Part shown: piece after piece, positions 1 through 64,000 of the stretch
How positions within the stretch are numbered: the stretch's first letter is position 1
Layout of the letters: each line of letters begins with the position of its first letter
Assembly: GCA_963716175.1 (NCBI GenBank)
Contig: OY970296.1
Span: 4,000,001 to 4,064,000, forward strand
DNA length: 64,000 bases
Reading direction: 5' to 3'
DNA from: an uncultured Armatimonadetes bacterium
GTDB taxonomy: Bacteria > Armatimonadota > Hebobacteria > Hebobacterales > Hebobacteraceae
Program-made: the position numbers and the translations under genes
The notes under the pieces: model-generated
Databases searched by the model: none
Told to the model about the DNA's origin: nothing
The model's input: the letters and a program-made list of their open reading frames with translations, nothing else

Positions 1-670
1 GGCCCACACCCCTCTTGGCATAGGCCTCCAAGGCCTGCAGCACCCGCGCCATGCGGTAGATCGCATTCACACCTGCCTCCGGCCGGGAGCTGTGGGCGGC
101 CTTGCCGGCGGTGGCGACTCTGAATCTGGCCACCCCCTTGTGGGCGACCACGATCTGGAGACTGGTGGGCTCACCCACCACTGCCGCTCGCGCCTGCAGG
201 CCCGACTCCAGTAGGCTGAGCAGTCCTCGCATGCGGAACTCCTCATCCGCGGTGGCGGTGAAGACCACCGCGTGAGGAAGCCGGGTCCCGGCCTGCGCCA
301 GGGTGATGAGGGCGGCCACCATGGCGGCCAGACTGCCCTTGTCGTCGGCTGACCCCCGCCCGTACAGGATATCGCCCTCCACTCGGGCCTGGAAAGGAGC
401 GAAGGCCATGCCTTCACCGGAGACCGTGTCCAGGTGAGCGTCGAACCAGACCGCCTCCTCGCTTTGCCCTGGCAGGCGAGCGACTACGCTGGGCCGGCCC
501 GGCGCGGCCTCTCGCTGCTCGCAGGCAATCCCCGCCTCGCGCAGTCGAGCCTCCACGAGGGCCGCCAGTTGGGCCTCGCCCCGGCCTTCACCGAGCGGGC
601 CTTCCAAGGGGTTCACACTGGGGATCGCTACCATCTCCGCGACTAGCTTTCTGAGCTGCTCTCTGTCCAT
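1..670 (-). CDS. M20 family metallopeptidase/deacylase (ArgE/DapE-like), truncated by window start
   Basis: Read manually on the minus strand from ATG at 670: MDREQLRKLVAEMVAIPSVNPLEG...FDAHLDTVS...ILYGRGSADDKG...TADEEF. These are M20 zinc-binding motifs. Not in the ORF track because it runs off the window. Confidence 0.85.
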   Translation of the reverse strand, partial: MDREQLRKLVAEMVAIPSVNPLEGPLGEGRGEAQLAALVEARLREAGIACEQREAAPGRPSVVARLPGQSEEAVWFDAHLDTVSGEGMAFAPFQARVEGDILYGRGSADDKGSLAAMVAALITLAQAGTRLPHAVVFTATADEEFRMRGLLSLLESGLQARAAVVGEPTSLQIVVAHKGVARFRVATAGKAAHSSRPEAGVNAIYRMARVLQALEAYAKRGVG

Positions 671-996
671 GGCCCGGCGCGAGGAATCGCTGTCACCCCC
701 ACAACTGACTTCCTGAGCCGGTCCTCTCCTGGTTAGACACATCTCCGCGGCTCAGGCCCGCGGTCGTGCTTTCGCCGGCCGGGCGCTGGCATCCTCTCCC
801 CGGCCTGCCGGCGAACAGCCGCTCACAGACGCAGGTGATATGTGATTGGTCGCTGGGCAGGCGTGGTATATCAGGCGTAGTATATATGGAGGGGCCGGCC
901 GAAGTGAGCGTGGCCAGGCAGAGAGCGGCTGCTGGCGCGTTTTCGGTCGGGCCTGGGTGTACCATCCCGCAGATCACACAGCAGGAGGCACAAGGG

Positions 997-1911
997 ATGC
1001 TGACGAGCATAACGCGTCGCGCGCTGCCCGGTCTGGTCGGGCTTGCGTTTCTGGCGCTGTCCGCCACCAGCGCCGCCGCCGAGACGAAATGGCCGGCGGC
1101 CATGACCTACTCCCTCGGGCTCTCGAGTGATCCCACGGCCAAGATTCAGACCAGCGCGTTCTTCTATGGCCCCCTGAACGAGGAGTTCGGGGCCAAGATC
1201 GGCGGCTGGTGGATCGCCGGGGGCCGGGATAACCGCGCGTTCGTGGGCGATGCCTATGTTGACTACCACAAGCAGGCGCTCTACCTCGCGGCCGGTCGCA
1301 AGTTCGTGCCCTTTGGCCCGGCCGGGATTCTGGTCTCGCCCGGCGTCGCCGGGGGCGAGCTGCGGCTGGACTTCCCGCGGGTGGACGTGCAAGCGATCAC
1401 CGGGACGCTGGCCTTCACACCCGTCACCGGAGGCACCCGGTTCACCTTCGCCGGCAACCGCTCTCCTGCCGATGAGAACATCACCGCGGGGCGGGTGGCG
1501 GTGGCGTTGGCAGAGCCGACGGCCTCGGTGCCGGTGACGGTGGGAGGCAATGTGCTGCGGCTGCTGGACCATACCGGCCACAGCGGCGATATCTCAGTTG
1601 ATGCCGCCAAGTGGCTGAACCTGTTCGGGGAAGCGGCCAGCTTCGAGCACGTTCACGCCAGCGCGTATGGCCTCCGCCTCAGCAATCAGAAGGTGAAGCA
1701 GGACCCGAACCGCTACACCATGCTGACCATCTATCACCGGCGGGTTCCGGTGGGCTTCCTGCCCGCGGTGGCGGGCGCTACCCAGTATTTCGAGGACCAG
1801 ACCGGCTGGGTGGCAGGGCTCTACCATCAGTTCAACCCGCGCCAGGGCGTGGGTGTGTACGCGGACAACGAGAACGCCATCTTGACCCTGTTCGGATACG
1901 TGCCCCTCTGA
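997..1911 (+). CDS. Exported hypothetical protein, possible outer-membrane beta-barrel
   Basis: ORF 766..1911; likely start 997 after GGAGG. Signal peptide MLTSITRR...SAAA. Mature part is Gly/aromatic-rich with alternating beta-strand-like segments. Confidence 0.6.
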   Translation: MLTSITRRALPGLVGLAFLALSATSAAAETKWPAAMTYSLGLSSDPTAKIQTSAFFYGPLNEEFGAKIGGWWIAGGRDNRAFVGDAYVDYHKQALYLAAGRKFVPFGPAGILVSPGVAGGELRLDFPRVDVQAITGTLAFTPVTGGTRFTFAGNRSPADENITAGRVAVALAEPTASVPVTVGGNVLRLLDHTGHSGDISVDAAKWLNLFGEAASFEHVHASAYGLRLSNQKVKQDPNRYTMLTIYHRRVPVGFLPAVAGATQYFEDQTGWVAGLYHQFNPRQGVGVYADNENAILTLFGYVPL

Positions 1912-2028
1912 TCGCGGGCGCACTGCAGGCAAGCTGGCGGCCGTCCCGGCAGGCCCATTCGGACTGTGGGATTCCGCAAGGGATGTGGAACAAACCACAC
2001 GGATGAGACCTCCAGGGACGGTTAGTTC

Positions 2029-2226
2029 ATGTCCGTGTTATCTGACCAAGCGTCTCCCTCCCAAGTAGCGCCGCCCCAAAGCGGTGAAGCGGAACTGCCG
2101 AAGGTGCGCTGCTTGTGCGGGAAGTGGTGGTCGTATCGAAGCGGGGACAAGCTGATCCTGCGCTGCAAGCTGTGCAGACGAGAGATCGTCATCAGCGGGG
2201 AGAAGCTGACAATCACATACCGCTGA
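2029..2226 (+). CDS. Small Com-like zinc-ribbon protein
   Basis: 65 aa, VRCLCGK...ILRCKLCRREIVI. Two Cys pairs with the spacing of Mu Com / cysteine-rich KTR type zinc ribbons. Confidence 0.6.
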   Translation: MSVLSDQASPSQVAPPQSGEAELPKVRCLCGKWWSYRSGDKLILRCKLCRREIVISGEKLTITYR

Positions 2227-2272
2227 ACCTGGTCTGAGCGTAATCTAGAGCCGCAGCGCCAAAGATTCTGCC

Positions 2273-2305
2273 AGAGCCAAGGGCCGAAGCAGCCCTTGGC
2301 TTTCT
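2273..2305 (+). terminator. Terminator/attenuator-like hairpin upstream of the polysaccharide genes
   Basis: AGAGCCAAGGGC-CGAAGCA-GCCCTTGGCTTT, followed by CT. 12-bp stem including one G-U pair; short U-tract. Confidence 0.5.
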
Positions 2306-2384
2306 GCATGGCCCCCTGGCCTGTCTCATCCGCAACCTGAGCTTGCCCTTCCGTCCTTCGGCGGGAAGGCGAGAGGCAACGGAG

Positions 2385-4091
2385 ATGAGACGGCCACGGG
2401 GACGACTCGCCGTCTGGGGCGCGCGGCTCTCGATCTCGCTGGTCTGGCTTCCGGTCCTGGTCGTGGGCGCGAGCTCGCACCTGGCGCGGCGCACCAGACC
2501 AGGGATTCCCGAGTACCCGCAGGTGGCGCGCGTCACCGCACAGATGGCCGAGGGCGCAGCCCTCCTGCCCGCGGAAGGGGCCGAGCGGGCGGAGGCGTCT
2601 CCGCGCGCCGCGGTGCTCGGGCTGACCCGAGCAGAGGTCGCCTCGGGCGTGCCCTCACTGGCAGTGCTGGCCGAGGCCGCCCCTCATCGCCCAGGCCCGC
2701 CCGCCGGCCTTGCGGCGGGTTCCAGGTCATTCCTCCCGCACTCTTCGGGGCCGGCGCCAGAACCGGTCGCTCCCTTGACCGAATTGGCGCATTCCGTCAG
2801 TCAACCGCCGCCTGCTGCCGCGAGCGCGCCTCGCCTGGCGCCGGCTCCCAGCCTTGCTCTGGTTCCTACCCCCGAGCCGCACGCGAGACCCCGGCCGGTG
2901 CCGCCGGCGGTGTCGGGTCCGCCCAACATCAGCCAGCAAGCGCTGCCGACCCCGCGCGCACGGGCGCCGCGCACCGATTCCCGGCTGCGCCCGAGCGAAG
3001 CCCTGGCCGCCGCCTGGGCCGAGCAGAACGTGCGCTCCGTGCGGTTCGACGCCGGCTACTACTACGGCACGGGCAAGAGCATGCGGCAGCTCGCCGATGA
3101 CCTGACCCGTTCCTGGGCGGAGAAGGGCGTCAACCTCATCTACTACTACGCCTACAACCGTGTGTACGGGGCCCGCTATCGCACCAGCTACCCCGGCAAT
3201 ATCATGGAGGATTTCGGCCGGCAGGACCTGCTCACCTACATGCTGCAGTCAGCGCACAGCCGGGGCCTGAAGGTGATTGCCTGGTTCTACGGCCCTCAGC
3301 ACAAACGGATCTGGGAAACCCACCCGAAATGGAGGGAGAAGACCGCGGACGGCCGCGACTACCGCCCCAGCGCCGACGGCTACTACCTATGTGTGCGAAA
3401 CCCCGAGGTAGTGAAGTGGTGGCTCGGGTTCATTGACGACATCCTGGTCCACTACCCCGACCTGGACGGAGTGGATATCGCGGAGGCGCAGGTGGACACC
3501 TGGGGCGATCACGCCTGCCACTGCCGAGAGTGCCGGAACCAGTTCACCCAGAGCTACCCGCGGCAGCCCCTGGGAGGAACGAGCTGGCGCCAGTTCCGGG
3601 CTGATGGCCTCAGCCGTCTTTTGCTGGCCACTAACCACCTGACCCACGGATACGGGAAGGAGGCTCACCTCACCACAGTGTTCACGGCCAAGGCCGATGG
3701 CAGACTGATGGCCCCCGGTATGGTCCGCGACGCCACCGGCTTTGACCTCGACGGTATCCTTTCCAGCACCGACAGGCCGGATGTGATCCAGGCCGAGCTG
3801 ATCTGGCAGCAGTGGGCGGCCACTTACCAGGATCCGGTGACCTTCACCGCGGAATGGACTCACCAGGCGGTGGACGAAGCCAAGTATCTGACTGCGGGGA
3901 GGGCTCGCCTGATCGCCCATCTGGAGGTTACCGACTTCGGCCTGGGTCCGCTCGACGGGCCTCGACTCGGCACCACCGTGGCGGCCGCGGTCCAAGGCGC
4001 GCCCTACGGCATTGATGTCTACGACGCACATCTCATTGACCAGACGGAGGACGCCACCCGATACCTGCAGATGGCCTGGCTTACCTTCTAA
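2385..4091 (+). CDS. Membrane-anchored glycoside hydrolase-like protein (GHL10/GHL13-type TIM barrel) with Pro/Ala-rich linker
   Basis: N-terminal hydrophobic segment and long Pro-rich stalk, then GVNLIYYYAY...DLLTYMLQSAHSRGLKVIAW...YPDLDGVDIAE...CHCRECR. Confidence 0.75.
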   Translation: MRRPRGRLAVWGARLSISLVWLPVLVVGASSHLARRTRPGIPEYPQVARVTAQMAEGAALLPAEGAERAEASPRAAVLGLTRAEVASGVPSLAVLAEAAPHRPGPPAGLAAGSRSFLPHSSGPAPEPVAPLTELAHSVSQPPPAAASAPRLAPAPSLALVPTPEPHARPRPVPPAVSGPPNISQQALPTPRARAPRTDSRLRPSEALAAAWAEQNVRSVRFDAGYYYGTGKSMRQLADDLTRSWAEKGVNLIYYYAYNRVYGARYRTSYPGNIMEDFGRQDLLTYMLQSAHSRGLKVIAWFYGPQHKRIWETHPKWREKTADGRDYRPSADGYYLCVRNPEVVKWWLGFIDDILVHYPDLDGVDIAEAQVDTWGDHACHCRECRNQFTQSYPRQPLGGTSWRQFRADGLSRLLLATNHLTHGYGKEAHLTTVFTAKADGRLMAPGMVRDATGFDLDGILSSTDRPDVIQAELIWQQWAATYQDPVTFTAEWTHQAVDEAKYLTAGRARLIAHLEVTDFGLGPLDGPRLGTTVAAAVQGAPYGIDVYDAHLIDQTEDATRYLQMAWLTF

Positions 4092-4196
4092 TGAATGTCG
4101 CCCAACGAAGTAACGGGCGGCATTCATCAGAAAGCCAGGAAATGGCTGAAGAAAGGACGTTCGCACAATGTTACTTCATTGCGCGAACGTCAGTAG
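4088..4196. mobile_element. MITE-like element, family B (copy 1)
   Basis: Imperfect terminal inverted repeats CTAATGAATGTCGC / GCGAACGTCAGTAG. Two hairpins, each carrying GAAGTAA, in opposite orientation. Related copy at 11894..11997. Confidence 0.6.
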
Positions 4197-4495
4197 TGTG
4201 GGGTGGCGCGGACCGCGAGGCCCGCGCGGGCTTGCCCGCCGGCCGTCTGGCGGGCGCTGACGGCGCTTGGTCGCACCCAGCGCCGCGAGCAATCGCAGCA
4301 ACTGGACGAGGGGGTCCAGTCTCACCGGCCGCGGCCCGTTCCCGAGCCGGGAGCGGAGCCGCGGAGAACGCCCGGCCGGATGACCTCCGCATCCGGCCGG
4401 GCGCCATCTTCCCGCAGTCAGCCTCCGCGGCGACAGTCCTCGAGACTCGCTGGGGGTGTGGCCGCTTTCTCAGGGTGGGCCGGAGATCGCTCCTC

Positions 4496-4613
4496 TGTCA
4501 TCCTGAGCGTCAGCGAAGAGCCTGCCCTGAGCGAAGTCGAAGGGATCTCGCCGTCTGCGCCAACGGAACGGCGGGATTCTTCGCCTCGCGCTGTGCGCTC
4601 GCTCAGAATGACA
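4496..4613. repeat. Palindromic TGTCATCCTGAGC...GCTCAGAATGACA repeat with a nested CCCTGAGCGAAGTCGAAGGG insert
   Basis: Terminal inverted arms TGTCATCCTGAGCG / CGCTCAGAATGACA, with internal GAAG..GGATCT / GGATTCTTCG arms. Confidence 0.7.
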
Positions 4614-4748
4614 ACGACGGCCGCCCAGACTTTGCGGTCACGCCCCTCGCTGGTGTTGCACGCCTGCTGCAGACGTGGCATGATAGATTGGCGTCTCGCC
4701 GGCTGGCTGTCCCACCATCGCGGGTAGTCAGCAGACGACGCGGATCGG

Positions 4749-6515
4749 TTGATGCGAGGGCTTCCAGTCGTCTTACTGCTAACGTGCCTGCTCACCGCGG
4801 GTGCGGCCCGCGCCGCGGAGACGCGGGTGTTGGTGGTCTACAGTGAAGGGCAGGCGCCGAAGCTGGCCGCGCAGTGGGTCGTGCCGGCCCTGCTGAACCT
4901 GCTCGGCCATTTCGATTGCACCAACACCGTGATCCCGGCCGATGCCTACCAGCCCGGGCAGATCGAGACCTGTGATGTCGTCATCTACCTCGGCCTCGGG
5001 CCGGCCAAGGCTCTGCCGGAGGCCTTGCTGTCCGATATCTATGGCACCAATCGCCCGGTCTGCTGGCTGGGCTACAATCTCGATCTGCTCGCCGCTCGCT
5101 TCTCCCTGGAGCGGTACAGCTTCGAGGTGGCCAGGGAACCGGCCGGCGGGAAGCATCCTCGGGTGATCTACCGCTCGCAGGTGCTGACACGGCCGCAGAT
5201 GCCGATGGCCAGGATCACGGTGACCCATCGCGCCTCCTGCATCGTGCTGGCCGCGGCCGAGGGAGAGGGCCAGGCCCTGCCCTACGCGGTGCGGAGCGGC
5301 CGCTTCTGGTACTTCGCGGATGTGCCGCTGATGGAGTTGAGTGAGACCGGGAGCCATGTTGCCCTGAGCGACCAGCTTCACGAAATCCTGGGCCAGCCTC
5401 ACCCGGCCCGGCGGACCGCCCTGATCTGCATCACGGGGGTGAGCGCGCAGACCGACCTCGGGGGCCTGCGAGCGCTGGTGCGGTACCTGCAAGGGGAAAA
5501 GCTCCCCTACGCCATCGCCGTCATCCCGCTGTTCCGGGATCCGCGAGAGGATCTGGAAGTGCGGCTCAGCAGCCGACGCAGCGTGGTCGGGATCGTTCGC
5601 GGGGCCCAGCGGGCAGGAGCGGCCACCATCGCAAATGGCTTCACCCATCAGTTCGGGAGCCGCAGCGGCGAGGACGCGGAGTTCTGGGACTTGGCGCGAA
5701 ACCGGCCGCCCCTGGGCCACACTCCCTCTGACACCGTGCAGCGCATCCGGCAAGCTATTGCTGAGTTGGGCCGCTGTGGGCTCTATCCGACGGTTTGGGC
5801 GACGCCGCAGGGCCGGGCCTCCTCGGCTGACTATGCAGAGATCGCGCGGGCCTGCTCCACCACCTGGGAGCGACGGCTGACGAGCGTGCTGGCGCCGGGC
5901 CCCCAGACCTTCCCGTTCCTGGTCAAGCGAGATAGCTTCGGACAGCGGGTGATACCCGATAACCTGAGCGTGCTGCGGGGCGGCGGCGGCGAGCTGGAGA
6001 CGATCCTCGAGCAGGCCCGATGCCAGTCCGTGGTGCCGGACCCCTGGCTGACCGCGGCGATTGCGCCAGAGGCGCCCCTGGAGTCGGTGAAGTTGCTGAT
6101 CGCGGCCCTGCGCGAGATGGGCTACCAGTTCGCCGACCTGCGGCGGGACACCGGTTGGATGAAGGGGCGATCCCTGGAGATCTACTCGACGGGCGCTCCC
6201 ACCCCCATCACCCGGCTCATGCCGAGTGGCTGGGACGCGACCCTGCTGGGCCCAAGCCGGCGTGACCTGACCCGCTTCGAGAGCCCGGACAGCGACGAGA
6301 GGGATAGCGCTGTCCTGCGGCCTGGGGCGATTCTCATCACCTATCCCTCCGGCGGCCGGCCACGCGAGATCTTCGCCTTCGAGGGAGGGCCTGAGGAGAT
6401 GGCCCAACGCGCGGTGGCGGGCGTCGCGCGGGTGATCGTGATCTTCGCACTGGGCGCCTGCGTGCTGTTCATCCTCATCTACCTGACCCAGATCTCGCTC
6501 CAGTGGCGGGCCTAG
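4749..6515 (+). CDS. DUF2334 (YdaL-like) polysaccharide deacetylase-like protein with signal peptide and C-terminal TM anchor
   Basis: LLNLLGHF, PYAIAVIPLF, NGFTHQ..SGEDAEFWD motifs typical of DUF2334; C-terminal hydrophobic helix. Confidence 0.75.
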   Translation: MMRGLPVVLLLTCLLTAGAARAAETRVLVVYSEGQAPKLAAQWVVPALLNLLGHFDCTNTVIPADAYQPGQIETCDVVIYLGLGPAKALPEALLSDIYGTNRPVCWLGYNLDLLAARFSLERYSFEVAREPAGGKHPRVIYRSQVLTRPQMPMARITVTHRASCIVLAAAEGEGQALPYAVRSGRFWYFADVPLMELSETGSHVALSDQLHEILGQPHPARRTALICITGVSAQTDLGGLRALVRYLQGEKLPYAIAVIPLFRDPREDLEVRLSSRRSVVGIVRGAQRAGAATIANGFTHQFGSRSGEDAEFWDLARNRPPLGHTPSDTVQRIRQAIAELGRCGLYPTVWATPQGRASSADYAEIARACSTTWERRLTSVLAPGPQTFPFLVKRDSFGQRVIPDNLSVLRGGGGELETILEQARCQSVVPDPWLTAAIAPEAPLESVKLLIAALREMGYQFADLRRDTGWMKGRSLEIYSTGAPTPITRLMPSGWDATLLGPSRRDLTRFESPDSDERDSAVLRPGAILITYPSGGRPREIFAFEGGPEEMAQRAVAGVARVIVIFALGACVLFILIYLTQISLQWRA

Positions 6516-6518
6516 CTG

Positions 6519-9056
6519 ATGCGGCGATTCCCCACGCTGGTGCCGGTGCTGCTCGCGCTGGCTCTCACCACCGGATGCCATCGCCAGGCGGCGCCGCCTC
6601 CCAGAGTCAGCCTGCCGCCCTCACCTCCAGCCGCGCCCGTGCGGGTGCTGATCGTGCGAGAGGACGGGGAGGGCCTGGCGGATTGCGCCCGCGAGCTGGC
6701 GGCCCTCCTGGCGCATTTCGAGGAGCGCTGCTCCATCCTCCCGGCGTCGGAGTATAAACCGGGCCTGTTGGGCCGCTATCCCTACGCCTTCTATCTCACT
6801 GGCACAGCCGCGGCCCGGGCGCAGTCGCGTGTCGCCGCCGACGCCAGCAGCTACCAGGGCACATTGGCCTGGATCGGCGGTGGCATCCAGGCGCTAGGTG
6901 ACTCCGCTCTCAGCCGCTTGCATCTCACCCCTGACGAGGGGCCCAGCACCTCGGATGGCTGGCTGCTCTCCTACCGCGGCCAGAGCCACGTAGAACGACT
7001 GACCGTGCCCGGGGTGCGGGCCGGCGCGGGAGCGAAGGCGCAGGCGGAGGTGCAGAGCAAGGGGGATCGGCGGCCGTTCCTGGTCGGTAACGGCAAGCTC
7101 TGGTACGCGGCCGCTGGCCCCGCGCCAGGGAGGGATCACTTCTGGAGCCGGTGCGTCTGGGCCGACGCGCTGCACGAGATGCTCGCCTGCTCCCATCCCC
7201 GGCAGCGCCGGCTGGTGGCAGTGCTCCGCGATGTTCCGGTATGGGTGAACGAGCGGCAGGTGCCAGCCGTGATCCAGCCGCTGCTGGCGGCGCAAGTTCC
7301 GGTCTCCGTGCTGGCGGCAGCGAAGACGGGGGACGTCCTGCTCTCCGAACGCCCGGCGGCGGTGCGCGGCCTGCGCCGGGCCGAGGCGCTGGGGGCAGTG
7401 ATCACGCTCTCAGGTGAGGCCAGGTCGCGGGCGCGGGAGGAGCTGCGGATGGCCTGGGAGGTGGGGCTTCACCCCCTCGCCTGGGCCGGGCCCACCGGGG
7501 AGGACAATCCCTTTCGGCTCCGAGTGGCCGGGCCGGATGACTCGCCTCCTTTCTCGGCCGGCGGCCTGCTGCCAGCTCCCATCCCCCTCAGCGATGCCGG
7601 CTACATCTCACGAGAGGACGCCGCGCATCTCCAGATGCTGGAGGTGGTGAGAGACGCGGTGGCGCTGGTCTCTTTCGGCCTGTGGGCGGCTCCGCAGCCA
7701 TTCCTGCGGTTCGTGAAGGGCCAGGAGGCTCGCGGCTGGCGGCCCGCGGACCTGCGAGACCTGGGTGCGCTGGTGACAGACTCGCGGCGCACCCTGGTGT
7801 CGGGCCAGGCGAAGGTGCTGCTGCCTTCAGATACGCGTCTTCGCAAGAGGGTGTTTGGGCCGCGCTGGGAAGAGAAGAGCGAGGAGACAGTCTCTTTCCC
7901 TGGCTCCTCGGTGGGCGAGCGCAGCATTGCCGCTCCGGAGCGCTCGGCGGTGGCCTTGGAGGCCGTCCGGCGGATGCCCGCCCGGCCTTTCCTCACCGGT
8001 GTCACCCTGGATCCCTGGTCCTACAGCGATCTGGGTGTGTCCAGCGAGACGCTGGCGGAAGCGCTGGCGGAGCGATACTCCCGCAATGGGGTCAACACTG
8101 TCTTCTGCTATGCTTATAATGTTGATGAGGGGGCTGCTTACCGTACCCGATATCGCGGCGCCTCCACGAGCGATTGGGGACGCCAGGACCTGCTGGGGCA
8201 TTTGCTCGAGGCGTGCCACGGTCGGGGAGTCCGGGTGGTAGCCTGGCTGTATAGCGGACGCGACCGGGGAATGTGGCTGCGACACCCGGAGTGGAGAGAG
8301 CGAACTGCTGGAGGCAAGGAATATAACCCGCTGCGGCTGCATGCGACTTACTTTCTCTGCCCGCGGAACCCGGAGGTGCGCCGCTGGCACGCGGGGCTGG
8401 TGCAGGACCTGGCCCGCCGCTACCCGACCCTCGATGGGATCGAGTTATGTGAGCCGCTGGTCAACTGGTGGGGCGATCAGGCCTGCTACTGCGAGGTGTG
8501 CCGGCGGGAGTTCGCGGCGGCCCATCCCCGGGAGGCCCTCGGGGGGCCGGCCTGGCGGCGCTTTCGGGCCCAGGGGTTGGGCGGGTTCCTCTCCCACTGC
8601 CTGGAGGCGATCTCGCAGGAGGGGATTGACACCTACATCATGACTATCAGCGACGCCTGGAGCAACGGGGCGATCCTGTCACCGCAGCGGCAGGCGGACG
8701 AGTCCGGGTTCGATCTGGACGCTCTGCTGGACGGCCCCCACCCACCGGACTGGGTCAACTTCGAGGTGATCTGGCAGCAGTGGGCGGCGATCTATGGGGC
8801 CGAGGTGTTCAACTCCCGGTGGGCGGCGGAGGCCGCGCAGCAGCTGGTGCGGCGCACCGACGGCCGGGCCCGGGTGGTTCTGCATGTGGAGCTGACGGAC
8901 TTCGGATCCCAGCAGATGACTCCCGCCAAGATCGCGGAGACGATCAGCCGGGTGAGCGCGGCCAGGCCCAACGGCATCGAGTGCTATCACTCCGCGGCGG
9001 TTGACAGCAAAGCGGCCTGGACCGTGCTGAAGCGTTCCTTTGAGGGGCTGCGGTGA
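6519..9056 (+). CDS. Lipoprotein: degenerate DUF2334-like N-terminal region fused to a GHL10/GHL13-like hydrolase domain
   Basis: Lipobox LTTGC. LAALLAHF and DALHEML resemble the previous gene. C-terminal half is clearly paralogous to 2385..4091 (GRQDLL, LDGIELCE, IWQQWAA). Confidence 0.75.
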   Translation: MRRFPTLVPVLLALALTTGCHRQAAPPPRVSLPPSPPAAPVRVLIVREDGEGLADCARELAALLAHFEERCSILPASEYKPGLLGRYPYAFYLTGTAAARAQSRVAADASSYQGTLAWIGGGIQALGDSALSRLHLTPDEGPSTSDGWLLSYRGQSHVERLTVPGVRAGAGAKAQAEVQSKGDRRPFLVGNGKLWYAAAGPAPGRDHFWSRCVWADALHEMLACSHPRQRRLVAVLRDVPVWVNERQVPAVIQPLLAAQVPVSVLAAAKTGDVLLSERPAAVRGLRRAEALGAVITLSGEARSRAREELRMAWEVGLHPLAWAGPTGEDNPFRLRVAGPDDSPPFSAGGLLPAPIPLSDAGYISREDAAHLQMLEVVRDAVALVSFGLWAAPQPFLRFVKGQEARGWRPADLRDLGALVTDSRRTLVSGQAKVLLPSDTRLRKRVFGPRWEEKSEETVSFPGSSVGERSIAAPERSAVALEAVRRMPARPFLTGVTLDPWSYSDLGVSSETLAEALAERYSRNGVNTVFCYAYNVDEGAAYRTRYRGASTSDWGRQDLLGHLLEACHGRGVRVVAWLYSGRDRGMWLRHPEWRERTAGGKEYNPLRLHATYFLCPRNPEVRRWHAGLVQDLARRYPTLDGIELCEPLVNWWGDQACYCEVCRREFAAAHPREALGGPAWRRFRAQGLGGFLSHCLEAISQEGIDTYIMTISDAWSNGAILSPQRQADESGFDLDALLDGPHPPDWVNFEVIWQQWAAIYGAEVFNSRWAAEAAQQLVRRTDGRARVVLHVELTDFGSQQMTPAKIAETISRVSAARPNGIECYHSAAVDSKAAWTVLKRSFEGLR

Positions 9057-10335
9057 ACCTCGACCTGTGGTCTCTGGTCCATGATTCCCTGCTTGCCCTG
9101 TGCCTGCTGGGAGTGTGGGCCATCATCGCCCTCTACGCCGTGCTCTCTCTCGCCGGGTTCATCTACTCGCGGGAGGCGGCGCGGGCGCGAAAGGAACCGC
9201 GGGCCCTCGCCGACTGGCCCCCTGTCTCCATCCTGGTGCCTGCCCACAACGAGGAAGTGGTGATGGCCGGCACCATCGAGAGCCTGCTCCATCTGGATTA
9301 CCCGCGCCAGCGTCTGGAGGTGATCGTGATTGACGACTCCTCCACCGACCGCACCCGGCAGGTGGTCGAGCACATGATGAGCGCCGATCGGCGGCTGAAG
9401 CTGGTCGCGATCCCCCCGGGGATGGGGGACGAGGCAAATCCCATGCCCTCAATGTGGGCCTGGCCTATGCCTCGCACGATCTGATCGCGGTGTTCGACGC
9501 CGACAACTCGCCGGAGCCCCAGTCGCTGCAGCACCTGGTGGCGGAGCTGATGGCCGATCGCCGGCTCGCCGCGGCGGCGGGCAAGGTCCGCACCCTCAAC
9601 CAGGCCAGCAACTTCCTCACCCGCTGCATTGCCATCGAGTTCATGAGCTTCCAGTGGATGGTGCAGGCCGGCCGCTGGCGGCTGTTTCGCTTGGCCTCTC
9701 TGCCTGGCACCAACTATGTGATCCGGCGAGAGGCGCTGGAGCGGGTCGGATGCTGGGATCCCACCGCCATCGCCGACGACGCCGAGCTGACCGTGCGGCT
9801 GAGCCAGGAGGGTTACCAGATCAAGTTCGTGCCCTATGCCGTAACCTGGGAGCCCGAACCCCAGGACTGGGGAGTGTGGCTGCGGCAGCGGCTGCGCTGG
9901 GCGCGCGGCGGCACCTATGTGCTGAGGAAGTTCCTGCCCCGGCTGCGTCGGGTGCGGCGCCGGGACCTGGCGCTGGAGGTGCTCCACCTCTTCACCATCT
10001 ACCACCTGTTCTTCGCCGTGATGCTGCTGTCAGATGCGATCCTGATCTCAGGGCTGATCGCGGGATTGGCGGTGGGCGCCAGGGGCAGTCCGCTGATCGC
10101 GCTCTGGGGGTTGGCGATAGGGGTCTTCCTGCTGGAGACGGCGGTGGCCCTGGCGATCGAGGGAGAGAACAGCCCGCTGAATCTGCTGGTGGCCGCAGCC
10201 ATGTACTTCACCTATTGCCAGGCCTGGCTGTACGTGTGTGCGAAGGCCCACTATCTGGATGTGGTAAGACAAGAGCGGCTGCGCTGGGAGAAGACAGTGC
10301 GAGTGCCGCGCCCGGCCCAGGCCGGGGGCCAGTAA
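9053..10335 (+). CDS. Processive GT2 glycosyltransferase (YdaM/PgaC/IcaA-like), split by a frameshift near 9425-9430
   Basis: SILVPAHNEE and IDDSSTD in ORF 9053..9484; FDAD, ADDAEL and QRLRWARG in ORF 9454..10335. Adding one G to GATGGGGGAC restores ...MGGRGKSHALN. Confidence 0.85.
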
Positions 10336-10356
10336 CAACTCATCGCGAGCTGAGGA

Positions 10357-11761
10357 ATGACTGTCGAGATCGGTTTCGTTGGGACTATCGCACTGTTTCT
10401 CGGCGGCCTGGTAGGTTCCGGACTGCTGTTCCACTTCTTCGCTTGGTGGGGCCGGGCGGCCGCGCTGTCGCGCGCCCGACGGATCGCGGCCCGGCTCAGA
10501 GAGCCCGCCCTCACGCTGACCGCGGTGGAAGACCACTCGGCTGCGATAGATGAGCTGGTGCAGTTCGGCGATGGGGAGGCCGCGGTGGCGGCGGCGCGGG
10601 AGCTGCTGGACGGGACTGATGGGGCGCTGCGCTCGGCCGCCATCGAGATCCTGCGTCGCACCCGCGCCCTCGACCGCTGGGCGCGAGACCTGAGAAGGAG
10701 CGGCTACCGCACCAAGCTGCGCGCGATCGAAGCTTTGGGCCAGGTGGGTGACGAGAGGGCGGTGGCAGAGCTGATCGAGGCCCTGGGCGACGACGATTCC
10801 GGGGTGGCTCAGGCCGCCTCCCAGGCGGTGACGGCGCGGGATCCGGACTATGCCGCGGACCGGCTGGCCGATGCCCTGTCGTCTCCCAGCCGGCGGGTCG
10901 CGGAGACCGCGGCCGCCACCCTGGTGCGCATGGGCGCGGACGCAACAGAGGCGCTTGTGGGGCAGCTCGCCAGCCTCCAGCCTCAGGCCCGGCGCCTGGC
11001 CATCGAATCCCTGGGCGCGGTGGGGGGAGCCGAGCTGGCGGACCTGCTGCTGCCCCTGGTGGAGATTGACCCTGATGCGGAGGTCCGGGCGGCCGCGGCG
11101 GAGGCGCTCGCGCGCGGGGGGAGAGCGGGCGATCGCTCAGCTCCGGCGGCTGGCCCAGTCCGACCCGGATTGGTTCGTGCGGGGCCGGGCCTATTGCCTG
11201 CTGGCGGAGATGAACGCGCCAGGCGCCGCCCGCTTCCTGCTGGACGCGTTGGCCGCCCTGCAAGTGGAGAGTCCACGGGTGAGTGACTTGGGTGATGCTG
11301 TGGACGCGATCGGTGACGGCACGCGCAGGGTGCAGACCTCCATCATCGTGGGTCTGCGAGCGCTGGGGCTGAGTGAGGAGGAGGTGGCGCGGGCGCAGCG
11401 GTTGCCAGAGGCCCCCGATCCGGAGATGGCGGCAGTCACGGACGAGGGGGCGACGGCCGACCTTTGGTCGGAGACGATTGCTGCCCTGACTGGACAAGAC
11501 CCAGCCCGGCGGGCCGAGGCCGCGCGCCAACTGGCGGAGGCAGGCCCGCTTGCGATCTCGCCGCTCCGGCGGGCCTTGCGCGACCCGGAGCCTGTGGTGA
11601 GGGCCGAGGCCGCTCGCTCCTTGGGCCGCATTGGCTCACCCGATTGCCTGGAGGGCCTGGCGGCCTGCGTGCGCGATCCGGACTCCGGAGTTCGGCTCGC
11701 CAGCTCCATCGCCATGCGCGCCATCATCACCCGCGACGCGGCACGGGAGCTGCGGGAGTAG
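10357..11761 (+). CDS. Membrane-anchored HEAT-repeat protein, frameshift near 11110-11122
   Basis: N-terminal TM, then HEAT repeats (AIEALGQVGDERAV; DPDAEVRAAAAEAL). Continues in ORF 10850..11761 (DPDWFVRGRA; DPEPVVRAEAARSLG). Confidence 0.8.
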
Positions 11762-11766
11762 CAGGC

Positions 11767-11896
11767 TAGAGCGCATTTCATAACCTACCTGCTGGCTGGC
11801 CGCACCACGCCCTCGCATGGAATGCCCCTGCCACGGCCTGACGTTGTGCAGTGCTGTTTCATAACCTCCCCTGGGAAGGTTATGAAACAGCTTCTA
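11767..11896. mobile_element. 130-bp MITE, family A (copy 1)
   Basis: TIRs TAGAGCGCATTTCATAACCT / AGGTTATGAAACAGCTTCTA. Near-identical copy at 34709..34838 (6 differences by manual comparison). Confidence 0.8.
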
Positions 11897-11997
11897 CTGA
11901 GCTTCGCCCAGAGAAGTAACGGGGCGAAGCTCAAGAGGAGGCCCAGACAGGCACAGGGTGATGTTCGCACATTACTTCGTTGTGCGAACATCATTAG
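11894..11997. mobile_element. MITE-like element, family B (copy 2)
   Basis: CTACTGAGCTTCGCCC...GAAGTAA hairpin and TGATGTTCGCACA-TTACTTCGT-TGTGCGAACATCA hairpin; ends CATTAG. Same layout as 4088..4196. Confidence 0.6.
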
Positions 11998-12998
11998 CTG
12001 CCGGCGCCAGCCGCGGCAGACCGCATGAACTGCTGCAGTTCGTCGGCCGTGGGCAGCGCGGGTATCACCCCGTGTCTGGTGCAGGTGAGGGCCCCGGCGG
12101 CATTGGCATAGCTCATCACCTCGCGCAGCTCCTGGTCCGAAAGCTGGTGTCCGCGAGGAAACTGCATCAGGCGGGATAGCATGGCCGCGACGAAAGCATC
12201 CCCCGCTCCCAGGGGGTCCACCACCTCAACCTGGAACGCGGGCGCCTGGCCCCGGTGCTCCCCGCTGTCGTAATAGCACCCCCGCTCGCCCTGTGTCACC
12301 ACCACCAGCCCGGGCCCCGCCTCCCGCACCTTGCGCGCTCCCGCTTCCAGGTCGGGCGTGCCGGTGATGAATTCCCATTCCTCCTGGGCGCAGTGCACGA
12401 CCTGCGCTACCGGCATCACCTCCCAGATGCGTCCTCTCGCCTCCATCGGGTCCCGCCAGAGGGTGGGCCGCCAGTTGGGGTCATAGGAGATCAGGAGCGC
12501 CGCCTCCTTGGCCAGGTAAGCGGCGTGGATGGTGGCCTCGCGGGCCGGGGAGCGGCTGAGGCTGACGGAGCCGAAGTGGAAGAGCTTGGCAGACTGGAGA
12601 TAGTGGGCGTTCACCTCCTCCGCCGTGAGCAGCATGTCGGCCCCGGGGTTGCGGTAGAAGACGATGTCCTTCTGCCCGTCACTGCGGGTAGCGACGAAGG
12701 CCAGGGTGGTGCGAGCCCCGTCCGCGGTGCGAGCCCCGCGCCTGACGCTGGACACGCGCAAGCCCCGGGTCTCCACACCCGCGGCCCTCAGAGTATGCCG
12801 CAGGAACTGGCCAAAGGCATCATCGCCCACCTTGCCGATGAAGCCCGCACTCACCCCGAGCCGCGATAGGCCCACGGCCACATTGGCTGGCGCGCCTCCG
12901 GCCGCGCCGGCGAAGGTTGGGAGCTGATCCAGTGACACGTCCTTCTCGGTAGATACGAAGTCTATCAGCAGCTCGCCGAGTGTGATCGCTTCCGGCAT
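11994..12998 (-). CDS. PfkB family carbohydrate kinase (fructokinase-like)
   Basis: GELLIDF, GGAPANVAVGLSRLG, YDPNWR, VDPLGAGDAF. Confidence 0.9.
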   Translation of the reverse strand: MPEAITLGELLIDFVSTEKDVSLDQLPTFAGAAGGAPANVAVGLSRLGVSAGFIGKVGDDAFGQFLRHTLRAAGVETRGLRVSSVRRGARTADGARTTLAFVATRSDGQKDIVFYRNPGADMLLTAEEVNAHYLQSAKLFHFGSVSLSRSPAREATIHAAYLAKEAALLISYDPNWRPTLWRDPMEARGRIWEVMPVAQVVHCAQEEWEFITGTPDLEAGARKVREAGPGLVVVTQGERGCYYDSGEHRGQAPAFQVEVVDPLGAGDAFVAAMLSRLMQFPRGHQLSDQELREVMSYANAAGALTCTRHGVIPALPTADELQQFMRSAAAGAGS

Positions 12999-13267
12999 GG
13001 TATCCTCGAGAGAACCAGAATGACGGTCGGCGCCGCGACGGCCCCTGTTTGACGCGGCGCCGGCCTGCTCCTGCCGCGGAGTCGGGGCCCGGCGCCCAAG
13101 CGCGGGCCGACAGGTGGCGCGAACGCTCGGCCCTTCGAGGTTCGAGGGTTGCCATAACCCGCCGCCCCGGCTAAGATTGGTGCAACTGCAGGGCATGTCG
13201 GAGTTCACCCTGAGCGAAGCCGAAGGGCATGCCCGCCGGCCGTTATTCTGTAGGGGGAAAATACTTG

Positions 13268-14515
13268 ATGCAGTTCCCTCGCATGACCGAGATCGAGCAG
13301 CGTCTCTACGCGCGCCGCATTGCCGATATTCCGGCGGCAGTTGGCCGCGCCTGCGCGGAGGCCGGGCTGAGAACGCGGATTCGGCCCGGCCAGCAGATTG
13401 GGATCACCGTGGGCAGCCGCGGCATCGCCAACATCGCCGAGATCACCCGGGCCGTGGCGACTGCGGTGAAGCAGATGGGCGGACGGCCTTTCATCCTGCC
13501 GGCCATGGGCAGCCACGGAGGCGCCACGGCCGCCGGCCAGACCGCGGTGCTGGCCTCCCTGGGCGTCACCCCTCGCTTTGTCGGGGCTCCCATCCGGGCT
13601 TCTATGGCCGTGACCAGGCTGGGCAAGACCAGCGGCGGTGTGGAGGTCTTCGTCAGCGCGGAGGCGCTGCGGGCCGATGGCGTGATCGTGATGAACCGGA
13701 TCAAACAGCACACCGATTTCGCCGGCGAGTACGAGAGCGGGCTGGTGAAGATGCTGGCCATCGGTCTGGGAAAGCGCGCCGGCGCCGCTGCCATGCACGG
13801 TCGGCGCTGCGCCAGCCTGCGGCAGGATCTCCCGGAGGCGGCGCGCATGATCCTGCGCCGCGCCCCCATCATCGCCGGCCTGGCGCTGCTGGAGAACGGC
13901 TACAACCAGCCGGCTCAGATCGTGGGCCTCGCCCCGGAAGACATCCCCGCCCGCGAGCCGGCCCTGCTGCGCCGGGTGCGGCGCAACGCGGCCCGCCTGC
14001 CCTTCCCCGGGCTGGATCTGCTGGTCGTGGACTGGATCGGCAAGGATGTCAGCGGCATCGGCCTGGACAGCCACGTGATCTGCCGCCGCATGATCTGGGA
14101 GGAACCAGAGGAGTTCCGCGGGACCAGGATCCAGCTCATCGCCGCGCTGGACCTGACGGAGGGGTCCCACGGCAACGCTCTCGGTGTGGGCCTAGCCGAC
14201 CTCATCACCGAGCGGCTGCTGCGCAAGATAGACATGGAGGACTTGAAGACCAACGTCCTCCACACCGGCTGGCTGAACCGGGCCAAGATTCCGCTGTCGT
14301 TTCGCAATGATCGAGAGGTGATGGGCGCGGCTCTGGTCGCGCTGGGGCGTCCCGGTTCGCGGCAGGTCCGCATCGCGCGCATTCAGGACACCCTGCACCT
14401 GGGGCGGCTGTGGATTTCGGAGGGCCTGCTGCCAGAGGCGCGAAGGCACCCGAAGATCACCGTGCTCGGCAAGCCGGCGGCGATGCAGTTCGACCGGCAC
14501 GGGAACTTCAAGTGA
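13268..14515 (+). CDS. LarA/DUF362-like (lactate racemase N-terminal domain) protein
   Basis: ITVGSRGIANI, PAMGSHGGATA, NRIKQHTDF, ESGLVKMLAIGLGK, GKDVSGIGLD. Confidence 0.75.
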   Translation: MQFPRMTEIEQRLYARRIADIPAAVGRACAEAGLRTRIRPGQQIGITVGSRGIANIAEITRAVATAVKQMGGRPFILPAMGSHGGATAAGQTAVLASLGVTPRFVGAPIRASMAVTRLGKTSGGVEVFVSAEALRADGVIVMNRIKQHTDFAGEYESGLVKMLAIGLGKRAGAAAMHGRRCASLRQDLPEAARMILRRAPIIAGLALLENGYNQPAQIVGLAPEDIPAREPALLRRVRRNAARLPFPGLDLLVVDWIGKDVSGIGLDSHVICRRMIWEEPEEFRGTRIQLIAALDLTEGSHGNALGVGLADLITERLLRKIDMEDLKTNVLHTGWLNRAKIPLSFRNDREVMGAALVALGRPGSRQVRIARIQDTLHLGRLWISEGLLPEARRHPKITVLGKPAAMQFDRHGNFK

Positions 14516-14523
14516 CGGAGTTC

Positions 14524-14579
14524 TGTAGGGCGGGGTCTCTCGACCCCGCCAGGCTGGCATGGGCATGCCAGCCCTCCAA
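14524..14579. repeat. Inverted REP pair between convergent genes
   Basis: TGTAGGGCGGGGTC-TCTC-GACCCCGCC, and on the minus strand TGGAGGGCTGGCATG-CC-CATGCCAGCC. Confidence 0.65.
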
Positions 14580-15446
14580 CTACCAAGGGATAACCAATCG
14601 CTGAATTGCGTTTGAGACTGCGCTCTCGTTGTTGGTGAGAGGTGAGACCCAGTCGGCCACCGCTTTCACCTCCGCCTGAGCGTTGGCAACAGCCACCCCG
14701 CAGCCGGCCCACTCCAGCATGGAGGCGTCGTTGTAGTTGTCGCCGAAGGCCAGGGTCAGCGACTGCTCCACCCCGTAATGGGCGGCGACGGCGGCGAGAG
14801 CGATGCCCTTGTTGGCATGTCGGTGGTAGAACTCCAGGTACTCGGGGTTGGTGCGCATCACTGTCACCTCTGATCCCCAACGCGCCTGCCACACTTCATA
14901 CAGCTCGTCGCGATGGCGGGGGTCGGGCCGGTCTGGCACCGCGGGGTCGGTGACGATGATGAGCTTGGTGGGCTCCCGGCCGCGGAAGCGTTCCAGGTCG
15001 GGGAGGAAGTGGAAGACCGCGCCGGTCTGCCGGGAGTACAGGTCGGCGAAGCGCCGCAGCTCGGGATCATCCCTGGCGTAGAGTGTTTCATCCAGGTAGT
15101 AGTTGAGGTGGAACCGCTCTCGCCGGGTGTAGTCAACCAGCTCGTCGGCATAGCGCGCCGGCAGGCCTCTCTCCAGGATCACCTTGCCACTGGTGGCGAC
15201 CGCCTCCCGCGCCAGGGCGCCGTTGTAGCCGATGGTTGGGCCGTCCAGGCCAAGGCGATCGAAAAAGGGGCGGATGTTGGCGGTCATGCGGCCGGAGGCG
15301 AGCACCACCAGGCCGCCGGCCCGGGCGAAGCCTCGCAGCGCCTCTGCGTCCGGGGAGGAGATCTCACCCTCGTCGTTCAACAGAGTGCGGTCGAGGTCGA
15401 GCGCGATCAGGCGAAACGGTCTCGCCGCGGGCAATGAGGCGCTCAT
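14580..15446 (-). CDS. Cof-type HAD-IIB hydrolase
   Basis: LIALDLDRTLL, LASGR, NKG, FGDNYNDASML. Confidence 0.9.
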   Translation of the reverse strand: MSASLPAARPFRLIALDLDRTLLNDEGEISSPDAEALRGFARAGGLVVLASGRMTANIRPFFDRLGLDGPTIGYNGALAREAVATSGKVILERGLPARYADELVDYTRRERFHLNYYLDETLYARDDPELRRFADLYSRQTGAVFHFLPDLERFRGREPTKLIIVTDPAVPDRPDPRHRDELYEVWQARWGSEVTVMRTNPEYLEFYHRHANKGIALAAVAAHYGVEQSLTLAFGDNYNDASMLEWAGCGVAVANAQAEVKAVADWVSPLTNNESAVSNAIQRLVIPW

Positions 15447-15605
15447 GCCGGGCTTGTTCGTGAGACTGGCCTGCTGTCCCTGCCTTTGCCTAGGCGGGGG
15501 CCGACATGTGGTATATCTCCCCTGGAGCGTCTAGTGGAACCCGGTGGTGGCCGGCCAGGCGCGGTGGGACCCGTCCTGAGCGAAGCCGAAGGAAAGGAGA
15601 CGGTG

Positions 15606-16037
15606 ATGGGAGATAAGAAGGCGATTGGGTTGGCGCTGGCGGTTCTGCTGATGGGCGCGGTAGCGATCTCCGTGGGCTTGACGATGGCCCGGGGCGCGGC
15701 CGGCGAGGAGCAGCCGGTAGGACGTTTTCAGATGGCGGTGCCGGACCTGATTCTGGACACGGCCACCGGCAAGCTCGTGACTGCAGGAGGGCAGACGCTG
15801 CAGCCGCCGGTGGACCCAAGTGGCAAAGACGTCGGCCGGTACAGCGTGGACGGCTATGTCACCGCGGTGACGAGATATGTGGGCCTTGACGTGCTCAACC
15901 AGCCCACCATGGGCGTGGACGTGGTGAAGGGCTACGTGCTGGGCGACACCAAGACCGGGCGCATCCTGAAGCAGGCCATATACTATTCTCAGCCCATTCA
16001 GCCCGGCGAGTTGTCCATGCAAGCAGGCGGCATGTAG
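15606..16037 (+). CDS. Exported hypothetical protein
   Basis: AAGGAG RBS; signal peptide; internal repeat VGRF...LDTATGK / VGRY...GDTKTGR. Confidence 0.65.
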   Translation: MGDKKAIGLALAVLLMGAVAISVGLTMARGAAGEEQPVGRFQMAVPDLILDTATGKLVTAGGQTLQPPVDPSGKDVGRYSVDGYVTAVTRYVGLDVLNQPTMGVDVVKGYVLGDTKTGRILKQAIYYSQPIQPGELSMQAGGM

Positions 16038-16302
16038 CCTGTTCAGTACTCAGGAACGCGAGCTTGGGCGGCCGGCGCGCGCCGGCCGTGCTGGTTTGGC
16101 TCTATTTCATCAGCAGTGGTGGGGATGATGTTTTAGCTTGTGAACAAAGTCAGGTCATTCCTCTGCTCCCCTGCATTGACTGCCTCCCTTTGGCCGAAGT
16201 ATCCTGTTCGGTGTTCTGGAGACAGACGGGTGGAGTGCCCACTAAGGGGGTTGTACCCGACGGACCAGGGGTAGCTAACTGCCACCAGCCAGGAATGGGG
16301 GA

Positions 16303-16500
16303 ATGACAGTGATGGAAAGGCAGACGGCGATCGAGGCAGGCTGGTTCCCACTCCAAGGTTCGTATGAGGAGGCGGTGCTGAGCTGGCATGAGCAGGTCGA
16401 GATGTCGTTTCGGAGGCGTGCTCTCGAGGCTCAGCGGACAGGCCAGGCGACGCGGGTTCGGCCCATCGAACGCAAATCGGTGTCGGCAGTATCTGACTAG
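16303..16500 (+). CDS. Small hypothetical protein
   Basis: 65-aa ORF with a GGGGGA RBS-like sequence, downstream of a TTGACT-N18-TATCCT promoter-like sequence. No family recognised. Confidence 0.35.
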   Translation: MTVMERQTAIEAGWFPLQGSYEEAVLSWHEQVEMSFRRRALEAQRTGQATRVRPIERKSVSAVSD

Positions 16501-16777
16501 CAGCAACCCGCAGGTGCGACGGATCGCCAGCGGGGAGAAGACAGCAGGATAGCTGAAGATGGCGGAGCGGCCATCTTCCAAGGGCGAAGGGCGGAGTTGA
16601 TCCGCCCTTCTCGTTTGGCCCTGGAGCAGCGGACAACGCGGCCGCGGAGCCAAGAGGGTGGAGTCGGCCCGCCCTCTTCGTTTGCCCCAGGGAGGGCAGC
16701 GAGGCCGGCCGTGGAAGATGGCAGACAGCTTCGACGGAGCGCGGGTAGCGATGGGACCTTCGCTCGCAGGCACCTCC

Positions 16778-17272
16778 ATGGCACGGCGCGTCATCACCGC
16801 GATCATCATCACCTACCTGCTAGCCGTGCTGCAGACCACCTTGGGCCATCAGATCGCAATCCTCGGCGTGGCTCCGGACCTGCTCTTCCTGTGGACCGTG
16901 GCGGTGGGCCTGCTCAGCGGCAGCACCGCCGGAGCCCTGGTCGGCTTCGGCTCCGGGCTGCTGCAGGGCGGGCTCACGCAGGCCTGGGTCGGGGCGTTCG
17001 CGATGAGCAAGACCATCAGCGGTTTCTCCGCTGGCTGGCTCGCCACCAAGCTGTCGCGCGAGAACTGGGCGGTGCCCTCCCTGTGCGCGGCTCTCCTCAC
17101 CCTGGTCAATGACGGTATCTTCCTGCTGATCTCGGGCGCCGGTGGCGGCGGCCAGCCTGGCCGCACCCTCGCGCTGCGAGTTCTCTATCACGGCGCGTTG
17201 GCTCCAATCGCCTTCGCCCTCACGGCCCAGGGGCGCCGAGTCCTGCTGGGCCGCCGGGAGGAGTTGGCCTAG
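16778..17272 (+). CDS. mreD: Rod shape-determining protein MreD
   Basis: Hydrophobic, with ILGVAPDLL..G..GALVGF..GLLQ pattern; immediately upstream of PBP2. Confidence 0.8.
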   Translation: MARRVITAIIITYLLAVLQTTLGHQIAILGVAPDLLFLWTVAVGLLSGSTAGALVGFGSGLLQGGLTQAWVGAFAMSKTISGFSAGWLATKLSRENWAVPSLCAALLTLVNDGIFLLISGAGGGGQPGRTLALRVLYHGALAPIAFALTAQGRRVLLGRREELA

Positions 17273-17275
17273 GCC

Positions 17276-19063
17276 ATGACCGTTCGGCTCATTGTGATGC
17301 GGGCGATAGTGGTGGCTGCATTCGCACTCATCTTCGGCCGGTTGGTGCAGCTTCAGCTCCTGGAGGGAGAGCGGAACCGGAAGCTGGCCGACGAGAACCG
17401 GATTCGCGTGATGCGGCGCCTCGCGCCGCGAGGAACCATCTATGACCGCCGCGGCCGTTTGCTCGCGAGCAGTCGGCTGGCGTTCTCCATCTCTGCCATC
17501 CCCCAGGAGGTGGAGGTCAGCGGGCAGACTGACAGGGCCGCGGGGATCGCCCAGGTGCTGGGCCTACCGGTCGGCGAGGTGCGGCGCGCCTTCACTCAAT
17601 CCGGCCCGGCGCAGCATGAGTCCGTCCTCCTGTGGCGGAACGCGAGCCCCGACGTGGTGGCGCGACTGGAGGAGCACGGCGTGTACCTGGCCGGCCTGAA
17701 TCTGGTGGCCGACGCGGTGCGCTACTACCCCCACGGCGCGCTGGCGGCCCATACCCTTGGCTATGTGCGCGAGATCAGTCCTGAGGACCTGGCCCGGACG
17801 GGAGATGACGGCTACCGGCCGGGCGACTTGATCGGGAAAGCAGGCGTCGAGAAAGTGGCCGAGCCAGCCCTGCGGGGCACGGACGGGGGAGACCAGATTG
17901 AGGTAGACGCGCGGGGCCGCCGGGTGCGCACCCTCGGCACAGTGCCCCCTCAGCCTGGCCGCAGCGTCTGGCTGACCCTCGACCTGGACCTGCAGCGAGC
18001 GGCGGAAGAGGCCCTGGGCGACCGGGCGGGCGCGGTGGTGGCCCTGGACCCGGCCACCGGAGAGGTGCTCGCCCTGGTCAGCCATCCCGCCTATGACCTG
18101 AACCTCTTCTCCACCACCCTGAGTCCGGGGCAGTGGCGCCAGCTACGGGAGCCTGACCATCCCCTGCAGAATCGAGCAATCGGCTCCCGCTACGAGCCCG
18201 GCTCCGTATTCAAGATCATCACCGCCGCGGCCGCGCTGGAGGCCGGGGTCACCGATGTCAACGATCGCTTCTACTGCGACGGAACCTATTCACTGGGCAG
18301 CTGGCGCCTCCGCTGCTGGCGGCGTGAGGGACATGGGGCGGAGGATTTCATGCATGGATTCGCCCAGTCCTGTAACGTGATGTTCGCCATCCTGGGCCGC
18401 CGGGTGGGCCCTGAGAAGCTGGCCGAGATGGCACGCCGGTTTGGCCTGGGCGAGCACGTCGGCCTCGACCTCCCGGACGAAGCCGCCGGCCTGATCCCAA
18501 GCCCGGCCTGGAAAGAGCGAGTGCGGAAGCAGCCGTGGTATCCGGGCGATACCGCGCAGATGGCCATCGGTCAGAGCGAGTGCCTGGTGACCCCGCTGCA
18601 GGTGGCGCGGGAGGTGGCAGCGGTGGCCAATGGTGGCTACCTGGTCACTCCCCACTTGCTAGCTCGCGTCGCAGGAGACGAGCACTACCAGCCCTCTGCC
18701 AGCAAGCGCTCTCTGGGCCTGCGGCCCGCGACCATTGCCGCCCTCCGCGCCGGCATGGAGGCGGTGGTGGCAGAGGGCGGATCCGCCCACGGAATGGCCA
18801 CCGATAGCTACGGCATCGCCGGCAAGACCGGCACCGCGCAGAACCCGAACGGCCTTCCGCATGCCTGGTTCGCCGGCTATGCCCCCAGCGACCGGCCGAG
18901 GATTGCCATCGCGGTGCTGGTCGAGCACGGCGGCGGCGGCAGTGCGACCGCAGCCCCCATTGCCCGCCACGTGTTCGACGCCATGCTCCTTCCGCCGGAT
19001 CGGCGGTCGCCCCGGCCTCGGAGGCTGACCACTATAGCCGCGGCCCCTGGCCAGGAGCGCTAA
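17276..19063 (+). CDS. mrdA: Penicillin-binding protein 2
   Basis: APRGTIYDR, YEPGSVFK (SxxK), QSCNV (SxN), AGKTGTAQ (KTG). Confidence 0.92.
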   Translation: MTVRLIVMRAIVVAAFALIFGRLVQLQLLEGERNRKLADENRIRVMRRLAPRGTIYDRRGRLLASSRLAFSISAIPQEVEVSGQTDRAAGIAQVLGLPVGEVRRAFTQSGPAQHESVLLWRNASPDVVARLEEHGVYLAGLNLVADAVRYYPHGALAAHTLGYVREISPEDLARTGDDGYRPGDLIGKAGVEKVAEPALRGTDGGDQIEVDARGRRVRTLGTVPPQPGRSVWLTLDLDLQRAAEEALGDRAGAVVALDPATGEVLALVSHPAYDLNLFSTTLSPGQWRQLREPDHPLQNRAIGSRYEPGSVFKIITAAAALEAGVTDVNDRFYCDGTYSLGSWRLRCWRREGHGAEDFMHGFAQSCNVMFAILGRRVGPEKLAEMARRFGLGEHVGLDLPDEAAGLIPSPAWKERVRKQPWYPGDTAQMAIGQSECLVTPLQVAREVAAVANGGYLVTPHLLARVAGDEHYQPSASKRSLGLRPATIAALRAGMEAVVAEGGSAHGMATDSYGIAGKTGTAQNPNGLPHAWFAGYAPSDRPRIAIAVLVEHGGGGSATAAPIARHVFDAMLLPPDRRSPRPRRLTTIAAAPGQER

Positions 19064-19069
19064 GGCCCC

Positions 19070-19898
19070 GTGACCAGACTGCTGGCCGCGCTGGCCGCCG
19101 TGATGCTGGCTTCGCCGGCCGGGGCCCAGGTGACGCTGAGCTACCAGGGCCCGACGGGCCGGGTGGCGGACTATCGGTTGTCGCTCCAGGCCAGCGGCGA
19201 GCAGACCAGCCTCGGTGAGCGCCGGCCCATAGCGGTGCAGGCCGAGTTCGAGCTGCGGGAAGAGGTGGTAGCGACCGGGCCGGCCGACAGCTTTCTGCTG
19301 CATGTCCAGGCACGGCCGCTGGCGGTGAAGGACCCGACGGGTACCTTCGCCACAGGAGAGCGGAGCCGGTTCCCAGAGGTGGAGCTTCTGGTGACGCACC
19401 GGGGGGAGGTGCTGTCATCGCGGATTGGGACCGCCGGGGAAACTGGTCCGTTCGAGCGTGCCTTTGCCTCCCTGATGATGGCGCCGGGGCTGGTGGTGCT
19501 TCCTACCGGCCCGGCGGTGGTGGGAGAAGAGTGGACCTGGGAGGAAGCAGGCGCTTTCCAGCGTAGCAGGCTGCTGTCAGTGGTGGACGGAGCAGCGGGA
19601 CGCGTGGCGAAGATCGCCACCTCGGCTCGCTCACCCCTCCGGCTGGAGGAGAGGAGCGAAGCCCTCGGAGTCACCGCCCATTCTCGCGGGAGAGGAGACA
19701 GGGGCGTCCGAGTTGGAGTTGCTGCTGGACACGGGCACCACACTGCGCCACAAGGGAGAAACACACCTGACGACGAATGGTGAGATAAGCCTGCAATTGT
19801 CGCAGGGCGCCAGGAGGTTCCCGGTGAGCAGCAAGATGCGGGTCAGGTTCGACCTCAGGCTGGTGCGGGTTGACGGCCGGCCTGTGGCTCGGAAGTGA
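19070..19898 (+). CDS. Exported hypothetical beta-rich protein, frameshift near 19680
   Basis: Signal peptide in ORF 19070..19783. A plausible continuation lies in the frame of ORF 19713..19898 (LAGEETGASELELLLDTG...). Confidence 0.55.
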
Positions 19899-19916
19899 CC
19901 GGGGCGAGGCCTGCTC

Positions 19917-20711
19917 GTGGCTGGCGCGGTACCGCAAGCCCTGATCTTGGCCGGCAGGATTGTGTGCTGCGCGCTTATCGCCTTTGCTGGCGCTTACTTC
20001 ATCCTGTCCGCCTGGCTCAGCCGCAAGATCAGCAGCACGGAGGCGGGCCTGCTGCTGCTCGGGCTGCTCATCCTCCAGTTCCTGGGGGTCTCCGTCTCGC
20101 TCCAGGGCGGGCCCGGCATCCTGCTGCTGATAGTTGCCGTCCTGGGTGTTCCCGCCGGCTTCTGCCTGCTGGCCAGAAGAGCGGATCGGCGGCTGGTGAA
20201 TGCCCTGGAGGGAGCGGATATCGCCAAGTACCGGGCGGCGATGGATCTGGATCCCAGGAATGTGGCCGCGCATTCCCTGCTGGCCGACACCTATCGCCGC
20301 ACGGGGAGGCTCGAGCTCGCCATCGCCGAGTACCGGGCCGCGCTCCAGATTGACCCCAGCCTGCAGACGGAGCGCTACTGGATCCGACGACTAGAGGAGC
20401 GGCTCGAACGGCAGGGCCGGAAGCAGATGTCCTGCCCACGGTGTGGCGTGATCCGCCCGCTGGGTGCCGAGCTTTGTCCGGAGTGCGGCCGGTGGTATTC
20501 CACCATCGAGACCTCGCTGCACTCGGTGCGATTCATGAGGCCGGCCCGCAAGCTCGCCTGGGCGGGTGCGATAGGGGCGGCGCTGGTAGCTCTGGCGGAG
20601 GCGATGGCCCTGGCGCCGCGAGCGATGGGCTGGGTGGGAATGGGGGCGGTGTTCCTGGCGCCGATCGCGCTGATTGCGATCAGCGCCCGCGCCCGGCGCC
20701 GCATGGGATGA
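19917..20711 (+). CDS. Membrane protein with TPR repeat and zinc ribbon
   Basis: Three N-terminal TMs; AHSLLADTY...AIAEYRAALQIDP; CPRC...CPEC; two C-terminal TMs. Confidence 0.75.
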   Translation: MAGAVPQALILAGRIVCCALIAFAGAYFILSAWLSRKISSTEAGLLLLGLLILQFLGVSVSLQGGPGILLLIVAVLGVPAGFCLLARRADRRLVNALEGADIAKYRAAMDLDPRNVAAHSLLADTYRRTGRLELAIAEYRAALQIDPSLQTERYWIRRLEERLERQGRKQMSCPRCGVIRPLGAELCPECGRWYSTIETSLHSVRFMRPARKLAWAGAIGAALVALAEAMALAPRAMGWVGMGAVFLAPIALIAISARARRRMG

Positions 20712-20726
20712 CCTGGCTGGAGAGCC

Positions 20727-23465
20727 TTGATAGACCAAGGAGCAGACAACATGATGGGACTCGCGACCTGGGCTGCTCTCGCCCTGGGGATGGCGCTGGT
20801 GATCGCGACCGGCGCGGCCGGCGCGGCGCCTGCCAGCTCGGCCCCGGCAGTCCAACAGCGCACCCTGGACAACGGGCTGACGGTTCTGGTGCAGGAGTAT
20901 CACTCCGCGCCCCTGGTGTGCTCCTACCTCTGGTATCGAGTGGGGTTGCGCACTGAGGGGCCCGGAGAATCGGGGCTGACCCATTTCCTGGAGCACATGG
21001 CCTTCAAGGGAAGCGAGCATTACAGCGCCCGCGAGGCGGACCGTCTGGTCACCATGCGCGGGGGCTACCTCAACGGGTTCACCTCCATGGACTACACCGG
21101 CTACGTCGAGGCCCTGCCCCGGGATGCCCTGGAGCTCGCCCTCGGTATCGAGTCCGACCGGATGGCGCGCTGCCTGTTGACCGCAGACGACGTCGAATCC
21201 GAGAAAGGGGTGGTGATCTCCGAGTTCGAGGGAGCCGAGAACGACCCCTCCTTCCTGCTGCGCCGGGCGGTGATGGTGGCTCAGTTCCCGGGGGAGCCTT
21301 ACGGCCGCACCGTGATCGGCAGCAAGGATGACCTGCGCAGCCTCACCCGTGATATGGTGGTAGCCTATTATCGGCAGCACTATGCCCCGAACAATGCCAC
21401 CCTGGTGCTGGTAGGGGACATCAAGGCGGAGGAGGCGTTCGCCAAGGCCGAGCAGTTCTTCGGCCCTATCCCGCGCGCCGAAGTCTCTCCGCCCGCGCCG
21501 AACCCGGGCCGGGGCGCGACCGGCGAGAAGAGGGTCAAGCTCGAGCTGCCGGGCCGCACCTCCTATCTCCAAGCAGTGTACGAGGTGCCTCCCATCCAAC
21601 ATCCCGACCACGCGGCCTTGGAGGTGCTCCAGAACATCCTCAGCAGCGGTCGCACCAGCCGCCTCTACCGCTCCCTGGTGGACACCGAGATCGCCTCCGA
21701 CGCCGGAGGCTGGGACTACGAGAACCCCCAGACCACGGCCTTCGCATTCGAGATCTCGCTGCGGCCTGGAGTCGCCCATGACAAGGCAGAGGGAGTGCTG
21801 GACAGCGAGATCGAGAAGCTGAAGGATGATCTGGTGGCAGAGCGGGAGCTCACCAAGGCGAAGAACAAGACGAAAGCGCAGTTCGTCTACGCCAGCGATG
21901 GCGTCACCAAGCTGGGGCAGCAGCTCGGCTATTACCAGAGCATCATCGGCCACGATTACCTGCGCACCTTCCCCGGGAAAGTGGACGCGGTCACCGCCGA
22001 GGACATCCAGCGCGTGGTGCGCCGGTATTTCGGCCGCGACAACCGCACGGTGGGCTGGCTGATCGCCACCGGTGGCGAAGGGCCGGAAGGTGGCGGAGGG
22101 GCGGGAGGGGCGCCGTCCGACATCCACGGCTATCGCGCAGGCCCACCCTCGCCCTGGGCTGACGGCCCGCCCCCGCCGCCAGTGCCGGTTCCGGCCGAGC
22201 TGGGGCCGGTGACGCCAATCCGGCAGTTGCAGCTCCCCAACGGCCTGCAGGTGATCTTGCAGGAGAACCACGCCGCGCCTTTCGTCGGTATCTACGGCAA
22301 CGTCATGGCGGGCCCTGTCTTCGATCCTCCTGGCAAAGCTGGGCTGGCCGCCTTCACCGCGGAGATGCTCTCTCACGGGACGCAGAAGCGAACCTGGAGT
22401 GAGATTCAGGAGGCGCTGGAGTTCGTCGCCGCCGAGTTGGGCTTCGGCACCGGTACGCAGGTGGGCACCGTCAACGGAGAATGCCTGACGTCGGACCTGG
22501 GCCTGTTGCTCGCTGCCGCGGCGGAGCAGCTCAGCCTTCCCTCCTTCCCGCCGGAGGAGATTGAGAAGGTGCGATCCCTGCTGATCGCGGCTCAGCAGCG
22601 GCGAGACGAGGACACCTATCAGGTGGCCGAAAAGGAGCTGTTCGCGCGGCTTTACCCCGAAGGGCACCCTCTCCATGACAACGAGCTGGGGACAAAGGAG
22701 ACGGTGGGCAGCATCACGCGGGACGACCTGGTGAAGTTTCATGCCACCTACTACCGGCCGGAGAACACCATCCTGGCGATTGTCGGCGACTTTGACCCGG
22801 CCGAGGCCGCGGCGTTAGTGGAGAAGGCATTCCAGGGATGGGCCCGCCTCGGTGAGCCGGTGCGGCCAAAGCTCCCCCAGATCCCGGTCCCGGCCAAGGC
22901 CGAGCTGGTGCGGGTGCCGGTTCCGAATAAGACCCAGGTGGACATCACCATCGGCTTCCCGGGCGTCAGCCGGCGGGATCCCGACTACTACCAGGCCGAT
23001 CTGATGAACTACCTGTTGGGCCGGGGCGGATTCATGAGCCGCCTCAACCTCGACATCCGGGAGAAGCTGGGCCTTGTCTACTATGTCTGGAGCAACTACC
23101 TGGCCTACTGGGGCCCCGGGCCGTGGGTGCTGCACATGGGCGTGAACCCGGCGAACGCCGACAAGGCCCTGGCCGCGGCCGTGGAAGACATCAAGCAGAT
23201 GCAGCAGGCACCCCCCTCCGAGCAGGAGCTGAACCTGTGGAAGGACTACGTGGAGGGCACCGTGGCGCGGCAGATGGAAACCTTCGGAGGCATCGCGCAG
23301 AACCTGGTGCTCTCCTCGTTCTATGAGCTCGGCCCCTACTTCCCCTACCAGTATCCTCGCATCCTCCGCGCCATCACGCCGGAGCAGGTGCTGGAGGCGG
23401 CGAAGGAGCGGCTGCACCCGGAAGGCTATGTGGCGGTGATGGCCGGGCCGGTGGAGGGGAAGTAG
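20727..23465 (+). CDS. M16 family zinc peptidase (two-half fusion, exported)
   Basis: HFLEH inverted zinc motif in the N-half; inactive second half; Gly/Pro linker; signal peptide. True start may be ~20751. Confidence 0.9.
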   Translation: MIDQGADNMMGLATWAALALGMALVIATGAAGAAPASSAPAVQQRTLDNGLTVLVQEYHSAPLVCSYLWYRVGLRTEGPGESGLTHFLEHMAFKGSEHYSAREADRLVTMRGGYLNGFTSMDYTGYVEALPRDALELALGIESDRMARCLLTADDVESEKGVVISEFEGAENDPSFLLRRAVMVAQFPGEPYGRTVIGSKDDLRSLTRDMVVAYYRQHYAPNNATLVLVGDIKAEEAFAKAEQFFGPIPRAEVSPPAPNPGRGATGEKRVKLELPGRTSYLQAVYEVPPIQHPDHAALEVLQNILSSGRTSRLYRSLVDTEIASDAGGWDYENPQTTAFAFEISLRPGVAHDKAEGVLDSEIEKLKDDLVAERELTKAKNKTKAQFVYASDGVTKLGQQLGYYQSIIGHDYLRTFPGKVDAVTAEDIQRVVRRYFGRDNRTVGWLIATGGEGPEGGGGAGGAPSDIHGYRAGPPSPWADGPPPPPVPVPAELGPVTPIRQLQLPNGLQVILQENHAAPFVGIYGNVMAGPVFDPPGKAGLAAFTAEMLSHGTQKRTWSEIQEALEFVAAELGFGTGTQVGTVNGECLTSDLGLLLAAAAEQLSLPSFPPEEIEKVRSLLIAAQQRRDEDTYQVAEKELFARLYPEGHPLHDNELGTKETVGSITRDDLVKFHATYYRPENTILAIVGDFDPAEAAALVEKAFQGWARLGEPVRPKLPQIPVPAKAELVRVPVPNKTQVDITIGFPGVSRRDPDYYQADLMNYLLGRGGFMSRLNLDIREKLGLVYYVWSNYLAYWGPGPWVLHMGVNPANADKALAAAVEDIKQMQQAPPSEQELNLWKDYVEGTVARQMETFGGIAQNLVLSSFYELGPYFPYQYPRILRAITPEQVLEAAKERLHPEGYVAVMAGPVEGK

Positions 23466-23513
23466 GGCAGGTTCCCAACCTGCCGTCGCCGACGCGAGCG
23501 GGCCCGCTCTCGT

Positions 23514-24749
23514 TCAGACGATCTGGCCTTGCTCCTGCAGCGCCTGGCGCAACTCGTCGGCCGGCACTGCCCGCGGCGGGATCCCTCGCCTAAGGGCCAT
23601 GGCGGCCGCCAGACCGGCGGCTTCGCCCATGGCGAAGCACTGCGGCATCACGCGAAGGGAGGCCTGCGCCTCGTGGGTGGCGGAGACACAGCGGCCGGCG
23701 ACGAGGAGATTGTCCAGGCCGAGCGGCAGCAGGCAGCGATAGGGAATCTCGTAGTAGTCCCCCTCCGGGACCTCTCGGATCACTGTACCGGACCCGACCG
23801 GGCTGTGGATATCCACGGGGTAGTTGCTGCGCGCGATGCCGTCGGCGAACTTGCGCGCCTGGAGCACGTCATCTGCGGTGAGGGTGTAGTCACCGCGGAT
23901 GCGCCGGCTCTCTCGCACTCCGATCTGGGCGCCGGACTGCTCCAGGTAGGCGCGCTCGAAGCCGGGCACTCTTGCCACCAGGAAGTGAGCCAGCTCGTGC
24001 GCCTGGCGGCGCCCCTCGATCTCGGCCGCGCTCAAGTCCTCGGCGCTGGCGCCGCTCAGGCCGACAACGCGGGTGGTGTTGAAGTGGATCACTCCGGGGC
24101 GGACGGTGTAGAAGAACAGCACGTTGTCGCGGGGCTGATGCAGGCGCCCCTCGGCCTTGGCCTGGTCGAACAGGCGGTTGATCTCCGGCCGCGGCGGCAT
24201 CAGGTCAATGTCAACATTCGCCATCCGGAAGTTGAGGGTCATGGGCTGGGTGAGGCTATCCTCCTGGCGGCCGTGATCACAGGGCACTCCCGCCCGAAAC
24301 GCGAGGTCGGCGTCACCCGTGCAGTCAAGGTAGATATCGGCCGACCACTGCTCGGACCCGGACTTGCTTTCACTGCGCACGGAAGAAATGCGCGGCCCCT
24401 CCCTCACCACCTCCGCGCAGCAGGTGTGAAAGCGTAGCCGCACGCCCGCCTCTTGGCACAGCTCGTCTGCCACCAGCTTGAGCACCTCCGGGTCGAAGGC
24501 GGTGGGCTCCTGGTCGCACCCGTAGCCCCCAAGGGCCCGCATCCGATCCAACGTCTCCCGGAAGATTCCCGCCACCAGGGGCCTGCCGGCCGCGTGCCAG
24601 GGCATGAAGGGGTTGACCAGGCCCGCGGTGGCCATTCCGCCCAGGAAGCCATAACGCTCCATGAGGAGGGTATCCGCTCCCTGGCGCGCGGCGGATACCG
24701 CTGCCGCCAGGCCGGCGGGCCCGCCTCCAGCGACCAAGACTTGTGACAT
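23514..24749 (-). CDS. FAD-dependent oxidoreductase
   Basis: VLVAGGGPAG, DCTGDADLA, GVRESRRI, YEIPYRCL, LLVAGRC. Confidence 0.9.
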   Translation of the reverse strand: MSQVLVAGGGPAGLAAAVSAARQGADTLLMERYGFLGGMATAGLVNPFMPWHAAGRPLVAGIFRETLDRMRALGGYGCDQEPTAFDPEVLKLVADELCQEAGVRLRFHTCCAEVVREGPRISSVRSESKSGSEQWSADIYLDCTGDADLAFRAGVPCDHGRQEDSLTQPMTLNFRMANVDIDLMPPRPEINRLFDQAKAEGRLHQPRDNVLFFYTVRPGVIHFNTTRVVGLSGASAEDLSAAEIEGRRQAHELAHFLVARVPGFERAYLEQSGAQIGVRESRRIRGDYTLTADDVLQARKFADGIARSNYPVDIHSPVGSGTVIREVPEGDYYEIPYRCLLPLGLDNLLVAGRCVSATHEAQASLRVMPQCFAMGEAAGLAAAMALRRGIPPRAVPADELRQALQEQGQIV

Positions 24750-24811
24750 AGCCCGATCTCCTCAGAGCGAGCGAGTAGGGGCAGGTCCGCGACCTGCCCC
24801 GCCCTACAGCA

Positions 24812-25972
24812 TCAGGCTTTCTGCTGGAGCTGGCAGGAGCAGAGATACTGGCCGTAATAGCTGCCGAAGAAGTAGGCCACTGCGGTGACCAGTAGCACCA
24901 TCACCAGCCAGTAGGCGGCGGTCTGCTTCCACCCCGCGACCCGGCTGACCAGCAGCAGGCCGGGCAGGCTCAGGCCCGGTCCACCCAGCAGGATCGCCAG
25001 CGCCGGCCCCACTGCCACGTACTTGATCAACAGGCCCTTGGTGAATGCCACTTCGGTCAGCATCGGGAAGTACATGAGCGTGCCGAACAGCGCCGATAGG
25101 AACACCGGCAGCAGGCGATTGCCCTCCGGGTGACCGAAGGCCAGCCGGCCCTGCTCGGCCGCGGTGGGCATGATCCAGCGCAGCGGAATATGGCTCACCA
25201 CCAGGGCGATGACGATCACCGAGACCAGGAACAGGGGCACGATCATGCGCAGCAGGAGGTAGGTCTGTCTCCCCCACTCCATGGTCTCCTCTCTGCCGAA
25301 CCAGCGCAGCGCAAGCCAGGCACAGGCGCCCAGGGCGAGGATAACGGCCAGCAGTAGCAGATACTGGGGAGCGCCCTTCCCCAGGCTCGGCACCGAGCTC
25401 AGGCTCGCGCCCACCACCAGGATCAGGATCAGAGCCCCGAAGAGAATCCCACCCCGGGTGGCGTGGCCCGGAGGAGGATCGGCCAGGGCCAGGGCGGCGA
25501 CGTTGTGGATCTCTTGCTGCCGCTCCCACTCCTGATGCCGGAACAGCACCGCCATAGCTGCGCCCACCGCCACGGCGATGATAGGCACGGAGAAGAAGCG
25601 CCAGAGGGCCAGCTTCCACCCGATCACCTGGTAAGTGAACACGGTGTTCACGATGTGGATGGCCGGCGCCGCGAAGACAAAGCAGAAAGCGGGCCCGATG
25701 CCCGCGCCCCGGCGCAGGATTCCGGCGAAGATGGGCACGACATTGCAGGAGCAGACGGTGAGCACGTTGCCCGAGAAGGCTGACACCCCGTAGGAAAGGA
25801 CGCGGTTAGCCTTCGCCCCCAGGTACTTCATCACCGCCTGGCTCGGAACGAAGACCACCAGCGCGCCTGCGACCAGGAAAGCGGGCAGGACGATGGTGAC
25901 GGCTTTCAGCGTGAAGATGCAGCACGTGAACAGATTCACGGCCTGGCCCAGTGTTTCCACGTGGCCCTCCAA
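24812..25972 (-). CDS. Predicted permease (ArsP/DUF318 family)
   Basis: Multi-TM; TVCSCNVVP; LMYFPMLTEV; GPALAILLGGPGLSLP. Confidence 0.8.
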   Translation of the reverse strand: MEGHVETLGQAVNLFTCCIFTLKAVTIVLPAFLVAGALVVFVPSQAVMKYLGAKANRVLSYGVSAFSGNVLTVCSCNVVPIFAGILRRGAGIGPAFCFVFAAPAIHIVNTVFTYQVIGWKLALWRFFSVPIIAVAVGAAMAVLFRHQEWERQQEIHNVAALALADPPPGHATRGGILFGALILILVVGASLSSVPSLGKGAPQYLLLLAVILALGACAWLALRWFGREETMEWGRQTYLLLRMIVPLFLVSVIVIALVVSHIPLRWIMPTAAEQGRLAFGHPEGNRLLPVFLSALFGTLMYFPMLTEVAFTKGLLIKYVAVGPALAILLGGPGLSLPGLLLVSRVAGWKQTAAYWLVMVLLVTAVAYFFGSYYGQYLCSCQLQQKA

Positions 25973-26080
25973 CTAGCTGGTACAGACAGAAACCACCCTG
26001 CGCGGCTGGCCCTTGTCAGCCATTCTACAGCTTAGGCCGCCGCTATGAAAGAAGCATGACGGAAGCAGGGCGCTTTGGCG

Positions 26081-28555
26081 TCAGACCGTGGGAGTGGTGC
26101 CGCGGGCCGCGGGCTCTGCCTCGACCGGCACTAGCAGCCTGGGCACCAGCTTGCCCTCCTCCACGTCCAGCACCACGGTGTCGCCGTCCCGGAACTCGCC
26201 CTGAAGGATACCGCGGGCGATGGGGTTCTCCACCAGGCGCTGCACCGTGCGCCGCAGGGGCCGGGCGCCGTACTCGGGGTCGAAACCCTGGGTGGCGAGC
26301 AGGCCGCGCGCAGCCTCGGTCACCTCCAGCTTCATCTTCTTCTCGGCGAGCTGGGCCCGCACCCGGTTCAGCATCAGGTCCACGATGGCCTCGATCTGCT
26401 GCTTGCTCAGCGGCTCGAACACGATCACCTCGTCGATGCGGTTCAGCAGCTCCGGCCGGAAGGTCCGCCTCAGCTCAGAGAGCATCTGCTCCCGGGTCCG
26501 CGCGAAGTCCGCGGCCTCCCCCGGACCGAAGCCCATGCGCGCCGACCTGACGTGCTGGCCTCCCAGGTTGCTGGTCAGGATGATGACGGTGTTCTTGAAG
26601 TCCACCACCCGGCCCCCCGCGTCGGTCAGTCGCCCATCCTCCAGCATCTGGAGCAGCATGTTGAAGACGTCCGGGTGCGCCTTCTCGATCTCGTCGAATA
26701 GGACCACCCGATAGGGCCGGCGGCGCACCGCCTCGGTCAACTGGCCGCCCTCCTCATATCCCACGTAGCCGGGGGGGGCGCCCACCAGCCGGGACACCGC
26801 GAACCGCTCCATGTACTCCGACATGTCGAGCCGGACCATCGCCTCTTCGTCGTCGAACAGAAACTCGGCCAGCGCTCTCGCCAGCTCCGTCTTGCCCACC
26901 CCGGTCGGGCCCAGGAAGACGAACGACCCGATGGGCCGCTTGGGGTCCTTGAGCCCGGCGCGGGCCCGGCGGACGCTCTCGGCGACGGCGTGGACGGCTT
27001 CCTCCTGTCCCACCACGCGGCGGTGCAGTTGCTCCTCCATACGCAGCAGCTTCTCGCTCTCCCCCTCGAACATGCGCGCCACGGGCACCCCGGTCCAGGA
27101 GGCCACGATCTGCGCGATGTCCTCCTCGCTCACCCGCGAATCGCGCACCCCGGCCTCCGCCTCCCACTTCTGCTGGCGCTGATCGAGGTCGGCGCGCAGC
27201 ACCTCGATCTCCTGCTTGAACTTGGCCGCGGCCTCGTAGTCCTGCCGCAGCGCCGCCGCCTCCCGCTGCTCCTCCAGCCGGCCGATCTCCGCCTCCAAGT
27301 GGTTGATGTCCGGCGGTGCCATCACGGCCTTGAGGTGCTCCCTCGACCCCGCCTCGTCTATCAGATCAATCGCCTTGTCCGGCAAGAAACGATCCGTGAT
27401 GTAGCGACTGGAGAGACGGGCCGCGGACTCCAGGGCCTGATCGTCATACTGCACCTGATGGTGCTGCTCGTAGCGCTCGCGCAGCCCCTTCAGGATCTGG
27501 ATGGTCTCCTCCACGCTGGGCTCCTCCACGTACACGGGAGCGAACCTGCGCTCCAGCGCGGCGTCCTTCTCGATGTGCTTGCGATACTCGTCCAGGGTGG
27601 TGGCCCCGATGCACTGCAGCTCGCCTCGCGCCAGCGCGGGCTTGAGCATGTTGGAGGCGTCAATCGCTCCCTCCGCCGCGCCCGCGCCCACCACGGTGTG
27701 CAGCTCGTCTATGAACAGGATGATCTGCCCCTGGGCCTTGCGGATCTCGTCCATCACCGTCTTCAGCCGCTCCTCGAACTCGCCGCGGAACTTCGATCCC
27801 GCCACCATGGCGCCCAGATCGAGCGCGATCACCCGCTTGTTCTTGATGGTGCGGGGCACCTCGCCCGAGACGATCTTCTGCGCCAGCCCCTCCACCACCG
27901 CGGTCTTGCCCACCCCGGGATCGCCGATCAACACCGGGTTGTTCTTGGTGCGTCGGCTCAACACCTGGATCACCCGCTGGATCTCCGCCTCTCGGCCGAT
28001 CACGGGGTCGAGCTTGTGCTGCTTCGCCAACTCCGTGAGGTCGCGGCTGTAGCGCTCCAGGGCCTGATAGCGCCCCTCGGCTCCCTGGTCACGCACGCTC
28101 TGGCCGCCCCTGATTCCCACCAGGGCGCGCTGTATCCCCTCCGCAGTAACACCGTGCGCTCCCAGGATGCGGGCCGCCTCCGAGTTGCCCTGCGCCAGGA
28201 TCGCCAGCAGCAAGTGCTCGACCGCGATCAAGCTATCGCCCATCCGCTGGGCCTGGTCCCAGGCGGTCCGCTCCAGGATCTCCAACAGCCCAGGGGTGAC
28301 ATAGAGCTGCTCGGTGCCTCCGCCCTGGCTGGTCACCTTGGGGCCCCGGCTCAAGGCCGCCTCCAGCTCGCGCTTCACGGCCGCGGGATCGCCGCCGCTC
28401 CGCTCGATGATCTGGTTGGCCAGGCCATCGGTCGCCTCCAGCAGCGCCAGCAGCACATGCTCCACATCCACCTGCGAGTGCTGATAGCGCCGCATCATCT
28501 GCTGGCTGGCGATCAGCACATGCTTTGCCCGATCAGTGAACCTGTTCACATCCAT
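26081..28555 (-). CDS. clpC: Clp/Hsp100 ATPase, ClpC-type
   Basis: Double Clp-N domain; two Walker A motifs ([16 protein letters not shown]); short UVR-like middle domain ([13 protein letters not shown]); MGF ClpP-docking loop. Confidence 0.85.
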
Positions 28556-28599
28556 CTCACTCGCTCCAATTTCGCGGGAACCCTGTTGGCGCCAGGCGG

Positions 28600-28962
28600 T
28601 TACTCCCGTCCCACCGCCCCGCTGGCCGTCGTCCGCCGCAGCCGATCCATCTCCCGCTCCATCTGCTCTTGCCGCCGCGCCATCTCGCGCTGCAGCTCCT
28701 CTCTCATCGCCTCCATGCGCCCCAGCAGATCCAACACCATCTCCACACCGGCCAGGTTCAGCCCGGCCTGGGTCAGCCGCTGAATCTGCCGCAGACGCTC
28801 GATATCCTCGTCCGAATAGAGGCGCGAGTTATTCCCTGTCCGGGCCGGTTTCACCAGCCCCACGCGTTCATATAGCCTCAGCGTCTGGGGATGCACGGCC
28901 ACCAGCTTCGCTGCCACGCTGATCACGTATACGGGTTCACGCCATTCTCGTCTCATTCCCAT
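28600..28962 (-). CDS. hspR: HspR-like MerR-family heat-shock repressor
   Basis: [27 protein letters not shown]...GLNLAGV; position after dnaJ. Confidence 0.88.
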
Positions 28963-28983
28963 CGCCTCCTCCCCCGGCCGGCA

Positions 28984-29940
28984 TCAGGCGCGAAGGTGGG
29001 CGCGCGGGCTCTCCTGGCGCAGATCGCCCAGCCGCGCAATCAGAGCCCTCTCCTCATCGGTCAGATTCTTTGGCACCACGACGCGAGGCTGCACGTAGAG
29101 GTCGCCCCGGCCGCCGCCTTTCGCTCGCGGCATGCCCTTGCCTGCCAGCCGCAGGCGTTGACCGCCCGAGGTGCCGGCAGGCAGCTTCATCTTGACTCTC
29201 CCCTCCAGAGTCGGCACCTCGATCTCGCCCCCCAGGGCGGCCTCGGTGTAGGTCACCGGGATCTCGCACTCGAGGTCGTCGCCGCGGCGCCTGAACACGG
29301 GGTGGGGGGCGATCTTGGGGATGAGGTAGAGATCGCCTCCGGCCACGCCCTGCCCGGCGAGGCGGATGCGGGACCCGGTGTGCACCCCCGGCGGGATCCG
29401 CACCTCTAGCCGCTTGGGATACTCCGTCCGCCCACTTCCACCACAGGTGGCGCAGAGGGCGCCGCCTCCCAGCAAGCCCGCGCCCTGACAGCGCGGGCAC
29501 GTCTGGGGTAGGGAGAGAGTGATCTCCCGCGTCACCCCTCTCGCCGCCTCCTCCAGCGTCAGCTCGATCTCGAACCGGAGATCCTGGCCCCGCGCCCCGC
29601 GGCCCCGCGGCCCGCCCCGACCCCCGAGCAACTCCTCCAGCAGATCGTCCAGGTTGCCGAAGTTGGCAGACCAGGTATAGCCCCCCGGCGCGCCTGCCCC
29701 GGGCTGGGCCCACATCTCTCCGGCGTGCCCAAACTGATCGTACTTCTGCCGCTTCTCCGGATGGCCCAGGACCTGATAGGCCTCGCTGATCTCCTTGAAC
29801 CTGGCCTCGGCCTGCTTGTTCCCCGGGTTGACGTCGGGATGGTGCTTGCGCGCCAGCCGGCGGAACGCGCGCTTGATCTCCTTCTCATCCGCGTCCCGGC
29901 TCACTCCCAATATGTCGTAGTAGTCCCGCTTCGGCGGCAT
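28984..29940 (-). CDS. dnaJ: DnaJ/CbpA-type co-chaperone
   Basis: J-domain with HPD; only two CxxCxGxG repeats; DnaJ C-terminal domain. Confidence 0.88.
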   Translation of the reverse strand: MPPKRDYYDILGVSRDADEKEIKRAFRRLARKHHPDVNPGNKQAEARFKEISEAYQVLGHPEKRQKYDQFGHAGEMWAQPGAGAPGGYTWSANFGNLDDLLEELLGGRGGPRGRGARGQDLRFEIELTLEEAARGVTREITLSLPQTCPRCQGAGLLGGGALCATCGGSGRTEYPKRLEVRIPPGVHTGSRIRLAGQGVAGGDLYLIPKIAPHPVFRRRGDDLECEIPVTYTEAALGGEIEVPTLEGRVKMKLPAGTSGGQRLRLAGKGMPRAKGGGRGDLYVQPRVVVPKNLTDEERALIARLGDLRQESPRAHLRA

Positions 29941-29962
29941 CTGCTCTCACCTCAGCTGGCGC

Positions 29963-30385
29963 TCATCCCACCTCTACCCGCACCCGGCCCGGGCCACCGG
30001 CAGCGGCCTTCGGGATAGTGATCTCGAGCACGCCGTCCCGGTAGCTGGCCTGCGCCTTGGCTGGCTCGATGGGCACACCAATGCGGAAGGCCCGGCGGAA
30101 AGGACCCGCCGGCCGCTCCAGCCGCAAGTCCCGCGTCCCCTTCACGCGGCTCCGCCACCCTTGCAAGATGAGGCCGTTGGCCTCCACCTGGAGCTCCATG
30201 TCCTCCCGCCTCACCCCCGGCAAGTCCATCACCAGCACGAGTGCATCCTCCCGCTCGTGGATATCCACCTGGGGCGCCCAGGGAAGCTCATCGGGGGCGC
30301 CGGGGCGCCCCCGCGGCCCCAGGCCAATCCGGCTCAGCTCGTCCCGCAGCCGGGCCATCTCGCCATACCTATCCCAGATGCTCAT
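29963..30385 (-). CDS. Hsp20/alpha-crystallin small heat-shock protein
   Basis: WAPQVDIHE...DLPGV...ASYRDGVLEITIPK. Confidence 0.9.
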   Translation of the reverse strand: MSIWDRYGEMARLRDELSRIGLGPRGRPGAPDELPWAPQVDIHEREDALVLVMDLPGVRREDMELQVEANGLILQGWRSRVKGTRDLRLERPAGPFRRAFRIGVPIEPAKAQASYRDGVLEITIPKAAAGGPGRVRVEVG

Positions 30386-30451
30386 GCTGAGTCACCTCCG
30401 GCCCGGCCTCTGCGTCTCCGCGGGTTACGCCGTCCGGCGAAGCTCACCAGC

Positions 30452-32380
30452 TCAGTCGCTCTCCCGGAACTCGGCATCGATCACGCCTTCGTCGCCGCCT
30501 TCGCCGCCGGCCGCCTGGCTGGGTTCGCCGCCCTCCGGCCGGGTGCCAGCGCCTGCCGTCTGCGCCCCCGCGGCCTGCTGGTAAGCCAGCTCCGAGACCT
30601 TGGCAAAGGCGCGCTGCAGCTCGTCGGCGGCGGTGCGGATGCGCTCGATATCCTGTCCCTCCAGCGCCTTCTTCACCGCGTCTATTGCCTGCTGCGCCTT
30701 CTCTCGCTCGCCGGCCGGAATCTTGTCGCCCAGGTCGCGCAGACTGCGCTCGGCCGAGTACATCAGGGTCTCGGCCTGGTTGCGCGTCTCCGCCTGCTCG
30801 CGGCGGCCGCGGTCTTCCTCGGCGTGGCGGGAGGCGTCCTGCACCATGCGCTCGACTTCGTTGCGCTCCAGTTGGCTGGAGCCGGAGATCGTGATCTCCT
30901 GCTTGTTGCCCGTGGCCATATCCTTGGCAGTGACGTTCAGGATGCCGTTGACGTCAATGCTGAAGGTCACCTCGATCTTGGGGATGCCGCGCGGGGCGGG
31001 CGGGATGCCGGTGAGGCGGAACCGGCCCAGGCTGCGGCTATCCGCGGCCATGGAGCGCTCACCCTGGAGCACATGGATCTCCACCTCCGTCTGGCCGTCG
31101 GCGGCGGTGGTGAAGATCTCGCTCTTCTGGGTGGGGATGGTGGTATTGCGCTCGATCATGCGGTTCATCACTCCACCCAGCGTCTCGACGCCCAGAGAGA
31201 GCGGAGTCACGTCCAACAGCAGCACGTCGCGCACTTCCCGGACGATGATCCCGGCCTGAATGGCAGCGCCCATCGCCACCACTTCGTCCGGGTTGACGCC
31301 CTTGTGCGGCTCCTTCCCGCCGGTCAGCTTGCGGATCAGGTCCTGCACCATGGGCATGCGGGTAGCGCCGCCCACCAGCACCACTTCGTCCAGGCTGCGC
31401 ACCGCGATCTTGGCGTCGGCCAGCGCCTGCTCGAAGGGCCCCACCATGCGGTTGAGCAGATCCTGGGTCAGCTCCTCGAACTTCGCCCGGGTGAGGTTCA
31501 TATCCAGGTGCCGGGGGCCGGTCTGATCGGCGGTGACGAAGGGCAGGTTGATGCTGGTCTGCACCATGGTGGACAGCTCCACCTTCGCCTTCTCCGCTGC
31601 CTCCCGCAGACGCTGTAGCGCCTGGCGATCCTTGCGCAGGTCTATGCCCTGCTCTCGCTGGAACTGGTCGGCCACGTGGTTGACGATGCGCTCATCCCAG
31701 TCGTCCCCGCCCAGGTGAGTGTCGCCATTGGTGGCCTTCACCTCGCACACATTCTCCCCCACCTCCAGCAGCGAGACATCGAAGGTCCCGCCCCCTAGGT
31801 CCCACACCAGAATGGTCTGCTCCTTGGCCGTGGAATCGCGCCCGAACCCGTAAGCGAGCGAGGCCGCGGTCGGCTCGTTGATGATGCGCATCACCTCCAG
31901 CCCGGCGATCTCGCCGGCGTTCTTGGTGGCCGTGCGCTGGGCGTCGTTGAAGTAGGCCGGCACCGTGATCACCGCCCGCGAGACTTTCTCGCCCAGGTAG
32001 GCCTCCGCGTCCTCCCTCAGCTTGCGCAGCACCATCGCGGAGATCTCCTCCGGGGTGTACTCCTTCTCGTCAATGCCCACCACGGCCATGCCATTGCGCC
32101 CCTCCACCACCCGGTAGGGCACGATCTTGCGCTCTGACTCCACCTCGGAGTAGCGCCGCCCCATGAACCGCTTGATGGAGTAGACCGTGTGCTCCGCATT
32201 GATGATCGCCTGCCGCTTCGCGGGCTGGCCCACCAGACGCTCTCCGCTCTTGGTGAACCCCACCACCGAGGGCGTCAGCCGGCTGCCCTCGGCATTGGGA
32301 ATAACCACTGGCTCCCCACCTTCGATGACCGCCACCACTGAGTTGGTTGTCCCCAGGTCAATCCCGATCACTTTCGCCAT
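30452..32380 (-). CDS. dnaK: Chaperone DnaK
   Basis: [36 protein letters not shown]. Confidence 0.97.
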
Positions 32381-32475
32381 TGTTAGCCTCCTCGCGCTCT
32401 AAACTGGCGGCGCCCCCGCGCCGACAACAGCGGGGGCCCAGCCAACTGTCTGCTCTCGCTCCCTTAGTCTACCCC

Positions 32476-32506
32476 ATTATGGAACCTTGATAGCATCATT
32501 GTCAAG
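32476..32506 (-). promoter_or_regulatory. dnaK operon sigma70-type promoter overlapped by a HAIR-like HspR operator
   Basis: Minus strand TTGACA-N18-CATAAT. Inverted repeat CTTGATA-GCATCAT-TGTCAAG at 32486..32506 matches HAIR CTTGAGT-N7-ACTCAAG at 10/14. Confidence 0.7.
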
Positions 32507-32635
32507 AGGGCTTACAGACATTCCGAACACAGGCACTCGACTCAGCACAGGGGCGTCAGCCTAGCTCCAGAGAGGTGTAGAGTGTAGAGGCCTGTGAGCC
32601 CACAGGGCGGGCGCCCCGTGCCGTTCACGAGGCTG

Positions 32636-34084
32636 CTAGGAGCCGGCCGGGCCTGCCAGCACCCGGAGCTGCTCCTGCACCACCCATTTCAGGTCCCCGG
32701 TGGCCGTCTTCTCCAGCTTCTCCAGCGGCTGCACAGCCCGCCGGTCCCGGATCTCACCGAGCGCCACCGCGCTCCACTTCTGCACCTCGGAGTTGGGGCT
32801 GGAGAGGGCGGAGATCAACTGGGGCACAGCCAGAGTCCCCATGCCCACCACGCCCTCCGCGATCTGATAGTTCACGGTAGTGTTGCCACTTCCGGCGATC
32901 GCACCGAGCAGCTCCGGGATGACGCCGGGGCCAATGGCGGAGAGAGCCCCGACTGAAGCGCTCACTACCCGCCATTGGGGGTCGGAGAGTGCGGCCACCA
33001 GGGTAGGCACGCCCCCCAGGTTGCCCGGCCAGCCCATGGCGGACGCGGCCGAGGCGCGCACTTGCTCATCAGCATCCCGCAGCGCGGCAGCGAGAGGACC
33101 GTTGAGCAGCGCCGAGTCCGCACCCACCAGCCCGGCGGCCGCGGCCCGCCGCACCAGGACCTGGGGGGATTGCAGGTACCGTGCCATCGCGGGGTACGTC
33201 ACGGGCCCGCTCTTGTGCACGATTCGCCGAAGCGCGACGATGGCGATCTCGCGGTAGTTCTTCTCTGCTATCGTCATGGTGGCCATGATGGGCTCCAGGC
33301 CGCGAGCATCACCAATCAGGCCCAGGGCATTGGCGGCATCCTCCCGGTTGTCAGTCTTCTTCAGGAAGGGGATCACCGCGAGGGTGGTGCGGGGATCGCC
33401 CAGCTCACCGAGGCAGCCGAGGCCAGCGCCCGGCGACATTTTCGGCTTGAGGTTGTCCAGGGCTGCCTGCTCCGCCAGCATCACCTTCTGTTTCCCCAGA
33501 TCTTTCAGAACTTGCTTTCGCAGGTCTTCATCCACGACATAGCAGGCCGCCAACAAGGCGCCCACCCCCACGCTCCCCATCTTCGAAAGGGCTTGCGAGG
33601 CCCCTTTGTAGGAGGAGCGATCCGAGAGCAGCATGCGCACCTCCGGGGCCGCCACCAGGCCGATGTCCTGCAGCCCCTTCACCGCCTCGTCCAGGGTACC
33701 ACCGCTGGCGGAGAGCGCGGCCATCAAGGTCGCCACCGCGTGCTCGCCCTGCTTGACCAGCGCCTCCCGGGCCCAACGGCGCGGGGCCTCCTCTTGATCC
33801 TTCAGGATCACCCCCAGCAGGCGGATCGCCTCATCCGTGCCGATCTCGCCCAGCGCCTGCGCGGTCTTGCTCCGGACGATGATGGCCTGGGCCGGGAGCG
33901 CGTCCTCCAGCTTCCTCATCTCCATGAGAGACCGCGCCGCGGCCACCCTGACCTTCATATCATTGCTGCTGAGATTCTGCAGCAGCTGGCGCTTCACCAG
34001 GTAGCGCGCAGTCAGCCATCCGATCAGCCCCAGGCCAACCACAGCGATGATCACATAGGTAAGCGTGCGACCACGGCTAGTCAT
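32636..34084 (-). CDS. Membrane-anchored HEAT-repeat protein
   Basis: N-terminal TM, then repeated ALGEIG / VRASAASAMG HEAT motifs. Confidence 0.85.
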   Translation of the reverse strand: MTSRGRTLTYVIIAVVGLGLIGWLTARYLVKRQLLQNLSSNDMKVRVAAARSLMEMRKLEDALPAQAIIVRSKTAQALGEIGTDEAIRLLGVILKDQEEAPRRWAREALVKQGEHAVATLMAALSASGGTLDEAVKGLQDIGLVAAPEVRMLLSDRSSYKGASQALSKMGSVGVGALLAACYVVDEDLRKQVLKDLGKQKVMLAEQAALDNLKPKMSPGAGLGCLGELGDPRTTLAVIPFLKKTDNREDAANALGLIGDARGLEPIMATMTIAEKNYREIAIVALRRIVHKSGPVTYPAMARYLQSPQVLVRRAAAAGLVGADSALLNGPLAAALRDADEQVRASAASAMGWPGNLGGVPTLVAALSDPQWRVVSASVGALSAIGPGVIPELLGAIAGSGNTTVNYQIAEGVVGMGTLAVPQLISALSSPNSEVQKWSAVALGEIRDRRAVQPLEKLEKTATGDLKWVVQEQLRVLAGPAGS

Positions 34085-34324
34085 GGCGGCTCCTCTGGAC
34101 CATACTCGGCGCTCGCTTTCGACGGTCGGGAAAGCCAATCCTTCTCTGCGGCGCCGGCCCGCAATGTGGAATAAGGCTTTGGGGTGGCTAGGTCGGCAGC
34201 GCCGACCGCTGGCTAAGCCCGCCTTCGGCGGGCCGCCATCCCGGCTTTCAGGCCTAGGGACATGGCGGCCGGAGGCCTAGCCACAGGCGGCCGCCTGTGC
34301 CCCGCGCCGATCAGGAGTCATACT

Positions 34325-34711
34325 GTGGACACCAAACCGCTCGACATTCTGGTGGTGGATGACGAGCAGAGCATCTGCCTCCTCCTCCATGACGTGCTCG
34401 ACCGCTTCGGTCATCAAGTAAGCACCTGCCAGGATGGCGGCGCCGCGCTCAAGCTCGCGGCCGAGCGCTCGTTCGACCTGGTCTTCCTGGACATCCGCAT
34501 GCCTGGCATGGGCGGGGTCGAGCTGCTGAAGCAACTGCACGAGCGCCACCCTGACACCACCTATGTCATGATCACCGGCTATGCCCACAACGAGATCGTG
34601 GACGAGTCGCTGCGCAGCGGCGCCTCTGCCTGCCTCTGCAAGCCGTTCAGCCTTTCCCAGGTGATGAAGCTGCTTCAGGAAATCACCTCCCGCCAGCCGG
34701 CGCCCGCCTAG
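34325..34711 (+). CDS. Stand-alone response regulator receiver (CheY-like)
   Basis: ILVVDDE, FLDIRMPGMGG, MITGY, LCKPF; GTG start after AGGAG. Confidence 0.9.
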   Translation: MDTKPLDILVVDDEQSICLLLHDVLDRFGHQVSTCQDGGAALKLAAERSFDLVFLDIRMPGMGGVELLKQLHERHPDTTYVMITGYAHNEIVDESLRSGASACLCKPFSLSQVMKLLQEITSRQPAPA

Positions 34712-34838
34712 AGCGCATTTCATAACCTACCGGCTGGCTGGCCGCACCACGCCCTCGCACGAAATGCGCCTGCCACGGCCTGACGTTGTGCAGTGCTGTT
34801 TCATAACCTCCCCTGGGAAGGTTACGAAACAGCTTCCA
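34709..34838. mobile_element. 130-bp MITE, family A (copy 2)
   Basis: Near-identical to 11767..11896. Its left TAG is the stop codon of the receiver gene. Confidence 0.8.
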
Positions 34839-34846
34839 GCCGCAGC

Positions 34847-36148
34847 TCATTCCGCTCCCGCGCCGGCCAGCAGCCAGTCCAGCGGTTGCCGCCGGTAGCG
34901 CTGCACCCCCCAGTCCAGATCCTCCGCAAGCAGGAAGCAGCCCCCTCCTCGCGGCTCCAGCTTCTGCCCGGCCTTCAGGTGTTCCAGGATCTTACGCTGG
35001 AGAGTGGTGTCCCTGGGAGCCTTGCTCAGGTCCTTCGGGAAGTGGTGGTCGAACACGGTCTCGAGCAGCTCCCGCTCACTGGACGGGACCGGGACCAGAT
35101 AGACCTCCCGCTGAAAGCGCACCATGTTGGATCTGGGGGGCAGCCAATCCTCGAGCTGCGCGTCCAGCAGCCAGGAGGTGCAGCAGAAGCCGACAAAAGG
35201 GCGCTCCGGGAAGTGGCGGGGGAAGAACTCGGCGGCGCGGCGAAACGACTCGCCGCACAGGTCGTGGGCCAGCGGGCCGCCGTCCGGCATGTGCAGGTGC
35301 AGTACCGGGTCGCCTGGCGCCAGCACCTGCCGCCATTCCGCCGCAGGAAGCGAGACGGTGTGGGGGAGTGCCGCCCCCGTGGGCAAGATGGGATGGCCCA
35401 CAACCTGGTCCTCGCCGATAGCGAAATGCGCGGTCCAGCCTTTCTCCTGCCGGCCCCGGCGATGGTGGTTGGGGCGCTGGCCATTGGCCCGATAGCGCAC
35501 GCCCTCCTCGGAAAGGGCGAGCACGGTGCCTGAGGCATGGTGGCGAAAGACGCGGATGGGGAACCGGCAGGTGGTGAACTGGAACTGAAGCCGGCCCAGG
35601 CGGTAGAGATCCCCGCGCAGAAAATGGGTGAACCAGGCCAGCTCGTGCAGGGAAAGACCCGGGGCGTGGCTCCCATGGTGGTGGTGCCGGTGATGGTCCA
35701 CGCTGTGAACCAGGTCACTGAGGCTGTGGCGCGCCACCGCTGCCGGCACCCCATGGGCCTCGTTCAGGGCTCTCAGGCGGGGCAGCGCCGACAGCAGAAC
35801 CAGGAGGTGGAAGAGCCCCGCGTCGTCGCCTAGCGCTTCCCGGAGGGAGGGCCACTCGCAGATATCATCGAAGTCAGGCTCGCCCGCAGTGAGGAATAGC
35901 CGGTGGTGGTAGTGCCACGCCAGGGCCCCCAGAGCGGCATTGCCGGCGAAGCGGCCACAGGCCGCGGAGGCCGCCTGGGCCACCTCCTCCGGAAGCCCGA
36001 GATCCCGGCAGACCTCGGCCGCGAAGTCCGGCGCGAGAAACGTGACATCGCCGGCCGGCCTCGACCTCTGGGAGGCATCCCACCCCGGCCTGAGAGTATC
36101 AATGTCGTCGGCCAGAGAGAGTTGGCGGACGACGTCGGTCAGTTCCAT
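34847..36148 (-). CDS. Acyltransferase-domain (DUF5596-like) protein
   Basis: LYRLGRLQF, VLHLHMPDGGPL, CTSWLLD motifs. Confidence 0.7.
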   Translation of the reverse strand: MELTDVVRQLSLADDIDTLRPGWDASQRSRPAGDVTFLAPDFAAEVCRDLGLPEEVAQAASAACGRFAGNAALGALAWHYHHRLFLTAGEPDFDDICEWPSLREALGDDAGLFHLLVLLSALPRLRALNEAHGVPAAVARHSLSDLVHSVDHHRHHHHGSHAPGLSLHELAWFTHFLRGDLYRLGRLQFQFTTCRFPIRVFRHHASGTVLALSEEGVRYRANGQRPNHHRRGRQEKGWTAHFAIGEDQVVGHPILPTGAALPHTVSLPAAEWRQVLAPGDPVLHLHMPDGGPLAHDLCGESFRRAAEFFPRHFPERPFVGFCCTSWLLDAQLEDWLPPRSNMVRFQREVYLVPVPSSERELLETVFDHHFPKDLSKAPRDTTLQRKILEHLKAGQKLEPRGGGCFLLAEDLDWGVQRYRRQPLDWLLAGAGAE

Positions 36149-36284
36149 CTGCCTGCTATCACTCCTTCGCAACCCGAGCGTTCGGCGCGCTCACTGCTCC
36201 CGCGACTCTCGCCCACAGAGGCCAGGGCGAGAATCGCGCACGACCCACCAGGGAACCCGACCAAGCTCCTCGCCCGGTATTGCG

Positions 36285-37325
36285 TCAACGGGCGAAGAGC
36301 TCCAGCTCATCTCGCCAGGTGCGGGACATGAGGGACCTGACGGCGTCCTCTGGCGCCGTGCCCTCGAACAGCAGAGCGTGCACGGCGCTGGTGATGGGCA
36401 TCTCCACCCCGGCCTGCGCGGCCAGCGTCTGCGCCGCCCGGGTGGTCTCGACTCCCTCTGCCACCTGGCTCATTCCGGCCAGCACCTCCTCCAATCTCCT
36501 CCCCTTCGCCAGCTCACAACCCACCAGGTAGTTCCGGCTCTTGCGACTGGCGCAGGTGGCCACCAGGTCGCCCATTCCGGAGAGCCCGCGAAAGGTCTCG
36601 CCTCTGGCGCCCAGGGCCACCCCCAGGCGGGTGATCTCGGCCAGACCGCGGGTCAGGAGCGCGGCCTTGGTGTTGTCGCCGAATCCCAGGCCATCGCTCG
36701 CCCCCGCGCCGATGGCAATGATGTTCTTCAGGGCCCCGCCCAGTTCCACCCCGGGCACATCCGGGTTGGTGTAGACGCGGAACCGGGGCGTGCTCAGTGC
36801 GGCTTGCGCCTCCGCCGCGAACGACGGGTCCGCGCAGGCCACCACGGTGGCGCTGGCCACTCCGGCTGCCACCTCCGGCGCCAGGTTCGGCCCGGACAGG
36901 ACGGCGACCGGGCCCCGCGGCGTCGCGCCCAGAGCGGCTTCCACCACCTGTGACAGCCGCCTTCCGGTCTCGTGCTCCAGGCCCTTCGCGGCGCTGATCA
37001 CCCCCTGGTCTGGATGCAGGCACGGGGCGAGCTGTTTGCTCACCTCGCCGATGCCGTCGGAGGGCACCGCGAGCACTACCATCCTGGCTCCGCCCACTGC
37101 GTCCCGCAGATCGGAGGTCGCCTCCACCGCCTCCGGCAGCGCGAATTGCGATAGGTACTCCGGGTTCCGTCGCTCCCGGCGGATCGCGGCCGCCATCTCC
37201 GGCCGGCGCGCCCACAGCCTGACCTGCCAGCCCGCCTTGCCCAAGATCAGGCTCAGAGCGGTGCCCCAACTCCCTGCCCCGATCACCGCGATCGCCCCGC
37301 GCTCTGCGTTACCATTGCTCATCAC
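36285..37325 (-). CDS. gpsA: NAD(P)H-dependent glycerol-3-phosphate dehydrogenase
   Basis: GAGSWGTAL, LSGPNLA, GGALKN, GMGDLVATC, SRN. Confidence 0.95.
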   Translation of the reverse strand: MMSNGNAERGAIAVIGAGSWGTALSLILGKAGWQVRLWARRPEMAAAIRRERRNPEYLSQFALPEAVEATSDLRDAVGGARMVVLAVPSDGIGEVSKQLAPCLHPDQGVISAAKGLEHETGRRLSQVVEAALGATPRGPVAVLSGPNLAPEVAAGVASATVVACADPSFAAEAQAALSTPRFRVYTNPDVPGVELGGALKNIIAIGAGASDGLGFGDNTKAALLTRGLAEITRLGVALGARGETFRGLSGMGDLVATCASRKSRNYLVGCELAKGRRLEEVLAGMSQVAEGVETTRAAQTLAAQAGVEMPITSAVHALLFEGTAPEDAVRSLMSRTWRDELELFAR

Positions 37326-37495
37326 TGACTAGTTCGTAGGGCGCAAGGGCGTCTCCTGCCCTTCGTAGCTCTCTCGCACCGCTGATGCTGCTGTCTTGCT
37401 ACGCGTTCGGCAGCGGAAGGCAGTTCAGTCAGTCCGCAGAAAATGCAGACGACTCTCCCGGGCATAGCTCTGGGATGGCGGAGAGGACCGCTCGT

Positions 37496-38431
37496 ATGGC
37501 TTCCGATCTTCCGTCAGATACCAGCGACAGGAGTGTTGCTCCCACACGCGGCGGCTGGAGCAAGTCGCCCCGGAATCCGATTCTGGGCGGGGACCTGGGC
37601 GCGTGCTCGGACGCCGCCGTGCTGAGGGAGGGCGAGAAGTTCCGCCTGTGGTTCTCCTGGCGGCGGCAGCGGGCCATCGGCCTGGCGGAGAGTGAGGACG
37701 GAGTTGATTGGGGCGATCCGCAGGTGGTGCTGGCGCCGCAGCTCAGGTGGGAGGAGCTGGTCAACCGGATCTCGGTGCTCAAGCGACCAGAGGGCTATCG
37801 TATGTGGTACACGGGGCAGGTCGTCTCCGGCCTCGCGCGTTCTGTCATCGGCTATGCCACCAGCCCGGACGGCGTCACCTGGAAGCGGCACAGCGACAGG
37901 CCCGTGCTCTCACCCCAGGAGCCCTGGGAGAAATCATCGGTGATGTGCCCGCATGTCCTCTGCGATGATACCGGGCGATTCCTTCGGATGTGGTATTCCG
38001 GCGGCGAGCAGCGTGCGCCTGATGCCATCGGCTATGCCACCAGCCCAGGCGGGATATTCTGGACCAAGTTGCCCACCAATCCGGTGTTCCTGCCGGATCC
38101 TCGCAGCTCGTGGGAGCAGCAGAAGGTGGCCGCCTGCCAGGTGATCCGCCATGACCAATGGTATCTCATGTTCTACGTCGGCCTCCAGGACGCGGAGCAC
38201 GCTCACATCGGTCTCGCCCGCTCTCGCAATGGGATCAGCGGCTGGCTCCGGCACCCCGCCAACCCGATCCTCTCGCCCAGCGGCAGTGAGTGGGATGGAG
38301 ACGCGGTCTGCCAGCCATTTGCCCTCTTTGACGAGAAGCAGAAGCTCTGGCGGCTTTGGTACACCGGCCGCCGCGGCGACCAGGAGCAGATCGGGCTGGC
38401 CCTGCACGAGGGTGAGGACCTGGGGTTCTGA
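37496..38431 (+). CDS. Five-bladed beta-propeller glycoside hydrolase-like protein (GH32/43/130-like)
   Basis: Repeated MWY.G...IGYATSPDGVTW...PVL blades. Confidence 0.8.
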   Translation: MASDLPSDTSDRSVAPTRGGWSKSPRNPILGGDLGACSDAAVLREGEKFRLWFSWRRQRAIGLAESEDGVDWGDPQVVLAPQLRWEELVNRISVLKRPEGYRMWYTGQVVSGLARSVIGYATSPDGVTWKRHSDRPVLSPQEPWEKSSVMCPHVLCDDTGRFLRMWYSGGEQRAPDAIGYATSPGGIFWTKLPTNPVFLPDPRSSWEQQKVAACQVIRHDQWYLMFYVGLQDAEHAHIGLARSRNGISGWLRHPANPILSPSGSEWDGDAVCQPFALFDEKQKLWRLWYTGRRGDQEQIGLALHEGEDLGF

Positions 38432-38467
38432 CCGGTCCCCTCCGTGCGGTTTGACACGGTCAGCGGC

Positions 38468-38550
38468 TGTAGGGGCGTGATTCATCACGCCCACCCCCTC
38501 GCGGGCGCAATGCTTGCCCGCCGGCCGTGTGGAGGGAATCGCGCCCCTAC
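38468..38550. repeat. Inverted GTAG REP pair with nested mini-hairpin
   Basis: TGTAGGGGCGTGA-TTCA-TCACGCCC, and on the minus strand GTAGGGGCGCGATT-[insert]-CATTGCGCCC. Confidence 0.65.
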
Positions 38551-38562
38551 CGGCCAGGCGGA

Positions 38563-39228
38563 TCAGACCGGGGGGCCGCTCTCCGCTGAGCTGTCGCCTT
38601 CATCCGAGAGTCCGACCCGTTGCCCGATCCTGGCCTCGGTGCCGGCCCGCAATCGCTTGATGTTCGGAAGGTGGCGCAGGATCACCAGCAGCGCGATCGC
38701 CGACCAGAAGAGCAGCCATTGCCAGCGCAGCCCCGCGAGCGCCATATATATTGGCACCGAGGCCGCCGCCGCCATGGAGCCGACCGAGATATAGCGCGTG
38801 ATCCCGACCAGCAGCAGCCAGACGACCAATCCCACCACCGCCGCCGGCCAGCAGAGGCCGACGAGCGCGCCCGCCGTGGTGGTGACCCCGCGGCCGCCGC
38901 GGAATCCGAGGAAGAGCGAGCAGCTATGCCCCAGGATGGCGGCGAGAGCGAGGGCTAACAACCAGAGGTCGGCCTGGGAGGTGGCAGCAGGCAAGCTTCC
39001 CCCCAACAGGTGGCGACCTACGGCCACCGGCAGGTACCCTTTGAGAGCATCGCCGAGCAAGACCACGGAGGCCGGGCCCGGACCCAGCACGCGCAGCACG
39101 TTCGAGAAGCCGATGTTGCCGCTCCCGTACTTCCGCACATCCACCCCGCGCCAAACGCGCCCGACGATCACACCAAAGGGTATGCTGCCGATCAAGTAAG
39201 CGCAGATCAGGAGGAGGGCGATCTTCAT
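38563..39228 (-). CDS. plsY: Glycerol-3-phosphate acyltransferase PlsY
   Basis: YLIGSIPFG, GSGNIG, DALKG, GH...F.GGRGV, RHLPNIKRL. Confidence 0.95.
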   Translation of the reverse strand: MKIALLLICAYLIGSIPFGVIVGRVWRGVDVRKYGSGNIGFSNVLRVLGPGPASVVLLGDALKGYLPVAVGRHLLGGSLPAATSQADLWLLALALAAILGHSCSLFLGFRGGRGVTTTAGALVGLCWPAAVVGLVVWLLLVGITRYISVGSMAAAASVPIYMALAGLRWQWLLFWSAIALLVILRHLPNIKRLRAGTEARIGQRVGLSDEGDSSAESGPPV

Positions 39229-39231
39229 GCC

Positions 39232-40596
39232 CTACTCGCCCGGCCCGCGATCGCGCCGATGGGCGCGGCGCAGCAGGAATCTGATCGGAGTTCCCTCCAG
39301 CGGGAGGCGGGCCCTGATCTGGTTCTCCAGATACCTGAGATGGGAGAAGTGCATCAGGTCCGGGTCGTTCACGAACAGAGCGAGGGTCGGCGGCTTGCTC
39401 CTCACCTGGGTCGCGTAGTAGACCTTGAGCTGCCTGCCTTTCCGGGAGAGCGGCCGCTCCCAGGTCGCCTGCCCCAGGATGCGGTTCAGCTCCGCGGTCT
39501 GGAACCGGAAAGCGTGCTGCTCGGCCGCATTCACCGCGGTCTCGAGCAGGGCCTCGATTCCCAGGCCGGTGAGCGCGGACACGAAGGCGAGCGGAGCATA
39601 GGAGATCTCCGGCAGCCAGGCCTGTACCTCCCGGCCGAAATCCTTCATCAGGGTCCGCGCCGGCTGCTCGCCGACGCCCGGCGGCGCGCGCAGGTCCCAT
39701 TTGCTGACCACCAGCACCTGGGCTCTTCCCTCCTCATGGGCGCGGCCGGCGATGCGCTTGTCCTGGTCGGTCAGACCGGCGCTGGCGTCAATCAGGGGCA
39801 GCGCGACGTCGCACCGCTCGATGGCGCCGAAAGCGCGCAGCACGCTGTAATACTCGAAATCCTCCTGCACCCGGCTCTTGCGCCTGATGCCGGCGGTGTC
39901 AATCAGGATCAGCGAGCGATCCTGCCACCGGTAGGGCGTATCTATGGAGTCCCTGGTAGTCCCTGGGGCCGAGTCCACGACGGCGCGCGGCTCGCCCAGG
40001 ATGGCATTCAGCAGAGAAGACTTGCCCACATTTGGCCGGCCCACGATGGCGATGCGGATCACGTCTTCGCCCTCGGGCAGGGGCGCGGTCTCCGGCAGAT
40101 GCTGAGCGACTAGATCCAGCAGCGTGTCGGTCTCCAGGCCGTGGGCGGCCGAAACTCCCACCACCTCGCCCAGGCCGAAGCGATAGAAGTCGGGGATGCC
40201 GTCCTCGCGGCGCTTGCTGTCCACCTTGTTGACCGCCACCACCACCGGCTTGCCGGTCTTCCGCAACAGATCGGCGATCTCGTCGTCGAAGGCGGCCGGG
40301 CCCTCCTTCCCGTCCACGACGAACACGATCACATCCGCTTCCGCGATGGCGAACTCCACCTGGCGCACTACCTCGGCGTGCAAGTGGTCGCCGGCCACCT
40401 GTAGCCCGCCGGTATCAATCAGCGTGAACCGCTTTCCCTCCCATTCGCAGTCGGCGTAGATGCGGTCACGGGTGATGCCCGGGGTGCGCTCCTCAATCGC
40501 GATGCGGTGACCGGCAATGCGGTTGAAGAGCGTGGACTTCCCCACATTGGGCCGGCCCACGATGGCAACCACCCCGCGGTCGAGCGCGCCGCTCAT
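39232..40596 (-). CDS. der: Ribosome biogenesis GTPase Der (EngA)
   Basis: Two GRPNVGKS G-domains and a KH-like C-terminus. Confidence 0.97.
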   Translation of the reverse strand: MSGALDRGVVAIVGRPNVGKSTLFNRIAGHRIAIEERTPGITRDRIYADCEWEGKRFTLIDTGGLQVAGDHLHAEVVRQVEFAIAEADVIVFVVDGKEGPAAFDDEIADLLRKTGKPVVVAVNKVDSKRREDGIPDFYRFGLGEVVGVSAAHGLETDTLLDLVAQHLPETAPLPEGEDVIRIAIVGRPNVGKSSLLNAILGEPRAVVDSAPGTTRDSIDTPYRWQDRSLILIDTAGIRRKSRVQEDFEYYSVLRAFGAIERCDVALPLIDASAGLTDQDKRIAGRAHEEGRAQVLVVSKWDLRAPPGVGEQPARTLMKDFGREVQAWLPEISYAPLAFVSALTGLGIEALLETAVNAAEQHAFRFQTAELNRILGQATWERPLSRKGRQLKVYYATQVRSKPPTLALFVNDPDLMHFSHLRYLENQIRARLPLEGTPIRFLLRRAHRRDRGPGE

Positions 40597-41955
40597 CGCT
40601 CTCCCCTGCCGCGGTCGAACTCGCGCAGCGCGGCCGCCGCCTCCCGCGGTGAGCCGGCCGCCGCCACCGGCGCGCCCACGCGCCCGGAGAGCTCCGCGAG
40701 CGTCATCCCGTCCAGAAAGCCCTCCCCTTCTCTGATGGCTGAGGCCGGCACCAGCACCATCTCACCCACCTTCCCGGCGCGCAGAGCGCGGGCAATGTCG
40801 CGGCCGGCGAGCAGACCCGCGGTGGTCACCGACCGGCCCAGCATGCGATTCGGGACCACCTGCACCTGTGCCTGCACCCCGCCGCCGGCCTCCAGCTTCC
40901 CGGCCAACAGCTTCACCAGCCCGGCTGCCCCTTCCCCTGTCACCAGAGTGACGCGCAGACGCTGCCGCAGCCTCAGCGGCCGCAGGCGCCTCACCTGGTC
41001 CAGCAACAGCCGCGCGCCGCCGATCCCATTGCCAAGCTGCCAGAACCCCTCGTACTGCGGTCGCGCCGGCAGCCGCAGACCGGCCAGCAGGTACAGCTCG
41101 TCGGCCGCGAACACCAGCCGCGTGCCCCGCTGCCGCAGAGACTCGCGCTGCCAGCGCTGCACCTGCCGCACGATCGCGGCCGCCAGCTCCAGCGCGCACC
41201 GGGCGGATCCGCGCCAGGCCTCGCCGGTGCTTCGTCAGCCCCACTGGCACCACCCCGATGGACCGCACGCCGGGATGCAGGCCGGCGAGGTCGCGGGCGG
41301 TCCGCTCCAGGTGGGGCCCGTCATTCACCCCGGGGCATACCACAACCTGGGTGTGGAACTCGATGCCCCTGGCGATCAGCCCCTTCATCTCGGCCAGCAC
41401 GTCAGGCACCGCGCCGCCAAATAGCTTCGCCCTCACCTGTGGCTCAGTGGCATGAACGGAGACGTAGAGGGGTGAGAGATGCAGGCGAGCGATGCGGCCG
41501 CGATCGGCCGGGGTCAGGTTGGTGAGGGTAATGAAGTTGCCGTGCAGGAACGAGAGCCGATAATCGTCATCCCGAACGTACAGCGCCGGCCGCAGGCCCC
41601 TTGGCAGTTGAGAGACGAAGCAAAAGGAGCAGCGGTTGCGGCAGGTGCGAAGGCCATCGAACACGTCTTGGGTGAAGCGGAGACCCAGGTCCTGGTCTAC
41701 CGCTTTCTCGACCTCCGCCCGGCGGCGCTTACCGGCGCGGTCCTCCAGCACCAACCTGACTCGGGGCTCGGCCGCGAGGTAACGGTACTCGATGTAATCC
41801 CGCGGCGCTCGGCCATTGACTCGCACCAACCTCTCGCCGGGCAGGACGCCGGCCTTTGCCCCCGGGCTGTCGGCCTGGACAGACTCGACGACGGCCGGCC
41901 GCAGTCGGTGTGCACTCGGCCGATGAGGGCGCGCCCGCCGCACTACGGATCTCAT
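40593..41955 (-). CDS. DUF512 PDZ/radical-SAM-like protein, frameshift near 41190-41200
   Basis: PDZ-like N-terminus, CRNRCSFC, DDDYRLSFL.GNFITLTN, VVPVGLT; continues in ORF 40593..41171 (FAADELYL, QLGNGIG). Confidence 0.85.
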
Positions 41956-42806
41956 CGCCCCGGGGCCGCGTCGCCCAGCTCGCGCAGGCGCGCCACGACC
42001 TGCTCGATCACCCATTCCGGGGTGGAGGCGCCGGCCGTCACGCCCACCCGCTCGACCTGTGCGAACCAGCTCGGCTCCAGCTCCTGCGCGGTCTCGATGT
42101 GATGGGTGGGCGTGCCCGTGGCGGCGCAGATCCCGCGCAGCCGCGCGGTGTTGGCGCTGTTTCTCCCTCCCACCACCACCATCACGTTCACCCGCTCGGC
42201 TAGCTGCCTGGCGCTTTCCTGGCGGCCTGCCGTGGCCTCGCAGATGGTGTTGAACACCCTCAGCTCGCGGCAGCGCTCGGCCAGCGCGCCCGCCACTTCC
42301 CGCAAAGTCTCCGGGCGCTGCGTGGTCTGCACCACCAGGCCGTACTTCTCGCCGAAGGGCAAGGCGGCCGCCTCCTCCGCGCTGGTGACAATGTCCGCCT
42401 TTCCCCCGGCCCTTGCCGCCAGGCCCTCGACTTCCCGGTGGCCGGGGTCCCCGAGGATAACCACGGCGTAGCCCTCCTCGGCGAGCGTGCGGATGTGGGC
42501 GTGGGCGCGCCGCACGAAGGGGCAGGTGGCGTCTATCACCTCCAACCCGCGCCGGCGCGCCTCCTCCTCCACGCCTGGGTCCACTCCATGGGCGGAGAGC
42601 ACGACCGCGCCGCTCGCCACCTCCTCCAGTGACTCCACCCGGTGAATGCCGCGCGCCTCCAGGCGCGCGATCTCCTGGGGGTTGTGAATCAGCTCTCCCA
42701 GGGTGCGCACTGGCCGCGACTGGGTCTCGGCGGCGCGAGCCACGATCTCCAGCGCTCGCTTCACGCCGAAACAGAAGCCGGCATTATCGGCGACAATGAT
42801 GTCCAT
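41952..42806 (-). CDS. ispH: 4-hydroxy-3-methylbut-2-enyl diphosphate reductase
   Basis: AGFCFGVKRA, IHN, DATCPFV, NTIC, SANT, TAGASTP. Confidence 0.96.
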   Translation of the reverse strand: MDIIVADNAGFCFGVKRALEIVARAAETQSRPVRTLGELIHNPQEIARLEARGIHRVESLEEVASGAVVLSAHGVDPGVEEEARRRGLEVIDATCPFVRRAHAHIRTLAEEGYAVVILGDPGHREVEGLAARAGGKADIVTSAEEAAALPFGEKYGLVVQTTQRPETLREVAGALAERCRELRVFNTICEATAGRQESARQLAERVNVMVVVGGRNSANTARLRGICAATGTPTHHIETAQELEPSWFAQVERVGVTAGASTPEWVIEQVVARLRELGDAAPGR

Positions 42807-42861
42807 GGCCAGGAGCAAACGGGAGCCCGCGCAGGGGCTCCCCTACGAACGACAGCCCGGG

Positions 42862-44034
42862 TCAGCCGATGACCCGGGCCACGAAGGCGGCCATCCGCGC
42901 CATCGCCTCTTCGAGCAGCGCCATGGAGGTGGCGTAGGAGCAGCGCACAAACCCCTCCCCGCAGGCCCCGAAGGCCGTCCCCGGCACCACTGCCACCTTC
43001 TGCTCCGCCAGCAGGCGCTCGGCGAACTCCTCGCAAGCGAGCCCGGTGCGCGCGATGGAGGGGAAAGCGTAGAACGCGCCTTTCGGCTCGAAGCAATCCA
43101 ACCCCATCGCGTTCAAGCGATTCACGATCACTCGCCGGCGCTGGTTGTACTCGCGGCGCATCTGCGCCACCTCGTGGTCGCACGCCTTCAGCGCCTCCAC
43201 CGCCGCCTCCTGCGCGGTCGTCGGCGAGCACATCACGGTGTAGGCGTGCAGCTTCACCATCGCCCCGATGATGTCGGCCGGTCCCGCCGCGAACCCCAGC
43301 CGCCAGCCCGTCATCGCCCACGCCTTCGAGAACCCGCCCACCAGTATCGTCCGCTCCCGCGCGCCCGTCTGCGCCGCCACCGACACGTGCTCCCCGTTGT
43401 AGGTCAGCTCCGCGTATACCTCGTCCGATATCATCAGCAAGTCGCGCCCTCGCGCGAACTCCGCCAGCGCAATCGCCCCGGCTGGATCAATGGTGGCGCC
43501 GGTGGGATTGCTGGGATAGGACACGACCATCGCCCTCGTCCCCTCGTCGCAAGCCGCCTCCAGGTCCTCGACCTGCACGCGGAAACCGTGCTCGACCCGC
43601 GTCGGCACCGCGATCGCCCGGCCCCCGGCCATGAGCGTACACGGCGGATAGGCCACAAAGCACGGCTGCGGGATCAGCACGCCGTCGCCCGGCTCGAGGA
43701 TCGTGCGCAGCGCGATGTCAATCGCCTCGCTGCCGCCGACTGTAATCATGATCTCGCGCTGCGGATCGTACCCGAGCTCAAAGCGCCGCTCCAGGTAGCG
43801 CGACACTTCCGCGCGCAGCTCCTGAATCCCGGCGTTCGGCGTATAGTGCGTGTGCCCGCTCTCCAGGGAGGCGATCCCCGCCTCCCTGATGCGCCACGGG
43901 GTCACGAAATCCGGCTCGCCAATACCGAGCGAAATCGCATCCGGCATCTTCTCCACCAGCTCGAAGAACCGCCGGATGCCGGAGGGTGGAAGGCTATCTA
44001 CTCGTTGGGAGATTCGTGATCGGGTTCTGGCCAT
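42862..44034 (-). CDS. Class I/II PLP-dependent aminotransferase
   Basis: SLGIGEPDF, PSNPTG, SDEVY, GFSKAWAMTGWRLG. Confidence 0.93.
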   Translation of the reverse strand: MARTRSRISQRVDSLPPSGIRRFFELVEKMPDAISLGIGEPDFVTPWRIREAGIASLESGHTHYTPNAGIQELRAEVSRYLERRFELGYDPQREIMITVGGSEAIDIALRTILEPGDGVLIPQPCFVAYPPCTLMAGGRAIAVPTRVEHGFRVQVEDLEAACDEGTRAMVVSYPSNPTGATIDPAGAIALAEFARGRDLLMISDEVYAELTYNGEHVSVAAQTGARERTILVGGFSKAWAMTGWRLGFAAGPADIIGAMVKLHAYTVMCSPTTAQEAAVEALKACDHEVAQMRREYNQRRRVIVNRLNAMGLDCFEPKGAFYAFPSIARTGLACEEFAERLLAEQKVAVVPGTAFGACGEGFVRCSYATSMALLEEAMARMAAFVARVIG

Positions 44035-44107
44035 GAGCTCTGCTCTGAACTGGCGGACTGGGAAAGAGACGCGCTCCTGCCCATCCCAGAGGCTAGCCTA
44101 CCGCAAC

Positions 44108-44587
44108 TCAGGGCGTCACCGGCAGCCGCTTCACCTCCGGCCGCTCCGCCAGCACGTCTCCGTCAACCTTGTAGCGCTTCAGCACGAAGTGAGTGGCGGT
44201 GCTCAGCACGTGCTCCAGCGGCGCCAGCTTTTCGGCCACAAAGAAGGCCACCTCTCGCATGGTCGCGCCCTGCACCACCACCAGCAGGTCATAGGTTCCA
44301 GACATGAGATAGAGCGAATGCACCTCCGGGAAACCCATGATCCGCTCTGCCACTGCGTCGAAGCCCACCCCGCGCTCGGGCGAGACTCGCACCTCGATGA
44401 AGCCATACACGTGCTCGATGCCGGCCTTCTCCCAGTTCACCACGGTCTTGTAGCGCCGGATCACGCCCTCGTCTTCGAGCTGCTTGACGGCGGCCTTCAC
44501 CTCCGCTTCCGGCCGGCCGGTGCGCTCCGCGATCTGGGCCGCGGTGAGGCGGGCATCATCTGCGAGCAGTTGCAGGACTTCCTCCAT
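44108..44587 (-). CDS. Lrp/AsnC family transcriptional regulator
   Basis: N-terminal HTH; YLMSGTYDL; ATHFVLKRYK. Typical partner of the downstream aminotransferase. Confidence 0.9.
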   Translation of the reverse strand: MEEVLQLLADDARLTAAQIAERTGRPEAEVKAAVKQLEDEGVIRRYKTVVNWEKAGIEHVYGFIEVRVSPERGVGFDAVAERIMGFPEVHSLYLMSGTYDLLVVVQGATMREVAFFVAEKLAPLEHVLSTATHFVLKRYKVDGDVLAERPEVKRLPVTP

Positions 44588-44631
44588 GGCTGCGCTCCTT
44601 GGCCTGGCAGGGGCACGCCCCTGCGCAGCGG

Positions 44632-44741
44632 GTAGGGCAGGTCCCCCTAGGCCGGCTGCCGCGGCCGGGGTGGCGGCCTGCCGTGCGGGCCTAGCCACGC
44701 GACCTGCCCCGGCGGGCATGCCGAGACATGCCCGCCCTACA
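44632..44741. repeat. Inverted GTAG REP cluster
   Basis: GTAGGGCAGGTC...GACCTGCCC enclosing a GC-rich insert, followed by GGCGGGCATG-CCGAGA-CATGCCCGCCCTACA. Confidence 0.6.
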
Positions 44742-44743
44742 GG

Positions 44744-46123
44744 CTACTTGTGAATGGCGAGGCCGAGCGTATCCTCCGCCGCTTCCTTGATGGGCTCGCT
44801 CAGGGTGGGATGGCCGTGCACCATCTCCCCCAGATCCTCCGCCGTCGCCCCCAGCTGCACCGCCAATACCACCTCGTGGATGAGGTCGGTGGCGCGGGGG
44901 CCAATCACGTGGCCTCCGATCACCTTGCCCGTGGCGGCCTCGGCCACGATCTTGGCCACACCTTCCCGGTGCCCCTCAGCCAGCGCCCGCCCCGCGGCGC
45001 GAAAATAGAAGCGGCCGACTTTCACCTCTATCCCCTGCTCCTTCGCCTGGGCCTCGCTGAGGCCTGTGGAGCCGATCTCGGGATGGGTGTAGGTCACGGA
45101 CGGGATCGCCCGGTAGTCCATCTCCCGGCTCTGCCCCAGCGCGTTCGCCACTGCCACCTTCCCCTCGGCGAATGCCACGTGGGCCAGCAGAATGCCACCG
45201 ATGGCGTCGCCCGCGGCATAGACCCCCGGCACATTGGTCTCCATGTGGGCGTTCGCCTTGATCGCCCGCCGGTTCATCTCGATTCCGGCCTCCGGAAGCC
45301 CGATGCCCTCGGTATTCGGCCAGCGCCCGACCGCGGAGAGCACTAGCTCCACCTCCACCTCCCGCGGCTTGCCGTCGTGCGTGAACTGCACCACCCGCTT
45401 GCCGCCTCGCTCCACCACCCCCGACACCTGGGCGCCCACGAAGACCTCAATCCTGCGCCGGCGGAACGAGCGCGCCAGCTCGGCCGAGATCTCCTCATCC
45501 TCCAGGGGCACGAGGCGTGGGAGCAGTTCGATCAACGTCACCTTCGCGCCCACTGAGCTGAACACATCCGCGAACTCCACCCCAATGGGCCCGGCCCCGA
45601 TGATGGCCAGGCTCTCCGGCACTTGCGGCAGATTCAGGATCTCATCACTGGTCAACACCCCGGGCAGCTCAAACCCGGGAAGAGGCAGCCGCGCCGGCAC
45701 CGATCCCACGGCCAGCAGCACGCGGTCGGCGCTGACTGTCTCCTCTCTCCCCTCCGTCTCCACCGCGATGGCATTCGCCCCCGCCAGGCGGCCTTTGCCC
45801 TCGACCACACGGATTCCATGCTCCTTCATCAGGAGCTCGACGCCCTTGCGGAGCTGCCCCACCACCTGGTCTTTGCGCTGGATCACCTTGGTCCAGTTGA
45901 TCCCCCGGAACTCGCCCTCCACCCCATACTGGTCGAGCTCGCGGGCTTCCCGCGCCACCTCCGCCGACCGGAGCAAGGTCTTGCTCGGGATGCAGCCGCG
46001 GTTGGTGCAAGTGCCGCCGAGCGCGTCCATCTCGATCAGTGTCACCTCCGCGCCTAACTGCCGCGCCCGGATCGCCGCTACGTACCCCGCCGGTCCTCCT
46101 CCCAGAATCGCGATGTGTGCCAA
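44744..46123 (-). CDS. lpdA: Dihydrolipoyl dehydrogenase
   Basis: GGGPAGY, GGTCTNRGCIPSK, HPTLSE. Confidence 0.95.
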   Translation of the reverse strand: MAHIAILGGGPAGYVAAIRARQLGAEVTLIEMDALGGTCTNRGCIPSKTLLRSAEVAREARELDQYGVEGEFRGINWTKVIQRKDQVVGQLRKGVELLMKEHGIRVVEGKGRLAGANAIAVETEGREETVSADRVLLAVGSVPARLPLPGFELPGVLTSDEILNLPQVPESLAIIGAGPIGVEFADVFSSVGAKVTLIELLPRLVPLEDEEISAELARSFRRRRIEVFVGAQVSGVVERGGKRVVQFTHDGKPREVEVELVLSAVGRWPNTEGIGLPEAGIEMNRRAIKANAHMETNVPGVYAAGDAIGGILLAHVAFAEGKVAVANALGQSREMDYRAIPSVTYTHPEIGSTGLSEAQAKEQGIEVKVGRFYFRAAGRALAEGHREGVAKIVAEAATGKVIGGHVIGPRATDLIHEVVLAVQLGATAEDLGEMVHGHPTLSEPIKEAAEDTLGLAIHK

Positions 46124-46153
46124 CTCCCTGGCCTTTCCTTCTTGCGCCCGCGC

Positions 46154-46753
46154 TCAGGCTTGCCGCTTCAGTTCCTGCTCCAGCTTCTCGATATGCATCT
46201 TGGCCACGCTGTCGTCGGGAAAGCGCTTGAGCAGGGCCTGCCACTCGTCCAGCGCCTCCTCCTTGCGACCGGCCAGCTCCAGGGTCGCCGGCAGCATATG
46301 CTGCCAGGCCCGCGGTGCGTCGTGCTGCACTGATTTCCGGAACTGCTCCACCGCCTCGCCGTACTTGTGGCGGCGGTGGTAGAAGAGCCCGAACTGCTGG
46401 TACAGCTCCGGGCTATCGGGATTCTCCTCGATGCCGGCCTGGTACATGGCGATGGCCTCTCCGTCGCGGTTAAGGTTCGCCAGCACCCAGGCGACGTCCG
46501 TGTAAGCATCCACGAAGTGCCGATCCAGCTCGATGCTCTGGTAGCAGAGACGGATGCAGTCCTCCCACTCGCCGGCATGCCAGTGAGTATCTATGTCTGT
46601 GGCCAGCAGATCGAGCAGGAAATCCCGCGTCTCCGTGGTCCGGCGCTCGGCCTCGGCCGCGGGGATGGGCTGCATCCCCTGGTCACGCTGCGCCGCCCAT
46701 ACCACGGCGCCGCAAGTGAGCACCAGAGCCAACGCCACCAGGGCTCGCTTCAT
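46154..46753 (-). CDS. Exported TPR-repeat protein
   Basis: Signal peptide and several TPR-like helices. Confidence 0.8.
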   Translation of the reverse strand: MKRALVALALVLTCGAVVWAAQRDQGMQPIPAAEAERRTTETRDFLLDLLATDIDTHWHAGEWEDCIRLCYQSIELDRHFVDAYTDVAWVLANLNRDGEAIAMYQAGIEENPDSPELYQQFGLFYHRRHKYGEAVEQFRKSVQHDAPRAWQHMLPATLELAGRKEEALDEWQALLKRFPDDSVAKMHIEKLEQELKRQA

Positions 46754-46843
46754 GGCAGAGCTGCTCCTAGCAGAAAGTACTGCATTCTACCGGAATTCGC
46801 GGCCGTTGGGTAGGGCAGGCTCGCGGCCTGCCCACCTCCCCCG

Positions 46844-47422
46844 TCAACCCGGCGGCAAACGTCGTCGCATAGCCGGGATCAGCGCGGCCGCCGCCGCTGC
46901 CTTCACCGCGTCCACCACCACGAAGGGGAAGAGCGACTGCGCCAGCACGGCCAGCAGGCCCGCGCCAGAGCCTGTCATGGCCCGCCACACCGCGAACCAG
47001 GCGGCGCCGCAGGCGTGGATCACGATCACTCCGCACAAGCAGGCCAGAAGCACGCGCCACCCGGCCTGCGCCCTCGACCGGCCAGCGATCGAGCCGGCAA
47101 CCAGCGCGGCCAGCGGGAATCCCACCAAGTATCCGCCCGTCGGCCCCAGCAGCGCGGCCGGCCCGCCGCCGTGAGCGAAGATGGGCAGACCCGCGGCGCC
47201 GGCGGCCAGATACTCCACCTGGCTGACGAATCCCAGCCGCGCGCCCAACACCCCTCCGGCCAAGAGCACGCACAAGACCTGGCCCGTGATCGGCACCGGA
47301 GTGAACGGCACATGGAAGGAGAGGCGGGCGCCGACCGCAGTGAGGACCGCGAACAGGGTCGCGGCCGCCAGATCCACCGCCAGCCGCCGCGCTACTATGG
47401 CTCGCTCCCGCACCTGCGCCAT
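46844..47422 (-). CDS. bioY: Biotin transporter BioY
   Basis: PFTPVPITGQ, GLPIFA.GG, GPTGGYLVGF. Likely start 47422; the upstream ORF extension runs into the IS. Confidence 0.92.
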   Translation of the reverse strand: MAQVRERAIVARRLAVDLAAATLFAVLTAVGARLSFHVPFTPVPITGQVLCVLLAGGVLGARLGFVSQVEYLAAGAAGLPIFAHGGGPAALLGPTGGYLVGFPLAALVAGSIAGRSRAQAGWRVLLACLCGVIVIHACGAAWFAVWRAMTGSGAGLLAVLAQSLFPFVVVDAVKAAAAAALIPAMRRRLPPG

Positions 47423-47549
47423 CACCGTCTCCTCGATGCCGCTATGGCTTCGGCGCGTAGGGACCAGCACCTCTTGGCGCCGACCCGGACAGGAGGTCCG
47501 GACTCGCGCGGGAACACAGGGAGGCAAGAGGGAGATGCAATAACTGATG

Positions 47550-48977
47550 TCAAGGGGTAATCGTGCCTCTGGCATAGCGAGTAAGTTGGAGATGTGGCGG
47601 CTTGTTTTTCCCAGCGCTGATGGTAGAATTACGCTGGGGAGCGCGAGACCTCGACGCCGCCTTGAGTGGTCGTCCCGATTGCATCGGGGCTTGACCCGCG
47701 GCATCTCCAGTGAGGCGTCGCTCCCCCTTCGGTGTCTGGGCCATCTCTTCTCCCCGAGCGATTCCGCGCAGGGCGATCTCTTCCGACCAAGGTTGATTGA
47801 AGGTGAGCACGGCCCAGACGATCTCAGCCATCTTTCGGGCGATGGCACCTCCGGCTGCTTTCTTGGATTTGCCTCGGGCTCGCAGGCGGGCGTAGAAGTG
47901 GCGGATCGCCGGGTTGTATTGGCGGGCGGCGGCCGAGGCCACCAGCAGAGTCATCTTCAGCATGCGGTTGCCCTTGCGGGTCATGCGGAAGCGCAGCTTG
48001 GTGTCTCCGCTCTCCCAGGCAATGGGATAGAGCCCACAGTAGCCCACGAAAGTCTCTTTGTGCGGGAAGCGACGGATGTCGGCTGTCTCGGCCAGGATGG
48101 AAGCCACCGAGACCGGGCCCAGGCCCGGCACCGAAGCCAGAACCGTATCTGGGAAGAGCCGCTCCAGCTCCTGGGCGACGGCTGCGTCCATGCCGTGAAG
48201 GAAACGATTCAGTTGCAGGATGCGGACGGCCGCGTCCTGGATGGAGAGACGCGCCATCATCGGCAGTTGGCGCGCGGGGGCAGCTTTCGCCAGGGCGATC
48301 AGTTTCCGGGCGAAGGCGGCTCCGACACGCTTGCCGTCGGAGTTGCGCAACTCACTCAGGCGAGCCTCACCCCGCCGGAGCAGCTCCTGGGGCGAGGGGC
48401 AGGCGGCCAGCGCCACCAGGGTGCGGACGCTGAACTTGGCACCCAGCGTTTCCCGATAGCCGGGGAAGTGAGTGCGCAGCAGCCGGTGGAGCCGATTCTT
48501 GAGCGAGGTGCGATCCTCCACGCAGCGGCGCCGGGTGCGAGTGGCATCCTGGAGCGCTTCGAATCCCTCGGGCATGGGGGCGCGGGGCTGGGGGCGGATC
48601 TTCGCCAGGAATCGGGCGATCAGCTCGGCATCCACCCGGTCGGTCTTGGTGTCCTTGAGCTCCAGCTTGCGGAACCACTTGACCTCGCGGGGATTGAGCA
48701 CGTGCACCTGGATCGTCCGACGCGTCTCTGCCCGCAGCGCCTTCGCCGCCACCCGATGATATTCGCCGGTGGACTCCACCGCCGCCATCACCTGGGTGCC
48801 GCGACCGCACGCGCGTGCGATCACCATCACGGCCTCGCCGAGCGCGGCCGCGCCGGTCGCGTCGTTGGGGAAGGACTGCACGCCGCCGATGGGCGCTCCG
48901 CTGCCATCGCAGAAGCCGACCTCCAGGGAGCGCGACGAGACATCGATGCCCACGCACAACAACCTCGCTTCCGCCAT
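47550..48977 (-). CDS. IS110 family DEDD recombinase/transposase
   Basis: CVGIDVS, AVESTG, KTDRVDA (RuvC DEDD); VPGLG...WESG...GNRMLK, AIARK (Tnp domain). Start after GAGGAGG. Confidence 0.95.
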   Translation of the reverse strand: MAEARLLCVGIDVSSRSLEVGFCDGSGAPIGGVQSFPNDATGAAALGEAVMVIARACGRGTQVMAAVESTGEYHRVAAKALRAETRRTIQVHVLNPREVKWFRKLELKDTKTDRVDAELIARFLAKIRPQPRAPMPEGFEALQDATRTRRRCVEDRTSLKNRLHRLLRTHFPGYRETLGAKFSVRTLVALAACPSPQELLRRGEARLSELRNSDGKRVGAAFARKLIALAKAAPARQLPMMARLSIQDAAVRILQLNRFLHGMDAAVAQELERLFPDTVLASVPGLGPVSVASILAETADIRRFPHKETFVGYCGLYPIAWESGDTKLRFRMTRKGNRMLKMTLLVASAAARQYNPAIRHFYARLRARGKSKKAAGGAIARKMAEIVWAVLTFNQPWSEEIALRGIARGEEMAQTPKGERRLTGDAAGQAPMQSGRPLKAASRSRAPQRNSTISAGKNKPPHLQLTRYARGTITP

Positions 48978-49029
48978 ACACCACCTCCTCGGCAATGGAT
49001 CTGCCGCCAGCGCGGGAGCTCCTCGTCGC

Positions 49030-49222
49030 CTCCGGTCCCGCTTCGACTCCTGAATTGCGCGGTCGTGCCGCAGGTTGCAATCCAAGCTCCGGACCGGTCG
49101 CCGAGGGGTCATTCTCCTCTTCTCGGTCGCGCCGTAACTGAAATGAAGACCTCGCGCCCGACGCCCCGGCCCGGAGACTATAACCCACTCCATACTGGTG
49201 AAACCAGTACGGATATCCAAGT
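49030..49222 (-). ncRNA. Candidate IS110 bridge RNA
   Basis: Non-coding region between the junction -10 box and the recombinase. It has a 5' hairpin (TCCGTACTGG/CCAGTATGGA) followed by two large stem-internal-loop structures. Boundaries approximate. Confidence 0.65.
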
Positions 49223-49244
49223 TGCAGCATTATAGGAGTCAGCA

Positions 49245-49787
49245 ATGGCCGAGCAGCTATTCGATGGAGCGACTGCCTTCGTGATCGTGGACATGCTGAA
49301 TGACTTCGTGCGCCCGGGCGCGCCGCTGCGGGTGGAGGGAGCGGAGGCCTTGATCCCCATCATTGCCCGCGGCCGGCAGGCCGCCAGGCAAGCAGGGGCC
49401 AAGGTGGTCTACCTCTGCGACGCTCACCGGCCGGACGATCCAGAGTTCCGCGCCTGGCCACCGCACGCGGTCCGCGGCAGCCAGGGCGCGCAGGTGGTGG
49501 AGGAGCTCGCTCCCGAGGCGGAAGATACCGTCATCCCCAAACGCCGCTTCTCCGGCTTCTTCGGCACTGATCTCGATCTCAACCTGCGGGAGCGGGGGCT
49601 GCGGCGGCTGCTGATCTGCGGCATCCTCACCGACATCTGCGTCTATCACACCGCGGCCGACGCCGCCCAATTGGCCTATGAGGTGCTGGTGGCGAAGAAC
49701 GCAGTGGCGGCGGCCACGGAGGAAGACCATCAGTTTGCGCTCAAGCAGATGGCGCGGCTGCTCAAGGTGCGGCTGGCAGAGCTTTAG
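49245..49787 (+). CDS. Isochorismatase/nicotinamidase-family cysteine hydrolase
   Basis: IVDMLNDF, DAH..DDPEF..WPPH, KRRFSGF, GILTDICV. Confidence 0.9.
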   Translation: MAEQLFDGATAFVIVDMLNDFVRPGAPLRVEGAEALIPIIARGRQAARQAGAKVVYLCDAHRPDDPEFRAWPPHAVRGSQGAQVVEELAPEAEDTVIPKRRFSGFFGTDLDLNLRERGLRRLLICGILTDICVYHTAADAAQLAYEVLVAKNAVAAATEEDHQFALKQMARLLKVRLAEL

Positions 49788-50529
49788 CCACCCGCAAGGT
49801 GTGCCGCGGCCGCCTCAGTTGGGCCTGCATCTCGGACAGGGTCACGAAGCGGTAGCCGCGGCGGCGCAGGTCTTGGATGATCTGGGGCAGCGCGTCTATG
49901 GTCTGCTGCACCCCGTCGTGCATCAGGATAATCCCGCCATTGCTGACGCGAGCCAGCACGCGCCGCTCGATCCTACGCTCGCTGCGGCTCAGGTAGTCGG
50001 CGGAGTTGTCCGTCCACAGCACCGTGGTGAGCCCGAGTTCGCCGGCCGCGGTGACGCTCTCGCGATCGTAGCGCCCACCCGGGGGCCGGCAGTATTTCAT
50101 CCGCTCTCCGGTGATCGCCTGCACCGCCTGCTCGCATTCCTCCCACTCGGAGGTGACCCTCTCGCCCGTCAGCCGCGCGATGTTCACGTGGTGGAAGGTG
50201 TGGTTGCCGATCTCGTGTCCGGCCGCCCGCTCCTCCCGCACCAGCTCCGGGTGCTTCTGGGCCATCTTGCCCACCACGAAGAAAGTCGCCTTCACCTGGC
50301 AGCGATCTAACGCCGCCAGCAGCTTCGGGGTGAACTCGGGATGCGGGCCATCGTCGAAGGTGAGAGCGACGGCTTTGACCGCGGGATTGCCGCGGGTGAG
50401 CTTCAGGTAAGGACTGTGCTTGCGCGACCCGCCAGCCGCTGGGCCCGGGCCGGTCGTCTGCCCGGCCGCGCTCGCGGCGAGCAGACAGGCAGCCAACACG
50501 AACGGGAATGCAACACCGCCTCTGAGCAT
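49762..50529 (-). CDS. NodB-type polysaccharide deacetylase (CE4), exported
   Basis: LTFDDGP, HEIGNHTFHH, RPPGG, ILMHDG. Confidence 0.92.
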   Translation of the reverse strand: MLRGGVAFPFVLAACLLAASAAGQTTGPGPAAGGSRKHSPYLKLTRGNPAVKAVALTFDDGPHPEFTPKLLAALDRCQVKATFFVVGKMAQKHPELVREERAAGHEIGNHTFHHVNIARLTGERVTSEWEECEQAVQAITGERMKYCRPPGGRYDRESVTAAGELGLTTVLWTDNSADYLSRSERRIERRVLARVSNGGIILMHDGVQQTIDALPQIIQDLRRRGYRFVTLSEMQAQLRRPRHTLRVAKALPAAP

Positions 50530-50577
50530 CTCCTAGTTTATTCCACATCGCCTGCACCCCGTTCTCACGCGCGGTAC

Positions 50578-50691
50578 TGTAGGGCGGCCATGCGCAGGTC
50601 GCCCGAGGCGACCAAGCATCGCCGCTGACGTGCCCAACTCTGCGGCGGCAATGCTCACACGCTTCCAGCGTGTTCGCATGGCCGCCCTACA
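50578..50691. repeat. REPIN-like inverted REP pair downstream of RAYT
   Basis: TGTAGGGCGGCCATGCG...GCATCGCCGC (48 nt) and inverted partner ending CGCATGGCCGCCCTACA. Confidence 0.85.
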
Positions 50692-50695
50692 ACTG

Positions 50696-51208
50696 CTACC
50701 AGGCCAGTGGGGCAATCTCGCCCTGGAAAGGCCATTGCGATGCATCGGCCACCAGGCCGGCCCGGACCGGGTTCTCTCGGACATACTCCCATTTCTCACC
50801 ATATGATTCAGCGCTGCGTAGCAGATGATCGAAGAACTCGCGCTGCCAGGCGAACGTGGGCAGAGACCTTCGGATCTCGTGTGCGGTGCTTCGCTTCCAG
50901 TACCGGAGGTATGCTGAGAGGCCCTTTGGGCTCCCATCAGCGGGGGCGGCAAAGAAATGGACATGGTCCGGCATGACCACGAAACGACCTACCAGCCAAC
51001 CGTGATCGGAACCGGAATCACGCCAGGCGTCAACCAGTATGCCGGCGATAGTCGGGTTCGCGAGCACGCCCAAGCGCTCTCTGACGCAGACCGTCAGGAA
51101 GAACAACGGCGCGCCAGGCACGAAGATCCGATCCAGGCGGCGGAGGTGTTTGCGTCTCGGCAGCGCATCATTGGGCCGGAACCCGCTCTCCTGCTGGTGA
51201 TCGGGCAC
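50696..51208 (-). CDS. REP-associated tyrosine transposase (RAYT/TnpA-REP, HUH Y1)
   Basis: FFLTVC, VVMPDHVH (HUH), WQREFFDHLLR, YVRENPVRAGL; flanked by GTAG REPs. Confidence 0.9.
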   Translation of the reverse strand: MPDHQQESGFRPNDALPRRKHLRRLDRIFVPGAPLFFLTVCVRERLGVLANPTIAGILVDAWRDSGSDHGWLVGRFVVMPDHVHFFAAPADGSPKGLSAYLRYWKRSTAHEIRRSLPTFAWQREFFDHLLRSAESYGEKWEYVRENPVRAGLVADASQWPFQGEIAPLAW

Positions 51209-51231
51209 GTCACTCCTCCAGGGGCCGTTGT

Positions 51232-51377
51232 TGTAGGGCGGCCATGCGCAGGTCGCCCGAGGCGACCAAGCATCGCCGCCAATCTGCTCCGCTCAGACAA
51301 GCGACGCCATGGAGAGTCCTCATAGCTCTTCAGCCGCGATGCGCTGTGCCTCCGGCAGCGCGCATCGCCGCCCTACA
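51232..51377. repeat. REPIN-like inverted REP pair upstream of RAYT
   Basis: 51232..51279 is identical to 50578..50625; inverted partner ends CGCATCGCCGCCCTACA. Confidence 0.85.
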
Positions 51378-53180
51378 CTACCTCCTCCTCAGCGCCTCCC
51401 GCAGCGTCATCCACATCAGCTTCGGCAGGGCCCACAGTCGCGGCAGGCGCTTCGGTTCTCGCAGCGCCCGGTAAAGCCATTCCAGGCCGGCCCGCTGCAT
51501 CCACTGGGGCGCGCGCTTGACCCGGCCGGCGAGCACGTCGAAGGTCCCGCCCACGCCGATGGCGACTGGAGCCTGAATCTCGGCCTGGTGCTGCCGGATC
51601 CACTTCTCCTGCTTCGGTGCGCCGAAGGCGACGAGCAGGATGTCCGGCCGGGCCTCTGCGATAGCTCGCACCACCTCCGGCTCCTCCTCGGCGGTGAAGT
51701 ACCCGTGCTGAGCGCCGGCCACCCGCAGGCCCGGATAGCGCGACTGCAGCACCCGGGCCGCTTCCTCCGCCACCCCAGGCGCGGCTCCGAGCAGGTAGAC
51801 CGAATGCCCCCGCTGGGCCGCCTGCTCGCAGATCCGCTCCACCAGGTCAGCCCCGGAAACGCGCTCCCTCAGCGGAAGCCCCAGCACTCGCGCCATCCAC
51901 ACCACGCCCCGCCCGTCCGCCGTGACCATGTCGGCGCTCCGCACGATCTCCTGGAACTCCCGGTCATCGTGGGCCCGCACCAGGCCTGGGGTATCGGAGG
52001 TGACGATGAGGTGGGGGCGGCCCTCCTCCACGAACTGCTCCACTCGCGCCAGCGCCCCTGCCATGTCTATCCTGGCGATCGGCACACCCAGCAGGTCCGC
52101 TCTCTCCTCTCCGGTCTCGGTCGGCTCCCGGAGGATGCGCGCCAGGAAGAAGAAGATCACGAAACCGAGGGCAAGTGCCGCCAGCAGAATCGCCAGCTTG
52201 ATGAGAAAAGAGGCCCTGACGATGAGGGCAAGCAGGAGGGCGAGCGCGCAGAGGTAGGCGGTGGCGCCCTGGAAGAGCCGCGCGGTCCGCCGCGGGCTCA
52301 AGCCGGTCCGAATCAGGGCCTCGTGCAGCAGCTCCCTGCGCTGACCCAGGGCCAGCCGCGGCCGTCCGCGGGCGGCGCCGTAGATGATGGCGTAGGTGGT
52401 CTCTCCTACCGGCACGCCAAGCGCTAACAGCGGCACGCCGATCACCAGGAAGGCGGTGTTCTTGAGCAGCCCGACGATGGTGATGGCGCCCAGCGCGAAC
52501 CCCATCGCCCAATGGCCGGAGCTGCCGAGGGCGGGGTAGTCGCCTCTCGCCGCTCCCGCGGCTGCGGCCGCCAGCGCCAGCCCGAGCAGGCCGGCGGCGG
52601 GCGCGGAGCGGGAGGGCCCCACCACCAGCGCGGCCAGGGCGAAGGTCAACGCGATGATCGCCACCAGGCCGGCGGTGAGCTTCGGCAGGCGCCGGCAGAG
52701 CACGACCGCGTAGACCACGGCCATCAGCCAGGCGATGCTGGCCGGCACCGACCAGGCTCCCAGTGAGATCATATGGGTGGTGAAGGGGGGCTTGATCTCC
52801 TCCACCCGGATGCCGAGCCAAACCCCAAACCAGGCGATGCCCCCGGCCAGCAGCGCCTGCACCGGCCGCGGCAGCCCGAGCACATCGTTGAGCATCCCGG
52901 CGAGCCCGGCCAGCACTACCAGCAGAGCCACCAGCTCCAGCTCGGGTGAACCGCTGCCGAATAAGAGCAGCGGAAGCGCGAAGGCGATGGTGATGCTGAG
53001 GCCGGAGATGGCCCACTGACGCCGGGGGCGCACACCCGGCGGGACCTCCTCGCGGGCGATCAGGCGCAGCCGGGAGCCGATCAGGTACGGCGTGACGAAG
53101 GAGATGGCAAAGCAGAGGGCCACCAGCAGGATGGCCCCGACCGGCCGGAGGTGTCCCGTCGCCCCATCCAGCGCCTGCAC
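51378..53180 (-). CDS. Fusion of a degenerate MraY/WecA(TagO)-like membrane domain and a WecB/TagA/CpsF (GT26) glycosyltransferase
   Basis: Multi-TM N-terminal part. C-terminus has ADGRGVVW, RVSGADL, FGAPKQEKW, GVGGTFD, GLEWLYR. Confidence 0.85.
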   Translation of the reverse strand: MQALDGATGHLRPVGAILLVALCFAISFVTPYLIGSRLRLIAREEVPPGVRPRRQWAISGLSITIAFALPLLLFGSGSPELELVALLVVLAGLAGMLNDVLGLPRPVQALLAGGIAWFGVWLGIRVEEIKPPFTTHMISLGAWSVPASIAWLMAVVYAVVLCRRLPKLTAGLVAIIALTFALAALVVGPSRSAPAAGLLGLALAAAAAGAARGDYPALGSSGHWAMGFALGAITIVGLLKNTAFLVIGVPLLALGVPVGETTYAIIYGAARGRPRLALGQRRELLHEALIRTGLSPRRTARLFQGATAYLCALALLLALIVRASFLIKLAILLAALALGFVIFFFLARILREPTETGEERADLLGVPIARIDMAGALARVEQFVEEGRPHLIVTSDTPGLVRAHDDREFQEIVRSADMVTADGRGVVWMARVLGLPLRERVSGADLVERICEQAAQRGHSVYLLGAAPGVAEEAARVLQSRYPGLRVAGAQHGYFTAEEEPEVVRAIAEARPDILLVAFGAPKQEKWIRQHQAEIQAPVAIGVGGTFDVLAGRVKRAPQWMQRAGLEWLYRALREPKRLPRLWALPKLMWMTLREALRRR

Positions 53181-53205
53181 GGATGCTCTCCCCAGTGGGC
53201 TGATC

Positions 53206-54462
53206 TCAGGTGCCCGCCTGGTAATCCGCCAGATACTTCTCCTGCTCAGGGCTCAGAGCATCTATGGTGATGCCCATCGCCGCCAGCTTCAGCCGCGCCA
53301 CCTCTGAGTCAATCTCGCGCGGCACCTGGTGAACCCGCTTCTCCAGCGTCTTCCCGTGCTGGGCGAGGTAGACCGCGCAGAGCGCCTGGTTGGCGAAGCT
53401 CATGTCCATCACGCTTGCGGGATGGCCCTCGGCGGCCGCCAGGTTCACCAGGCGTCCCTCGGCCAGCAAGTAGATGCGCCGCCCATCCTTCAGCGTGAAC
53501 TCGTCCACCGCGGGCCGGACGCGCCGCTCCGACTCCGACATGGCGCGGAGGCCCGGGATGTCAATCTCCACGTCGAAATGCCCGGAGTTGCAGACGACGG
53601 CGCCATCCTTCATCACCTCGAAATGCTCCCGGCGCAGCACGTGGACGTCTCCCGTGAGGGTCACAAACACCTCCCCCCAGCGCGCCGCCTCTGCCAACGG
53701 CAGCACCAGGTAGCCGTCCATGGCCGCCTCCAGCGCGCGCAGCGCGTCCACCTCGCACACCGCCACCACCGCCCCCATGCCGCGCGCCCGCATCGCCACC
53801 CCGCGGCCGCACCAGCCATAGCCGCAGACCACGAAATGCCGGCCCGCCATCAGCAGGTTGGTGGCGCGGATGATCCCGTCCACCGTGCTCTGCCCGGTGC
53901 CGTAACGATTGTCGAAGAGGTGCTTGGTGTCGGCGTCGTTCACCGCGATCACAGGATAGGCCAGCGCGCCCCGCTGCTCCATCGCCCGCAGTCGGATCAC
54001 CCCGGTGGTGGTCTCCTCCGATCCGCCCAGCATCCCGGCCAGCATCTCCGGGTGCTTCTTGTGGATGGTGAAGACCAGATCGCAGCCATCGTCCATGGTG
54101 ATCCGAGGGCCGGCCGCGATCACTGACTCGATGTGCCGGTAATAGGTCTCGTTGTCCTCGCCCCGGATGGCGAACACCGGGATCTTCAGCTCCGCGGCCA
54201 ACCAGGCCGCGGCATCATCCTGGGTGCTGAGTGGATTGGAGGCGCACAGCGCCACCTCCGCGCCGGCGGTGGTGAGGGTGCGCATCAGGTTCGCGGTCTC
54301 GGTGGTCACATGCAGGCAAGCCCCCAGGCGGATGCCGACCAGCGGCCGCTCTTTCGCGAACCGCTCCCGCAATCCCCGCAGCACCGGCATCTGCTGGTCC
54401 GCGTATTCGATCCGGAGGCCGCCCGCGGTCGCCAGCCCCGTATCCTTGACATCATAGCTCAT
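53206..54462 (-). CDS. ahcY: Adenosylhomocysteinase
   Basis: [41 protein letters not shown]. Confidence 0.96.
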
Positions 54463-55612
54463 GGGCCACCTTCTCTTCCGAGATGGGCGCCGCTTGCTCA
54501 CCCGTGAACTCCAGGATAGCGCTCACCACCTGGCCCATCTTCTCATCGGTCAGCTCCGGATAGACAGGGATGGAGAGCACTTCCCTGGCCAGCCGCTCCG
54601 CCACCGGGAAATCACCCTCGCGGTAGCCCAGGCCCTGGTAGGCCTCTTGCAGATGCAGCGGCAGTGGGTAGTAGATCTCGGTCCCGATGCCGCGCTCGGA
54701 GAGATGGCGGCGCAGCGCATCTCGCTGCGGGCAGCGCAAGGTGTAGAGACAGTAGACATGTGACCCGTCGCGGCTGGCCGAGGGCAGACCGAGGCCGGAG
54801 TGCGCAAGCAGGGCGCGGTAGCGGGCGGCGTGGCGGGCACGCAGGCGATTCCAGGACTCGAGATGGGGCAGCTTCACTCTCAGGATGGCGGCCTGCATCT
54901 CATCCAGGCGGCTGTTGTAGCCGACTGTGGGGTGATGGTACTTCTTCCCTCCCAGCACCGATGCGTCCGCCTGCTGGCGCAGCAGCCTGACCTGGGTGGC
55001 CACTCGCTCATCGTGCGTGACCACCATCCCGCCGTCACCGCAGCCGGCCAGATTCTTGGTCGGGTAGAAGCTGAAGCAGCCAGTGTTCCCCAGCGAGCCC
55101 AGCATGCGCCCCTGCCACCTTCCCCCGACCGCCTGGGCCACGTCTTCCACCACACCGAGATCATGCGCCCGGGCCAGGTCGAGCACCTCGTCCATCAGCG
55201 CCGCTTCCCCGTAGAGGTGCACTGGGATGATGGCCCGCGTGCGCTCCGTGATGCGGCGGGCGGCATCCGCGGGATCCAGGTTGAAGCCACCAGCAAGCGA
55301 GTCCACGAACACGGGCCTTGCTCCCAGGTGGCAGACCGCGGCCGCGGTGGCCGCGTAGGTGAACGTGGGCACCAGCACCTCGTCGCCGGCCTGGATGCCC
55401 AGCGCGGCCAGGGAGAGAGTGAGCGCGTCGGTGCCCGAGGCCACCCCGACCGCGAACCCGACCTCGCAGAAGCGCGCCATCTCCTCCTCGAAGGCCAGCA
55501 CGTTGGGTCCGGTGACGAAGATGGAGCTGTCGAACACCTGTCGCAGCGCGGCCGTGATCTGGGGTTGCAGCGCCCGGTGCTGGGGGCGCAGGTCAATCAG
55601 TGGAACCTGCAT
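54452..55612 (-). CDS. DegT/DnrJ/EryC1/StrS aminotransferase
   Basis: [38 protein letters not shown]. Confidence 0.93.
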
Positions 55613-55726
55613 CCCGTGGGCCCTGCCCTCGCCCGCGCCCGTCTTGCCTTCCCGCATGCCGCGCCTCCAGGGAGTCAGACCCCGGCGCGCCGAAGCGCGC
55701 CTCGCATGTCCTGGGTGCCTTCCGAC

Positions 55727-55798
55727 AGCCGGCGGTCGGACTCGAACCGACGACCGGCGGTTTACGAAACCGCTGCTCTGCCACTGAGCTACGCCGGC
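55727..55798 (-). tRNA. tRNA-Thr (CGT)
   Basis: GCCGGCGTAGCTCAGTGGCAGAGCAGCGGTTTCGTAAACCGCCGGTCGTCGGTTCGAGTCCGACCGCCGGCT forms a cloverleaf with anticodon CGT; CCA not encoded. Confidence 0.95.
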
Positions 55799-55933
55799 GC
55801 TGACAGGACAATATCACAAGCCCGTTCTGGCTGTCAACGCGAGCGCGGCCCGGCGCCCGATGGTGCAGGGGTCGCTGGGGGATGGGGCGAAGCCCCTGGC
55901 AGCGATGCTGTCTGCGGAGACGAGGTGCAGAGA

Positions 55934-58096
55934 ATGCGGCCCTTGCTTTGCCGCCTGGCGGCGATCGGGGTCATGATGGGAGGGTTCACCATGGGCAGTG
56001 CAGCGCAGCCATGCGACCAGCCTCTGGGAGCGCGGATCGCGCAGTTCCTGGCGCAAGCGCGTTCGGAATCCGGTGATGAAGCGCCCCCCGAGGCCTTGAC
56101 CTACGGTCACCTCCGCGTCTTCTGCTCCCAGGACGTGGATCAGATCCTGGCCGCGGGAGGGAACTTCTCGATCACCGGTGTGATGGAATTCGCTCGCGGT
56201 GACCCTCATCGCATGACGCGGGCGCAATTCGACCAGAGGATGGTGGAGATCCGACAGTTCACCAGCCGCGCCCACGCGGCCGGGATCAAGGTCATCTCCT
56301 ATGTCACGCAAAACCCCTCCACCTCGCGAGAGGGAGATGTGACCGGCTGGGCCGTGGGCGAGGCCTATCATGACCCGGAGAAATGGAACCGCTACGCCAA
56401 TCTTTTCGGGCCGCGGCCGGAAGAGCCAGTGGAGGAGTGGCTGCAGCGCAAGGCCGACGGAAGCTATGGCGGCTTCGTCTGGATTCCGCCCAGCGCCACC
56501 CACGAGCGCCACTATGAGCTGGAGGGATGTCCTCACAGCCCCGGCTTTCGGCAGTACGTCGCCGGCATCATGAACCTGCTGGTGGCGGCCGGCGTTGACG
56601 GCATCTACCTGGATCACTCCGAGATCGAGGAGCCCTTCTCCCAGGACTCGCAGCGCTGCTTCCGGGAGTTCCTCTCGGCGCGCTACAGTAGGGATGAGCT
56701 GCGCCAGCTCTTCGGCCTGGAGGACTTGACGAAGGTGAGACCGGCAGAGGATGAGGCGGACCCTCTGCGGACCGAAACCACCCTCTTCTGTGCCGCCAGC
56801 GAGGCCGAGTTCCACGCCTTCCTGCGAGATCGCGCCCGCCAGCAGGACCCGGACTTCATCATGGCCGGCAACCTCTACGGCGGCCACGGGTTCCAGGTCT
56901 CCGCGCTGCTGGGCCGGGACATCCAGATCGCTGGCGCTGTGGACACGTTCCTCTACAGCGAACTCGCCACTGGCACACAGACCCCGGAAGAGGGCCAGCG
57001 CAACCTGCCTGGAATCCGCAATGGGGTCAAGACCTCAGTCGCTTCTCTGGTCAGAGTGCTGGCGGCTTCGGCCCGCACGGGTGCGGCGATCAGCTACAGC
57101 TACTATCCCCAAGCTCCCAACCCCGTCCCGACCGAGGCGGCGCTGTTCAACTTGCAGCGGCTGGCGATGGCGGAGGCTTTCGCCAACCACTCCGCCTTCC
57201 GCCGCGTCGAGTCCCATCACCGCGAGCCGGTGCGGCAGGCGGCCAAGACGGTATACGATCTCCTGCGCAGCGTCGAGCCCGAGATGCTGGGAGCGGAGCC
57301 GGCGGCGAATGTGGCCGTCCTGGCCTCCATGGAAGGCGGCTACCAGCGCCGCTACAGCTATGATCTGGAGGTGTCCAGGGCGCTCGCCGACGCCGGCCTC
57401 GCGCACGACATCCTGGCCCCGCGCAACATCGCGCCCGAGCGACTCGCGCGGTACCGCGCCATCGTGCTGCCGAACGCCGCGGTGCTGGGCGACCGCGACT
57501 ATGAAGTCCTTCGCAAGTATCAGGAGAATGGCGGATCGCTGATCGCATTCGGAGAAGTGGGGACGCTGGACAACCGCGGCGGCCCCGGGCCTGCGCAGGC
57601 TGAAGGCCGAATACCGGGGCTGCGCGAGATCGCCCTGAACGCAGAGCAGGCCGCCTGGGACAATCGGCATGTGGGCTGGGACGAAGGCCGCAAGCAGCAC
57701 GCGGCCTGGGCTCGCGGCCAGTGGCCCGACCAACTGCGCCCGACCATGGAGGGGGTGGTCGCAGCGGTGGAGCAGGTCGTCGGAGACGCGTTCACCGCCA
57801 GGCGACAGGGGCCAAGCTCGGTCGAGATCAGTGTCATGCGGCGGCCCGGCAGCGACGACCTGATCATCCAGGCGGTGAACTACGCGGTGGATCTGGACGG
57901 CAAGGTGACACCCGCGGAGAACGTCAGTATCGCGGTTTGCCCGCCCGCGGGCCGGCAGGTGGCCCGGGTCGAGTGGCACGCGCTGGACGGCGTGAGCGAG
58001 ACCCTCCCTGCCACCAACGCGGCCGGCCACGCGCAGTTTGTGATCCCGAAGCTGGAGATCTACGGAATCGCGATCCTGCGCACGACAGCCCGCTAG
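55934..58096 (+). CDS. Exported glycoside hydrolase-like protein with beta-galactosidase trimerisation-like domain
   Basis: RAHAAGIKVISY, GVDGIYLD, LARYRAIVLPNAAVL..GGSLIAFG. The ORF track start (54800) overlaps other genes, so 55934 is more plausible. Confidence 0.7.
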   Translation: MRPLLCRLAAIGVMMGGFTMGSAAQPCDQPLGARIAQFLAQARSESGDEAPPEALTYGHLRVFCSQDVDQILAAGGNFSITGVMEFARGDPHRMTRAQFDQRMVEIRQFTSRAHAAGIKVISYVTQNPSTSREGDVTGWAVGEAYHDPEKWNRYANLFGPRPEEPVEEWLQRKADGSYGGFVWIPPSATHERHYELEGCPHSPGFRQYVAGIMNLLVAAGVDGIYLDHSEIEEPFSQDSQRCFREFLSARYSRDELRQLFGLEDLTKVRPAEDEADPLRTETTLFCAASEAEFHAFLRDRARQQDPDFIMAGNLYGGHGFQVSALLGRDIQIAGAVDTFLYSELATGTQTPEEGQRNLPGIRNGVKTSVASLVRVLAASARTGAAISYSYYPQAPNPVPTEAALFNLQRLAMAEAFANHSAFRRVESHHREPVRQAAKTVYDLLRSVEPEMLGAEPAANVAVLASMEGGYQRRYSYDLEVSRALADAGLAHDILAPRNIAPERLARYRAIVLPNAAVLGDRDYEVLRKYQENGGSLIAFGEVGTLDNRGGPGPAQAEGRIPGLREIALNAEQAAWDNRHVGWDEGRKQHAAWARGQWPDQLRPTMEGVVAAVEQVVGDAFTARRQGPSSVEISVMRRPGSDDLIIQAVNYAVDLDGKVTPAENVSIAVCPPAGRQVARVEWHALDGVSETLPATNAAGHAQFVIPKLEIYGIAILRTTAR

Positions 58097-58119
58097 CGGA
58101 CCGGCCGGTGCAGAAATGA

Positions 58120-58154
58120 CTCCAGCCCTGGCGAGGGGTGTGCCAGGGCTGGAG
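58120..58154. terminator. Hairpin between convergent genes
   Basis: CTCCAGCCCTGGC-N9-GCCAGGGCTGGAG, a perfect 13-bp stem. Confidence 0.6.
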
Positions 58155-58212
58155 AGCAGCGGACTGGACTCGGAGCGGCGCGATGGCGCGGCCTCCGAGC
58201 GCGTGAGCCAGC

Positions 58213-59224
58213 CTACCAGCAGTAGCCCTCCCATTCCGACGGGTAGAGCTGGGCGCCCATCCCGCGGAGATGTCCGCCGTTGAGGTTGAAGGCCGACGGA
58301 CTGTTGCTCATGATGGCCTCAGCCGCGAACCACGCACCATGGCCATCGGCGAAGCCCATGTTGGAGCCGCCCATGTGGCGGGCATAGTGCTTCCGCAGCT
58401 CGACATCGTCCCAGAAGGTGAGCTCCTCACAGCACTCGCCCGCGCAGATACCGATGGTCCCGCATATCTCCGGATAGGCCACTGCGGAGGGGTACTCGAC
58501 GTCATTCCACAAGGAGTCGCCGCAGACCACGAACCAGGATGGGTCCTCGATCTGCGACGTCTTCAAGTCGCAGTTGTGAGGGCCGAAACTGAAGCTGGGA
58601 GCCGGGTGGCTGGTGGTACCGATGTTCTCGGCGAAGGTGCCTGTCTCCCCGGCCGCCAGCGTCATCTGAGTTATCGAGTCGGTGATCGTGCCGCCCCAGC
58701 CCGGCGGCCAGCCTACGCAGCATGGGCCGCCGCCGCCGCTCGTCTCGCAGTTGCTATTGTTGTGGCCCCACATGCCCTCGTGATCACTCAGCCACTTGAC
58801 CCAATTTCCGTCCGGGGCGCCCACGATCCAGCTCGCCCAGGTGTCGTACTGCGCGCTGGCGCACCGCCACACGTCGCGGTTCTTGATGTACTCATCGAGG
58901 ATGACGGGCCAGCGCAGATAGGGATTCGCGAAGGCCGCGCGGTCGCAGTGACCCGAGGCGTAGCTGTAGCTGCCCTCCACCCGGCGCTCCATCGAAGTAA
59001 GCAAATGCGGCCGGGTCGTGCTCACTCGGCGGGAAGCGGTCGTAGTCCGTGAGGTACATCTGCAGCGCCAGTGCGATGTTCTTCACATTGGAAAGGCACT
59101 GGATCTTGCGCGCCGACTCACGCGCTCGCGCGAACACCGGGAACAGCATCGCCGCCAGGATCGCAATGATCGCGATCACTACCAACAACTCGATCAGGGT
59201 GAAGCCCTTCTCTCTCCGTGTCAT
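58213..59224 (-). CDS. Prepilin-type N-terminal cleavage / H-X9-DG (DUF1559-like) protein, frameshift near 58975
   Basis: [32 protein letters not shown]...CLSN; C-terminal [14 protein letters not shown] is in the other frame. Confidence 0.85.
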
Positions 59225-59689
59225 GATGGTATCTCCACCTCTCTCCACGGTATAACATCTCCCTGCTAACCACACCGACTCGACGGCGCTTCTCTCACCT
59301 CCTCTCCCCCGGCCTGACTCCCGTACACCAGCCGCGCGCCGGGCACTCTCGTTCTGCGCCAGGGGGGCAGCGCAGCCAGACAAACAGCAGAGGCGCTCGC
59401 TTTCGCCGAGCGCCTCACCTGACCCGAAACCAATAACACCCACGGCCCGGGCCGAGCCCTGCACCGACCCTCGTCCGCCTCCGCCGGCCACCTGCTCTCC
59501 GGAACGGCAAAAGCCCGCCCGCATCGTGGTCTCCGGTCTCTCACCCCACGGCTCTTACATATCACCTGCTCGGCCGCTAGTCAAGAGCTTCTTCGTGAGA
59601 AGTCTAACCGCAGAGTATGGGTGAAACGCAGCCTTCTGCAGGGCGGGCGTGCCTACGCCCGCCAGCAGCGAGCCCAGTGGAGGCCCGCG

Positions 59690-60427
59690 TCAGTGCACCA
59701 TCGGCACGAAGATCACCGGGATCACGGCCGTGGATTCCAGCTTGCCGTGTCGCTTCCGCAGCAGGTACAGGGTCTGGTGGCCCGCCGTCTCGCCGACCGG
59801 GATCACCATCCGCCCTCCCTCCTTGAGCTGCTTGCCCAGGGGCTCTGGCACGTGCTCCGGCGCGCAGGTGACGATGATGCCATCGAACGGTGCCTGCTCC
59901 TTCCACCCCTGATACCCGTCTCCTGTTCTCACCTTCACCCTGCTATAGCCGAGCCGCTTCAGGGTGGTGGCGGCCCGCTGTGCCAGCTCCGGCAGGATCT
60001 CGATGGTGTAGACGTTGGAGGTGAGTTCGGCCAGGATGGCGGCCTGGTAGCCGGAGCCGGTGCCGATCTCGAGCACTTTGTCGCCCTTCTTGATCGCCAG
60101 CAGCTCGGTCATCAGGGCCACGATGTAGGGCTGAGAGATCGTCTGACCAGAGCCGATCGGGAGGGGACGATCCTCATAGGCATAGGGCCGCCGCTCCGGA
60201 GGGACGAACTCCTCCCGGGGCACTTTCCCCATCGCCGCCAGCACCGCCTTGTCCTTGATCCCGCGCAAGCGGAGCTGCTGGCGAACCATCATCTGCCGCG
60301 CCTTCGCGGGGCCGGAGAGCGCCTGCTGCGGCCGAGCCGCAGGACGCGCGCGGCAGGAGGCGAAAACCAGGAGAGAGGCCAAAGCCACGGCCGAGGCGAA
60401 CGTGCGCAGGGAAATCCGCTCACCCAT
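59690..60427 (-). CDS. pcm: Protein-L-isoaspartate O-methyltransferase
   Basis: GQTISQPYIVA, VLEIGTGSGYQAA, APFDGI, FVPM. Confidence 0.95.
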   Translation of the reverse strand: MGERISLRTFASAVALASLLVFASCRARPAARPQQALSGPAKARQMMVRQQLRLRGIKDKAVLAAMGKVPREEFVPPERRPYAYEDRPLPIGSGQTISQPYIVALMTELLAIKKGDKVLEIGTGSGYQAAILAELTSNVYTIEILPELAQRAATTLKRLGYSRVKVRTGDGYQGWKEQAPFDGIIVTCAPEHVPEPLGKQLKEGGRMVIPVGETAGHQTLYLLRKRHGKLESTAVIPVIFVPMVH

Positions 60428-60606
60428 CGGGCATCACCTCAGGTGAGGTTTCGATGTGACCGGACCAGCCCCTGCCCAACAGGCAGGGGCTTTGCTCCTG
60501 GCGCGGCTTGTCCCTCACTGCGCCTGTCCGCCTCCGGCGGGCCCGTGACAAACCCACGCCACTGGGCGCGGGCCTGTGCTATAATCCGGTCAAGCGAGGT
60601 GACGCG

Positions 60607-60980
60607 ATGGGACCCTATGACATGGCGCTCGTGGACGAGATCCGGAAACGCCTGAACGCCTCCTATGACGAGGTGCTGATGGGCCTGGAGGAGAGCGACG
60701 GCGACATGCTGCGGGCGCTGGCCGCGATCGAGCGCCGCCGGTCGGAGCAGAAGGCGGCGGAGCAGAGCGGCGAGCTGTTCGGGCGGGCCATCGGCCTCGC
60801 GCGCGAGGGGCGGCTGAAGGGCCTACGGGTCAAGCTCGCCGACCGGCCCGTGCGAGACCTGCCTCTGCCCAAGGGGTTGGGCGGAGCCCTGGTGGGCGAG
60901 CTGGTTTCGACGCTGTTGTCCCAGCTCACCGTGGACCTGATCGAGGGCGAGCCCGAGGAGCCCGAAGCCGAGGACGCCGA

Positions 60981-60984
<4 letters not shown>
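60607..60984 (+). CDS. UBA-like + DUF4342-like hypothetical protein
   Basis: [10 protein letters not shown]......LEE..GD...AL pattern; position directly upstream of glyQ. Confidence 0.6.
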
Positions 60985-61925
<941 letters not shown>

Positions 61926-62027
61926 CGGCCTCTGGCCGAAGCAGTGCCGCCGCAAGAGGCGAAAGTACCTGGCTTCGCCGTTGTTCCTGCCGCACCACCG
62001 GGAACGAGAGTCGGGAGACAGCAAGTC

Positions 62028-63827
62028 ATGCGCCAAGTGATCCGGACCCTGGCCGCCACTCTGCTCTTCGCAGCAGGCCTCTGCCTCGAGGCCCAGGCGG
62101 CCAGCACGCTGGTGTTCAAGGTGGTGGCGGTGCAGGGGAAGACGGGCGTGGCCGGTCGCATTTACGCCGGCTCAGAGTCAGTGATGACCCTGGGCGGCTA
62201 TGGCTGGAAATCCATCGAGGCGGCGCGAGACGTCGCCCACAGACTGAACGCGCTGGCCGACGAAGGGCTGCGCCCGGACGAAGTCAGCATCTGGACTGAG
62301 CGCAGGACTCACCTGCTGATGGCCCGGGGCGAGCGCATCGTCACCGTTGACAAGGTCGTTGCCAAAGCCCAGGGCGCGGACCGGGCCTCGCTGGCGCGAG
62401 CCTGGGCACAGAACCTGCGCGCTCAGTTCGGCCGGCCCTACCTGGCGGCCGCGCCGGTGCTGGTGCCAGTAGGTGAGACGCGGGCCGCCCCGGTGAGAGG
62501 CAACATCGCGGGGGATCTGCTGGTCGCAGCGGCGGCGCCGTTCGTGAGCGCCACCTGGGACAAGTCCGCCAAGCAAGTTCGCGTGCTCGGGCTGCAGCCC
62601 GGGCGCACGGAGCTGATCCTGGAGGACAGGGAGAATGTGCTGCGAGTGCCGGTCCGCGCGGCCAAGTACGCAGCCCAGCTCGTGGCTTCGATCCCCGCCG
62701 CGGTCACTGGAAGCCCGGCCTCCCCGGAGCTGGTGGCGCGGGCGGCGAGGGCGGCGGTGGGCGCCGGTCTCAGCGCCGAGCCGGGGGCCTGGATCAGCGT
62801 CACGCCATCGGTCAAAGGCACCGGCAGTCTGTGGCCGGGCAAGTCAGTGGCGGTGCCGACGCAGATCTCGGCCGCAGGCCCCGAGTATCTCTCCTATCGC
62901 GCCACGCCGGCCGTGCCCGTCCGCAACGAAGTCGTGGCCACGGGCCCGGCCAACCTGCTGATGGTCAGCAACTACCCCGAGCGCCTGCGCAGCCATGGGC
63001 TCTGGTTCGAAGGGAAGATCAAGGACTCGGATTCGATCCGATTCCTCTACCATCATGTCAACGCCACCCGCGACAGCGCCGATCTGGTGGTGGAGCTGTG
63101 GAATCTGGGCGAGGAGACGGCCCGGGTGCAGGTGGTGGCAGGGCTGGCGGGGCCTTCCTACGATGAGGCTTGGGTGGGACATCGGGCGGCGAGCGAGTTC
63201 CTGGTGGACCGCGCCGCGAATGCGGGCTGGGTGGTGCCGGCGCCCGCAGGCGCGGCGACTCCGGTGGTGGCGCAGCGGATGCCTCCGGGCTCGGTGGTGA
63301 GCGGCATTCTCGAGTTCCGCGCTCTGGGTCCGGCCAACCTCAGCCTGCGGCTCTACCTCGCCCCCTCCCTCTCCCAGCGACTGCCGCGCCGCATCGAGAG
63401 CTATGCGGAGTCCCCACTGCTGGGCCAGTGGCATTACCCCCAGCCGCGTCGGGAGGTGCGGGCCCGCTACGAGGTGGGCAGGGACTGGGCTTTCATCACC
63501 ATCGGGGACAAGGCGGCCCCCGGGCTGGTGGCCGGGGATCAGCTCGCAGGTAGCTACGGCGTGATGTACGACATTGAGCTGGACCTGGCCAATCCCACGA
63601 GCGAGGCCGCGCGGGTGGCCGTCCTGCTGGAGCCGGCCGGAGGCCCGGCGCGGGGGGCGCTGCTGGTGGATGGTCAGCCAGTGGAGACTGCGCTCCTGAG
63701 CAAGAACGCCGAGGGCCTGGTGGCGCGTTACCTGCTGGCCCCTGGGGAGACGAGACGGGTGCACATCCAGACTCTGCCGCAGGGGGGGTCGAACTATCCA
63801 GTGCGACTGGTGGCGCGGCCCAACTAA
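62028..63827 (+). CDS. Exported hypothetical protein
   Basis: Signal peptide; LMVSNYPE, RFLYHHVN, GSYGVMY, GGSNYPV. No function assignable. Confidence 0.7.
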   Translation: MRQVIRTLAATLLFAAGLCLEAQAASTLVFKVVAVQGKTGVAGRIYAGSESVMTLGGYGWKSIEAARDVAHRLNALADEGLRPDEVSIWTERRTHLLMARGERIVTVDKVVAKAQGADRASLARAWAQNLRAQFGRPYLAAAPVLVPVGETRAAPVRGNIAGDLLVAAAAPFVSATWDKSAKQVRVLGLQPGRTELILEDRENVLRVPVRAAKYAAQLVASIPAAVTGSPASPELVARAARAAVGAGLSAEPGAWISVTPSVKGTGSLWPGKSVAVPTQISAAGPEYLSYRATPAVPVRNEVVATGPANLLMVSNYPERLRSHGLWFEGKIKDSDSIRFLYHHVNATRDSADLVVELWNLGEETARVQVVAGLAGPSYDEAWVGHRAASEFLVDRAANAGWVVPAPAGAATPVVAQRMPPGSVVSGILEFRALGPANLSLRLYLAPSLSQRLPRRIESYAESPLLGQWHYPQPRREVRARYEVGRDWAFITIGDKAAPGLVAGDQLAGSYGVMYDIELDLANPTSEAARVAVLLEPAGGPARGALLVDGQPVETALLSKNAEGLVARYLLAPGETRRVHIQTLPQGGSNYPVRLVARPN

Positions 63828-64000
63828 CCGCGCCCGCCCAAGCCCGGCGTCTCGCCGTTCCGCTATCCCGTTGTGCTGGCTGGCCGCCCTGTCTGCCGCC
63901 GCGCTCGCCGCGTCACCAGCCGCGCTCCCGCGGCTGATCGCGAGCCAGTATGCGCAAGTCTATGCCGAGCCGAGCGCCAGTGAGGTGGCGACGCGGGTGG

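Follow-up and report, generated by a model that had tools for sequence, protein, structure and literature searches.

The stretch of DNA analysed here, 64,000 nucleotides from an uncultured member of the Armatimonadota and hereafter called the window, carries a small zinc-ribbon gene whose stop codon is directly followed by a conserved RNA element of ~75 nt. This element ends in a terminator-like hairpin and is found in 12/12 of the loci compared. That a polysaccharide operon lies downstream of the small gene, as the first-pass annotation of this DNA had it, is borne out. The features are as follows.

1965-1993, + strand: two upstream elements, TGTGGGATT at 1965-1973 and ATGTGGAACAA at 1983-1993 (alignment A4)
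2000-2028, + strand: 5′ leader of the small gene (RNAduplex against shuffled sequences)
2029-2226, + strand: small zinc-ribbon gene, 65 aa, ATG 2029 to TGA 2226 (ORF reading and homologs)
2232-2272, + strand: 5′ half of the RNA element (alignment A5 and covariance model)
2273-2305, + strand: terminator-like hairpin with T-rich tail (pairing, compensatory changes, folding energy)
2308-2332, + strand: spacer segment complementary to the leader (RNAduplex, pair count on alignment A9)
~2342-2373, + strand: GC-rich hairpin before the ribosome-binding site of the next gene (minimum-energy fold)
2385-4091, + strand: first operon gene, GHL10-like glycosyl-hydrolase-like protein with an N-terminal membrane anchor (Pfam GHL10, 4.9e-9)
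4749-6515, + strand: operon gene, DUF2334 protein
6519-9056, + strand: operon gene, DUF2334-like plus GHL6/GHL10 protein
9053-9484 and 9454-10335, + strand: operon gene, family-2 glycosyltransferase in two overlapping frames
10357-11761, + strand: operon gene, HEAT-repeat protein in two overlapping frames

The comparison set consists of the window and 11 loci from MAGs, all from one phylum and not independent of each other: L008 hardly differs from L009, and a single clade unites L003, L004 and L010.

The small gene and the RNA element behind its stop codon

The first-pass annotation had singled out a 65-aa protein with a CxC...CxxC pattern, and the window indeed encodes it at 2029-2226, with the cysteines arranged as C28-x-C30 and C46-x-x-C49. 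Conservation of the ORF was a check that the annotation had itself proposed. A search returned 40 homologs, which make up a conserved family, and identity amounts to 83/90/53% at codon positions 1/2/3; for these two reasons the small gene can be taken as a real coding gene. A variable, acidic N-terminal part of 25 residues, predicted with low confidence in the AlphaFold2 model, precedes the invariant core CLCGKWW...L.CKLCRR...YR, and within the homologs the four Cys, GKWW and RCKLCRR do not vary. The model as a whole reaches a pLDDT of 71.6 and contains three strands. It gave 0 matches at E<=0.001 both in the PDB and in the viral library BFVD, only generic zinc ribbons coming up, and a sequence profile had 0 hits among PDB chains at E<=10. 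No Pfam model matches the protein of the window, and NCBIfam has no match for it or for the operon genes tested. Prediction of a homodimer with zinc (score 0.25, mark 0.42) weighs neither for nor against any reading.

The conserved element is opened by the block GUCUGAGCG at 2232-2240, which had gone unrecorded in the annotation. A short stem formed by UCU (2244-2246) and AGA (2263-2265) then encloses a 16-nt loop holding two hexamers, AGAGCC at 2247-2252 and AGCGCC at 2255-2260. The first had been described as lying between AATCT (2242-2246) and AGATT (2263-2267), and the sequence confirms this; the second had not been noticed. A third hexamer, AGAGCC at 2273-2278, was correctly seen as the start of a hairpin of 12 bp, in which 2273-2284 pair with 2292-2303 if G-U pairs are counted, and it is the first part of the hairpin 5′ arm in 12/12 aligned loci. 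Among the 12 loci the first hexamer reads AGAGCC in 10, AGCGCC in one and GGAGCC in one; the second reads AGCGCC in six, AGAGCC in five and CGCGCC in one; and the hexamer in the terminator arm is AGAGCC in eight, TGAGCC in two, GGAGCC in one and AGAACC in one, the last being accompanied by a compensating change in the hairpin 3′ arm. One pair of the loop stem (15-36 in the numbering of A5) is UA in eight loci and CG in four, with no single-sided changes. The first two hexamers are arranged as CC-NNN-GAG in 5/12 loci. Residues 2234-2239 could form an outer helix with 2270-2274, which the loci neither support nor refute because they show no variation there. Two further structures, an ANTAR-like pair of small hairpins and a mini-hairpin presenting the third hexamer, were rejected by eye on A5, as their closing base is not conserved.

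Considered within the window alone, the AGAGCC pair is not beyond chance: the hexamer occurs 46 times against 64 expected, and 29 clusters of at least three G[AC]GCC within 56 nt are present on the two strands. What raises the pair above chance is its conservation across loci. Hexamers and hairpin are found 3′ of all 11 homologs for which DNA is at hand, as the annotation would have predicted. Across the 148,535 bases searched, the covariance model hits the element exactly once per locus and nowhere else, and G[AC]GCC reaches a density of 3.25 per 56 nt within the element compared with 0.35 outside it. Pairs of loci share on average 81.6% identity in the motif and 90.9% in the hairpin 3′ arm, against 27% in the hairpin loop and 54% at synonymous third positions of the adjacent gene. 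The conserved RNA element is thus real. Rfam 15 reports only a tRNA for the whole window at gathering scores, and only three chance-level microRNA models for 1900-2450 at E<=10. Gene and element are adjacent in 12/12 loci, 5-31 nt apart, a co-occurrence that has been tested in one direction only since all 12 loci were found via the protein.

In the alignment, the hairpin comprises 10 pairs (10-12 bp across loci) with 99.2% of the cells paired and compensatory changes at 3 pairs, and its folding energy lies between -18 and -25 kcal/mol in 12/12 loci. The 12 bases after GGC contain 5-8 Ts in all of them; the window has 5, and CT directly follows its stem. The G-U pairs of the hairpin are compatible with the + strand only. 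The hairpin of the window is missing from the output of a consensus terminator scan, which asks for at least 5 T in 8 bases. The lower stem is conserved in sequence as well as in pairing, whereas a plain terminator needs pairing only. No conserved structure that would exclude the hairpin was found; it coexists with the 5′ element in minimum-energy folds, and any antitermination would therefore depend wholly on the protein.

Relation to phage Com

Profile comparisons make the wider CxCGK...RCxxCKR family remote homologs of Com, with a similarity that exceeds cysteine spacing alone. Using hhalign, the broad family profile (A3) gave a probability of 90.9% with Mu Com and of 92.1% with five phage Com proteins (E 6e-7, 41 columns). 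When columns were shuffled with the Cys columns fixed, the score was 13.8 +/- 3.2 with a maximum of 24.3, and 0/100 shuffles reached the observed 34.8. Intermediate members (P0054, P0056, P0058) match Com PHROGs at 1.4e-6 to 2.6e-4, and the narrow family alone gives hhalign probabilities of only 38.7% and 29.6%. A protein atlas places a cluster automatically named 'Com family' among the nearest (score 0.94), and a PF10122 cluster scores 0.90. The annotation had called the protein Com-like, which holds in the sense of remote homology but not of family assignment: the window protein has no hit with PF10122 (Zn_ribbon_Com) at E<=1 and no match to the PHROG Com models, and 41/41 family members are without a PF10122 hit at E<=10. 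It is not a curated Com family member. Mu Com, the positive control, scores 36.8 bits with PF10122 against a curated cut-off of 22.9 bits, and the distant member P0054 remains below it with 13.7 bits. The annotation had also pointed to Cys-rich KTR-type genes followed by GAGCC-like repeats. This parallel could not be substantiated, as 0/41 family members match Cys_rich_KTR (PF14205) at E<=10 and a literature search found nothing relevant; one distant relative, P0054, reaches E 0.018 and 15.3 bits (cut-off 25.5). Against 50,697 phage records, tblastn found nothing for the window protein and no match for the distant member P0058.

The four Cys, putative zinc ligands, are invariant in 41/41 and in 27/27 sequences and align with C6, C9, C26 and C29 of Com with a one-residue gap. 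The Mu protein, which acts on the mom mRNA (PF10122; PHROGs 13819, 6417), likewise consists of a ~60-aa four-Cys zinc ribbon and a disordered tail and is encoded immediately upstream of its target, as the window protein is of its presumed target genes. Profile similarity keeps the cysteines of both in register within a shared (I/V)RC..C.K...(I/L).(I/L)(R/K)C..C(K/R)R. SELEX of Com is described as yielding a bipartite GAG(N)2CC motif; the form that was bound is CC(N)2-3GAG, placed in a hairpin loop that adjoins a stem of 3-4 bp (PMC6483171). In the published target, two GAG...CC repeats occupy the loop of a hairpin, adjacent to an expression-blocking structure (PMC6483171), an arrangement that the hexamers described above appear to resemble. 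There are also clear differences. The first knuckle is CxC here, not CxxC, and the tail described as C-terminal in Com is N-terminal here; the small gene and its presumed target are free of overlap; the hexamers read GAGCC or GCGCC rather than GAG(N)2CC, with a U-A instead of a C-G pair closing the loop; and the motif is fused to a terminator-like hairpin, not to a start codon. The host is a chromosomal operon of an Armatimonadota bacterium, with no phage genes seen beside the locus.

Com-like genes outside phage functions have been described in Pseudomonas, before lectin-like bacteriocin genes and before levansucrase and glycosyl-hydrolase genes of P. syringae, their role being called unexplored (PMC6240691, PMC3899960). 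As here, the genes that come immediately after a small Com-type gene are non-phage genes, among them genes for carbohydrate-active enzymes and for an exopolysaccharide (levan) enzyme. However, those are given as true PF10122 members of prophage origin, in another phylum and of another protein subfamily, and the passages on them in PMC6240691 and PMC3899960 mention no conserved downstream RNA element or terminator.

Leader, spacer and the downstream operon

The two upstream elements TGTGGGATT and ATGTGGAACAA lie 18-20 nt apart, and GGAA and AA of the second are invariant in 12/12 loci (A4). Both stay with the small gene where insertions part it from the upstream gene (L003, L004, L008, L010). 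They are candidates for a promoter or operator of the small gene. No sigma-70 consensus was found in 1-5000, spacer included, which says little for this phylum.

The leader that follows is made up of CGGAUGAGAC (2000-2009), the ribosome-binding region CCAGGGAC (2012-2019) and GGUU (2020-2023). Behind the hairpin, the spacer contains AUGGCC in the window (UUGGCC in 9/12 aligned loci), then CCCUGG (2314-2319), complementary to the ribosome-binding region of the small gene, and GUCUCAUCCG (2323-2332), complementary to leader residues 2000-2009. This leader-spacer complementarity is absent from the first-pass annotation. The duplex is interrupted and comprises 23-30 bp. Compared with 300 dinucleotide shuffles, its RNAduplex energy reaches p<=0.007 in 8/11 loci; it is not significant in L003, L004 and L010. 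A count on A9 finds 78.4% of the positions paired versus 30-47% when the partners are slid against each other. Covariation is modest, with 17/500 shuffles of the MAFFT alignment reaching the percentage paired and 43/500 the covariation score. The energies of cognate strands only partly outrank those of non-cognate ones (good ranks for the divergent loci, with 1 and 1 for L011 and 1 and 3 for L008; middling for others), the middling ranks being due to the conserved cores that both strands share. The evidence that leader and spacer have co-evolved is therefore only moderate. Extension of the leader to -70, with the aim of finding where the helix starts, was uninformative as RNAduplex spanned the whole GC-rich sequence.

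In full-length folds, the leader-spacer helix is part of the minimum-energy structure in 6/11 loci, where the ribosome-binding site of the small gene has an unpaired probability of 0.00-0.08 compared with 0.25-0.67 in transcripts ending at the hairpin. The helix joins the 5′ leader to sequences located past the terminator-like hairpin and can be formed by one transcript isoform only. Since such complementarity makes sense only on a single RNA, read-through transcripts seem to exist and to matter. The leader also carries a GAG-A-CC or GAGCC motif (GAUGAGACC; GAUGAGCC in L003, L004 and L010). A GGA cluster upstream had been taken as one level of a two-tier post-transcriptional cascade, which we do not retain: GGAUG is present in just 7/12 loci, and the segment is better explained as one strand of the long-range helix.

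The first operon gene starts with ATG at 2385 behind the ribosome-binding site GAGAGG (2371-2376), and a GHL10-like homolog is located directly downstream of the small gene in the 9/9 loci whose contig reaches that far. The rest of the polysaccharide operon occupies 4749-11761 on the + strand. A UUCG hairpin had been proposed to precede the ribosome-binding site. A GC-rich hairpin does lie there, at ~2342-2373, but its minimum-energy loop reads CUUC and its sequence is not conserved between loci, most of which have some GC-rich hairpin at this place. In L003 and L004 only ~36 nt separate the hairpin of the element from the next start codon, leaving no room for a separate promoter. In the window, the start region of the next gene (2380-2401; E -39.4, p=0.007) is an alternative pairing partner of the spacer. 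Only 3/11 loci reach p<0.05 for this pairing and fold z-scores are mostly unremarkable; the idea that every locus has a long stem hiding where the first operon gene begins was accordingly rejected. From these folds the stem would be confined to some loci, the window among them.

A model for the control of the operon

Gene and element together look like a new protein-controlled RNA switch, judging from their conservation. In the model that we prefer, with a probability of roughly 40%, the small gene would encode a divergent zinc-ribbon RNA-binding protein of the Com superfamily, and the conserved element 3′ of it would be the cis-acting RNA target of this protein. By default, the hairpin at 2273-2303 would end most transcripts, and these short RNAs with a free leader would yield the small protein only. 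Once accumulated, the protein would bind the AG[A/C]GCC hexamers in their single-stranded form, namely the pair in the loop (2247-2260) and the third in the hairpin 5′ arm, and so prevent the hairpin from forming, with the result that RNA polymerase would continue into the polysaccharide operon. On the read-through RNA, the spacer 3′ of the hairpin would pair with its own leader and cover the ribosome-binding site of the small gene, shutting off further synthesis of the regulator in a negative feedback. Further effects of the same helix might be to make the start region of the first operon gene accessible or to provide a double-stranded processing site. Protein binding, the direction of its effect and termination itself are steps that we infer. 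It is a more tentative proposal, and on balance a doubtful one, that the locus represents the first zinc-ribbon (Com-superfamily) antiterminator overriding a terminator that gates a synthase-type exopolysaccharide operon, with the read-through transcript silencing the regulator in a self-limiting switch dependent on the transcript isoform.

The order of a regulator gene and a terminator-like hairpin overlapped by repeated motifs is that of antiterminator systems and is present in 12/12 loci, a resemblance of layout only and not of homology to HutP. In the hutP-hut operon of B. subtilis, HutP is reported to bind repeated triplets in the terminator RNA (PMC2425495). There, too, the regulator gene comes first, followed by the terminator with its short repeated motifs and by the structural genes (PMC2425495; review PMC12591593). 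Fold and family of the protein are unrelated, however, the motif differs, and HutP is described as requiring histidine as a co-factor. The RNA-binding antiterminators covered by a 2025 review are of the CAT, ANTAR and HutP types (PMC12591593), and the word 'zinc' occurs 0 times in its searched text (whole-word search).

Rather unlikely, in our view, is that the RNA element acts independently of the small protein, be it as a small riboswitch, the site of another factor, a small RNA derived from the 3′ UTR, or an intercistronic element governing stability or processing (RNase III acting on the leader-spacer duplex being one example), and that the protein has another role, for instance an interaction with DNA, with RNA polymerase or with the polysaccharide machinery. 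A helix-junction element abutting a terminator is the usual layout of transcriptional riboswitches, which are common in the control of polysaccharide operons, and interrupted duplexes of 23-30 bp have the size of RNase III substrates. None of the analyses run gives a physical link between protein and RNA. On the other hand, the Rfam searches gave no match at either threshold, and the part of the element 5′ of the hairpin measures only ~40 nt and consists largely of nearly identical hexamers in tandem, a hallmark of protein sites such as those of HutP and Com. The nearest characterised relative of the protein is described as binding GAG/CC repeats in RNA loops, and the constant adjacency of gene and element likewise speaks against independent action.

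It is unlikely that the protein does bind the element or the leader with an outcome other than antitermination, namely the switching on of translation of the first operon gene, as in Mu, through a rearranged pairing of spacer and start region, autoregulation of its own mRNA at the level of stability or translation, or stabilization of the hairpin leading to more termination. For Mu Com, the described action is at the level of translation: it opens a hairpin in which the start codon is contained (PMC6483171). The pairing of the window spacer with the next start region would offer a comparable structure, the GAG-A-CC or GAGCC motif of the leader could serve as a second binding site, and the element is situated in the 3′ untranslated region of the small gene itself. 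However, that pairing beats shuffles in few loci, the next start codon is located 80-115 nt past the conserved element with a further hairpin intervening, and the invariable position of the third hexamer at the beginning of the 5′ arm of the terminator-like hairpin points to control being exerted there.

A plain terminator behind a small gene whose function is unrelated, alike between loci through recent common descent, would account for a GC-rich hairpin with a T-rich tail after a stop codon in loci from one phylum, but is disfavoured to the point of being very improbable by an identity of 82-91% in the element versus 54% at nearby neutral sites and 27% in the hairpin loop, by invariant loop nucleotides and hexamers upstream of the hairpin and by the co-varying complementary leader and spacer.

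Com has so far been a model of one system, phage Mu and its mom gene. The locus described here would belong to a chromosomal, non-phage branch of the Com superfamily; its candidate RNA target is well defined and strongly conserved, and a Com-like role outside Mu becomes directly testable with a 65-aa protein and a 75-nt RNA. Should the protein override the terminator as in our preferred model, it would constitute a fourth structural class beside the CAT, ANTAR and HutP antiterminators and provide a first handle on the regulation of exopolysaccharides in Armatimonadota, a phylum with, to our knowledge, almost no genetics. If antitermination holds, the wider CxCGK family could likewise be a widespread class of small RNA-binding regulators. 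This family is unannotated and comprises 152 proteins at E<=1e-3, with Clostridia and Desulfobacter among the record names.

The RNA element past the stop codon

The 65-aa zinc-ribbon gene (hereafter the small gene) is followed by an RNA element of ~75 nt which carries three related hexamers. The coordinates given in the first-pass annotation all proved correct, and the features are:

2029-2226, + strand: small gene, 65 aa, with C28-x-C30 and C46-x-x-C49
2232-2240, + strand: conserved block GTCTGAGCG, the first feature past the stop codon
2242-2246, + strand: AATCT
2247-2252, + strand: hexamer 1, AGAGCC, then GC
2255-2260, + strand: hexamer 2, AGCGCC, then AA
2263-2267, + strand: AGATT, then CTGCC
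2273-2278, + strand: hexamer 3, AGAGCC, opening the 12-bp hairpin
2273-2284 with 2292-2303, + strand: 12-bp hairpin, CTGCATGGCC directly 3′
~2342-2373, + strand: GC-rich hairpin, 5′ of GAGAGG (2371-2376) and ATG 2385
2385, + strand: ATG of the first operon gene (568 aa, GHL10-like), with GAGAGG (2371-2376) as ribosome-binding site

Taken within this one sequence, the pair of AGAGCC copies is nothing unusual: the window (GC content 67.7%) holds 46 of them against 64 expected, and 29 clusters of at least three G[AC]GCC within 56 nt occur over both strands. A genome scan yielded 11 true loci. All come from MAGs of Armatimonadota or 'Hebobacteria', and one carries a Bacillota label. The same element lies 5-31 nt past the stop codon in 11/11 of these loci and also in the window, bearing out the expectation that AGAGCC-type motifs would be found downstream of homologs. 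Across these 12 loci GUCUG[A/C]GCG is always present, as are the hairpin and its T-rich tail (12/12 each), and GCC is invariant. Hexamer 1 reads AGAGCC in ten loci, AGCGCC in one and GGAGCC in one; hexamer 2 AGCGCC in six, AGAGCC in five and CGCGCC in one; hexamer 3 AGAGCC in eight, UGAGCC in two, and GGAGCC and AGAACC in one each. Mean pairwise identity is 81.6% in the 5′ part and 90.9% in the 3′ arm; the hairpin loop reaches 27%, and synonymous sites in the adjacent gene 54%. A covariance model picked out a single copy at each locus and no further one in the 148.5 kb searched, and Rfam gave no match to the element.

Pairing in the hairpin is 99.2%, with compensatory changes in 3/10 pairs, among them AGAACC/GGUUUU in locus L011. 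The AATCT/AGATT stem proposed in the first-pass annotation holds for its inner part, where one pair covaries (UA in 8, CG in 4), and not for its two outer pairs, which are unpaired in 5/12 and 4/12 loci; an outer helix that may form between 2234-2239 and 2270-2274 shows no sequence variation across loci. Since the G-U pairs are compatible with the + strand only, the element is a feature of the RNA, as opposed to a palindrome in the DNA. The UUCG loop ascribed to the last hairpin is replaced by CUUC in the minimum-energy fold. With a folding energy of −18 to −25 kcal/mol and 5-8 T in the next 12 bases the 12-bp hairpin looks like a terminator, and it was not listed by a strict terminator scan.

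The small protein and its relation to Com

The 65-aa reading frame is conserved and coding-like, as had been assumed. A word-indexed search returned 40 homologs (E 1e-35 to 4e-15, identity 51-97%, nearly all 63-86 aa), and identity at codon positions 1/2/3 across the 12 loci is 83%/90%/53%, the signature of a translated gene. In the family alignment the N-terminal ~25 residues are variable and the remainder is almost fixed (KVRCLCGKWWxYRSGDxLxLRCKLCRR[DE]IVIxGExLxIxYR). Several family members (P0009, P0030, P0032, P0036-P0038) are database entries of 80-86 aa starting with MWNKP..., which is the conserved upstream element ATGTGGAACAA translated as codons; these extensions look like gene-calling artefacts, because in the window this frame meets a stop codon after 7 codons. 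An AlphaFold2 model has three strands, with a core pLDDT of ~87-89 and values below 50 for residues 1-8. Searched exhaustively with a profile, 1.84 billion representative proteins gave only 23 at E<=1e-3, and a second run with a broader alignment gave 152, none with a Pfam domain or an informative name.

The description "Com-like" is justified as remote homology and does not extend to membership of a curated family: Pfam gave nothing beyond noise for the window protein or any of 41 relatives, and neither NCBIfam nor the Com PHROGs matched the window protein. Distant members from the 23-protein search share (V/I)RC-x-CGK(L/I)(L/I)...(I/V)x(I/L)(K/R)CxxCKR, and three of them match Com PHROGs at 1.4e-6 to 2.6e-4. 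In profile alignments the broad CxCGK family alignment matched Mu Com (sequence from AF083977) with 90.9% probability and an alignment of five phage Com proteins with 92.1% (E 6e-7, 41 columns, four Cys in register), the observed score of 34.8 comparing with 13.8 +/- 3.2 (maximum 24.3) when its non-Cys columns were shuffled 100 times. By an independent route, a protein-language-model atlas has among its nearest clusters one auto-named 'Com family' (score 0.94), and a PF10122 cluster scores 0.90. The narrow family by itself reached a probability of only 30-39%, and structure searches with the predicted model were uninformative. From these sequence comparisons we conclude that the small protein represents a divergent branch of the Com superfamily, outside the curated Com family. 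Its first knuckle is CxC, unlike that of Com, and its flexible tail is N-terminal instead of C-terminal.

Leader-spacer complementarity and a candidate read-through switch

A feature beyond those noticed in the first-pass annotation is that the 5′ leader of the small gene (2000-2028) is conserved and complementary to the spacer directly past the hairpin (2308-2332). In the window the pairings are:

2000-2009: leader CGGAUGAGAC, pairing with spacer GUCUCAUCCG at 2323-2332
2012-2017: leader CCAGGG (ribosome-binding region), pairing with spacer CCCUGG at 2314-2319

The duplex is significant in 8/11 loci (p<=0.007, 300 dinucleotide shuffles of the spacer) and not significant by the same shuffles in L003, L004 and L010. 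In helix displays with in-register columns leader and spacer change together across loci, with CGAAUGAGAC facing GUCUCGUUCG in L006, GGAUGGAGC facing GCUCCAUCC in L011 and GGCGAUAGACC facing GGUCUCUCGCC in L008. In a MAFFT alignment of 8 loci, of which three have one helix out of register, the paired cells amount to 78.4%, and sliding the partners lowers this to 30-47%; in the ribosome-binding-site helix one pair is CG in 3, UA in 2 and UG in 1. Shuffle controls are only moderate, the percentage paired being reached by 17/500 and the covariation score by 43/500, and cognate leader-spacer pairs outrank non-cognate ones only partly. When full transcripts of 380-450 nt are folded, the helix is part of the minimum-energy structure in 6/11 loci, leaving the small-gene ribosome-binding site 0.00-0.08 unpaired in the predicted fold; for transcripts stopping at the hairpin the predicted value is 0.25-0.67. 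In the window the spacer pairs instead with the start region of the next gene in the minimum-energy fold, which suggests that the spacer may have two competing partners. The complementarity explains why UUGGCC is conserved past the hairpin and GAUGAGACC within the leader, and it is an argument that read-through transcripts arise and are subject to selection.

Com recognises bipartite GAG(N)2CC motifs; it binds the CC(N)2-3GAG form when this sits in a hairpin loop next to a 3-4-bp stem, binds duplex RNA poorly, and on binding is thought to open adjacent structure hiding the mom start codon, as reported in PMC6483171. In the element a 3-bp stem carries two GAGCC or GCGCC hexamers in its loop, and the third is in the 5′ arm of the hairpin. 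The hutP-hut operon has the same layout, with regulator gene, terminator, structural genes and repeated motifs overlapping the terminator (PMC2425495). In L003 and L004 only ~36 nt separate the hairpin from the next start codon, so that the operon must be reached by read-through. On the strength of the Com motifs, the hutP-like layout and this short gap we favour, with a probability of roughly 0.4, a protein-dependent switch in which we infer binding, its direction and termination alike: the small protein would control read-through at the hairpin into the operon, and the leader-spacer helix would supply feedback.

No structure mutually exclusive with the hairpin was found, and the switch would thus depend entirely on the protein. 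An element working independently of the protein, as a riboswitch, a site for another factor or a processing or stability element, strikes us as rather unlikely. Somewhat less probable still is translational control as in Mu, or autoregulation. A plain terminator, given the hairpin and T-rich tail but also the conserved hexamers, is very improbable.

Com-like genes precede bacteriocin, levansucrase and glycosyl-hydrolase genes in Pseudomonas, where their role is called unexplored (PMC6240691, PMC3899960); unlike the family here they encode genuine PF10122 members that derive from prophages, and no RNA element is mentioned in the passages on them in these papers. We found no description of this protein family or RNA element in the open-access papers searched, and 'zinc' occurs 0 times in the available text of a 2025 review of antiterminators. 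Judged from sequence, what appears new is a Com-type protein-RNA regulator with a new protein subfamily, a new RNA element and a new host context, probably acting at a different step, termination.

Operon context and upstream sequences

Gene order is conserved across loci: first an M20 peptidase encoded on the other strand, next a 381-aa protein and the small gene, then a GHL10-like protein, a DUF2334 protein and a DUF2334-like plus GHL6 protein. In the window a family-2 glycosyltransferase and then a HEAT-repeat protein come after these. A hydrolase-like gene comes next after the small gene in 9/9 loci whose contig reaches that far. The gene content is that of a synthase-type exopolysaccharide locus, and "polysaccharide operon" was a fair description. 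The 381-aa protein (766-1911), always upstream on the same strand, has no Pfam or NCBIfam match; since its neighbours are polysaccharide genes it might be an export or outer-membrane component. In L003, L004, L008 and L010 insertions of 0.55 to 5 kb separate its gene from the small gene, and in all four the conserved leader of ~100 nt remains next to the small gene; small gene and operon are therefore a unit distinct from that upstream gene.

Both the glycosyltransferase (overlapping frames 9053-9484, N-terminal part, and 9454-10335, Glyco_trans_2_3 part) and the HEAT-repeat protein (overlapping ORFs 10357-11286 and 10850-11761) are split, which could reflect frameshifts, sequencing errors or pseudogenes. 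A gap of ~650 nt (4092-4748; ~370 nt in L001) between the hydrolase-like and DUF2334 genes could be what is left of an insertion, or could encode a non-coding RNA; its long ORF has no Pfam match, and it contains strong hairpins:

4156-4191: hairpin with 15-bp arms, terminator-like on the - strand
4369-4403: hairpin with 14-bp perfect arms

In gene order and sequences L011 (JAUVSA010000240.1) matches the Armatimonadota loci, and its Bacillota label may stem from a mistake in binning or labelling.

Upstream of the small gene, ATGTGGAACAA (1983-1993) recurs as ATGTGGAATAA at 34164-34174 (+) and 50538-50548 (-). Both copies are intergenic and oriented towards a downstream gene, the first ~90 nt before ATG 34262 and the second ~10 nt before AGGAG-ATG near 50527. 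Matches with <=2 mismatches are not above chance overall (8 vs 4.6 expected); the motif may be a promoter element of the host organism. A direct repeat TGTGG(G/A)A at 1965-1973 and 1983-1993, ~20 nt apart and kept across loci, could serve a transcription factor as an operator with two sites.

Follow-up and report, generated by a model that had tools for sequence, protein, structure and literature searches.

In the window, a stretch of 64,000 nucleotides, an insertion sequence of the IS110 family lies between two divergent genes, one of the BioY family and one of the isochorismatase/cysteine-hydrolase family (Table 1). The ends of this element were set by comparison of four genomic copies and by the loose ends of contigs at 47531 and 49239, which gives a length of 1700 bp; an initial annotation of this DNA had put the start at 47521, which is 10–14 nt outside the element. 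The copies in the genome are near-identical (n = 4), with 1–3 differences from the window copy. The transposase has an N-terminal DEDD/RuvC-like domain (Pfam PF01548, 5.3e-29, residues 9–172 on profile positions 1–155 of 155) and a C-terminal Tnp (Transposase_20) domain (Pfam PF02371, 2.1e-20), the latter of which aligns to the IS621 and ISCro4 chains of the solved structures 8wt6 and 9t56 (E = 5.7e-16 and 1.4e-17), and the protein matches NCBIfam NF033542 with 225 bits against a cut-off of 140. Whole-genome searches of the phylum sample found relatives of the element in just 3/41 and 3/401 genomes. The sole output of a transposase scan over the genome contigs was a set of Treponema and Fibrobacteraceae elements of 23–30% identity, which were set aside.

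The target gene is intact and its match to PF00857 is nearly full length (residues 10–172 on profile positions 1–167 of 175). The initial annotation was right to see an IS110 element at the Shine-Dalgarno (SD) sequence of a cysteine hydrolase gene. The right GGAG is followed by 6 nt and then the ATG at 49245, and the host 16S rRNA 3′ end is the canonical CCTCC anti-SD; the layout TATA-GGAG-N6-ATG, with a repeated GGAG that regenerates the ribosome binding site (RBS), is as that annotation described it. The host intergenic leader is now 1.7 kb away from the target gene with the IS between them, and from this geometry the insertion should separate the gene from its promoter, as had been proposed. 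With the element in place, a promoter scan gave no sigma-70 consensus and a single weak terminator-like site.

Table 1. Features of the IS110-family element and its surroundings (positions in the window)
Feature	Position	Strand	Basis or remark
BioY-family gene, divergent from target gene	46844..47422	-	Pfam PF02632, 1.2e-40
Host intergenic leader, should hold the target gene's promoter	47423..47530	+	Geometry
Left core GGAG (4 bp), upstream half of the split SD	47531..47534	+	Shared-sequence limit in four copies; contig loose ends at 47531
IS110-family insertion sequence	47535..49234	-	Transposase antisense to target gene; four genomic copies
Antisense ORF, 562 codons, spans whole IS	47547..49235	+	Function doubtful
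-35 hexamer TTGACA, element's right end	47548..47553	-	Sequence; TTGACA-N13-core also in relatives
Transposase/bridge recombinase, 475 aa	47550..48977	-	Family model spans residues 8–395; C-terminal extension kept in relatives
Predicted bridge RNA in left end	48994..49222	-	Alignment and RNAalifold of 14 left ends; ends approximate, start inferred from -10 box
Donor-binding loop module	49047..49083	-	Nearly invariant across relatives
Target-binding loop module (stem 4, guide 14, hairpin 12, guide 8, 3 nt, stem 4)	49107..49151	-	Left-end scan
Right target guide, 8-nt 3′ strand of target-binding loop, AAGAGGAG	49114..49121	-	Sense of purine-rich SD strand
Left target guide, 14-nt 5′ strand of target-binding loop, TTCATTTCAGTTAC	49134..49147	-	CAT at positions 3–5, complement of ATG
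-10 hexamer TATAAT, element's left end	49229..49234	-	Sequence
Right core GGAG, regenerated SD (A-GGAG including last IS base)	49235..49238	+	Copy comparison, 16S rRNA 3′ end
Target gene, isochorismatase/cysteine-hydrolase family, intact, 180 aa	49245..49787	+	PF00857, 2e-44

The left non-coding end of the element measures 261 nt from core to start codon and the right end 19 nt from stop codon to end, core included. At the sequence level a circular form would join TTGACA, 13 nt, the 4-nt core, and TATAAT, giving a spacer of 17 nt; we infer that circularization would thereby rebuild a promoter across the core, as is expected of the IS110 family, and the arrangement is conserved in relatives. 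No circle junction was seen among the contigs of the sequencing runs, and the window's own IS junctions are bridged by no contig of runs X1–X3.

An empty site is present on a single metagenome contig of run X4, from a strain about 2–3% diverged, and this is the only empty allele found. The contig joins 47528 to 49234, with 3 letters that fit either side. This allele corresponds to the empty site that the initial annotation had reconstructed, less one G of the G-run 47530–47532, and its SD matches the right target guide at 8/8 positions. The reversible switch proposed in that annotation is hypothetical; the empty allele comes from another population and may be ancestral rather than excised. A second X4 joint, from 48856 to 49316 with a shorter side of 24 letters, probably belongs to another organism and was set aside.

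All of the genomic copies (4/4) lie in a single orientation at purine-rich GGAG-N6/8/6/7-ATG sequences that precede ORFs of 180, 434, 255, and 301 aa, respectively. Among the metagenomic relatives, each of which is a single observation, L032, L033, and L035 (91, 86, and 78% identity) have gene starts at N7, N7, and N9, so that RBS placement in the same orientation is found in 3/3 scorable close relatives and, with the genomic copies, at 7/7 scorable sites. The collection of insertion sites that had been suggested as a check on the element's preference places every scorable one of the genomic copies and close relatives just upstream of a start codon. These counts omit L034 and L040 (left flanks of 10 and 2 nt), L041 (no left flank), L023 (left end truncated), and L024 (contig ends at the IS). 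Read in the orientation of the element, the sites have the form CAT-N6-8-CTCC-TCTC, and a CAT lies 5–10 nt from the core at 10/10 sites of elements with TCAT at left-guide positions 2–5 and at 1/5 sites of elements that lack it. The left guides of the 65–68% identical relatives L036, L038, L039, L040, G010, and G013 have no CAT and match a repeated element with inverted ends, not a gene start. The expectation that such insertions spare coding sequences holds broadly; at copy L002 the SD lies within the last codons of a co-oriented upstream ORF, and there the loss is limited to that ORF's extreme C-terminus, which is replaced.

In an alignment of the left ends the first loop of the predicted RNA is variable and the second conserved, and a variable target loop with a conserved donor loop has been published for bridge RNAs (PMC11208160). 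The target-binding loop module was found in 20/20 left ends scanned, and compensatory changes in its closing stem turn GC into AU in 4 sequences and into CG in 1. The right guide ends at its 3′ side with GGAG in 19/20 left ends and with AGAG in L044. The 3′ end of the left guide is TTAC, GTAC, GTGT, or GTGC in the window element, L032–L035, L042, and L043, and CTTC, CTGC, or CTGT in the ten group B left ends and in L044 and L045. Strands are assigned here as in the same published description, where the 5′ side reads the bottom strand and the 3′ side the top strand (PMC11208160). On the donor side, the 5′ strand of the loop contains ATTGCA, which is also present in the right-end terminus, and the 3′ strand has GGAG at its end; the left core of L037, CTCT, is matched by AGAG of the donor-loop 3′ strand. 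The match between donor-side guides and element ends is partial and partly resolved. Rfam gave no match within 46500–50500.

Both strands of the target-binding loop, the 5′ one with its conserved CAT, covary with the flanks across relatives. At the four variable positions of the right guide, the mean number of matches is 2.87 for cognate pairs (n = 15) and 1.69 for non-cognate pairs (n = 170), with 4/4 in L042 (ATGA), L038, L039, and L040 and 3/4 in L045. The left guide was assessed by its longest run of exact matches to the flank of its own element, set against a background of 3000 real SD-ATG sites; part of any such match comes free because every RBS site contains CAT, and this background controls for it. 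The runs are 11 nt in L035 (p = 0.0003), 8 in L033 (p = 0.0007), 8 in L042 (p = 0.0037), 7 in L039 (p = 0.0023), and 8 in L036 (p = 0.0033). The same test is not significant at the four genomic sites (p = 0.12–0.50), where the signal depends on G-U wobble. When the IS copies were removed in silico and all 5425 genomic GGAG-N5-10-ATG sites were ranked by guide complementarity, the four used sites came within the top 3, 18, 1037, and 2156, and their summed guide score has p = 3e-5 (p = 2e-4 when the ranking is limited to the 2500 sites that have an ORF of 80 codons or more). A score of 10 or higher is reached by 18 sites, two of which are occupied. The two sites that are weak for the left guide match it at 5/9 and 4/9 positions after CAT (ranks 2156 and 1037).

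In this subgroup the left guide departs from the canonical register. That register, with the last 4 nt of the 14-nt guide on the core, fits the genomic sites poorly, and a register anchored on CAT was preferred for the subgroup; the latter is post hoc, as the idea was partly formed on the same sites. In the CAT-anchored match 0 to 4 guide bases overlap the core, and L042 leaves a 1-nt gap.

It is probable, in our view, that this is an IS110-family element guided by a bridge RNA whose target-binding loop is written for translation initiation regions. The suggestion that the element is programmed to target RBS motifs is borne out to this extent, that the 4/4 copies and 3/3 scorable relatives lie at SD-N6-9-ATG and that the predicted guides covary with the flanks. 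The sequence, read together with the published IS110 mechanism, suggests that the element would be excised as a circle whose joined ends would form the TTGACA-17-TATAAT promoter, from which the left-end RNA and the recombinase would be expressed. In the first loop, the 3′ strand (AAGAGGAG) would pair with the pyrimidine strand of a purine-rich SD, the crossover core CTCC/GGAG included, and the 5′ strand (TTCATTTCAGTTAC) with the spacer and, through CAU:ATG, with the coding-strand side of the start codon. Recombination at this core would then insert the element within the SD, in every case antisense to the gene, with GGAG left on each side, and because of this the target gene would keep an SD at the native distance. 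Base pairing, promoter activity, and an effect on the target gene's expression are what these arrangements predict.

ISPpu9 and ISPpu10 are IS110 members placed in REP or intergenic repeats. The 65–68% identical relatives listed above behave like these repeat-targeting elements; unlike them, the window element and its close kin are directed to a generic signal that precedes thousands of genes and not to a repeat family. Among the elements with structures, IS621 has REP-like targets, CT as its core, and a left guide of 9 nt in which this core is included. The present element differs in its repeated core of 4 nt and its left strand of 14 nt, the 3′ end of which, in this subgroup, does not resemble the core and the pairing distance of which to the core varies; the IS621 model, where each guide includes the core, does not predict such a floating distance. 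The recombinase of 475 aa, with an 80-residue C-terminal extension, is also unlike those of IS621 and ISCro4. A long left end, a short right end and, as predicted here, a promoter at the circle junction and a two-loop RNA are features it has in common with both (PMC11208160).

The closest parallel in insertion behavior is with the IS110-family elements IS900 and IS901. To our knowledge, the statement that IS900 will "target translation initiation signals" dates from 1997 and came with no known mechanism; the primary reports for insertion of IS900 and IS901 at the SD and start codon are reportedly those of Doran in 1997 and Inglis in 2003. For these elements, which come from the Mycobacterium avium complex, insertion is described as having a single orientation and as falling at the SD and start codon or between the two (PMC2942039), and the present element resembles them in such orientation-specific insertion. 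The target motif of IS900 is given as CATGNNNNNNTCTCCTT in PMC8141618, and our sites share its layout of CAT, spacer, CTCC, and pyrimidines, in the form CAT(G)-N6-(T)CTCC-TT. The present element is 1700 bp long against 1451 bp for IS900, and, owing to the repeated GGAG, it has an SD at either side. None of the best 120 homologues listed (43–100% identity) is a mycobacterial or IS900-named protein, and for that reason the element may represent a clade separate from IS900. A literature search found no paper that links the IS900 target to a bridge RNA.

The position at gene starts could in principle arise if only the purine-rich core, roughly GAGGAG, were recognized and the bias came from selection, with intragenic insertions lost and SD insertions surviving, and if the CAT in the loop were structural and not a guide. 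Such an origin would fit the variable SD-start spacing (N5–N10), the weak left-guide matches at 2/4 genomic sites, the exact-run result at the genomic sites, and the natural enrichment of purine-rich GGAG motifs before genes. Yet just 83 of the 619 RGWGRGGAG sites in the genome (13.4%) are followed at 4–10 nt by the start codon of an ORF of 100 aa or more, and outside a coding mask 22/149 matching motifs (~15%) are SD-like, a rough null since the mask is crude and imperfect and probably marks true SDs as coding. Furthermore, where the left guide varies between independent elements, its bases track the flank (L035, L033, and L042, above), and relatives whose guide has no CAT are found away from gene starts, so recognition of the core alone seems unlikely to us. 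Against the same 13.4% background, the presence of 4/4 copies in the SD context has a chance of about 3e-4, and together with the 3/3 scorable close relatives elsewhere, in one orientation throughout, this makes accidental placement extremely improbable; the abundance of GGAG (68,746 genomic sites) is all that speaks for it.

A different purpose is given to start-site landing by Doran's "hed" hypothesis, under which it would serve the expression of the antisense ORF through host transcription and the host SD, the ORF being either a gene with a function or a spacer that is translated. This ORF begins with an ATG 12 nt past the left GGAG, its stop codon TAG consists of the last two IS bases and the first G of the right core, and its frame has no internal stop in the window element, L032, and L033, while L035 stops 21 nt before the end. 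IS900 is likewise described as having an antisense ORF ("hed") that spans the entire element (PMC8141618), a likeness of doubtful significance. Against the hypothesis, an in-register antisense frame is often open in GC-rich genes (it is stop-free over 475 codons in 87 of 845 long genes, 10.3%), GC3 is 0.66 compared with 0.77 for the transposase frame, group B relatives, where the element-spanning ORF is absent, have 7–10 stops in this frame, and there is no Pfam or NCBIfam match. The ends of the ORF coincide with the -35 and -10 boxes, and its openness in the left end needs no coding selection because the sense frame is also open through that non-coding sequence. We therefore doubt that expression of this ORF accounts for the insertion preference. 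We likewise give little credence to a joint proposal of "stealth" homing, in which the left guide drops core pairing and reads the start codon at a floating 5–10 nt, and the antisense ORF is translated from the host SD copy with its TAG inside the regenerated SD. If it were true, one RNA would address the naturally variable SD-ATG spacing of thousands of genes, and ribosomes would take host transcription and translation across the element as far as the target gene and so avoid polarity, which would explain the long-puzzling "hed" ORF of IS900; both features would be undescribed so far.

Targeting of translation starts is itself not new, as it has already been reported for IS900 and IS901. For an element directed to such sites by its bridge RNA, which is the reading we favor, what is added here is a plausible explanation at the RNA level, in which the likely code of the RNA can be read. 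By the bridge-RNA logic of IS110 elements, the mechanism would be that one strand of the guide mimics an SD and its counterpart holds the complement of ATG. If true, this would be a natural bridge RNA aimed at a generic functional signal and not at a unique or repeated site. The variable spacing of the half-sites would then be tolerated, which would bear on how strict the guide-core register is in these recombinases and on the off-target rules for engineered bridge recombinases. For the transposon, the niche is one in which coding sequence is spared and the gene's SD is kept, and from which it could modulate many genes by uncoupling them from their promoters.

The minus strand of the window carries an IS110-family element whose transposase ORF matches Pfam families PF01548 (5.3e-29) and PF02371 (2.1e-20), scores 225 bits against the NCBIfam model NF033542 for the IS110 family RNA-guided transposase (cut-off 140) and also matches the recombinases of known structure, IS621 and ISCro4. 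The genome, a single contig of 4.56 Mb with 66% G+C, has four copies of the element; relative to the window copy, the other three carry 1, 2 and 3 changes. The limits of the sequence common to the four copies are confirmed by loose contig ends at 47531 and 49239 in sequencing runs X2 and X3, which bear the flanks of two other copies; judged by these limits, the initial annotation began the element about 10-14 nt too far left. The remaining features that it described are present, including the TATA-GGAG-N6-ATG arrangement before an intact 180-aa isochorismatase-family gene.

Coordinates of the element, its features and related loci (window positions unless a genome is named)
Feature	Location	Strand	Remarks
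IS element	47535-49234	-	GGAG either side
Transposase ORF	47550-48977	-	475 aa
C-terminal extension	47550-47790		transposase residues about 396-475
Antisense ORF	47547-49235	+	562 codons, spans element
Three-frame stops	47535-47560		IS end facing incoming host translation
Copy L002	G000:C1:about 814241-815740		in the window's own genome
Copy L004	G000:C1:782976-784682		2-bp deletion, equivalent to 48275-48276
Further IS110-family genes L030, L031	G000:C1:2848895-2850052 and 45070-46215		about 30% identical to the window's transposase
Copy L023	G013:C193, 1270-1440		in another genome, G013

In copy L004 the deletion frameshifts the transposase into two frames, so this copy is probably non-autonomous. 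Two more IS110-family transposase genes (L030 and L031) are present in the same genome. A homologue search (8000 candidates scored, 142 with E of 1e-20 or better) places the transposase in a mostly environmental clade, no mycobacterial name occurs among the best 120 of the 142 homologues (43-100% identity), and the metagenomes containing the element's sequence are from sediment and wetland, going by their labels. The C-terminal extension, which the IS110 family model does not cover, shows strong conservation among 66-68% identical relatives, and the stop codon falls within the -35 hexamer; the conserved region may be either a protein or an RNA/DNA signal.

At all four genomic copies, read in gene orientation, a purine-rich left flank with terminal GGAG is followed by the IS, GGAG, 6, 8, 6 or 7 nt and an ATG, with the transposase always antisense to the downstream gene; the genome's 16S rRNA has the canonical 3'-terminal CCTCC. 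The ORFs that begin at these ATGs are 180, 434, 255 and 301 aa long, and signal-peptide-like starts occur in two. Across the whole genome, 83 of 619 RGWGRGGAG sites (13.4%) are followed after 4-10 nt by a start codon with an ORF of 100 aa or more, so finding four of four copies at such starts has a chance probability of about 3e-4; with coding DNA crudely and imperfectly masked, the SD-like fraction is about 15% (22/149).

A metagenome scan yielded 14 relatives (49-91% identity), and the earlier proposal that the element targets ribosome-binding sites is supported by the genomic copies and by the three scorable members of the four closest relatives (L032, L033 and L035, at 91, 86 and 78%), which are positioned at gene starts of the form GGAG-N7-, N7- and N9-ATG; L034 was excluded from scoring for its flank of only 10 nt. 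In relatives L042 (54%) and L043 (52%) the downstream ORFs are convincing, with the ATG at N10 and N9; in L044 (ATG at N5) the ORF is doubtful and in L037 (ATG at N6) apparently spurious, and L045 has no start ATG. The 65-68% group (L036, L038, L039, L040 and genomic copies in genomes G010 and G013) lies away from gene starts, within a repeated element having inverted ends. This repeated element is about 140 bp long, has imperfect inverted repeats of about 30 bp at its two ends, and is seen at about 1100-1240 and 3000-3060 of L039, in the right flank of L040 and in the flanks of L036 and L038; flanks of this family are found in four metagenome contigs, and the repeat looks like a MITE-like target of this subgroup. 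In copy L023 the left end is missing its first 45-50 nt and the donor-binding loop is shortened by a 30-nt deletion; this copy is likely decayed.

The 261-nt left end contains a module closed by a 4-bp stem, within which a 14-nt strand is followed by a 12-nt hairpin, an 8-nt strand and 3 nt; the module occurs in 20/20 left ends scanned and has compensatory stem changes in 5 of 14 aligned sequences. Downstream is a second, similar and nearly invariant module; published bridge RNAs, as passages of PMC11208160 describe them, have a variable target loop and then a conserved donor loop. The donor loop matches the element ends in part only, its 5' strand through ATTGCA and its 3' strand through GGAG and one further base, with donor-side covariation in L037 (left core CTCT, donor strand AGAG).

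We take the 14-nt and 8-nt strands of the predicted target loop as left and right guides. The right guide of the window's element, AAGAGGAG, has the sense of the purine SD strand. At its four variable positions the guide tracks the right flank, with a mean of 2.87/4 for cognate pairs (n=15) vs 1.69 for non-cognate pairs (n=170), and very different right guides (ATGA in L042; AGAA in L038, L039 and L040) still match fully. The left guides of the window's element, L032-L035 and L042-L044 start with TTCAT or GTCAT, and the bases 3' of CAT track each element's own left flank. Against a background of 3000 real SD-ATG sites, all with CAT, the longest exact runs are 11 nt in L035 (p=0.0003), 8 in L033 (p=0.0007), 8 in L042 (p=0.0037) and 7 in L044 (p=0.013), and the signal is weaker in L043 (p=0.064) and L032 (p=0.17). 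Non-RBS relatives have different left guides, which match their own flanks up to and over the core (p 0.0023-0.078). A CAT lies 5-10 nt from the core in 10/10 sites of guides with TCAT at positions 2-5 and in one of five for guides lacking it; site class is thus predictable from guide class.

When the IS copies were removed in silico and all 5425 GGAG-N5-10-ATG sites were scored against both guides with wobble allowed, the occupied sites ranked in the top 3, 18, 1037 and 2156; their summed score has p=3e-5, or p=2e-4 when restricted to the 2500 sites whose ORF has 80 codons or more. The best-matching genomic site, L002 (11/12 left-guide positions after wobble), precedes a 434-codon ORF, by eye ParB-like/DNA-methylase-like, and its surroundings may be a mobile region that imported the IS.

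The left-guide register appears to differ from that of IS621, in which, as described in PMC11208160, every guide contains the core. A 4-nt overlap of left guide and core is confined to L036-L039, L044 and L045, whose left guides terminate in CTTC, CTGC or CTGT; those of the window's element, L032, L033, L035, L042 and L043 terminate in TTAC, GTAC, GTGT or GTGC, and their CAT-anchored match may stop 1 nt before the core, reach up to 3 nt into it or end in between. The left guide matches poorly at two of the four genomic sites, and the exact-run test gave no significance at any of the four; the CAT-anchored register was partly devised on these sites, and the metagenomic elements supply its independent support. 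The left half-site is apparently floating relative to the core.

Comparison of contigs of four runs with 47000-49800 uncovered an empty allele in X4, where a single contig joins 47528 to 49234 and leaves out 1705 bases; three letters fit both sides of the joint, the shorter side is 30 letters, and the contig is from a related strain of a different study, whose contigs are about 2-3% divergent. The empty site that had been reconstructed from the window is therefore borne out except for one G fewer than predicted, on this single contig, and the window's extra G is either a strain difference or a product of insertion. The eight bases ending at the core in this allele are identical to the right guide, and with it the fourth site would score 9, not 6.

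The isochorismatase-family gene retains A-GGAG at the native distance, its 108-bp leader and any promoter within are displaced by 1.7 kb, and a promoter scan found no consensus promoter in the inserted state. At L002 the SD is overlapped by the end of a co-oriented upstream ORF (open for 195 codons, GC3 0.83), of which just the final codons are lost. Read along the element, the right end closes with TTGACA, 13 nt and the core, and the left end opens after the core with TATAAT, so in a circle form the two would make up a consensus promoter spaced by 17 nt. The arrangement is conserved in relatives, and passages of PMC11208160 likewise place a promoter in the circle for the IS110 family. Reversible insertion is plausible, by analogy, because the family excises as circles.

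The antisense ORF starts 12 nt past the left GGAG and has a TAG stop created across the right junction, and it recalls the 'hed' ORF said, in part of the IS900 literature, to span that element. The frame is free of internal stops in L032 and L033 and closes 21 nt early in L035; relatives of group B, whose left guides end in CTTC, CTGC or CTGT, have 7-10 stops in it. It is the in-register antisense frame, and 87 of 845 long genes of the genome likewise lack stops in that frame across 475 codons; the GC3 is unremarkable, and the sense frame is open across the non-coding left end too; we consider a function for this ORF improbable. The adjoining IS end has stops in every frame within 26 nt; a TGA among them overlaps the antisense-ORF ATG as TGATG.

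Passages of PMC2942039, which cites Doran 1997 and Inglis 2003, and of PMC8141618 report insertion of the IS110-family elements IS900 and IS901 between the SD and start codon, and the IS900 motif CATGNNNNNNTCTCCTT, as it appears in the latter, shares the arrangement of the sites described here. The literature searched, including passages of the seekRNA paper and a 2026 preprint, contained no mention of an SD or start codon encoded by a bridge RNA, which leaves absence unproven. RBS-targeting insertion is thus already known in the IS110 family from IS900 and IS901, and what is added here is apparently a readable RNA code for it and a floating left half-site.

Follow-up and report, generated by a model that had tools for sequence, protein, structure and literature searches.

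Within the window, a 64,000-nt stretch of the genome of an uncultured Armatimonadetes bacterium (one contig, 4.56 Mb), an IS110-family insertion sequence lies on the minus strand between a BioY-family gene and an isochorismatase-family gene (Table 1). The element measures 1704 bp plus a repeated 4-nt core, CTCC. Its recombinase gene is preceded by a non-coding left end of 258 nt after the core and followed by a right end of 19 bp after the stop codon, the last 4 of which are the core. This layout, in which the left end is long and non-coding, the right end short and the core repeated, is that of the IS110 group, and inspection by eye revealed no apparent terminal inverted repeat at the element ends.

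The recombinase matches PF01548, the DEDD RuvC-like N-terminal domain, over the whole model (E 5e-29, residues 9–172), and PF02371, the Tnp domain with the conserved serine (E 2e-20). Against NF033542 ('IS110 family RNA-guided transposase') it scores 225.3 bits, compared to a cut-off of 140, over residues 8–395. Among solved structures, the ISCro4 and IS621 transposases come closest, and the D..D and ESG (serine) motifs align with those of ISCro4. By these matches the protein is an IS110 RNA-guided transposase, the family named in the first-pass annotation. About 80 C-terminal residues (47553–47792, minus strand) fall outside the NF033542 match. This tail is missing from the solved relatives (328–341 aa) and is kept in all relatives of the window protein, whose lengths are 470–487 aa.

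Table 1. Features of the element and its surroundings, in window coordinates
Feature	Position	Strand	Basis or remark
BioY-family host gene	46847-47422	minus	domain match; past right flank
IS110-family insertion sequence	47531-49238	minus	1708-bp block, CTCC at each end
Right core copy, CTCC	47531-47534	minus	copy comparison and run contigs
Right-end 13 nt	47535-47547	minus	part of promoter spacer and left donor half-site (LD)
Antisense ORF, whole length, 562 codons (may be a codon-bias shadow)	47547-49235	plus	hed-like
-35 hexamer, TTGACA	47548-47553	minus	in last 23 bp of right end; overlaps recombinase stop
Recombinase stop, TGA	47550-47552	minus	ORF end; within TTGACA
IS110-family recombinase, 475 aa	47553-48977	minus	ORF and domains
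Predicted bridge RNA, ~180 nt	49044-49222	minus	promoter geometry and consensus fold of alignment A1
Handshake nucleotide	49046	minus	just 3' of right donor guide
Right donor guide core, GGAG plus A	49047-49051	minus
Donor-binding stem-loop	49049-49086	minus	guide matches and alignment
Left donor guide	49074-49081	minus	6-nt match adjoining core
Long stem with target-binding loop	49087-49176	minus	pair 90-132: GC:5 GU:1 AU:1
Right target guide (RTG), AGAGGAG	49114-49120	minus	reverse complement of core plus TCT
Left target guide (LTG), starts CAU	49135-49145	minus	hypervariable; flank matches
Single-stranded linker, 5' hairpin to long stem	49178-49184	minus	complementary to last core base plus TATAA
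5' hairpin of predicted RNA	49189-49213	minus	11-bp stem in MFE and centroid structures
-10 hexamer, TATAAT; also right donor half-site (RD)	49229-49234	minus	directly after left core
Left core copy, CTCC	49235-49238	minus	homology among the four copies begins here
Isochorismatase-family host gene	49245-49787	plus	ORF and domain match

Copies of the element and an unoccupied site

With the element and its flanks as query, four copies were found in the genome. The block common to them, by direct comparison, is exactly 47531–49238, and the flanks are unrelated past both CTCCs. Relative to the window copy (L001), one copy (L002) differs by a single base and another (L003) by two, while the fourth (L004) has two mismatches and has also lost 2 bp near element position 967. 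The window recombinase is 100% identical in sequence to the proteins at two other loci; the L002 copy scores slightly lower. The deletion in L004 (G000:C1:782976-784682) breaks the recombinase into two frames, making it a decayed copy. In contigs from public runs (X2 and X3), the match to the window ends at 47531 and at 49238/49239, and past these points the contigs continue into DNA that flanks the L004 and L003 copies. The ends proposed in the first-pass annotation are thus exact, and comparison of the other copies, which it had suggested as a check, gives the same boundaries in all four. Its description of the element as intact holds for the window copy, with an open recombinase frame and both domains present.

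A contig from another study's metagenome (X4), from a related strain that is ~2–3% divergent, joins 47528 to 49234 with three ambiguous letters. The contig represents the unoccupied site in that strain and provides moderate support for recent insertion of the element. One caveat here is that 1705 bases are skipped rather than 1704, and that the shorter side has only 30 letters. The X4 site is one base short of the precise excision product. As read in X4, the right flank starts TCT, which fits the right target guide, and the window copy has an extra C (47527–47534). The one-base discrepancy may reflect a strain polymorphism or an imprecise event.

A promoter divided between the element ends

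The minus strand carries TTGACA at the right end, CTCC at both ends and TATAAT directly after the left core, each part of the layout lying where the first-pass annotation had placed it, including the recombinase stop inside the −35 hexamer. When the ends were joined through one core by script, the predicted TTGACA-N17-TATAAT was reproduced, matching the consensus at 12 of 12 positions. Promoter reconstitution across the joined ends, a mark of the IS110 family, is therefore found in silico. In this genome (66% G+C), there are 1039 occurrences of TTGACA and 153 of TATAAT, counting both strands. The two hexamers at one fixed spacing are expected at 1.9e-9 per position, and the chance is about 2e-7 when ~90 placements around the junction are allowed. 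Perfect TTGACA-N16-18-TATAAT sites number 12 in the genome compared to about 0.05 expected, so the organism appears to use the sigma-70 consensus.

Searches for relatives covered 16 genomes of the order, 401 of the phylum, and metagenomes. Only two genomes, G007 and G008, contained relatives; matches at 22–30% identity, mostly from Treponema, that appeared in a scan of genome contigs were set aside. The metagenome scan gave 42 loci, of which 7 were used (L030–L036, 67–91% protein identity) and 35, at ≤30%, were dropped. Pattern scans of viral contigs with the right-end and left-end motifs yielded no matches for either.

The split promoter is present in every element with both ends, that is, the window element and five relatives at 67–91% protein identity (L030, L032, L033, L035 and L036); the junctions read TTGACA-N17-TATAAT in four and TTGACA-N17-TATAGT in two. 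Loci with a right end only (L034, L023 and L026) have TTGACA-N13-core in each case, and both loci with a left end only (L031 and L024) have the core followed by TATAAT or TATAGT. The left end of L023 is degenerate. Overall, the −10 hexamer is TATAAT or TATAGT in all left ends seen (the window and seven relatives). The spacer sequences differ, with five variants, while the hexamers and the 17-nt spacing are kept. Conservation of hexamers and spacing in every relative that could be examined supports the first-pass reading of these ends as two halves of a putative promoter, and we infer promoter activity only for the joined form.

Part of this conservation could stem from the roles of the same letters as stop codon and donor half-site. 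A stronger version of this idea holds that the hexamers are conserved for those roles alone and that their resemblance to a promoter is incidental. As that version would have it, the stop codon lies within the −35 hexamer in all eight elements with a right end (the window and 7/7 relatives), a linker in the predicted RNA is complementary to the −10 hexamer and shows a compensatory change, and the donor guide matches the spacer adjoining the core. However, the stop codon sets only three of the six bases of the −35 hexamer. Sites that are read by guides could drift along with the guides, yet these hexamers stay within one base of the sigma-70 consensus at a spacing of 17, and their joint chance of ~2e-9 per position also speaks against coincidence; we regard an incidental resemblance as very unlikely.

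Other IS families are known to carry −35 boxes that face outward from their ends, and the two halves might similarly act while the element is integrated, with a −35 hexamer in the flank serving the left-end −10, or with the outward right-end −35 combining with a −10 in the flank to switch on a neighbouring gene. The integrated copies argue strongly against this. In all four, the flanks supply at most 3/6 matches to a −35 hexamer and at most 2/6 to a −10 hexamer at spacings of 16–18, and a promoter scan of the integrated element (47300–49500) found no promoter-like sites, such that hybrid promoters seem extremely improbable. It is also conceivable that the junction arises where two copies lie head to tail as a tandem dimer, and not in a free circle. 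The promoter would then work by the same logic, and a circle junction and a tandem junction are indistinguishable from sequence alone. However, the junction 24-mer, reading from right end to left end, is absent from the single-contig assembly, and circles are a documented intermediate of IS110 and IS1111 members (PMC11187229), so tandem dimers carry little weight with us. No circle joint was seen in four runs of assembled contigs, which drop rare forms.

The reading we prefer, with a probability of roughly 0.85, is that of an intact, recently active IS110 element whose split promoter becomes a circle promoter, drives a bridge RNA and leads to guided insertion. We infer circle formation, promoter activity, RNA ends and RNA-guided insertion as follows. 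In the integrated element the promoter is split, with the −35 hexamer at the right end and the −10 hexamer after the left core. Low levels of RNA and recombinase from integrated copies would, by analogy with the family, allow a circle to be excised; for IS621, integrated copies are reported to be weakly expressed and to excise inefficiently (PMC13626964). In the circle, the right end would meet the left end through one core to create TTGACA-N17-TATAAT, and this promoter would read into the 258-nt left end and then the recombinase gene. A bridge RNA would fold from the first ~180 nt of the transcript; its target loop would pair with the flanks of the insertion site and its donor loop with the joined ends. 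Finally, the complex of recombinase and RNA would carry the circle into another translation start region.

The spacer, core and −10 hexamer double as donor half-sites. Promoter and recombination site therefore share DNA, and the complex, once bound, would lie over the promoter that drives it. A circle-junction promoter drives the bridge RNA in IS621 and its relatives (Durrant et al., PMC11208160), and junction promoters have been described for IS110/IS1111 elements (Siddiquee et al. 2024, PMC11187229). The mechanism sketched in the first-pass annotation agrees with the relevant passages of both papers. The promoter mechanism is already established for the IS110 family, and the window element adds a member. 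As in ISEc11/ISEc21 (IS1111/IS110 Pjunc), abutted circle ends create a promoter, here at the level of sequence only; in the window element, in contrast, the −35 hexamer shares bases with the stop codon, and neither hexamer departs from the consensus.

Predicted bridge RNA and its guides

To obtain a consensus structure, we aligned seven left ends (A1) and folded the alignment. The RNA would start ~7 nt past the −10 hexamer, near 49222, as estimated from promoter geometry. The consensus fold comprises a 5' hairpin, a long stem and a second stem-loop, with the long stem and the second stem-loop each ending in a small hairpin between two single-stranded segments. Guides were assigned by the strand rules that Durrant et al. 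(PMC11208160) give for their elements, in which the left guide equals the top strand and the right guide is the reverse complement of the core plus the right half-site.

The left target guide, on the 5' side of the first small hairpin, starts with CAU throughout the seven-sequence alignment. Compared with the left flank of the same element, it gives identical runs of 11 nt in L033, 8 in L032, 7 in L035 and 6 in L036, such runs being seen in four of the five relatives with an assessable left flank; the L030 guide matches its flank at 8/10 positions, and the left flank of L031 is too short to assess. For the window guide, matches are 9/10 with the flank of L002, 7/10 with that of L003, and 6/10 with both its own flank (L001) and that of L004. 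Non-cognate guide–flank pairs mostly give runs of 3–5, with 9/60 reaching at least 6. The register of the match relative to the core shifts by 1–2 nt between sites.

Covariation is also seen for the right target guide, which occupies the 3' side of that hairpin; A instead of G in this guide goes with T instead of C at position +2 of the right flank. Its contiguous pairing beyond the core averages 2.4 for cognate pairs versus 1.5 for non-cognate pairs. The handshake nucleotide can pair with flank position −1 at 8/10 sites (U-A, G-C, C-G or G-T), and the handshake guides of IS621 are described as behaving in the same way (PMC11208158). In L035, the left-end core is CTCT and the donor guide is AGAG in place of GGAG, suggesting that the true crossover region is ≤3 nt. 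One caveat is that the seven aligned left ends represent two or three clades, and hence the covariation rests on few independent changes. Together, the fold and the guide comparisons support the view that the left end encodes a bridge-RNA-like structure, with guides that match and covary with flanks and ends.

Two further observations concern parts of this RNA that mirror the element ends. Pair 9-57, between the single-stranded linker and its complement, is A-U in five sequences and G-C in two (L035 and L036), a compensatory change, with a wobble in G008. The linker letters (49178–49184) also mirror part of the right end, and the G008 wobble fits either reading. The linker might serve as an additional donor guide, or might allow a fold-back in transcripts that read through. 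The right-end spacer (47541–47547, minus strand) and the left target guide (49135–49141, minus strand) have a 7-nt run in common in the window element and in L033, and spacer and guide of L036 have a different 6-nt run in common. Of 5000 shuffles, 33, 40 and 69 gave such runs for the window, L033 and L036, respectively, and no shared run was found in L030, L032 or L035.

The system most readily compared is that of IS621 and the IS110 bridge recombinases (Durrant et al. 2024; Hiraizumi et al. 2024). Likenesses include a recombinase with DEDD and Tnp domains, a long non-coding left end, a promoter rebuilt across the core in the circle (here in silico), and a predicted RNA in which a 5' hairpin is accompanied by two stem-loops carrying the guides. 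Left and right guides follow the strand rules of those elements, and in both cases the handshake nucleotide can pair with the non-cognate DNA. The differences are also clear. Protein similarity is distant (E 6e-16, the top-scoring aligned segment falling in the Tnp domain), and the window recombinase has ~80 extra C-terminal residues. The ends of the window element have 4 nt (CTCC) in common, compared to the CT dinucleotide of IS621, and its left target guide is 10–11 nt long and barely covers the core. The window RNA is matched by no Rfam model (47000–49800, E up to 1). Finally, the target here is a translation start region, while that of IS621 is a REP element.

Insertion at translation start regions

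On the plus strand, the left CTCC of the window element is the GGAG Shine–Dalgarno of the isochorismatase-family gene, which retains GGAG-N6-ATG but is severed from its former upstream DNA. To see how general this arrangement is, we compared the left flanks that could be assessed. At 8/9, the opposite strand reads GGAG, 6–9 nt, and the ATG of a long ORF pointing outward from the element; on the element strand, the same sites read CAT, 6–9 nt, CTCC and then T. The sole exception is L036. The ORFs at these sites include the isochorismatase-family gene, two N6_N4 DNA methylase genes and a YlbF-family gene. The two insertions at N6_N4 DNA methylase gene starts are independent, one in the window genome (L002:194-1495) and one on a metagenome contig that carries a relative at 68% identity (L035:3-1235). 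As insertion repeats GGAG, the host gene retains a ribosome-binding site. In the genome as a whole, only 89/949 AGAGGAG sites precede an ATG that opens at least 80 codons; core and right guide alone do not, therefore, explain the preference for starts.

IS900, an IS110-family element of Mycobacterium avium subsp. paratuberculosis, has the target motif CATGNNNNNNTCTCCTT, which is reported to be the inverse of a ribosome-binding site and start codon (PMC8141618). The same source describes a whole-length antisense ORF, hed, in IS900. The window element resembles IS900 in belonging to the IS110 family and in inserting at an inverted ribosome-binding site and start codon in one orientation. The hosts, however, belong to different phyla. 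The antisense ORF of the window element is open in four of six elements (the window, L030, L032 and L033) and closed in L035 and L036. Codon bias alone produces such an antisense shadow over 475 codons in 70/655 gene-like ORFs (~11%), and the ORF may be a shadow of this kind, its standing as a hed-like gene being unproven.

We tentatively suggest, while considering it rather unlikely, that the element belongs to an IS900-like clade in a distant phylum, with a bridge RNA hard-wired to translation start regions. In such a clade, the shared core would be the complement of the Shine–Dalgarno GGAG, the right target guide would read the purine-rich stretch upstream of GGAG, and the left target guide, starting with CAU, would read the start codon. 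Since the junction promoter is made from donor half-sites and the spacer holds a guide copy in 3/6 elements, the recombinase–RNA complex could also sit on the promoter that drives it and regulate that promoter. A literature search returned no paper joining IS900 with bridge RNA. The main text of Durrant et al. does not contain 'Shine' or 'start codon', and its supplementary target-motif tables may list such targets.

This locus illustrates that the ends, core, donor site, split promoter and guide RNA of such an element can be read from one genome and a few metagenome relatives, and it supplies a naturally occurring bridge system in which the shared core is 4 nt and the left target guide is long. 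What it adds to the established promoter mechanism is the target logic, in which guides and core would read a Shine–Dalgarno and a start codon. If the IS900-like reading is true, this logic ties a target rule known for decades to the bridge-RNA model, and the IS900 rule gains an RNA-guided explanation.

Follow-up and report, generated by a model that had tools for sequence, protein, structure and literature searches.

A very probable bridge RNA in the left end of an IS110-group insertion sequence bordering host start codons in an uncultured Armatimonadetes bacterium

Bridge RNAs have been predicted for 85.7% of IS110 elements (PMC11208160), and 32,190 predicted bRNAs have been modelled in a preprint (10.64898/2026.10.21.760802); the class is already well known and catalogued at scale. 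In IS621, as described in PMC11208158, the top strand is cut after T9, and the handshake bases sit immediately 3' of those that bind the core; once strands have been exchanged, they pair with the other DNA. A promoter at the circle junction has also been reported for this element (PMC11208158, PMC11208160). IS900 of Mycobacterium avium subsp. paratuberculosis is another member of the IS110 family (Conde et al. 2021, PMC8141618). Our literature search found no paper combining 'bridge RNA' and 'IS900', and the main text of Durrant et al. 2024 (PMC11208160) mentions neither IS900 nor start codons, while its supplementary data may already list the family considered here.

The element described here lies in a stretch of 64,000 nucleotides from an uncultured Armatimonadetes bacterium (contig OY970296.1, positions 4,000,001 to 4,064,000, hereafter the window). 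It is an IS110-family insertion sequence of 1.7 kb on the minus strand (window 47531-49238), and sequence comparison indicates that positions 49030-49222 very likely encode its bridge RNA (bRNA, seekRNA), working in an IS621-like manner. Taken singly, the window sequence folds only modestly better than its shuffles and its guide-like matches are weak. The argument against chance comes from 31 homologous left ends and permutation tests.

The recombinase gene of the element (47550..48977, minus strand) encodes 475 aa with DEDD/RuvC-like and Tnp domains, as seen from its Pfam, NCBIfam and PDB relatives. It matches the Pfam families DEDD_Tnp_IS110 (PF01548, 5e-29) and Transposase_20 (PF02371, 2e-20) and scores 225 bits against the NCBIfam model NF033542, 'IS110 family RNA-guided transposase', for which the cut-off is 140. 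The nearest solved structures in the PDB are the ISCro4 transposase (E 1e-17) and the IS621 transposase (E 6e-16); the alignment with these best solved relatives is concentrated in the Tnp domain, and with IS621 only residues 279-397 align strongly. In the alignment with ISCro4, D113/D116 and E68 line up and the ESG motif, which contains S323, falls on the ESG of ISCro4; we infer that S323 is equivalent to S241 of IS621. The aligned residues, those of the D..D and ESG motifs included, do not vary in a set of 38 homologues.

A protein search returned 142 homologues at E <= 1e-20, and a metagenome scan with an alignment of 38 homologues yielded 35 loci of 36-91% identity, across which the 300 nt upstream of the recombinase gene are clearly homologous. 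The alignment on which most of the comparisons rest (A2) covers the two-loop region of 31 left ends and omits L038, which is near-identical to L034, L045, which has the second loop only, and the loci lacking the 5' part. A phylum-wide search detected a close homologue in only 2 of 400 other genomes, one copy being degenerate. The 67%-identical element L023 (G083 C193), from a genome of the same family, is such a degenerate copy, devoid of the upper hairpin of the donor-binding loop, of the right donor guide and of a TATA-type left end. A protein scan of genome contigs gave only relatives of 23-30% identity, which were left out of the analysis.

The genome holds four copies of the element, identical or nearly so and each with different flanks. 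Their alignment places the ends at flank...CTCC|TATAATGC... and ...TTATTGCATCTCC|flank, the right end also being written ...TTGACATCAGTTATTGCATCTCC|flank, and so vindicates the donor and target strings of the original prediction. By this four-copy comparison and an empty-site contig, the whole insertion sequence extends over 47531..49234 (minus strand), or 1704 bp with one CTCC copy counted. The empty-site allele comes from one contig of sediment metagenome run X5, which joins 47528 to 49234 with the element absent; contig breaks at 47531 and 49239 in runs X1 and X3 lead into the flanks of the other genomic copies. Four copies with different flanks and an empty-site contig thus show that the element is mobile and fix its ends well. 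One genomic copy, L004 (C1:782976-784682), differs from copy L002 by 3 mismatches and 1 gap; only residues 232-475 of its recombinase remain in one frame, and this copy is probably frameshifted and inactive.

The left target (LT, GGCCATTGCTGA, 49239..49251, minus strand) contains CAT at 49247-49245, followed by a 6-nt spacer. This CAT is the start codon of a plus-strand isochorismatase-family gene, whose ATG begins at 49245. The left CTCC copy that comes next (49235..49238, minus strand) is composed of the CT core (49238-49237) and of the CC with which the right donor arm opens, and is the reverse complement of the GGAG Shine-Dalgarno sequence of the host gene. At the other end, the right CTCC copy (47531..47534, minus strand) combines the CT core with the CC of the target's right arm and leads into the right target CTCTTGCC (47523..47530, minus strand), which in the empty-site allele is without its first C and reads TCTTG. 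The occupied site thus has one C more after the right CTCC, at window 47530, than the X5 allele; this extra C could be a strain difference or an insertion footprint. The left donor arm, ATTGCAT (47535..47541, minus strand), is defined by the four-copy alignment and the right ends of relatives. TATAAT (49229..49234, minus strand) forms the first bases of the left end, or right donor arm, and the first left-end hexamer in 29 related elements is TATAAT in 13, TATAGT in 7, TATAAC in 4 and another sequence in 5. The non-coding stretch of the left end measures 257 nt (49234-48978).

All four genomic copies sit at CAT-N6-8-CTCC, the reverse complement of GGAG-spacer-ATG. Among the metagenome loci, 25 have a left flank of 13 nt or more, and 13 of these show a CAT-N5-10-CTCC layout. 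Oriented insertion at sites like the CATG-N6-TCTCCTT of IS900, lying between promoter and ribosome-binding site, is hence seen in 4/4 genomic copies and in these 13/25 loci.

The MFE fold of 48977-49230 (minus strand) reaches -111.5 kcal/mol (z = -2.57), a value equalled by 1 of 200 shuffles. It includes a 5' stem-loop, CCGUACUGGU-UUC-ACCAGUAUGG (49190..49212), and a long stem, P1, between CUCCGGGCCGG (49166..49176) and CCGGUCCGGAG (49087..49097). The original prediction had read such a 5' hairpin (49212-49190), the two halves of the stem (CTCCGGGCCGG, 49176-49166, and CCGGTCCGGAG, 49097-49087), two strings in the first loop (TCATTTCAGTTAC, 49146-49134, and GAAGAGGAG, 49122-49114) and two in the second (ATTGCAAC, 49081-49074, and ATTCAGGAG, 49055-49047), and all of these are present on the minus strand where it placed them.

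The individual stems were assessed with RNAalifold and explicit pair counts over the 31 left ends. The target-binding loop is closed by P3, whose 5' strand GGUC (49148..49151, minus strand) pairs with GACC (49110-49107), and is topped by the P4 hairpin, (A)CGG-CGCGA-CCG(A) (49123..49135, minus strand). P3 and the (N)CGG/CCG(N) hairpin each have 95.2% of cells paired and compensatory changes in 3 of 4 pairs. The donor-binding loop lies between a basal stem, formed by GCUU (49087-49084) and the AAGC that precedes GGGACCGG (49032..49043 for both, minus strand; 99.2% of cells paired), and an upper hairpin, GCGG-CACGA-CCGC (49059..49071, minus strand; 96.1%). About 89% of cells are paired in the stem GCGUCG/CGGCG(A). 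Overall, the given structures pair 89-94% of cells across the 31 left ends, against 29-49% for control structures slid by 1-3 columns, and both-side changes occur in 21 pairs; shuffling the columns gives about 9-11 such pairs, and none of 500 shuffles attained 21.

The basal part of the fold is ambiguous. The large stem anticipated by the original prediction does appear in the MFE fold, and its outer five pairs are 85.8% paired, but its inner part is poorly kept, two inner pairs failing in 16 and 24 of the 31 sequences, and its 3' strand has another potential partner. The CCGGUCC segment of this strand can serve as the 5' strand of an alternative helix with GGGACCGG (49032-49039), downstream of the second loop (95% and 89% paired). 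One pair of this helix is U-A in 14 sequences and C-G in 13, a split that may reflect few events because the relatives share ancestry. The two partners of CCGGUCC, 49166-49176 and 49032-49039, are mutually exclusive and both show compensatory changes, the alternative one covarying at least as well as P1; the two pairings may represent an alternative RNA fold or a pseudoknot. What is kept across orthologues is a left end folding as a 5' hairpin and two internal loops. An Rfam search of the window region gave no family at E <= 10, apart from two noise matches.

The guides were evaluated by comparing loop segments with the flanking or terminal DNA of their own locus, against the DNA of other loci, in 5000 permutations; the resulting counts overstate independent events, because the permutations treat loci as independent and several loci share guides or target families. 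In the right target guide (RTG, GAAGA+GGAG, 49114..49122, minus strand), GGAG faces CT+CC and the three bases 5' of it face the next 3 target bases. Over the opening three bases of the right flank, the reverse complement of this triplet agrees at 75 of 87 positions (against a mean of 40.7 and a highest value of 56 in permutations, 0/5000), with complete 3/3 matches in 21 of 29 loci and ten different triplets. Position 4 is at chance (7/28), and the reach of the RTG is thus CT+CC+N3, seven bases.

On the donor side, the left donor guide (LDG, GGAUUGCAACCU, 49072..49083, minus strand) carries AUUGCA, equal to the ATTGCA of the right end. This 6-mer agrees with the right end in 26 of 26 loci and has changed together with it in three (ATTACA in 2 loci, ATTACT in 1). 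For the right donor guide (RDG, AAUUCA+GGAG, 49047..49056, minus strand), agreement is seen in the core-binding part and at the base opposite T1. Wherever a locus has data, the 4-mer at the left junction is the one predicted from the core-binding 4-mer of the RDG, and the base next to this 4-mer follows the change of T1 to A1 in L059; beyond the first base of the left end, no consistent register or clear covariation of distal RDG pairing was found among relatives.

Directly 3' of the core-binding bases, the target loop carries AA (49112..49113, minus strand) as its handshake guide, the first A matching the donor T at -1, and the donor loop carries UC (49045..49046, minus strand), whose U agrees with the A that immediately precedes CTCC in 3 of the 4 genomic targets. 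Across loci, the donor-loop handshake base is Watson-Crick complementary to target -1 in 25 of 32 cases (permuted mean 14.0, 0/5000) and to its own donor in 1 of 29. Likewise, the target-loop handshake base fits donor -1 in 23 of 26 cases (permuted mean 17.0, 5/5000) and its own target in 2 of 32.

The left target guide (LTG, UUCAUUUCAGUU, 49136..49147, minus strand) consists of a conserved CAU, five variable bases and UU facing the core; in the start-codon group it is 12 nt long and follows the pattern (U/G)UCAU+N5+(G/U)U. A match of loop 1 to the CAT of the host start codon, voiced as a possibility by the original prediction, is what this conserved CAU provides. When the LTG is anchored on CAT, 59 of 90 positions in the next five bases match the flank, whereas permutations average 31.4 and reach 48 at most (0/5000). 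By position, the matches are 10, 12, 14, 9 and 12 of 17, falling to 6 and 5 of 17 immediately thereafter.

Other registers were considered for this guide. A flush, IS621-like register was discarded for the start-codon group: where guide and flank both contain CAT (18 loci), it matches 50 of 180 positions, and 381 of 5000 permutations are as good. As the flush register does no better than permutation in this group, the geometry of the LTG may differ from that of IS621. An LTG ending on the first C of CTCC was likewise set aside, as it fits L002 (11/13) but L033, L031 and L029 need other offsets. A subgroup of 65% identity, L034-L039, has no CAU in the guide. Its target is a conserved ..GGTGA.ACC....GTGGGC..GTA.CG|CTCC|TTC.., which is not a start site; an Rfam search of seven related loci found no family, including over this repeated target.

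The window copy itself is the weakest example of a guide match. Its right flank, CTCTT, agrees with the RTG-predicted TCTTC at 1 of 5 positions, and the five variable LTG bases match at 3 of 5. The X5 empty-site contig, ...GACTCC|TCTTGCC, is one C shorter and fits the RTG prediction at 4 of 5.

Covariation of homologous non-coding ends against their targets was the check that the original prediction had proposed, and across the 31 left ends both guides and handshakes track the DNA. Its assignment of loop 1 to the target and of loop 2 to the donor, with the strands as guessed, is borne out by this guide-flank covariation, as is the proposal of a bridge RNA. It is exceedingly improbable that the fold is instead a structured 5' leader of the transposase mRNA, acting in translation control, with guide-like matches that arose by chance. 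Such a leader would be in keeping with a single-sequence z of only -2.57 and with matches that are short and imperfect, but four guide segments and two handshake positions covary with flanking or terminal DNA, and a leader has no reason to track DNA outside the element. The original prediction proposed a 4-nt GGAG/CTCC core, unlike that of IS621, and CTCC indeed borders both ends of all four genomic copies and of most relatives, with GGAG in both the RTG and the RDG. Seven relatives speak against it, in which the 4-mers facing the RTG and the RDG differ (for instance CTTC/CTCC, CTAC/CTCC and CTCC/CTCT), always at position 3 or 4 only, with CT invariant. Six of the seven (L035, L055, L057, L059, L062 and L063) have junction data, and all nine of their junction 4-mers obey one rule, the left ones being of donor (RDG) type and the right ones of target (RTG) type. 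With the differences confined to positions 3-4 and going with the right arms, the crossover is therefore placed after CT, which makes a crossover longer than the CT of IS621 very unlikely and leaves the 4-nt core unsupported. The core is CT, as in IS621, and CC is the conserved start of both right arms.

The placement of the LTG leaves more room for an alternative, in which this guide acts exactly as in IS621 on an ideal CAT-N5-CT target and the sites with 1-5 extra bases are near-cognate or half-match insertions driven by the RTG. Locus L051, the only one with a CAT-to-CT distance of 5 nt (6-10 nt in the others), has a flush match of 9/10 plus the core T, and elements without CAU in the LTG, which insert elsewhere, match flush at 57 of 110 positions (permuted mean 36.5, 2/5000 as good). 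Half-match insertion has been reported for IS621, and in the element's own genome flush sites resembling the 15-nt ideal begin at 2 mismatches, where there are 11, with none at 0 or 1. Against this, the five variable bases track the flank when anchored on CAT over spacers of 5-10 nt, which an ignored guide should not do, and the flush spacer of 5 occurs in only 1 of 17 loci. An LTG strictly of the IS621 kind thus appears rather unlikely. We conclude that the LTG is a real guide and that, in the start-codon group, the DNA between the guide match and the core varies in length. At up to 3 mismatches, the own-genome search for the ideal site gave 63+76 matches versus 45+44 for the reversed control. 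Four unoccupied sites on the forward strand (C1:224270, 508003, 3468898 and 4476661) fit the gapped pattern CATNTCAG-N0-6-CTCCTC, for which the reversed control gave 0 forward and 1 reverse; these are possible further targets.

The ends of the element also hold the two halves of a putative promoter. TTGACA is read directly in the right end (47548..47553, minus strand) at 17 nt from the end of the element, and of 28 right ends of related elements found by pattern, 24 have it at this distance. TATAAT begins the left end, where it would serve as the -10 box to this -35 box; a circle would therefore carry a consensus promoter. No circle junction was seen in the contigs of four DNA runs. In the life cycle that we propose, the element would leave the chromosome as a circle with its right end abutting its left end, and the junction would join TTGACA, 17 nt and TATAAT into a consensus sigma-70 promoter, from which transcription would yield first the left-end RNA, about 190 nt long, and then the recombinase mRNA. 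The RNA would comprise the 5' hairpin, a target-binding loop between the GGUC/GACC and (A)CGG/CCG(A) stems and a donor-binding loop between the GCUU/AAGC and GCGG/CCGC stems. Within the donor-binding loop, AUUGCA of the LDG would read the bottom strand of the right-end ATTGCA and the RDG (..A+GGAG) the top strand of the junction CT-CC-T. Within the target-binding loop, the RTG (N3+GGAG) would read the top strand of the target CT-CC-N3 and the LTG (CAU+N5) the bottom strand of CAT+N5, that is, the host start codon and the bases up to the Shine-Dalgarno sequence. As handshake guide, the base that follows each GGAG on its 3' side would match -1 of the other DNA, and, by analogy with the IS621 structures, a recombinase tetramer would cut the top strands after the CT core and exchange them. 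The target dictated by these guide pairings would therefore be CAT-N(5-10)-CT-CC-N3, and the element would land just upstream of the GGAG ribosome-binding site of a host gene, in one orientation, like IS900.

The opposite strand of the element carries a hed-like open reading frame of 562 aa (47547..49235, plus strand; from the ORF list and relatives) that spans it entirely. This antisense frame opens 13 nt inside the right end, following a TAA, and its TAG stop straddles the boundary between left end and core copy, taking TA from the former and G from the latter. Both ends were found for 26 related elements; the frame runs end to end in 12 of them and almost so in a further 2. The LTG carries CAU in all 14, while 0 of 11 without CAU keep the frame. 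Given the codon usage of host-like ORFs of the window, the recombinase gene by itself would be expected to contain 2.6 antisense stops, and the probability of none is 0.07. We hypothesize that translated read-through of this frame from the host promoter may keep the downstream host gene expressed.

These elements can be joined into a broader reading, put forward tentatively and with the odds somewhat against it, in which the bridge RNA is hard-wired to start regions through a fixed CAU that reads the start codon and a fixed GGAG that reads the complement of the Shine-Dalgarno sequence, five plus three bases and one handshake base choose the gene, the LTG match lies 0-5 extra bases from CT, and the antisense frame is perhaps coupled to it. 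The split, spacer-tolerant target recognition that forms part of this reading may be a mode not described for IS621. If the reading holds, the antisense TAG would overlap the ribosome-binding site left before the host gene, and read-through from the host promoter would keep that gene expressed and the insertion low in polarity. Tolerance of a variable spacer by the LTG, if true, would bear on off-target prediction and on the design rules of bridge recombinases.

Set beside IS621, the locus has all the sequence-testable defining features of that type except contiguity of the LTG with the core, and the element might count as a variant on one point only, a spacer-tolerant guide with its anchor on the start codon. 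As in IS621 (PMC11208160, PMC11208158), the RNA is located in the left end, upstream of a DEDD + Tnp recombinase, and comprises a 5' hairpin followed by target-binding and donor-binding internal loops. The core is CT, top-strand sequence is carried by the LTG and LDG and its complement by the RTG and RDG, the handshake bases lie directly 3' of the core-binding bases, and the RTG reaches over the core and 5 further bases, which are positions 10-14 in IS621 (PMC11208158). The differences are several: the recombinase has 475 aa, compared to 328 aa in the solved IS621 chain; both right arms open with a conserved CC, which creates an apparent 4-nt repeat; the 12-nt LTG has a fixed CAU, with a match anchored on the start codon at variable distance to the core; the LDG is one base longer than the DNA between ATTGCA and CT; and a full-length antisense ORF is present. 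The locus thereby offers a worked example far from IS621 in which the ends, the empty site, all four guides and both handshake bases are assigned, and it illustrates that a real bridge RNA can be picked from raw sequence read without tools.

Among other described systems, seekRNA, the term used for IS1111/IS110 elements (Siddiquee et al. 2024, PMC11187229), denotes the same class. It is likewise a short RNA from a non-coding region with overlapping matches to both target strands, encoded upstream of the transposase gene in the IS110 type; the elements tested in that study have other targets. In the IS110 element ISPpu10 (10.64898/2026.03.19.712850), target choice likewise involves more than contiguous RNA-DNA pairing; the extra determinant in that case is a DNA stem-loop by the target, whereas here it is the variable spacer from LTG to core, and no stem-loop was seen. 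In its choice of target the element resembles IS900. Its target motif, CATGNNNNNNTCTCCTT (PMC8141618), has the same layout as the CAT-N5-10-CTCC-T(C/T)(T/C) found here, and a complementary-strand ORF, 'hed', spans the whole of IS900 (PMC8141618), as the antisense frame does in this element. The likeness drawn here is one of target motif and antisense ORF, and the host here, unlike that of IS900, is an uncultured sediment bacterium. The long-known preference of IS900-type elements for sites between ribosome-binding site and start codon would, through guides of the kind proposed here, gain a simple explanation at the level of RNA.
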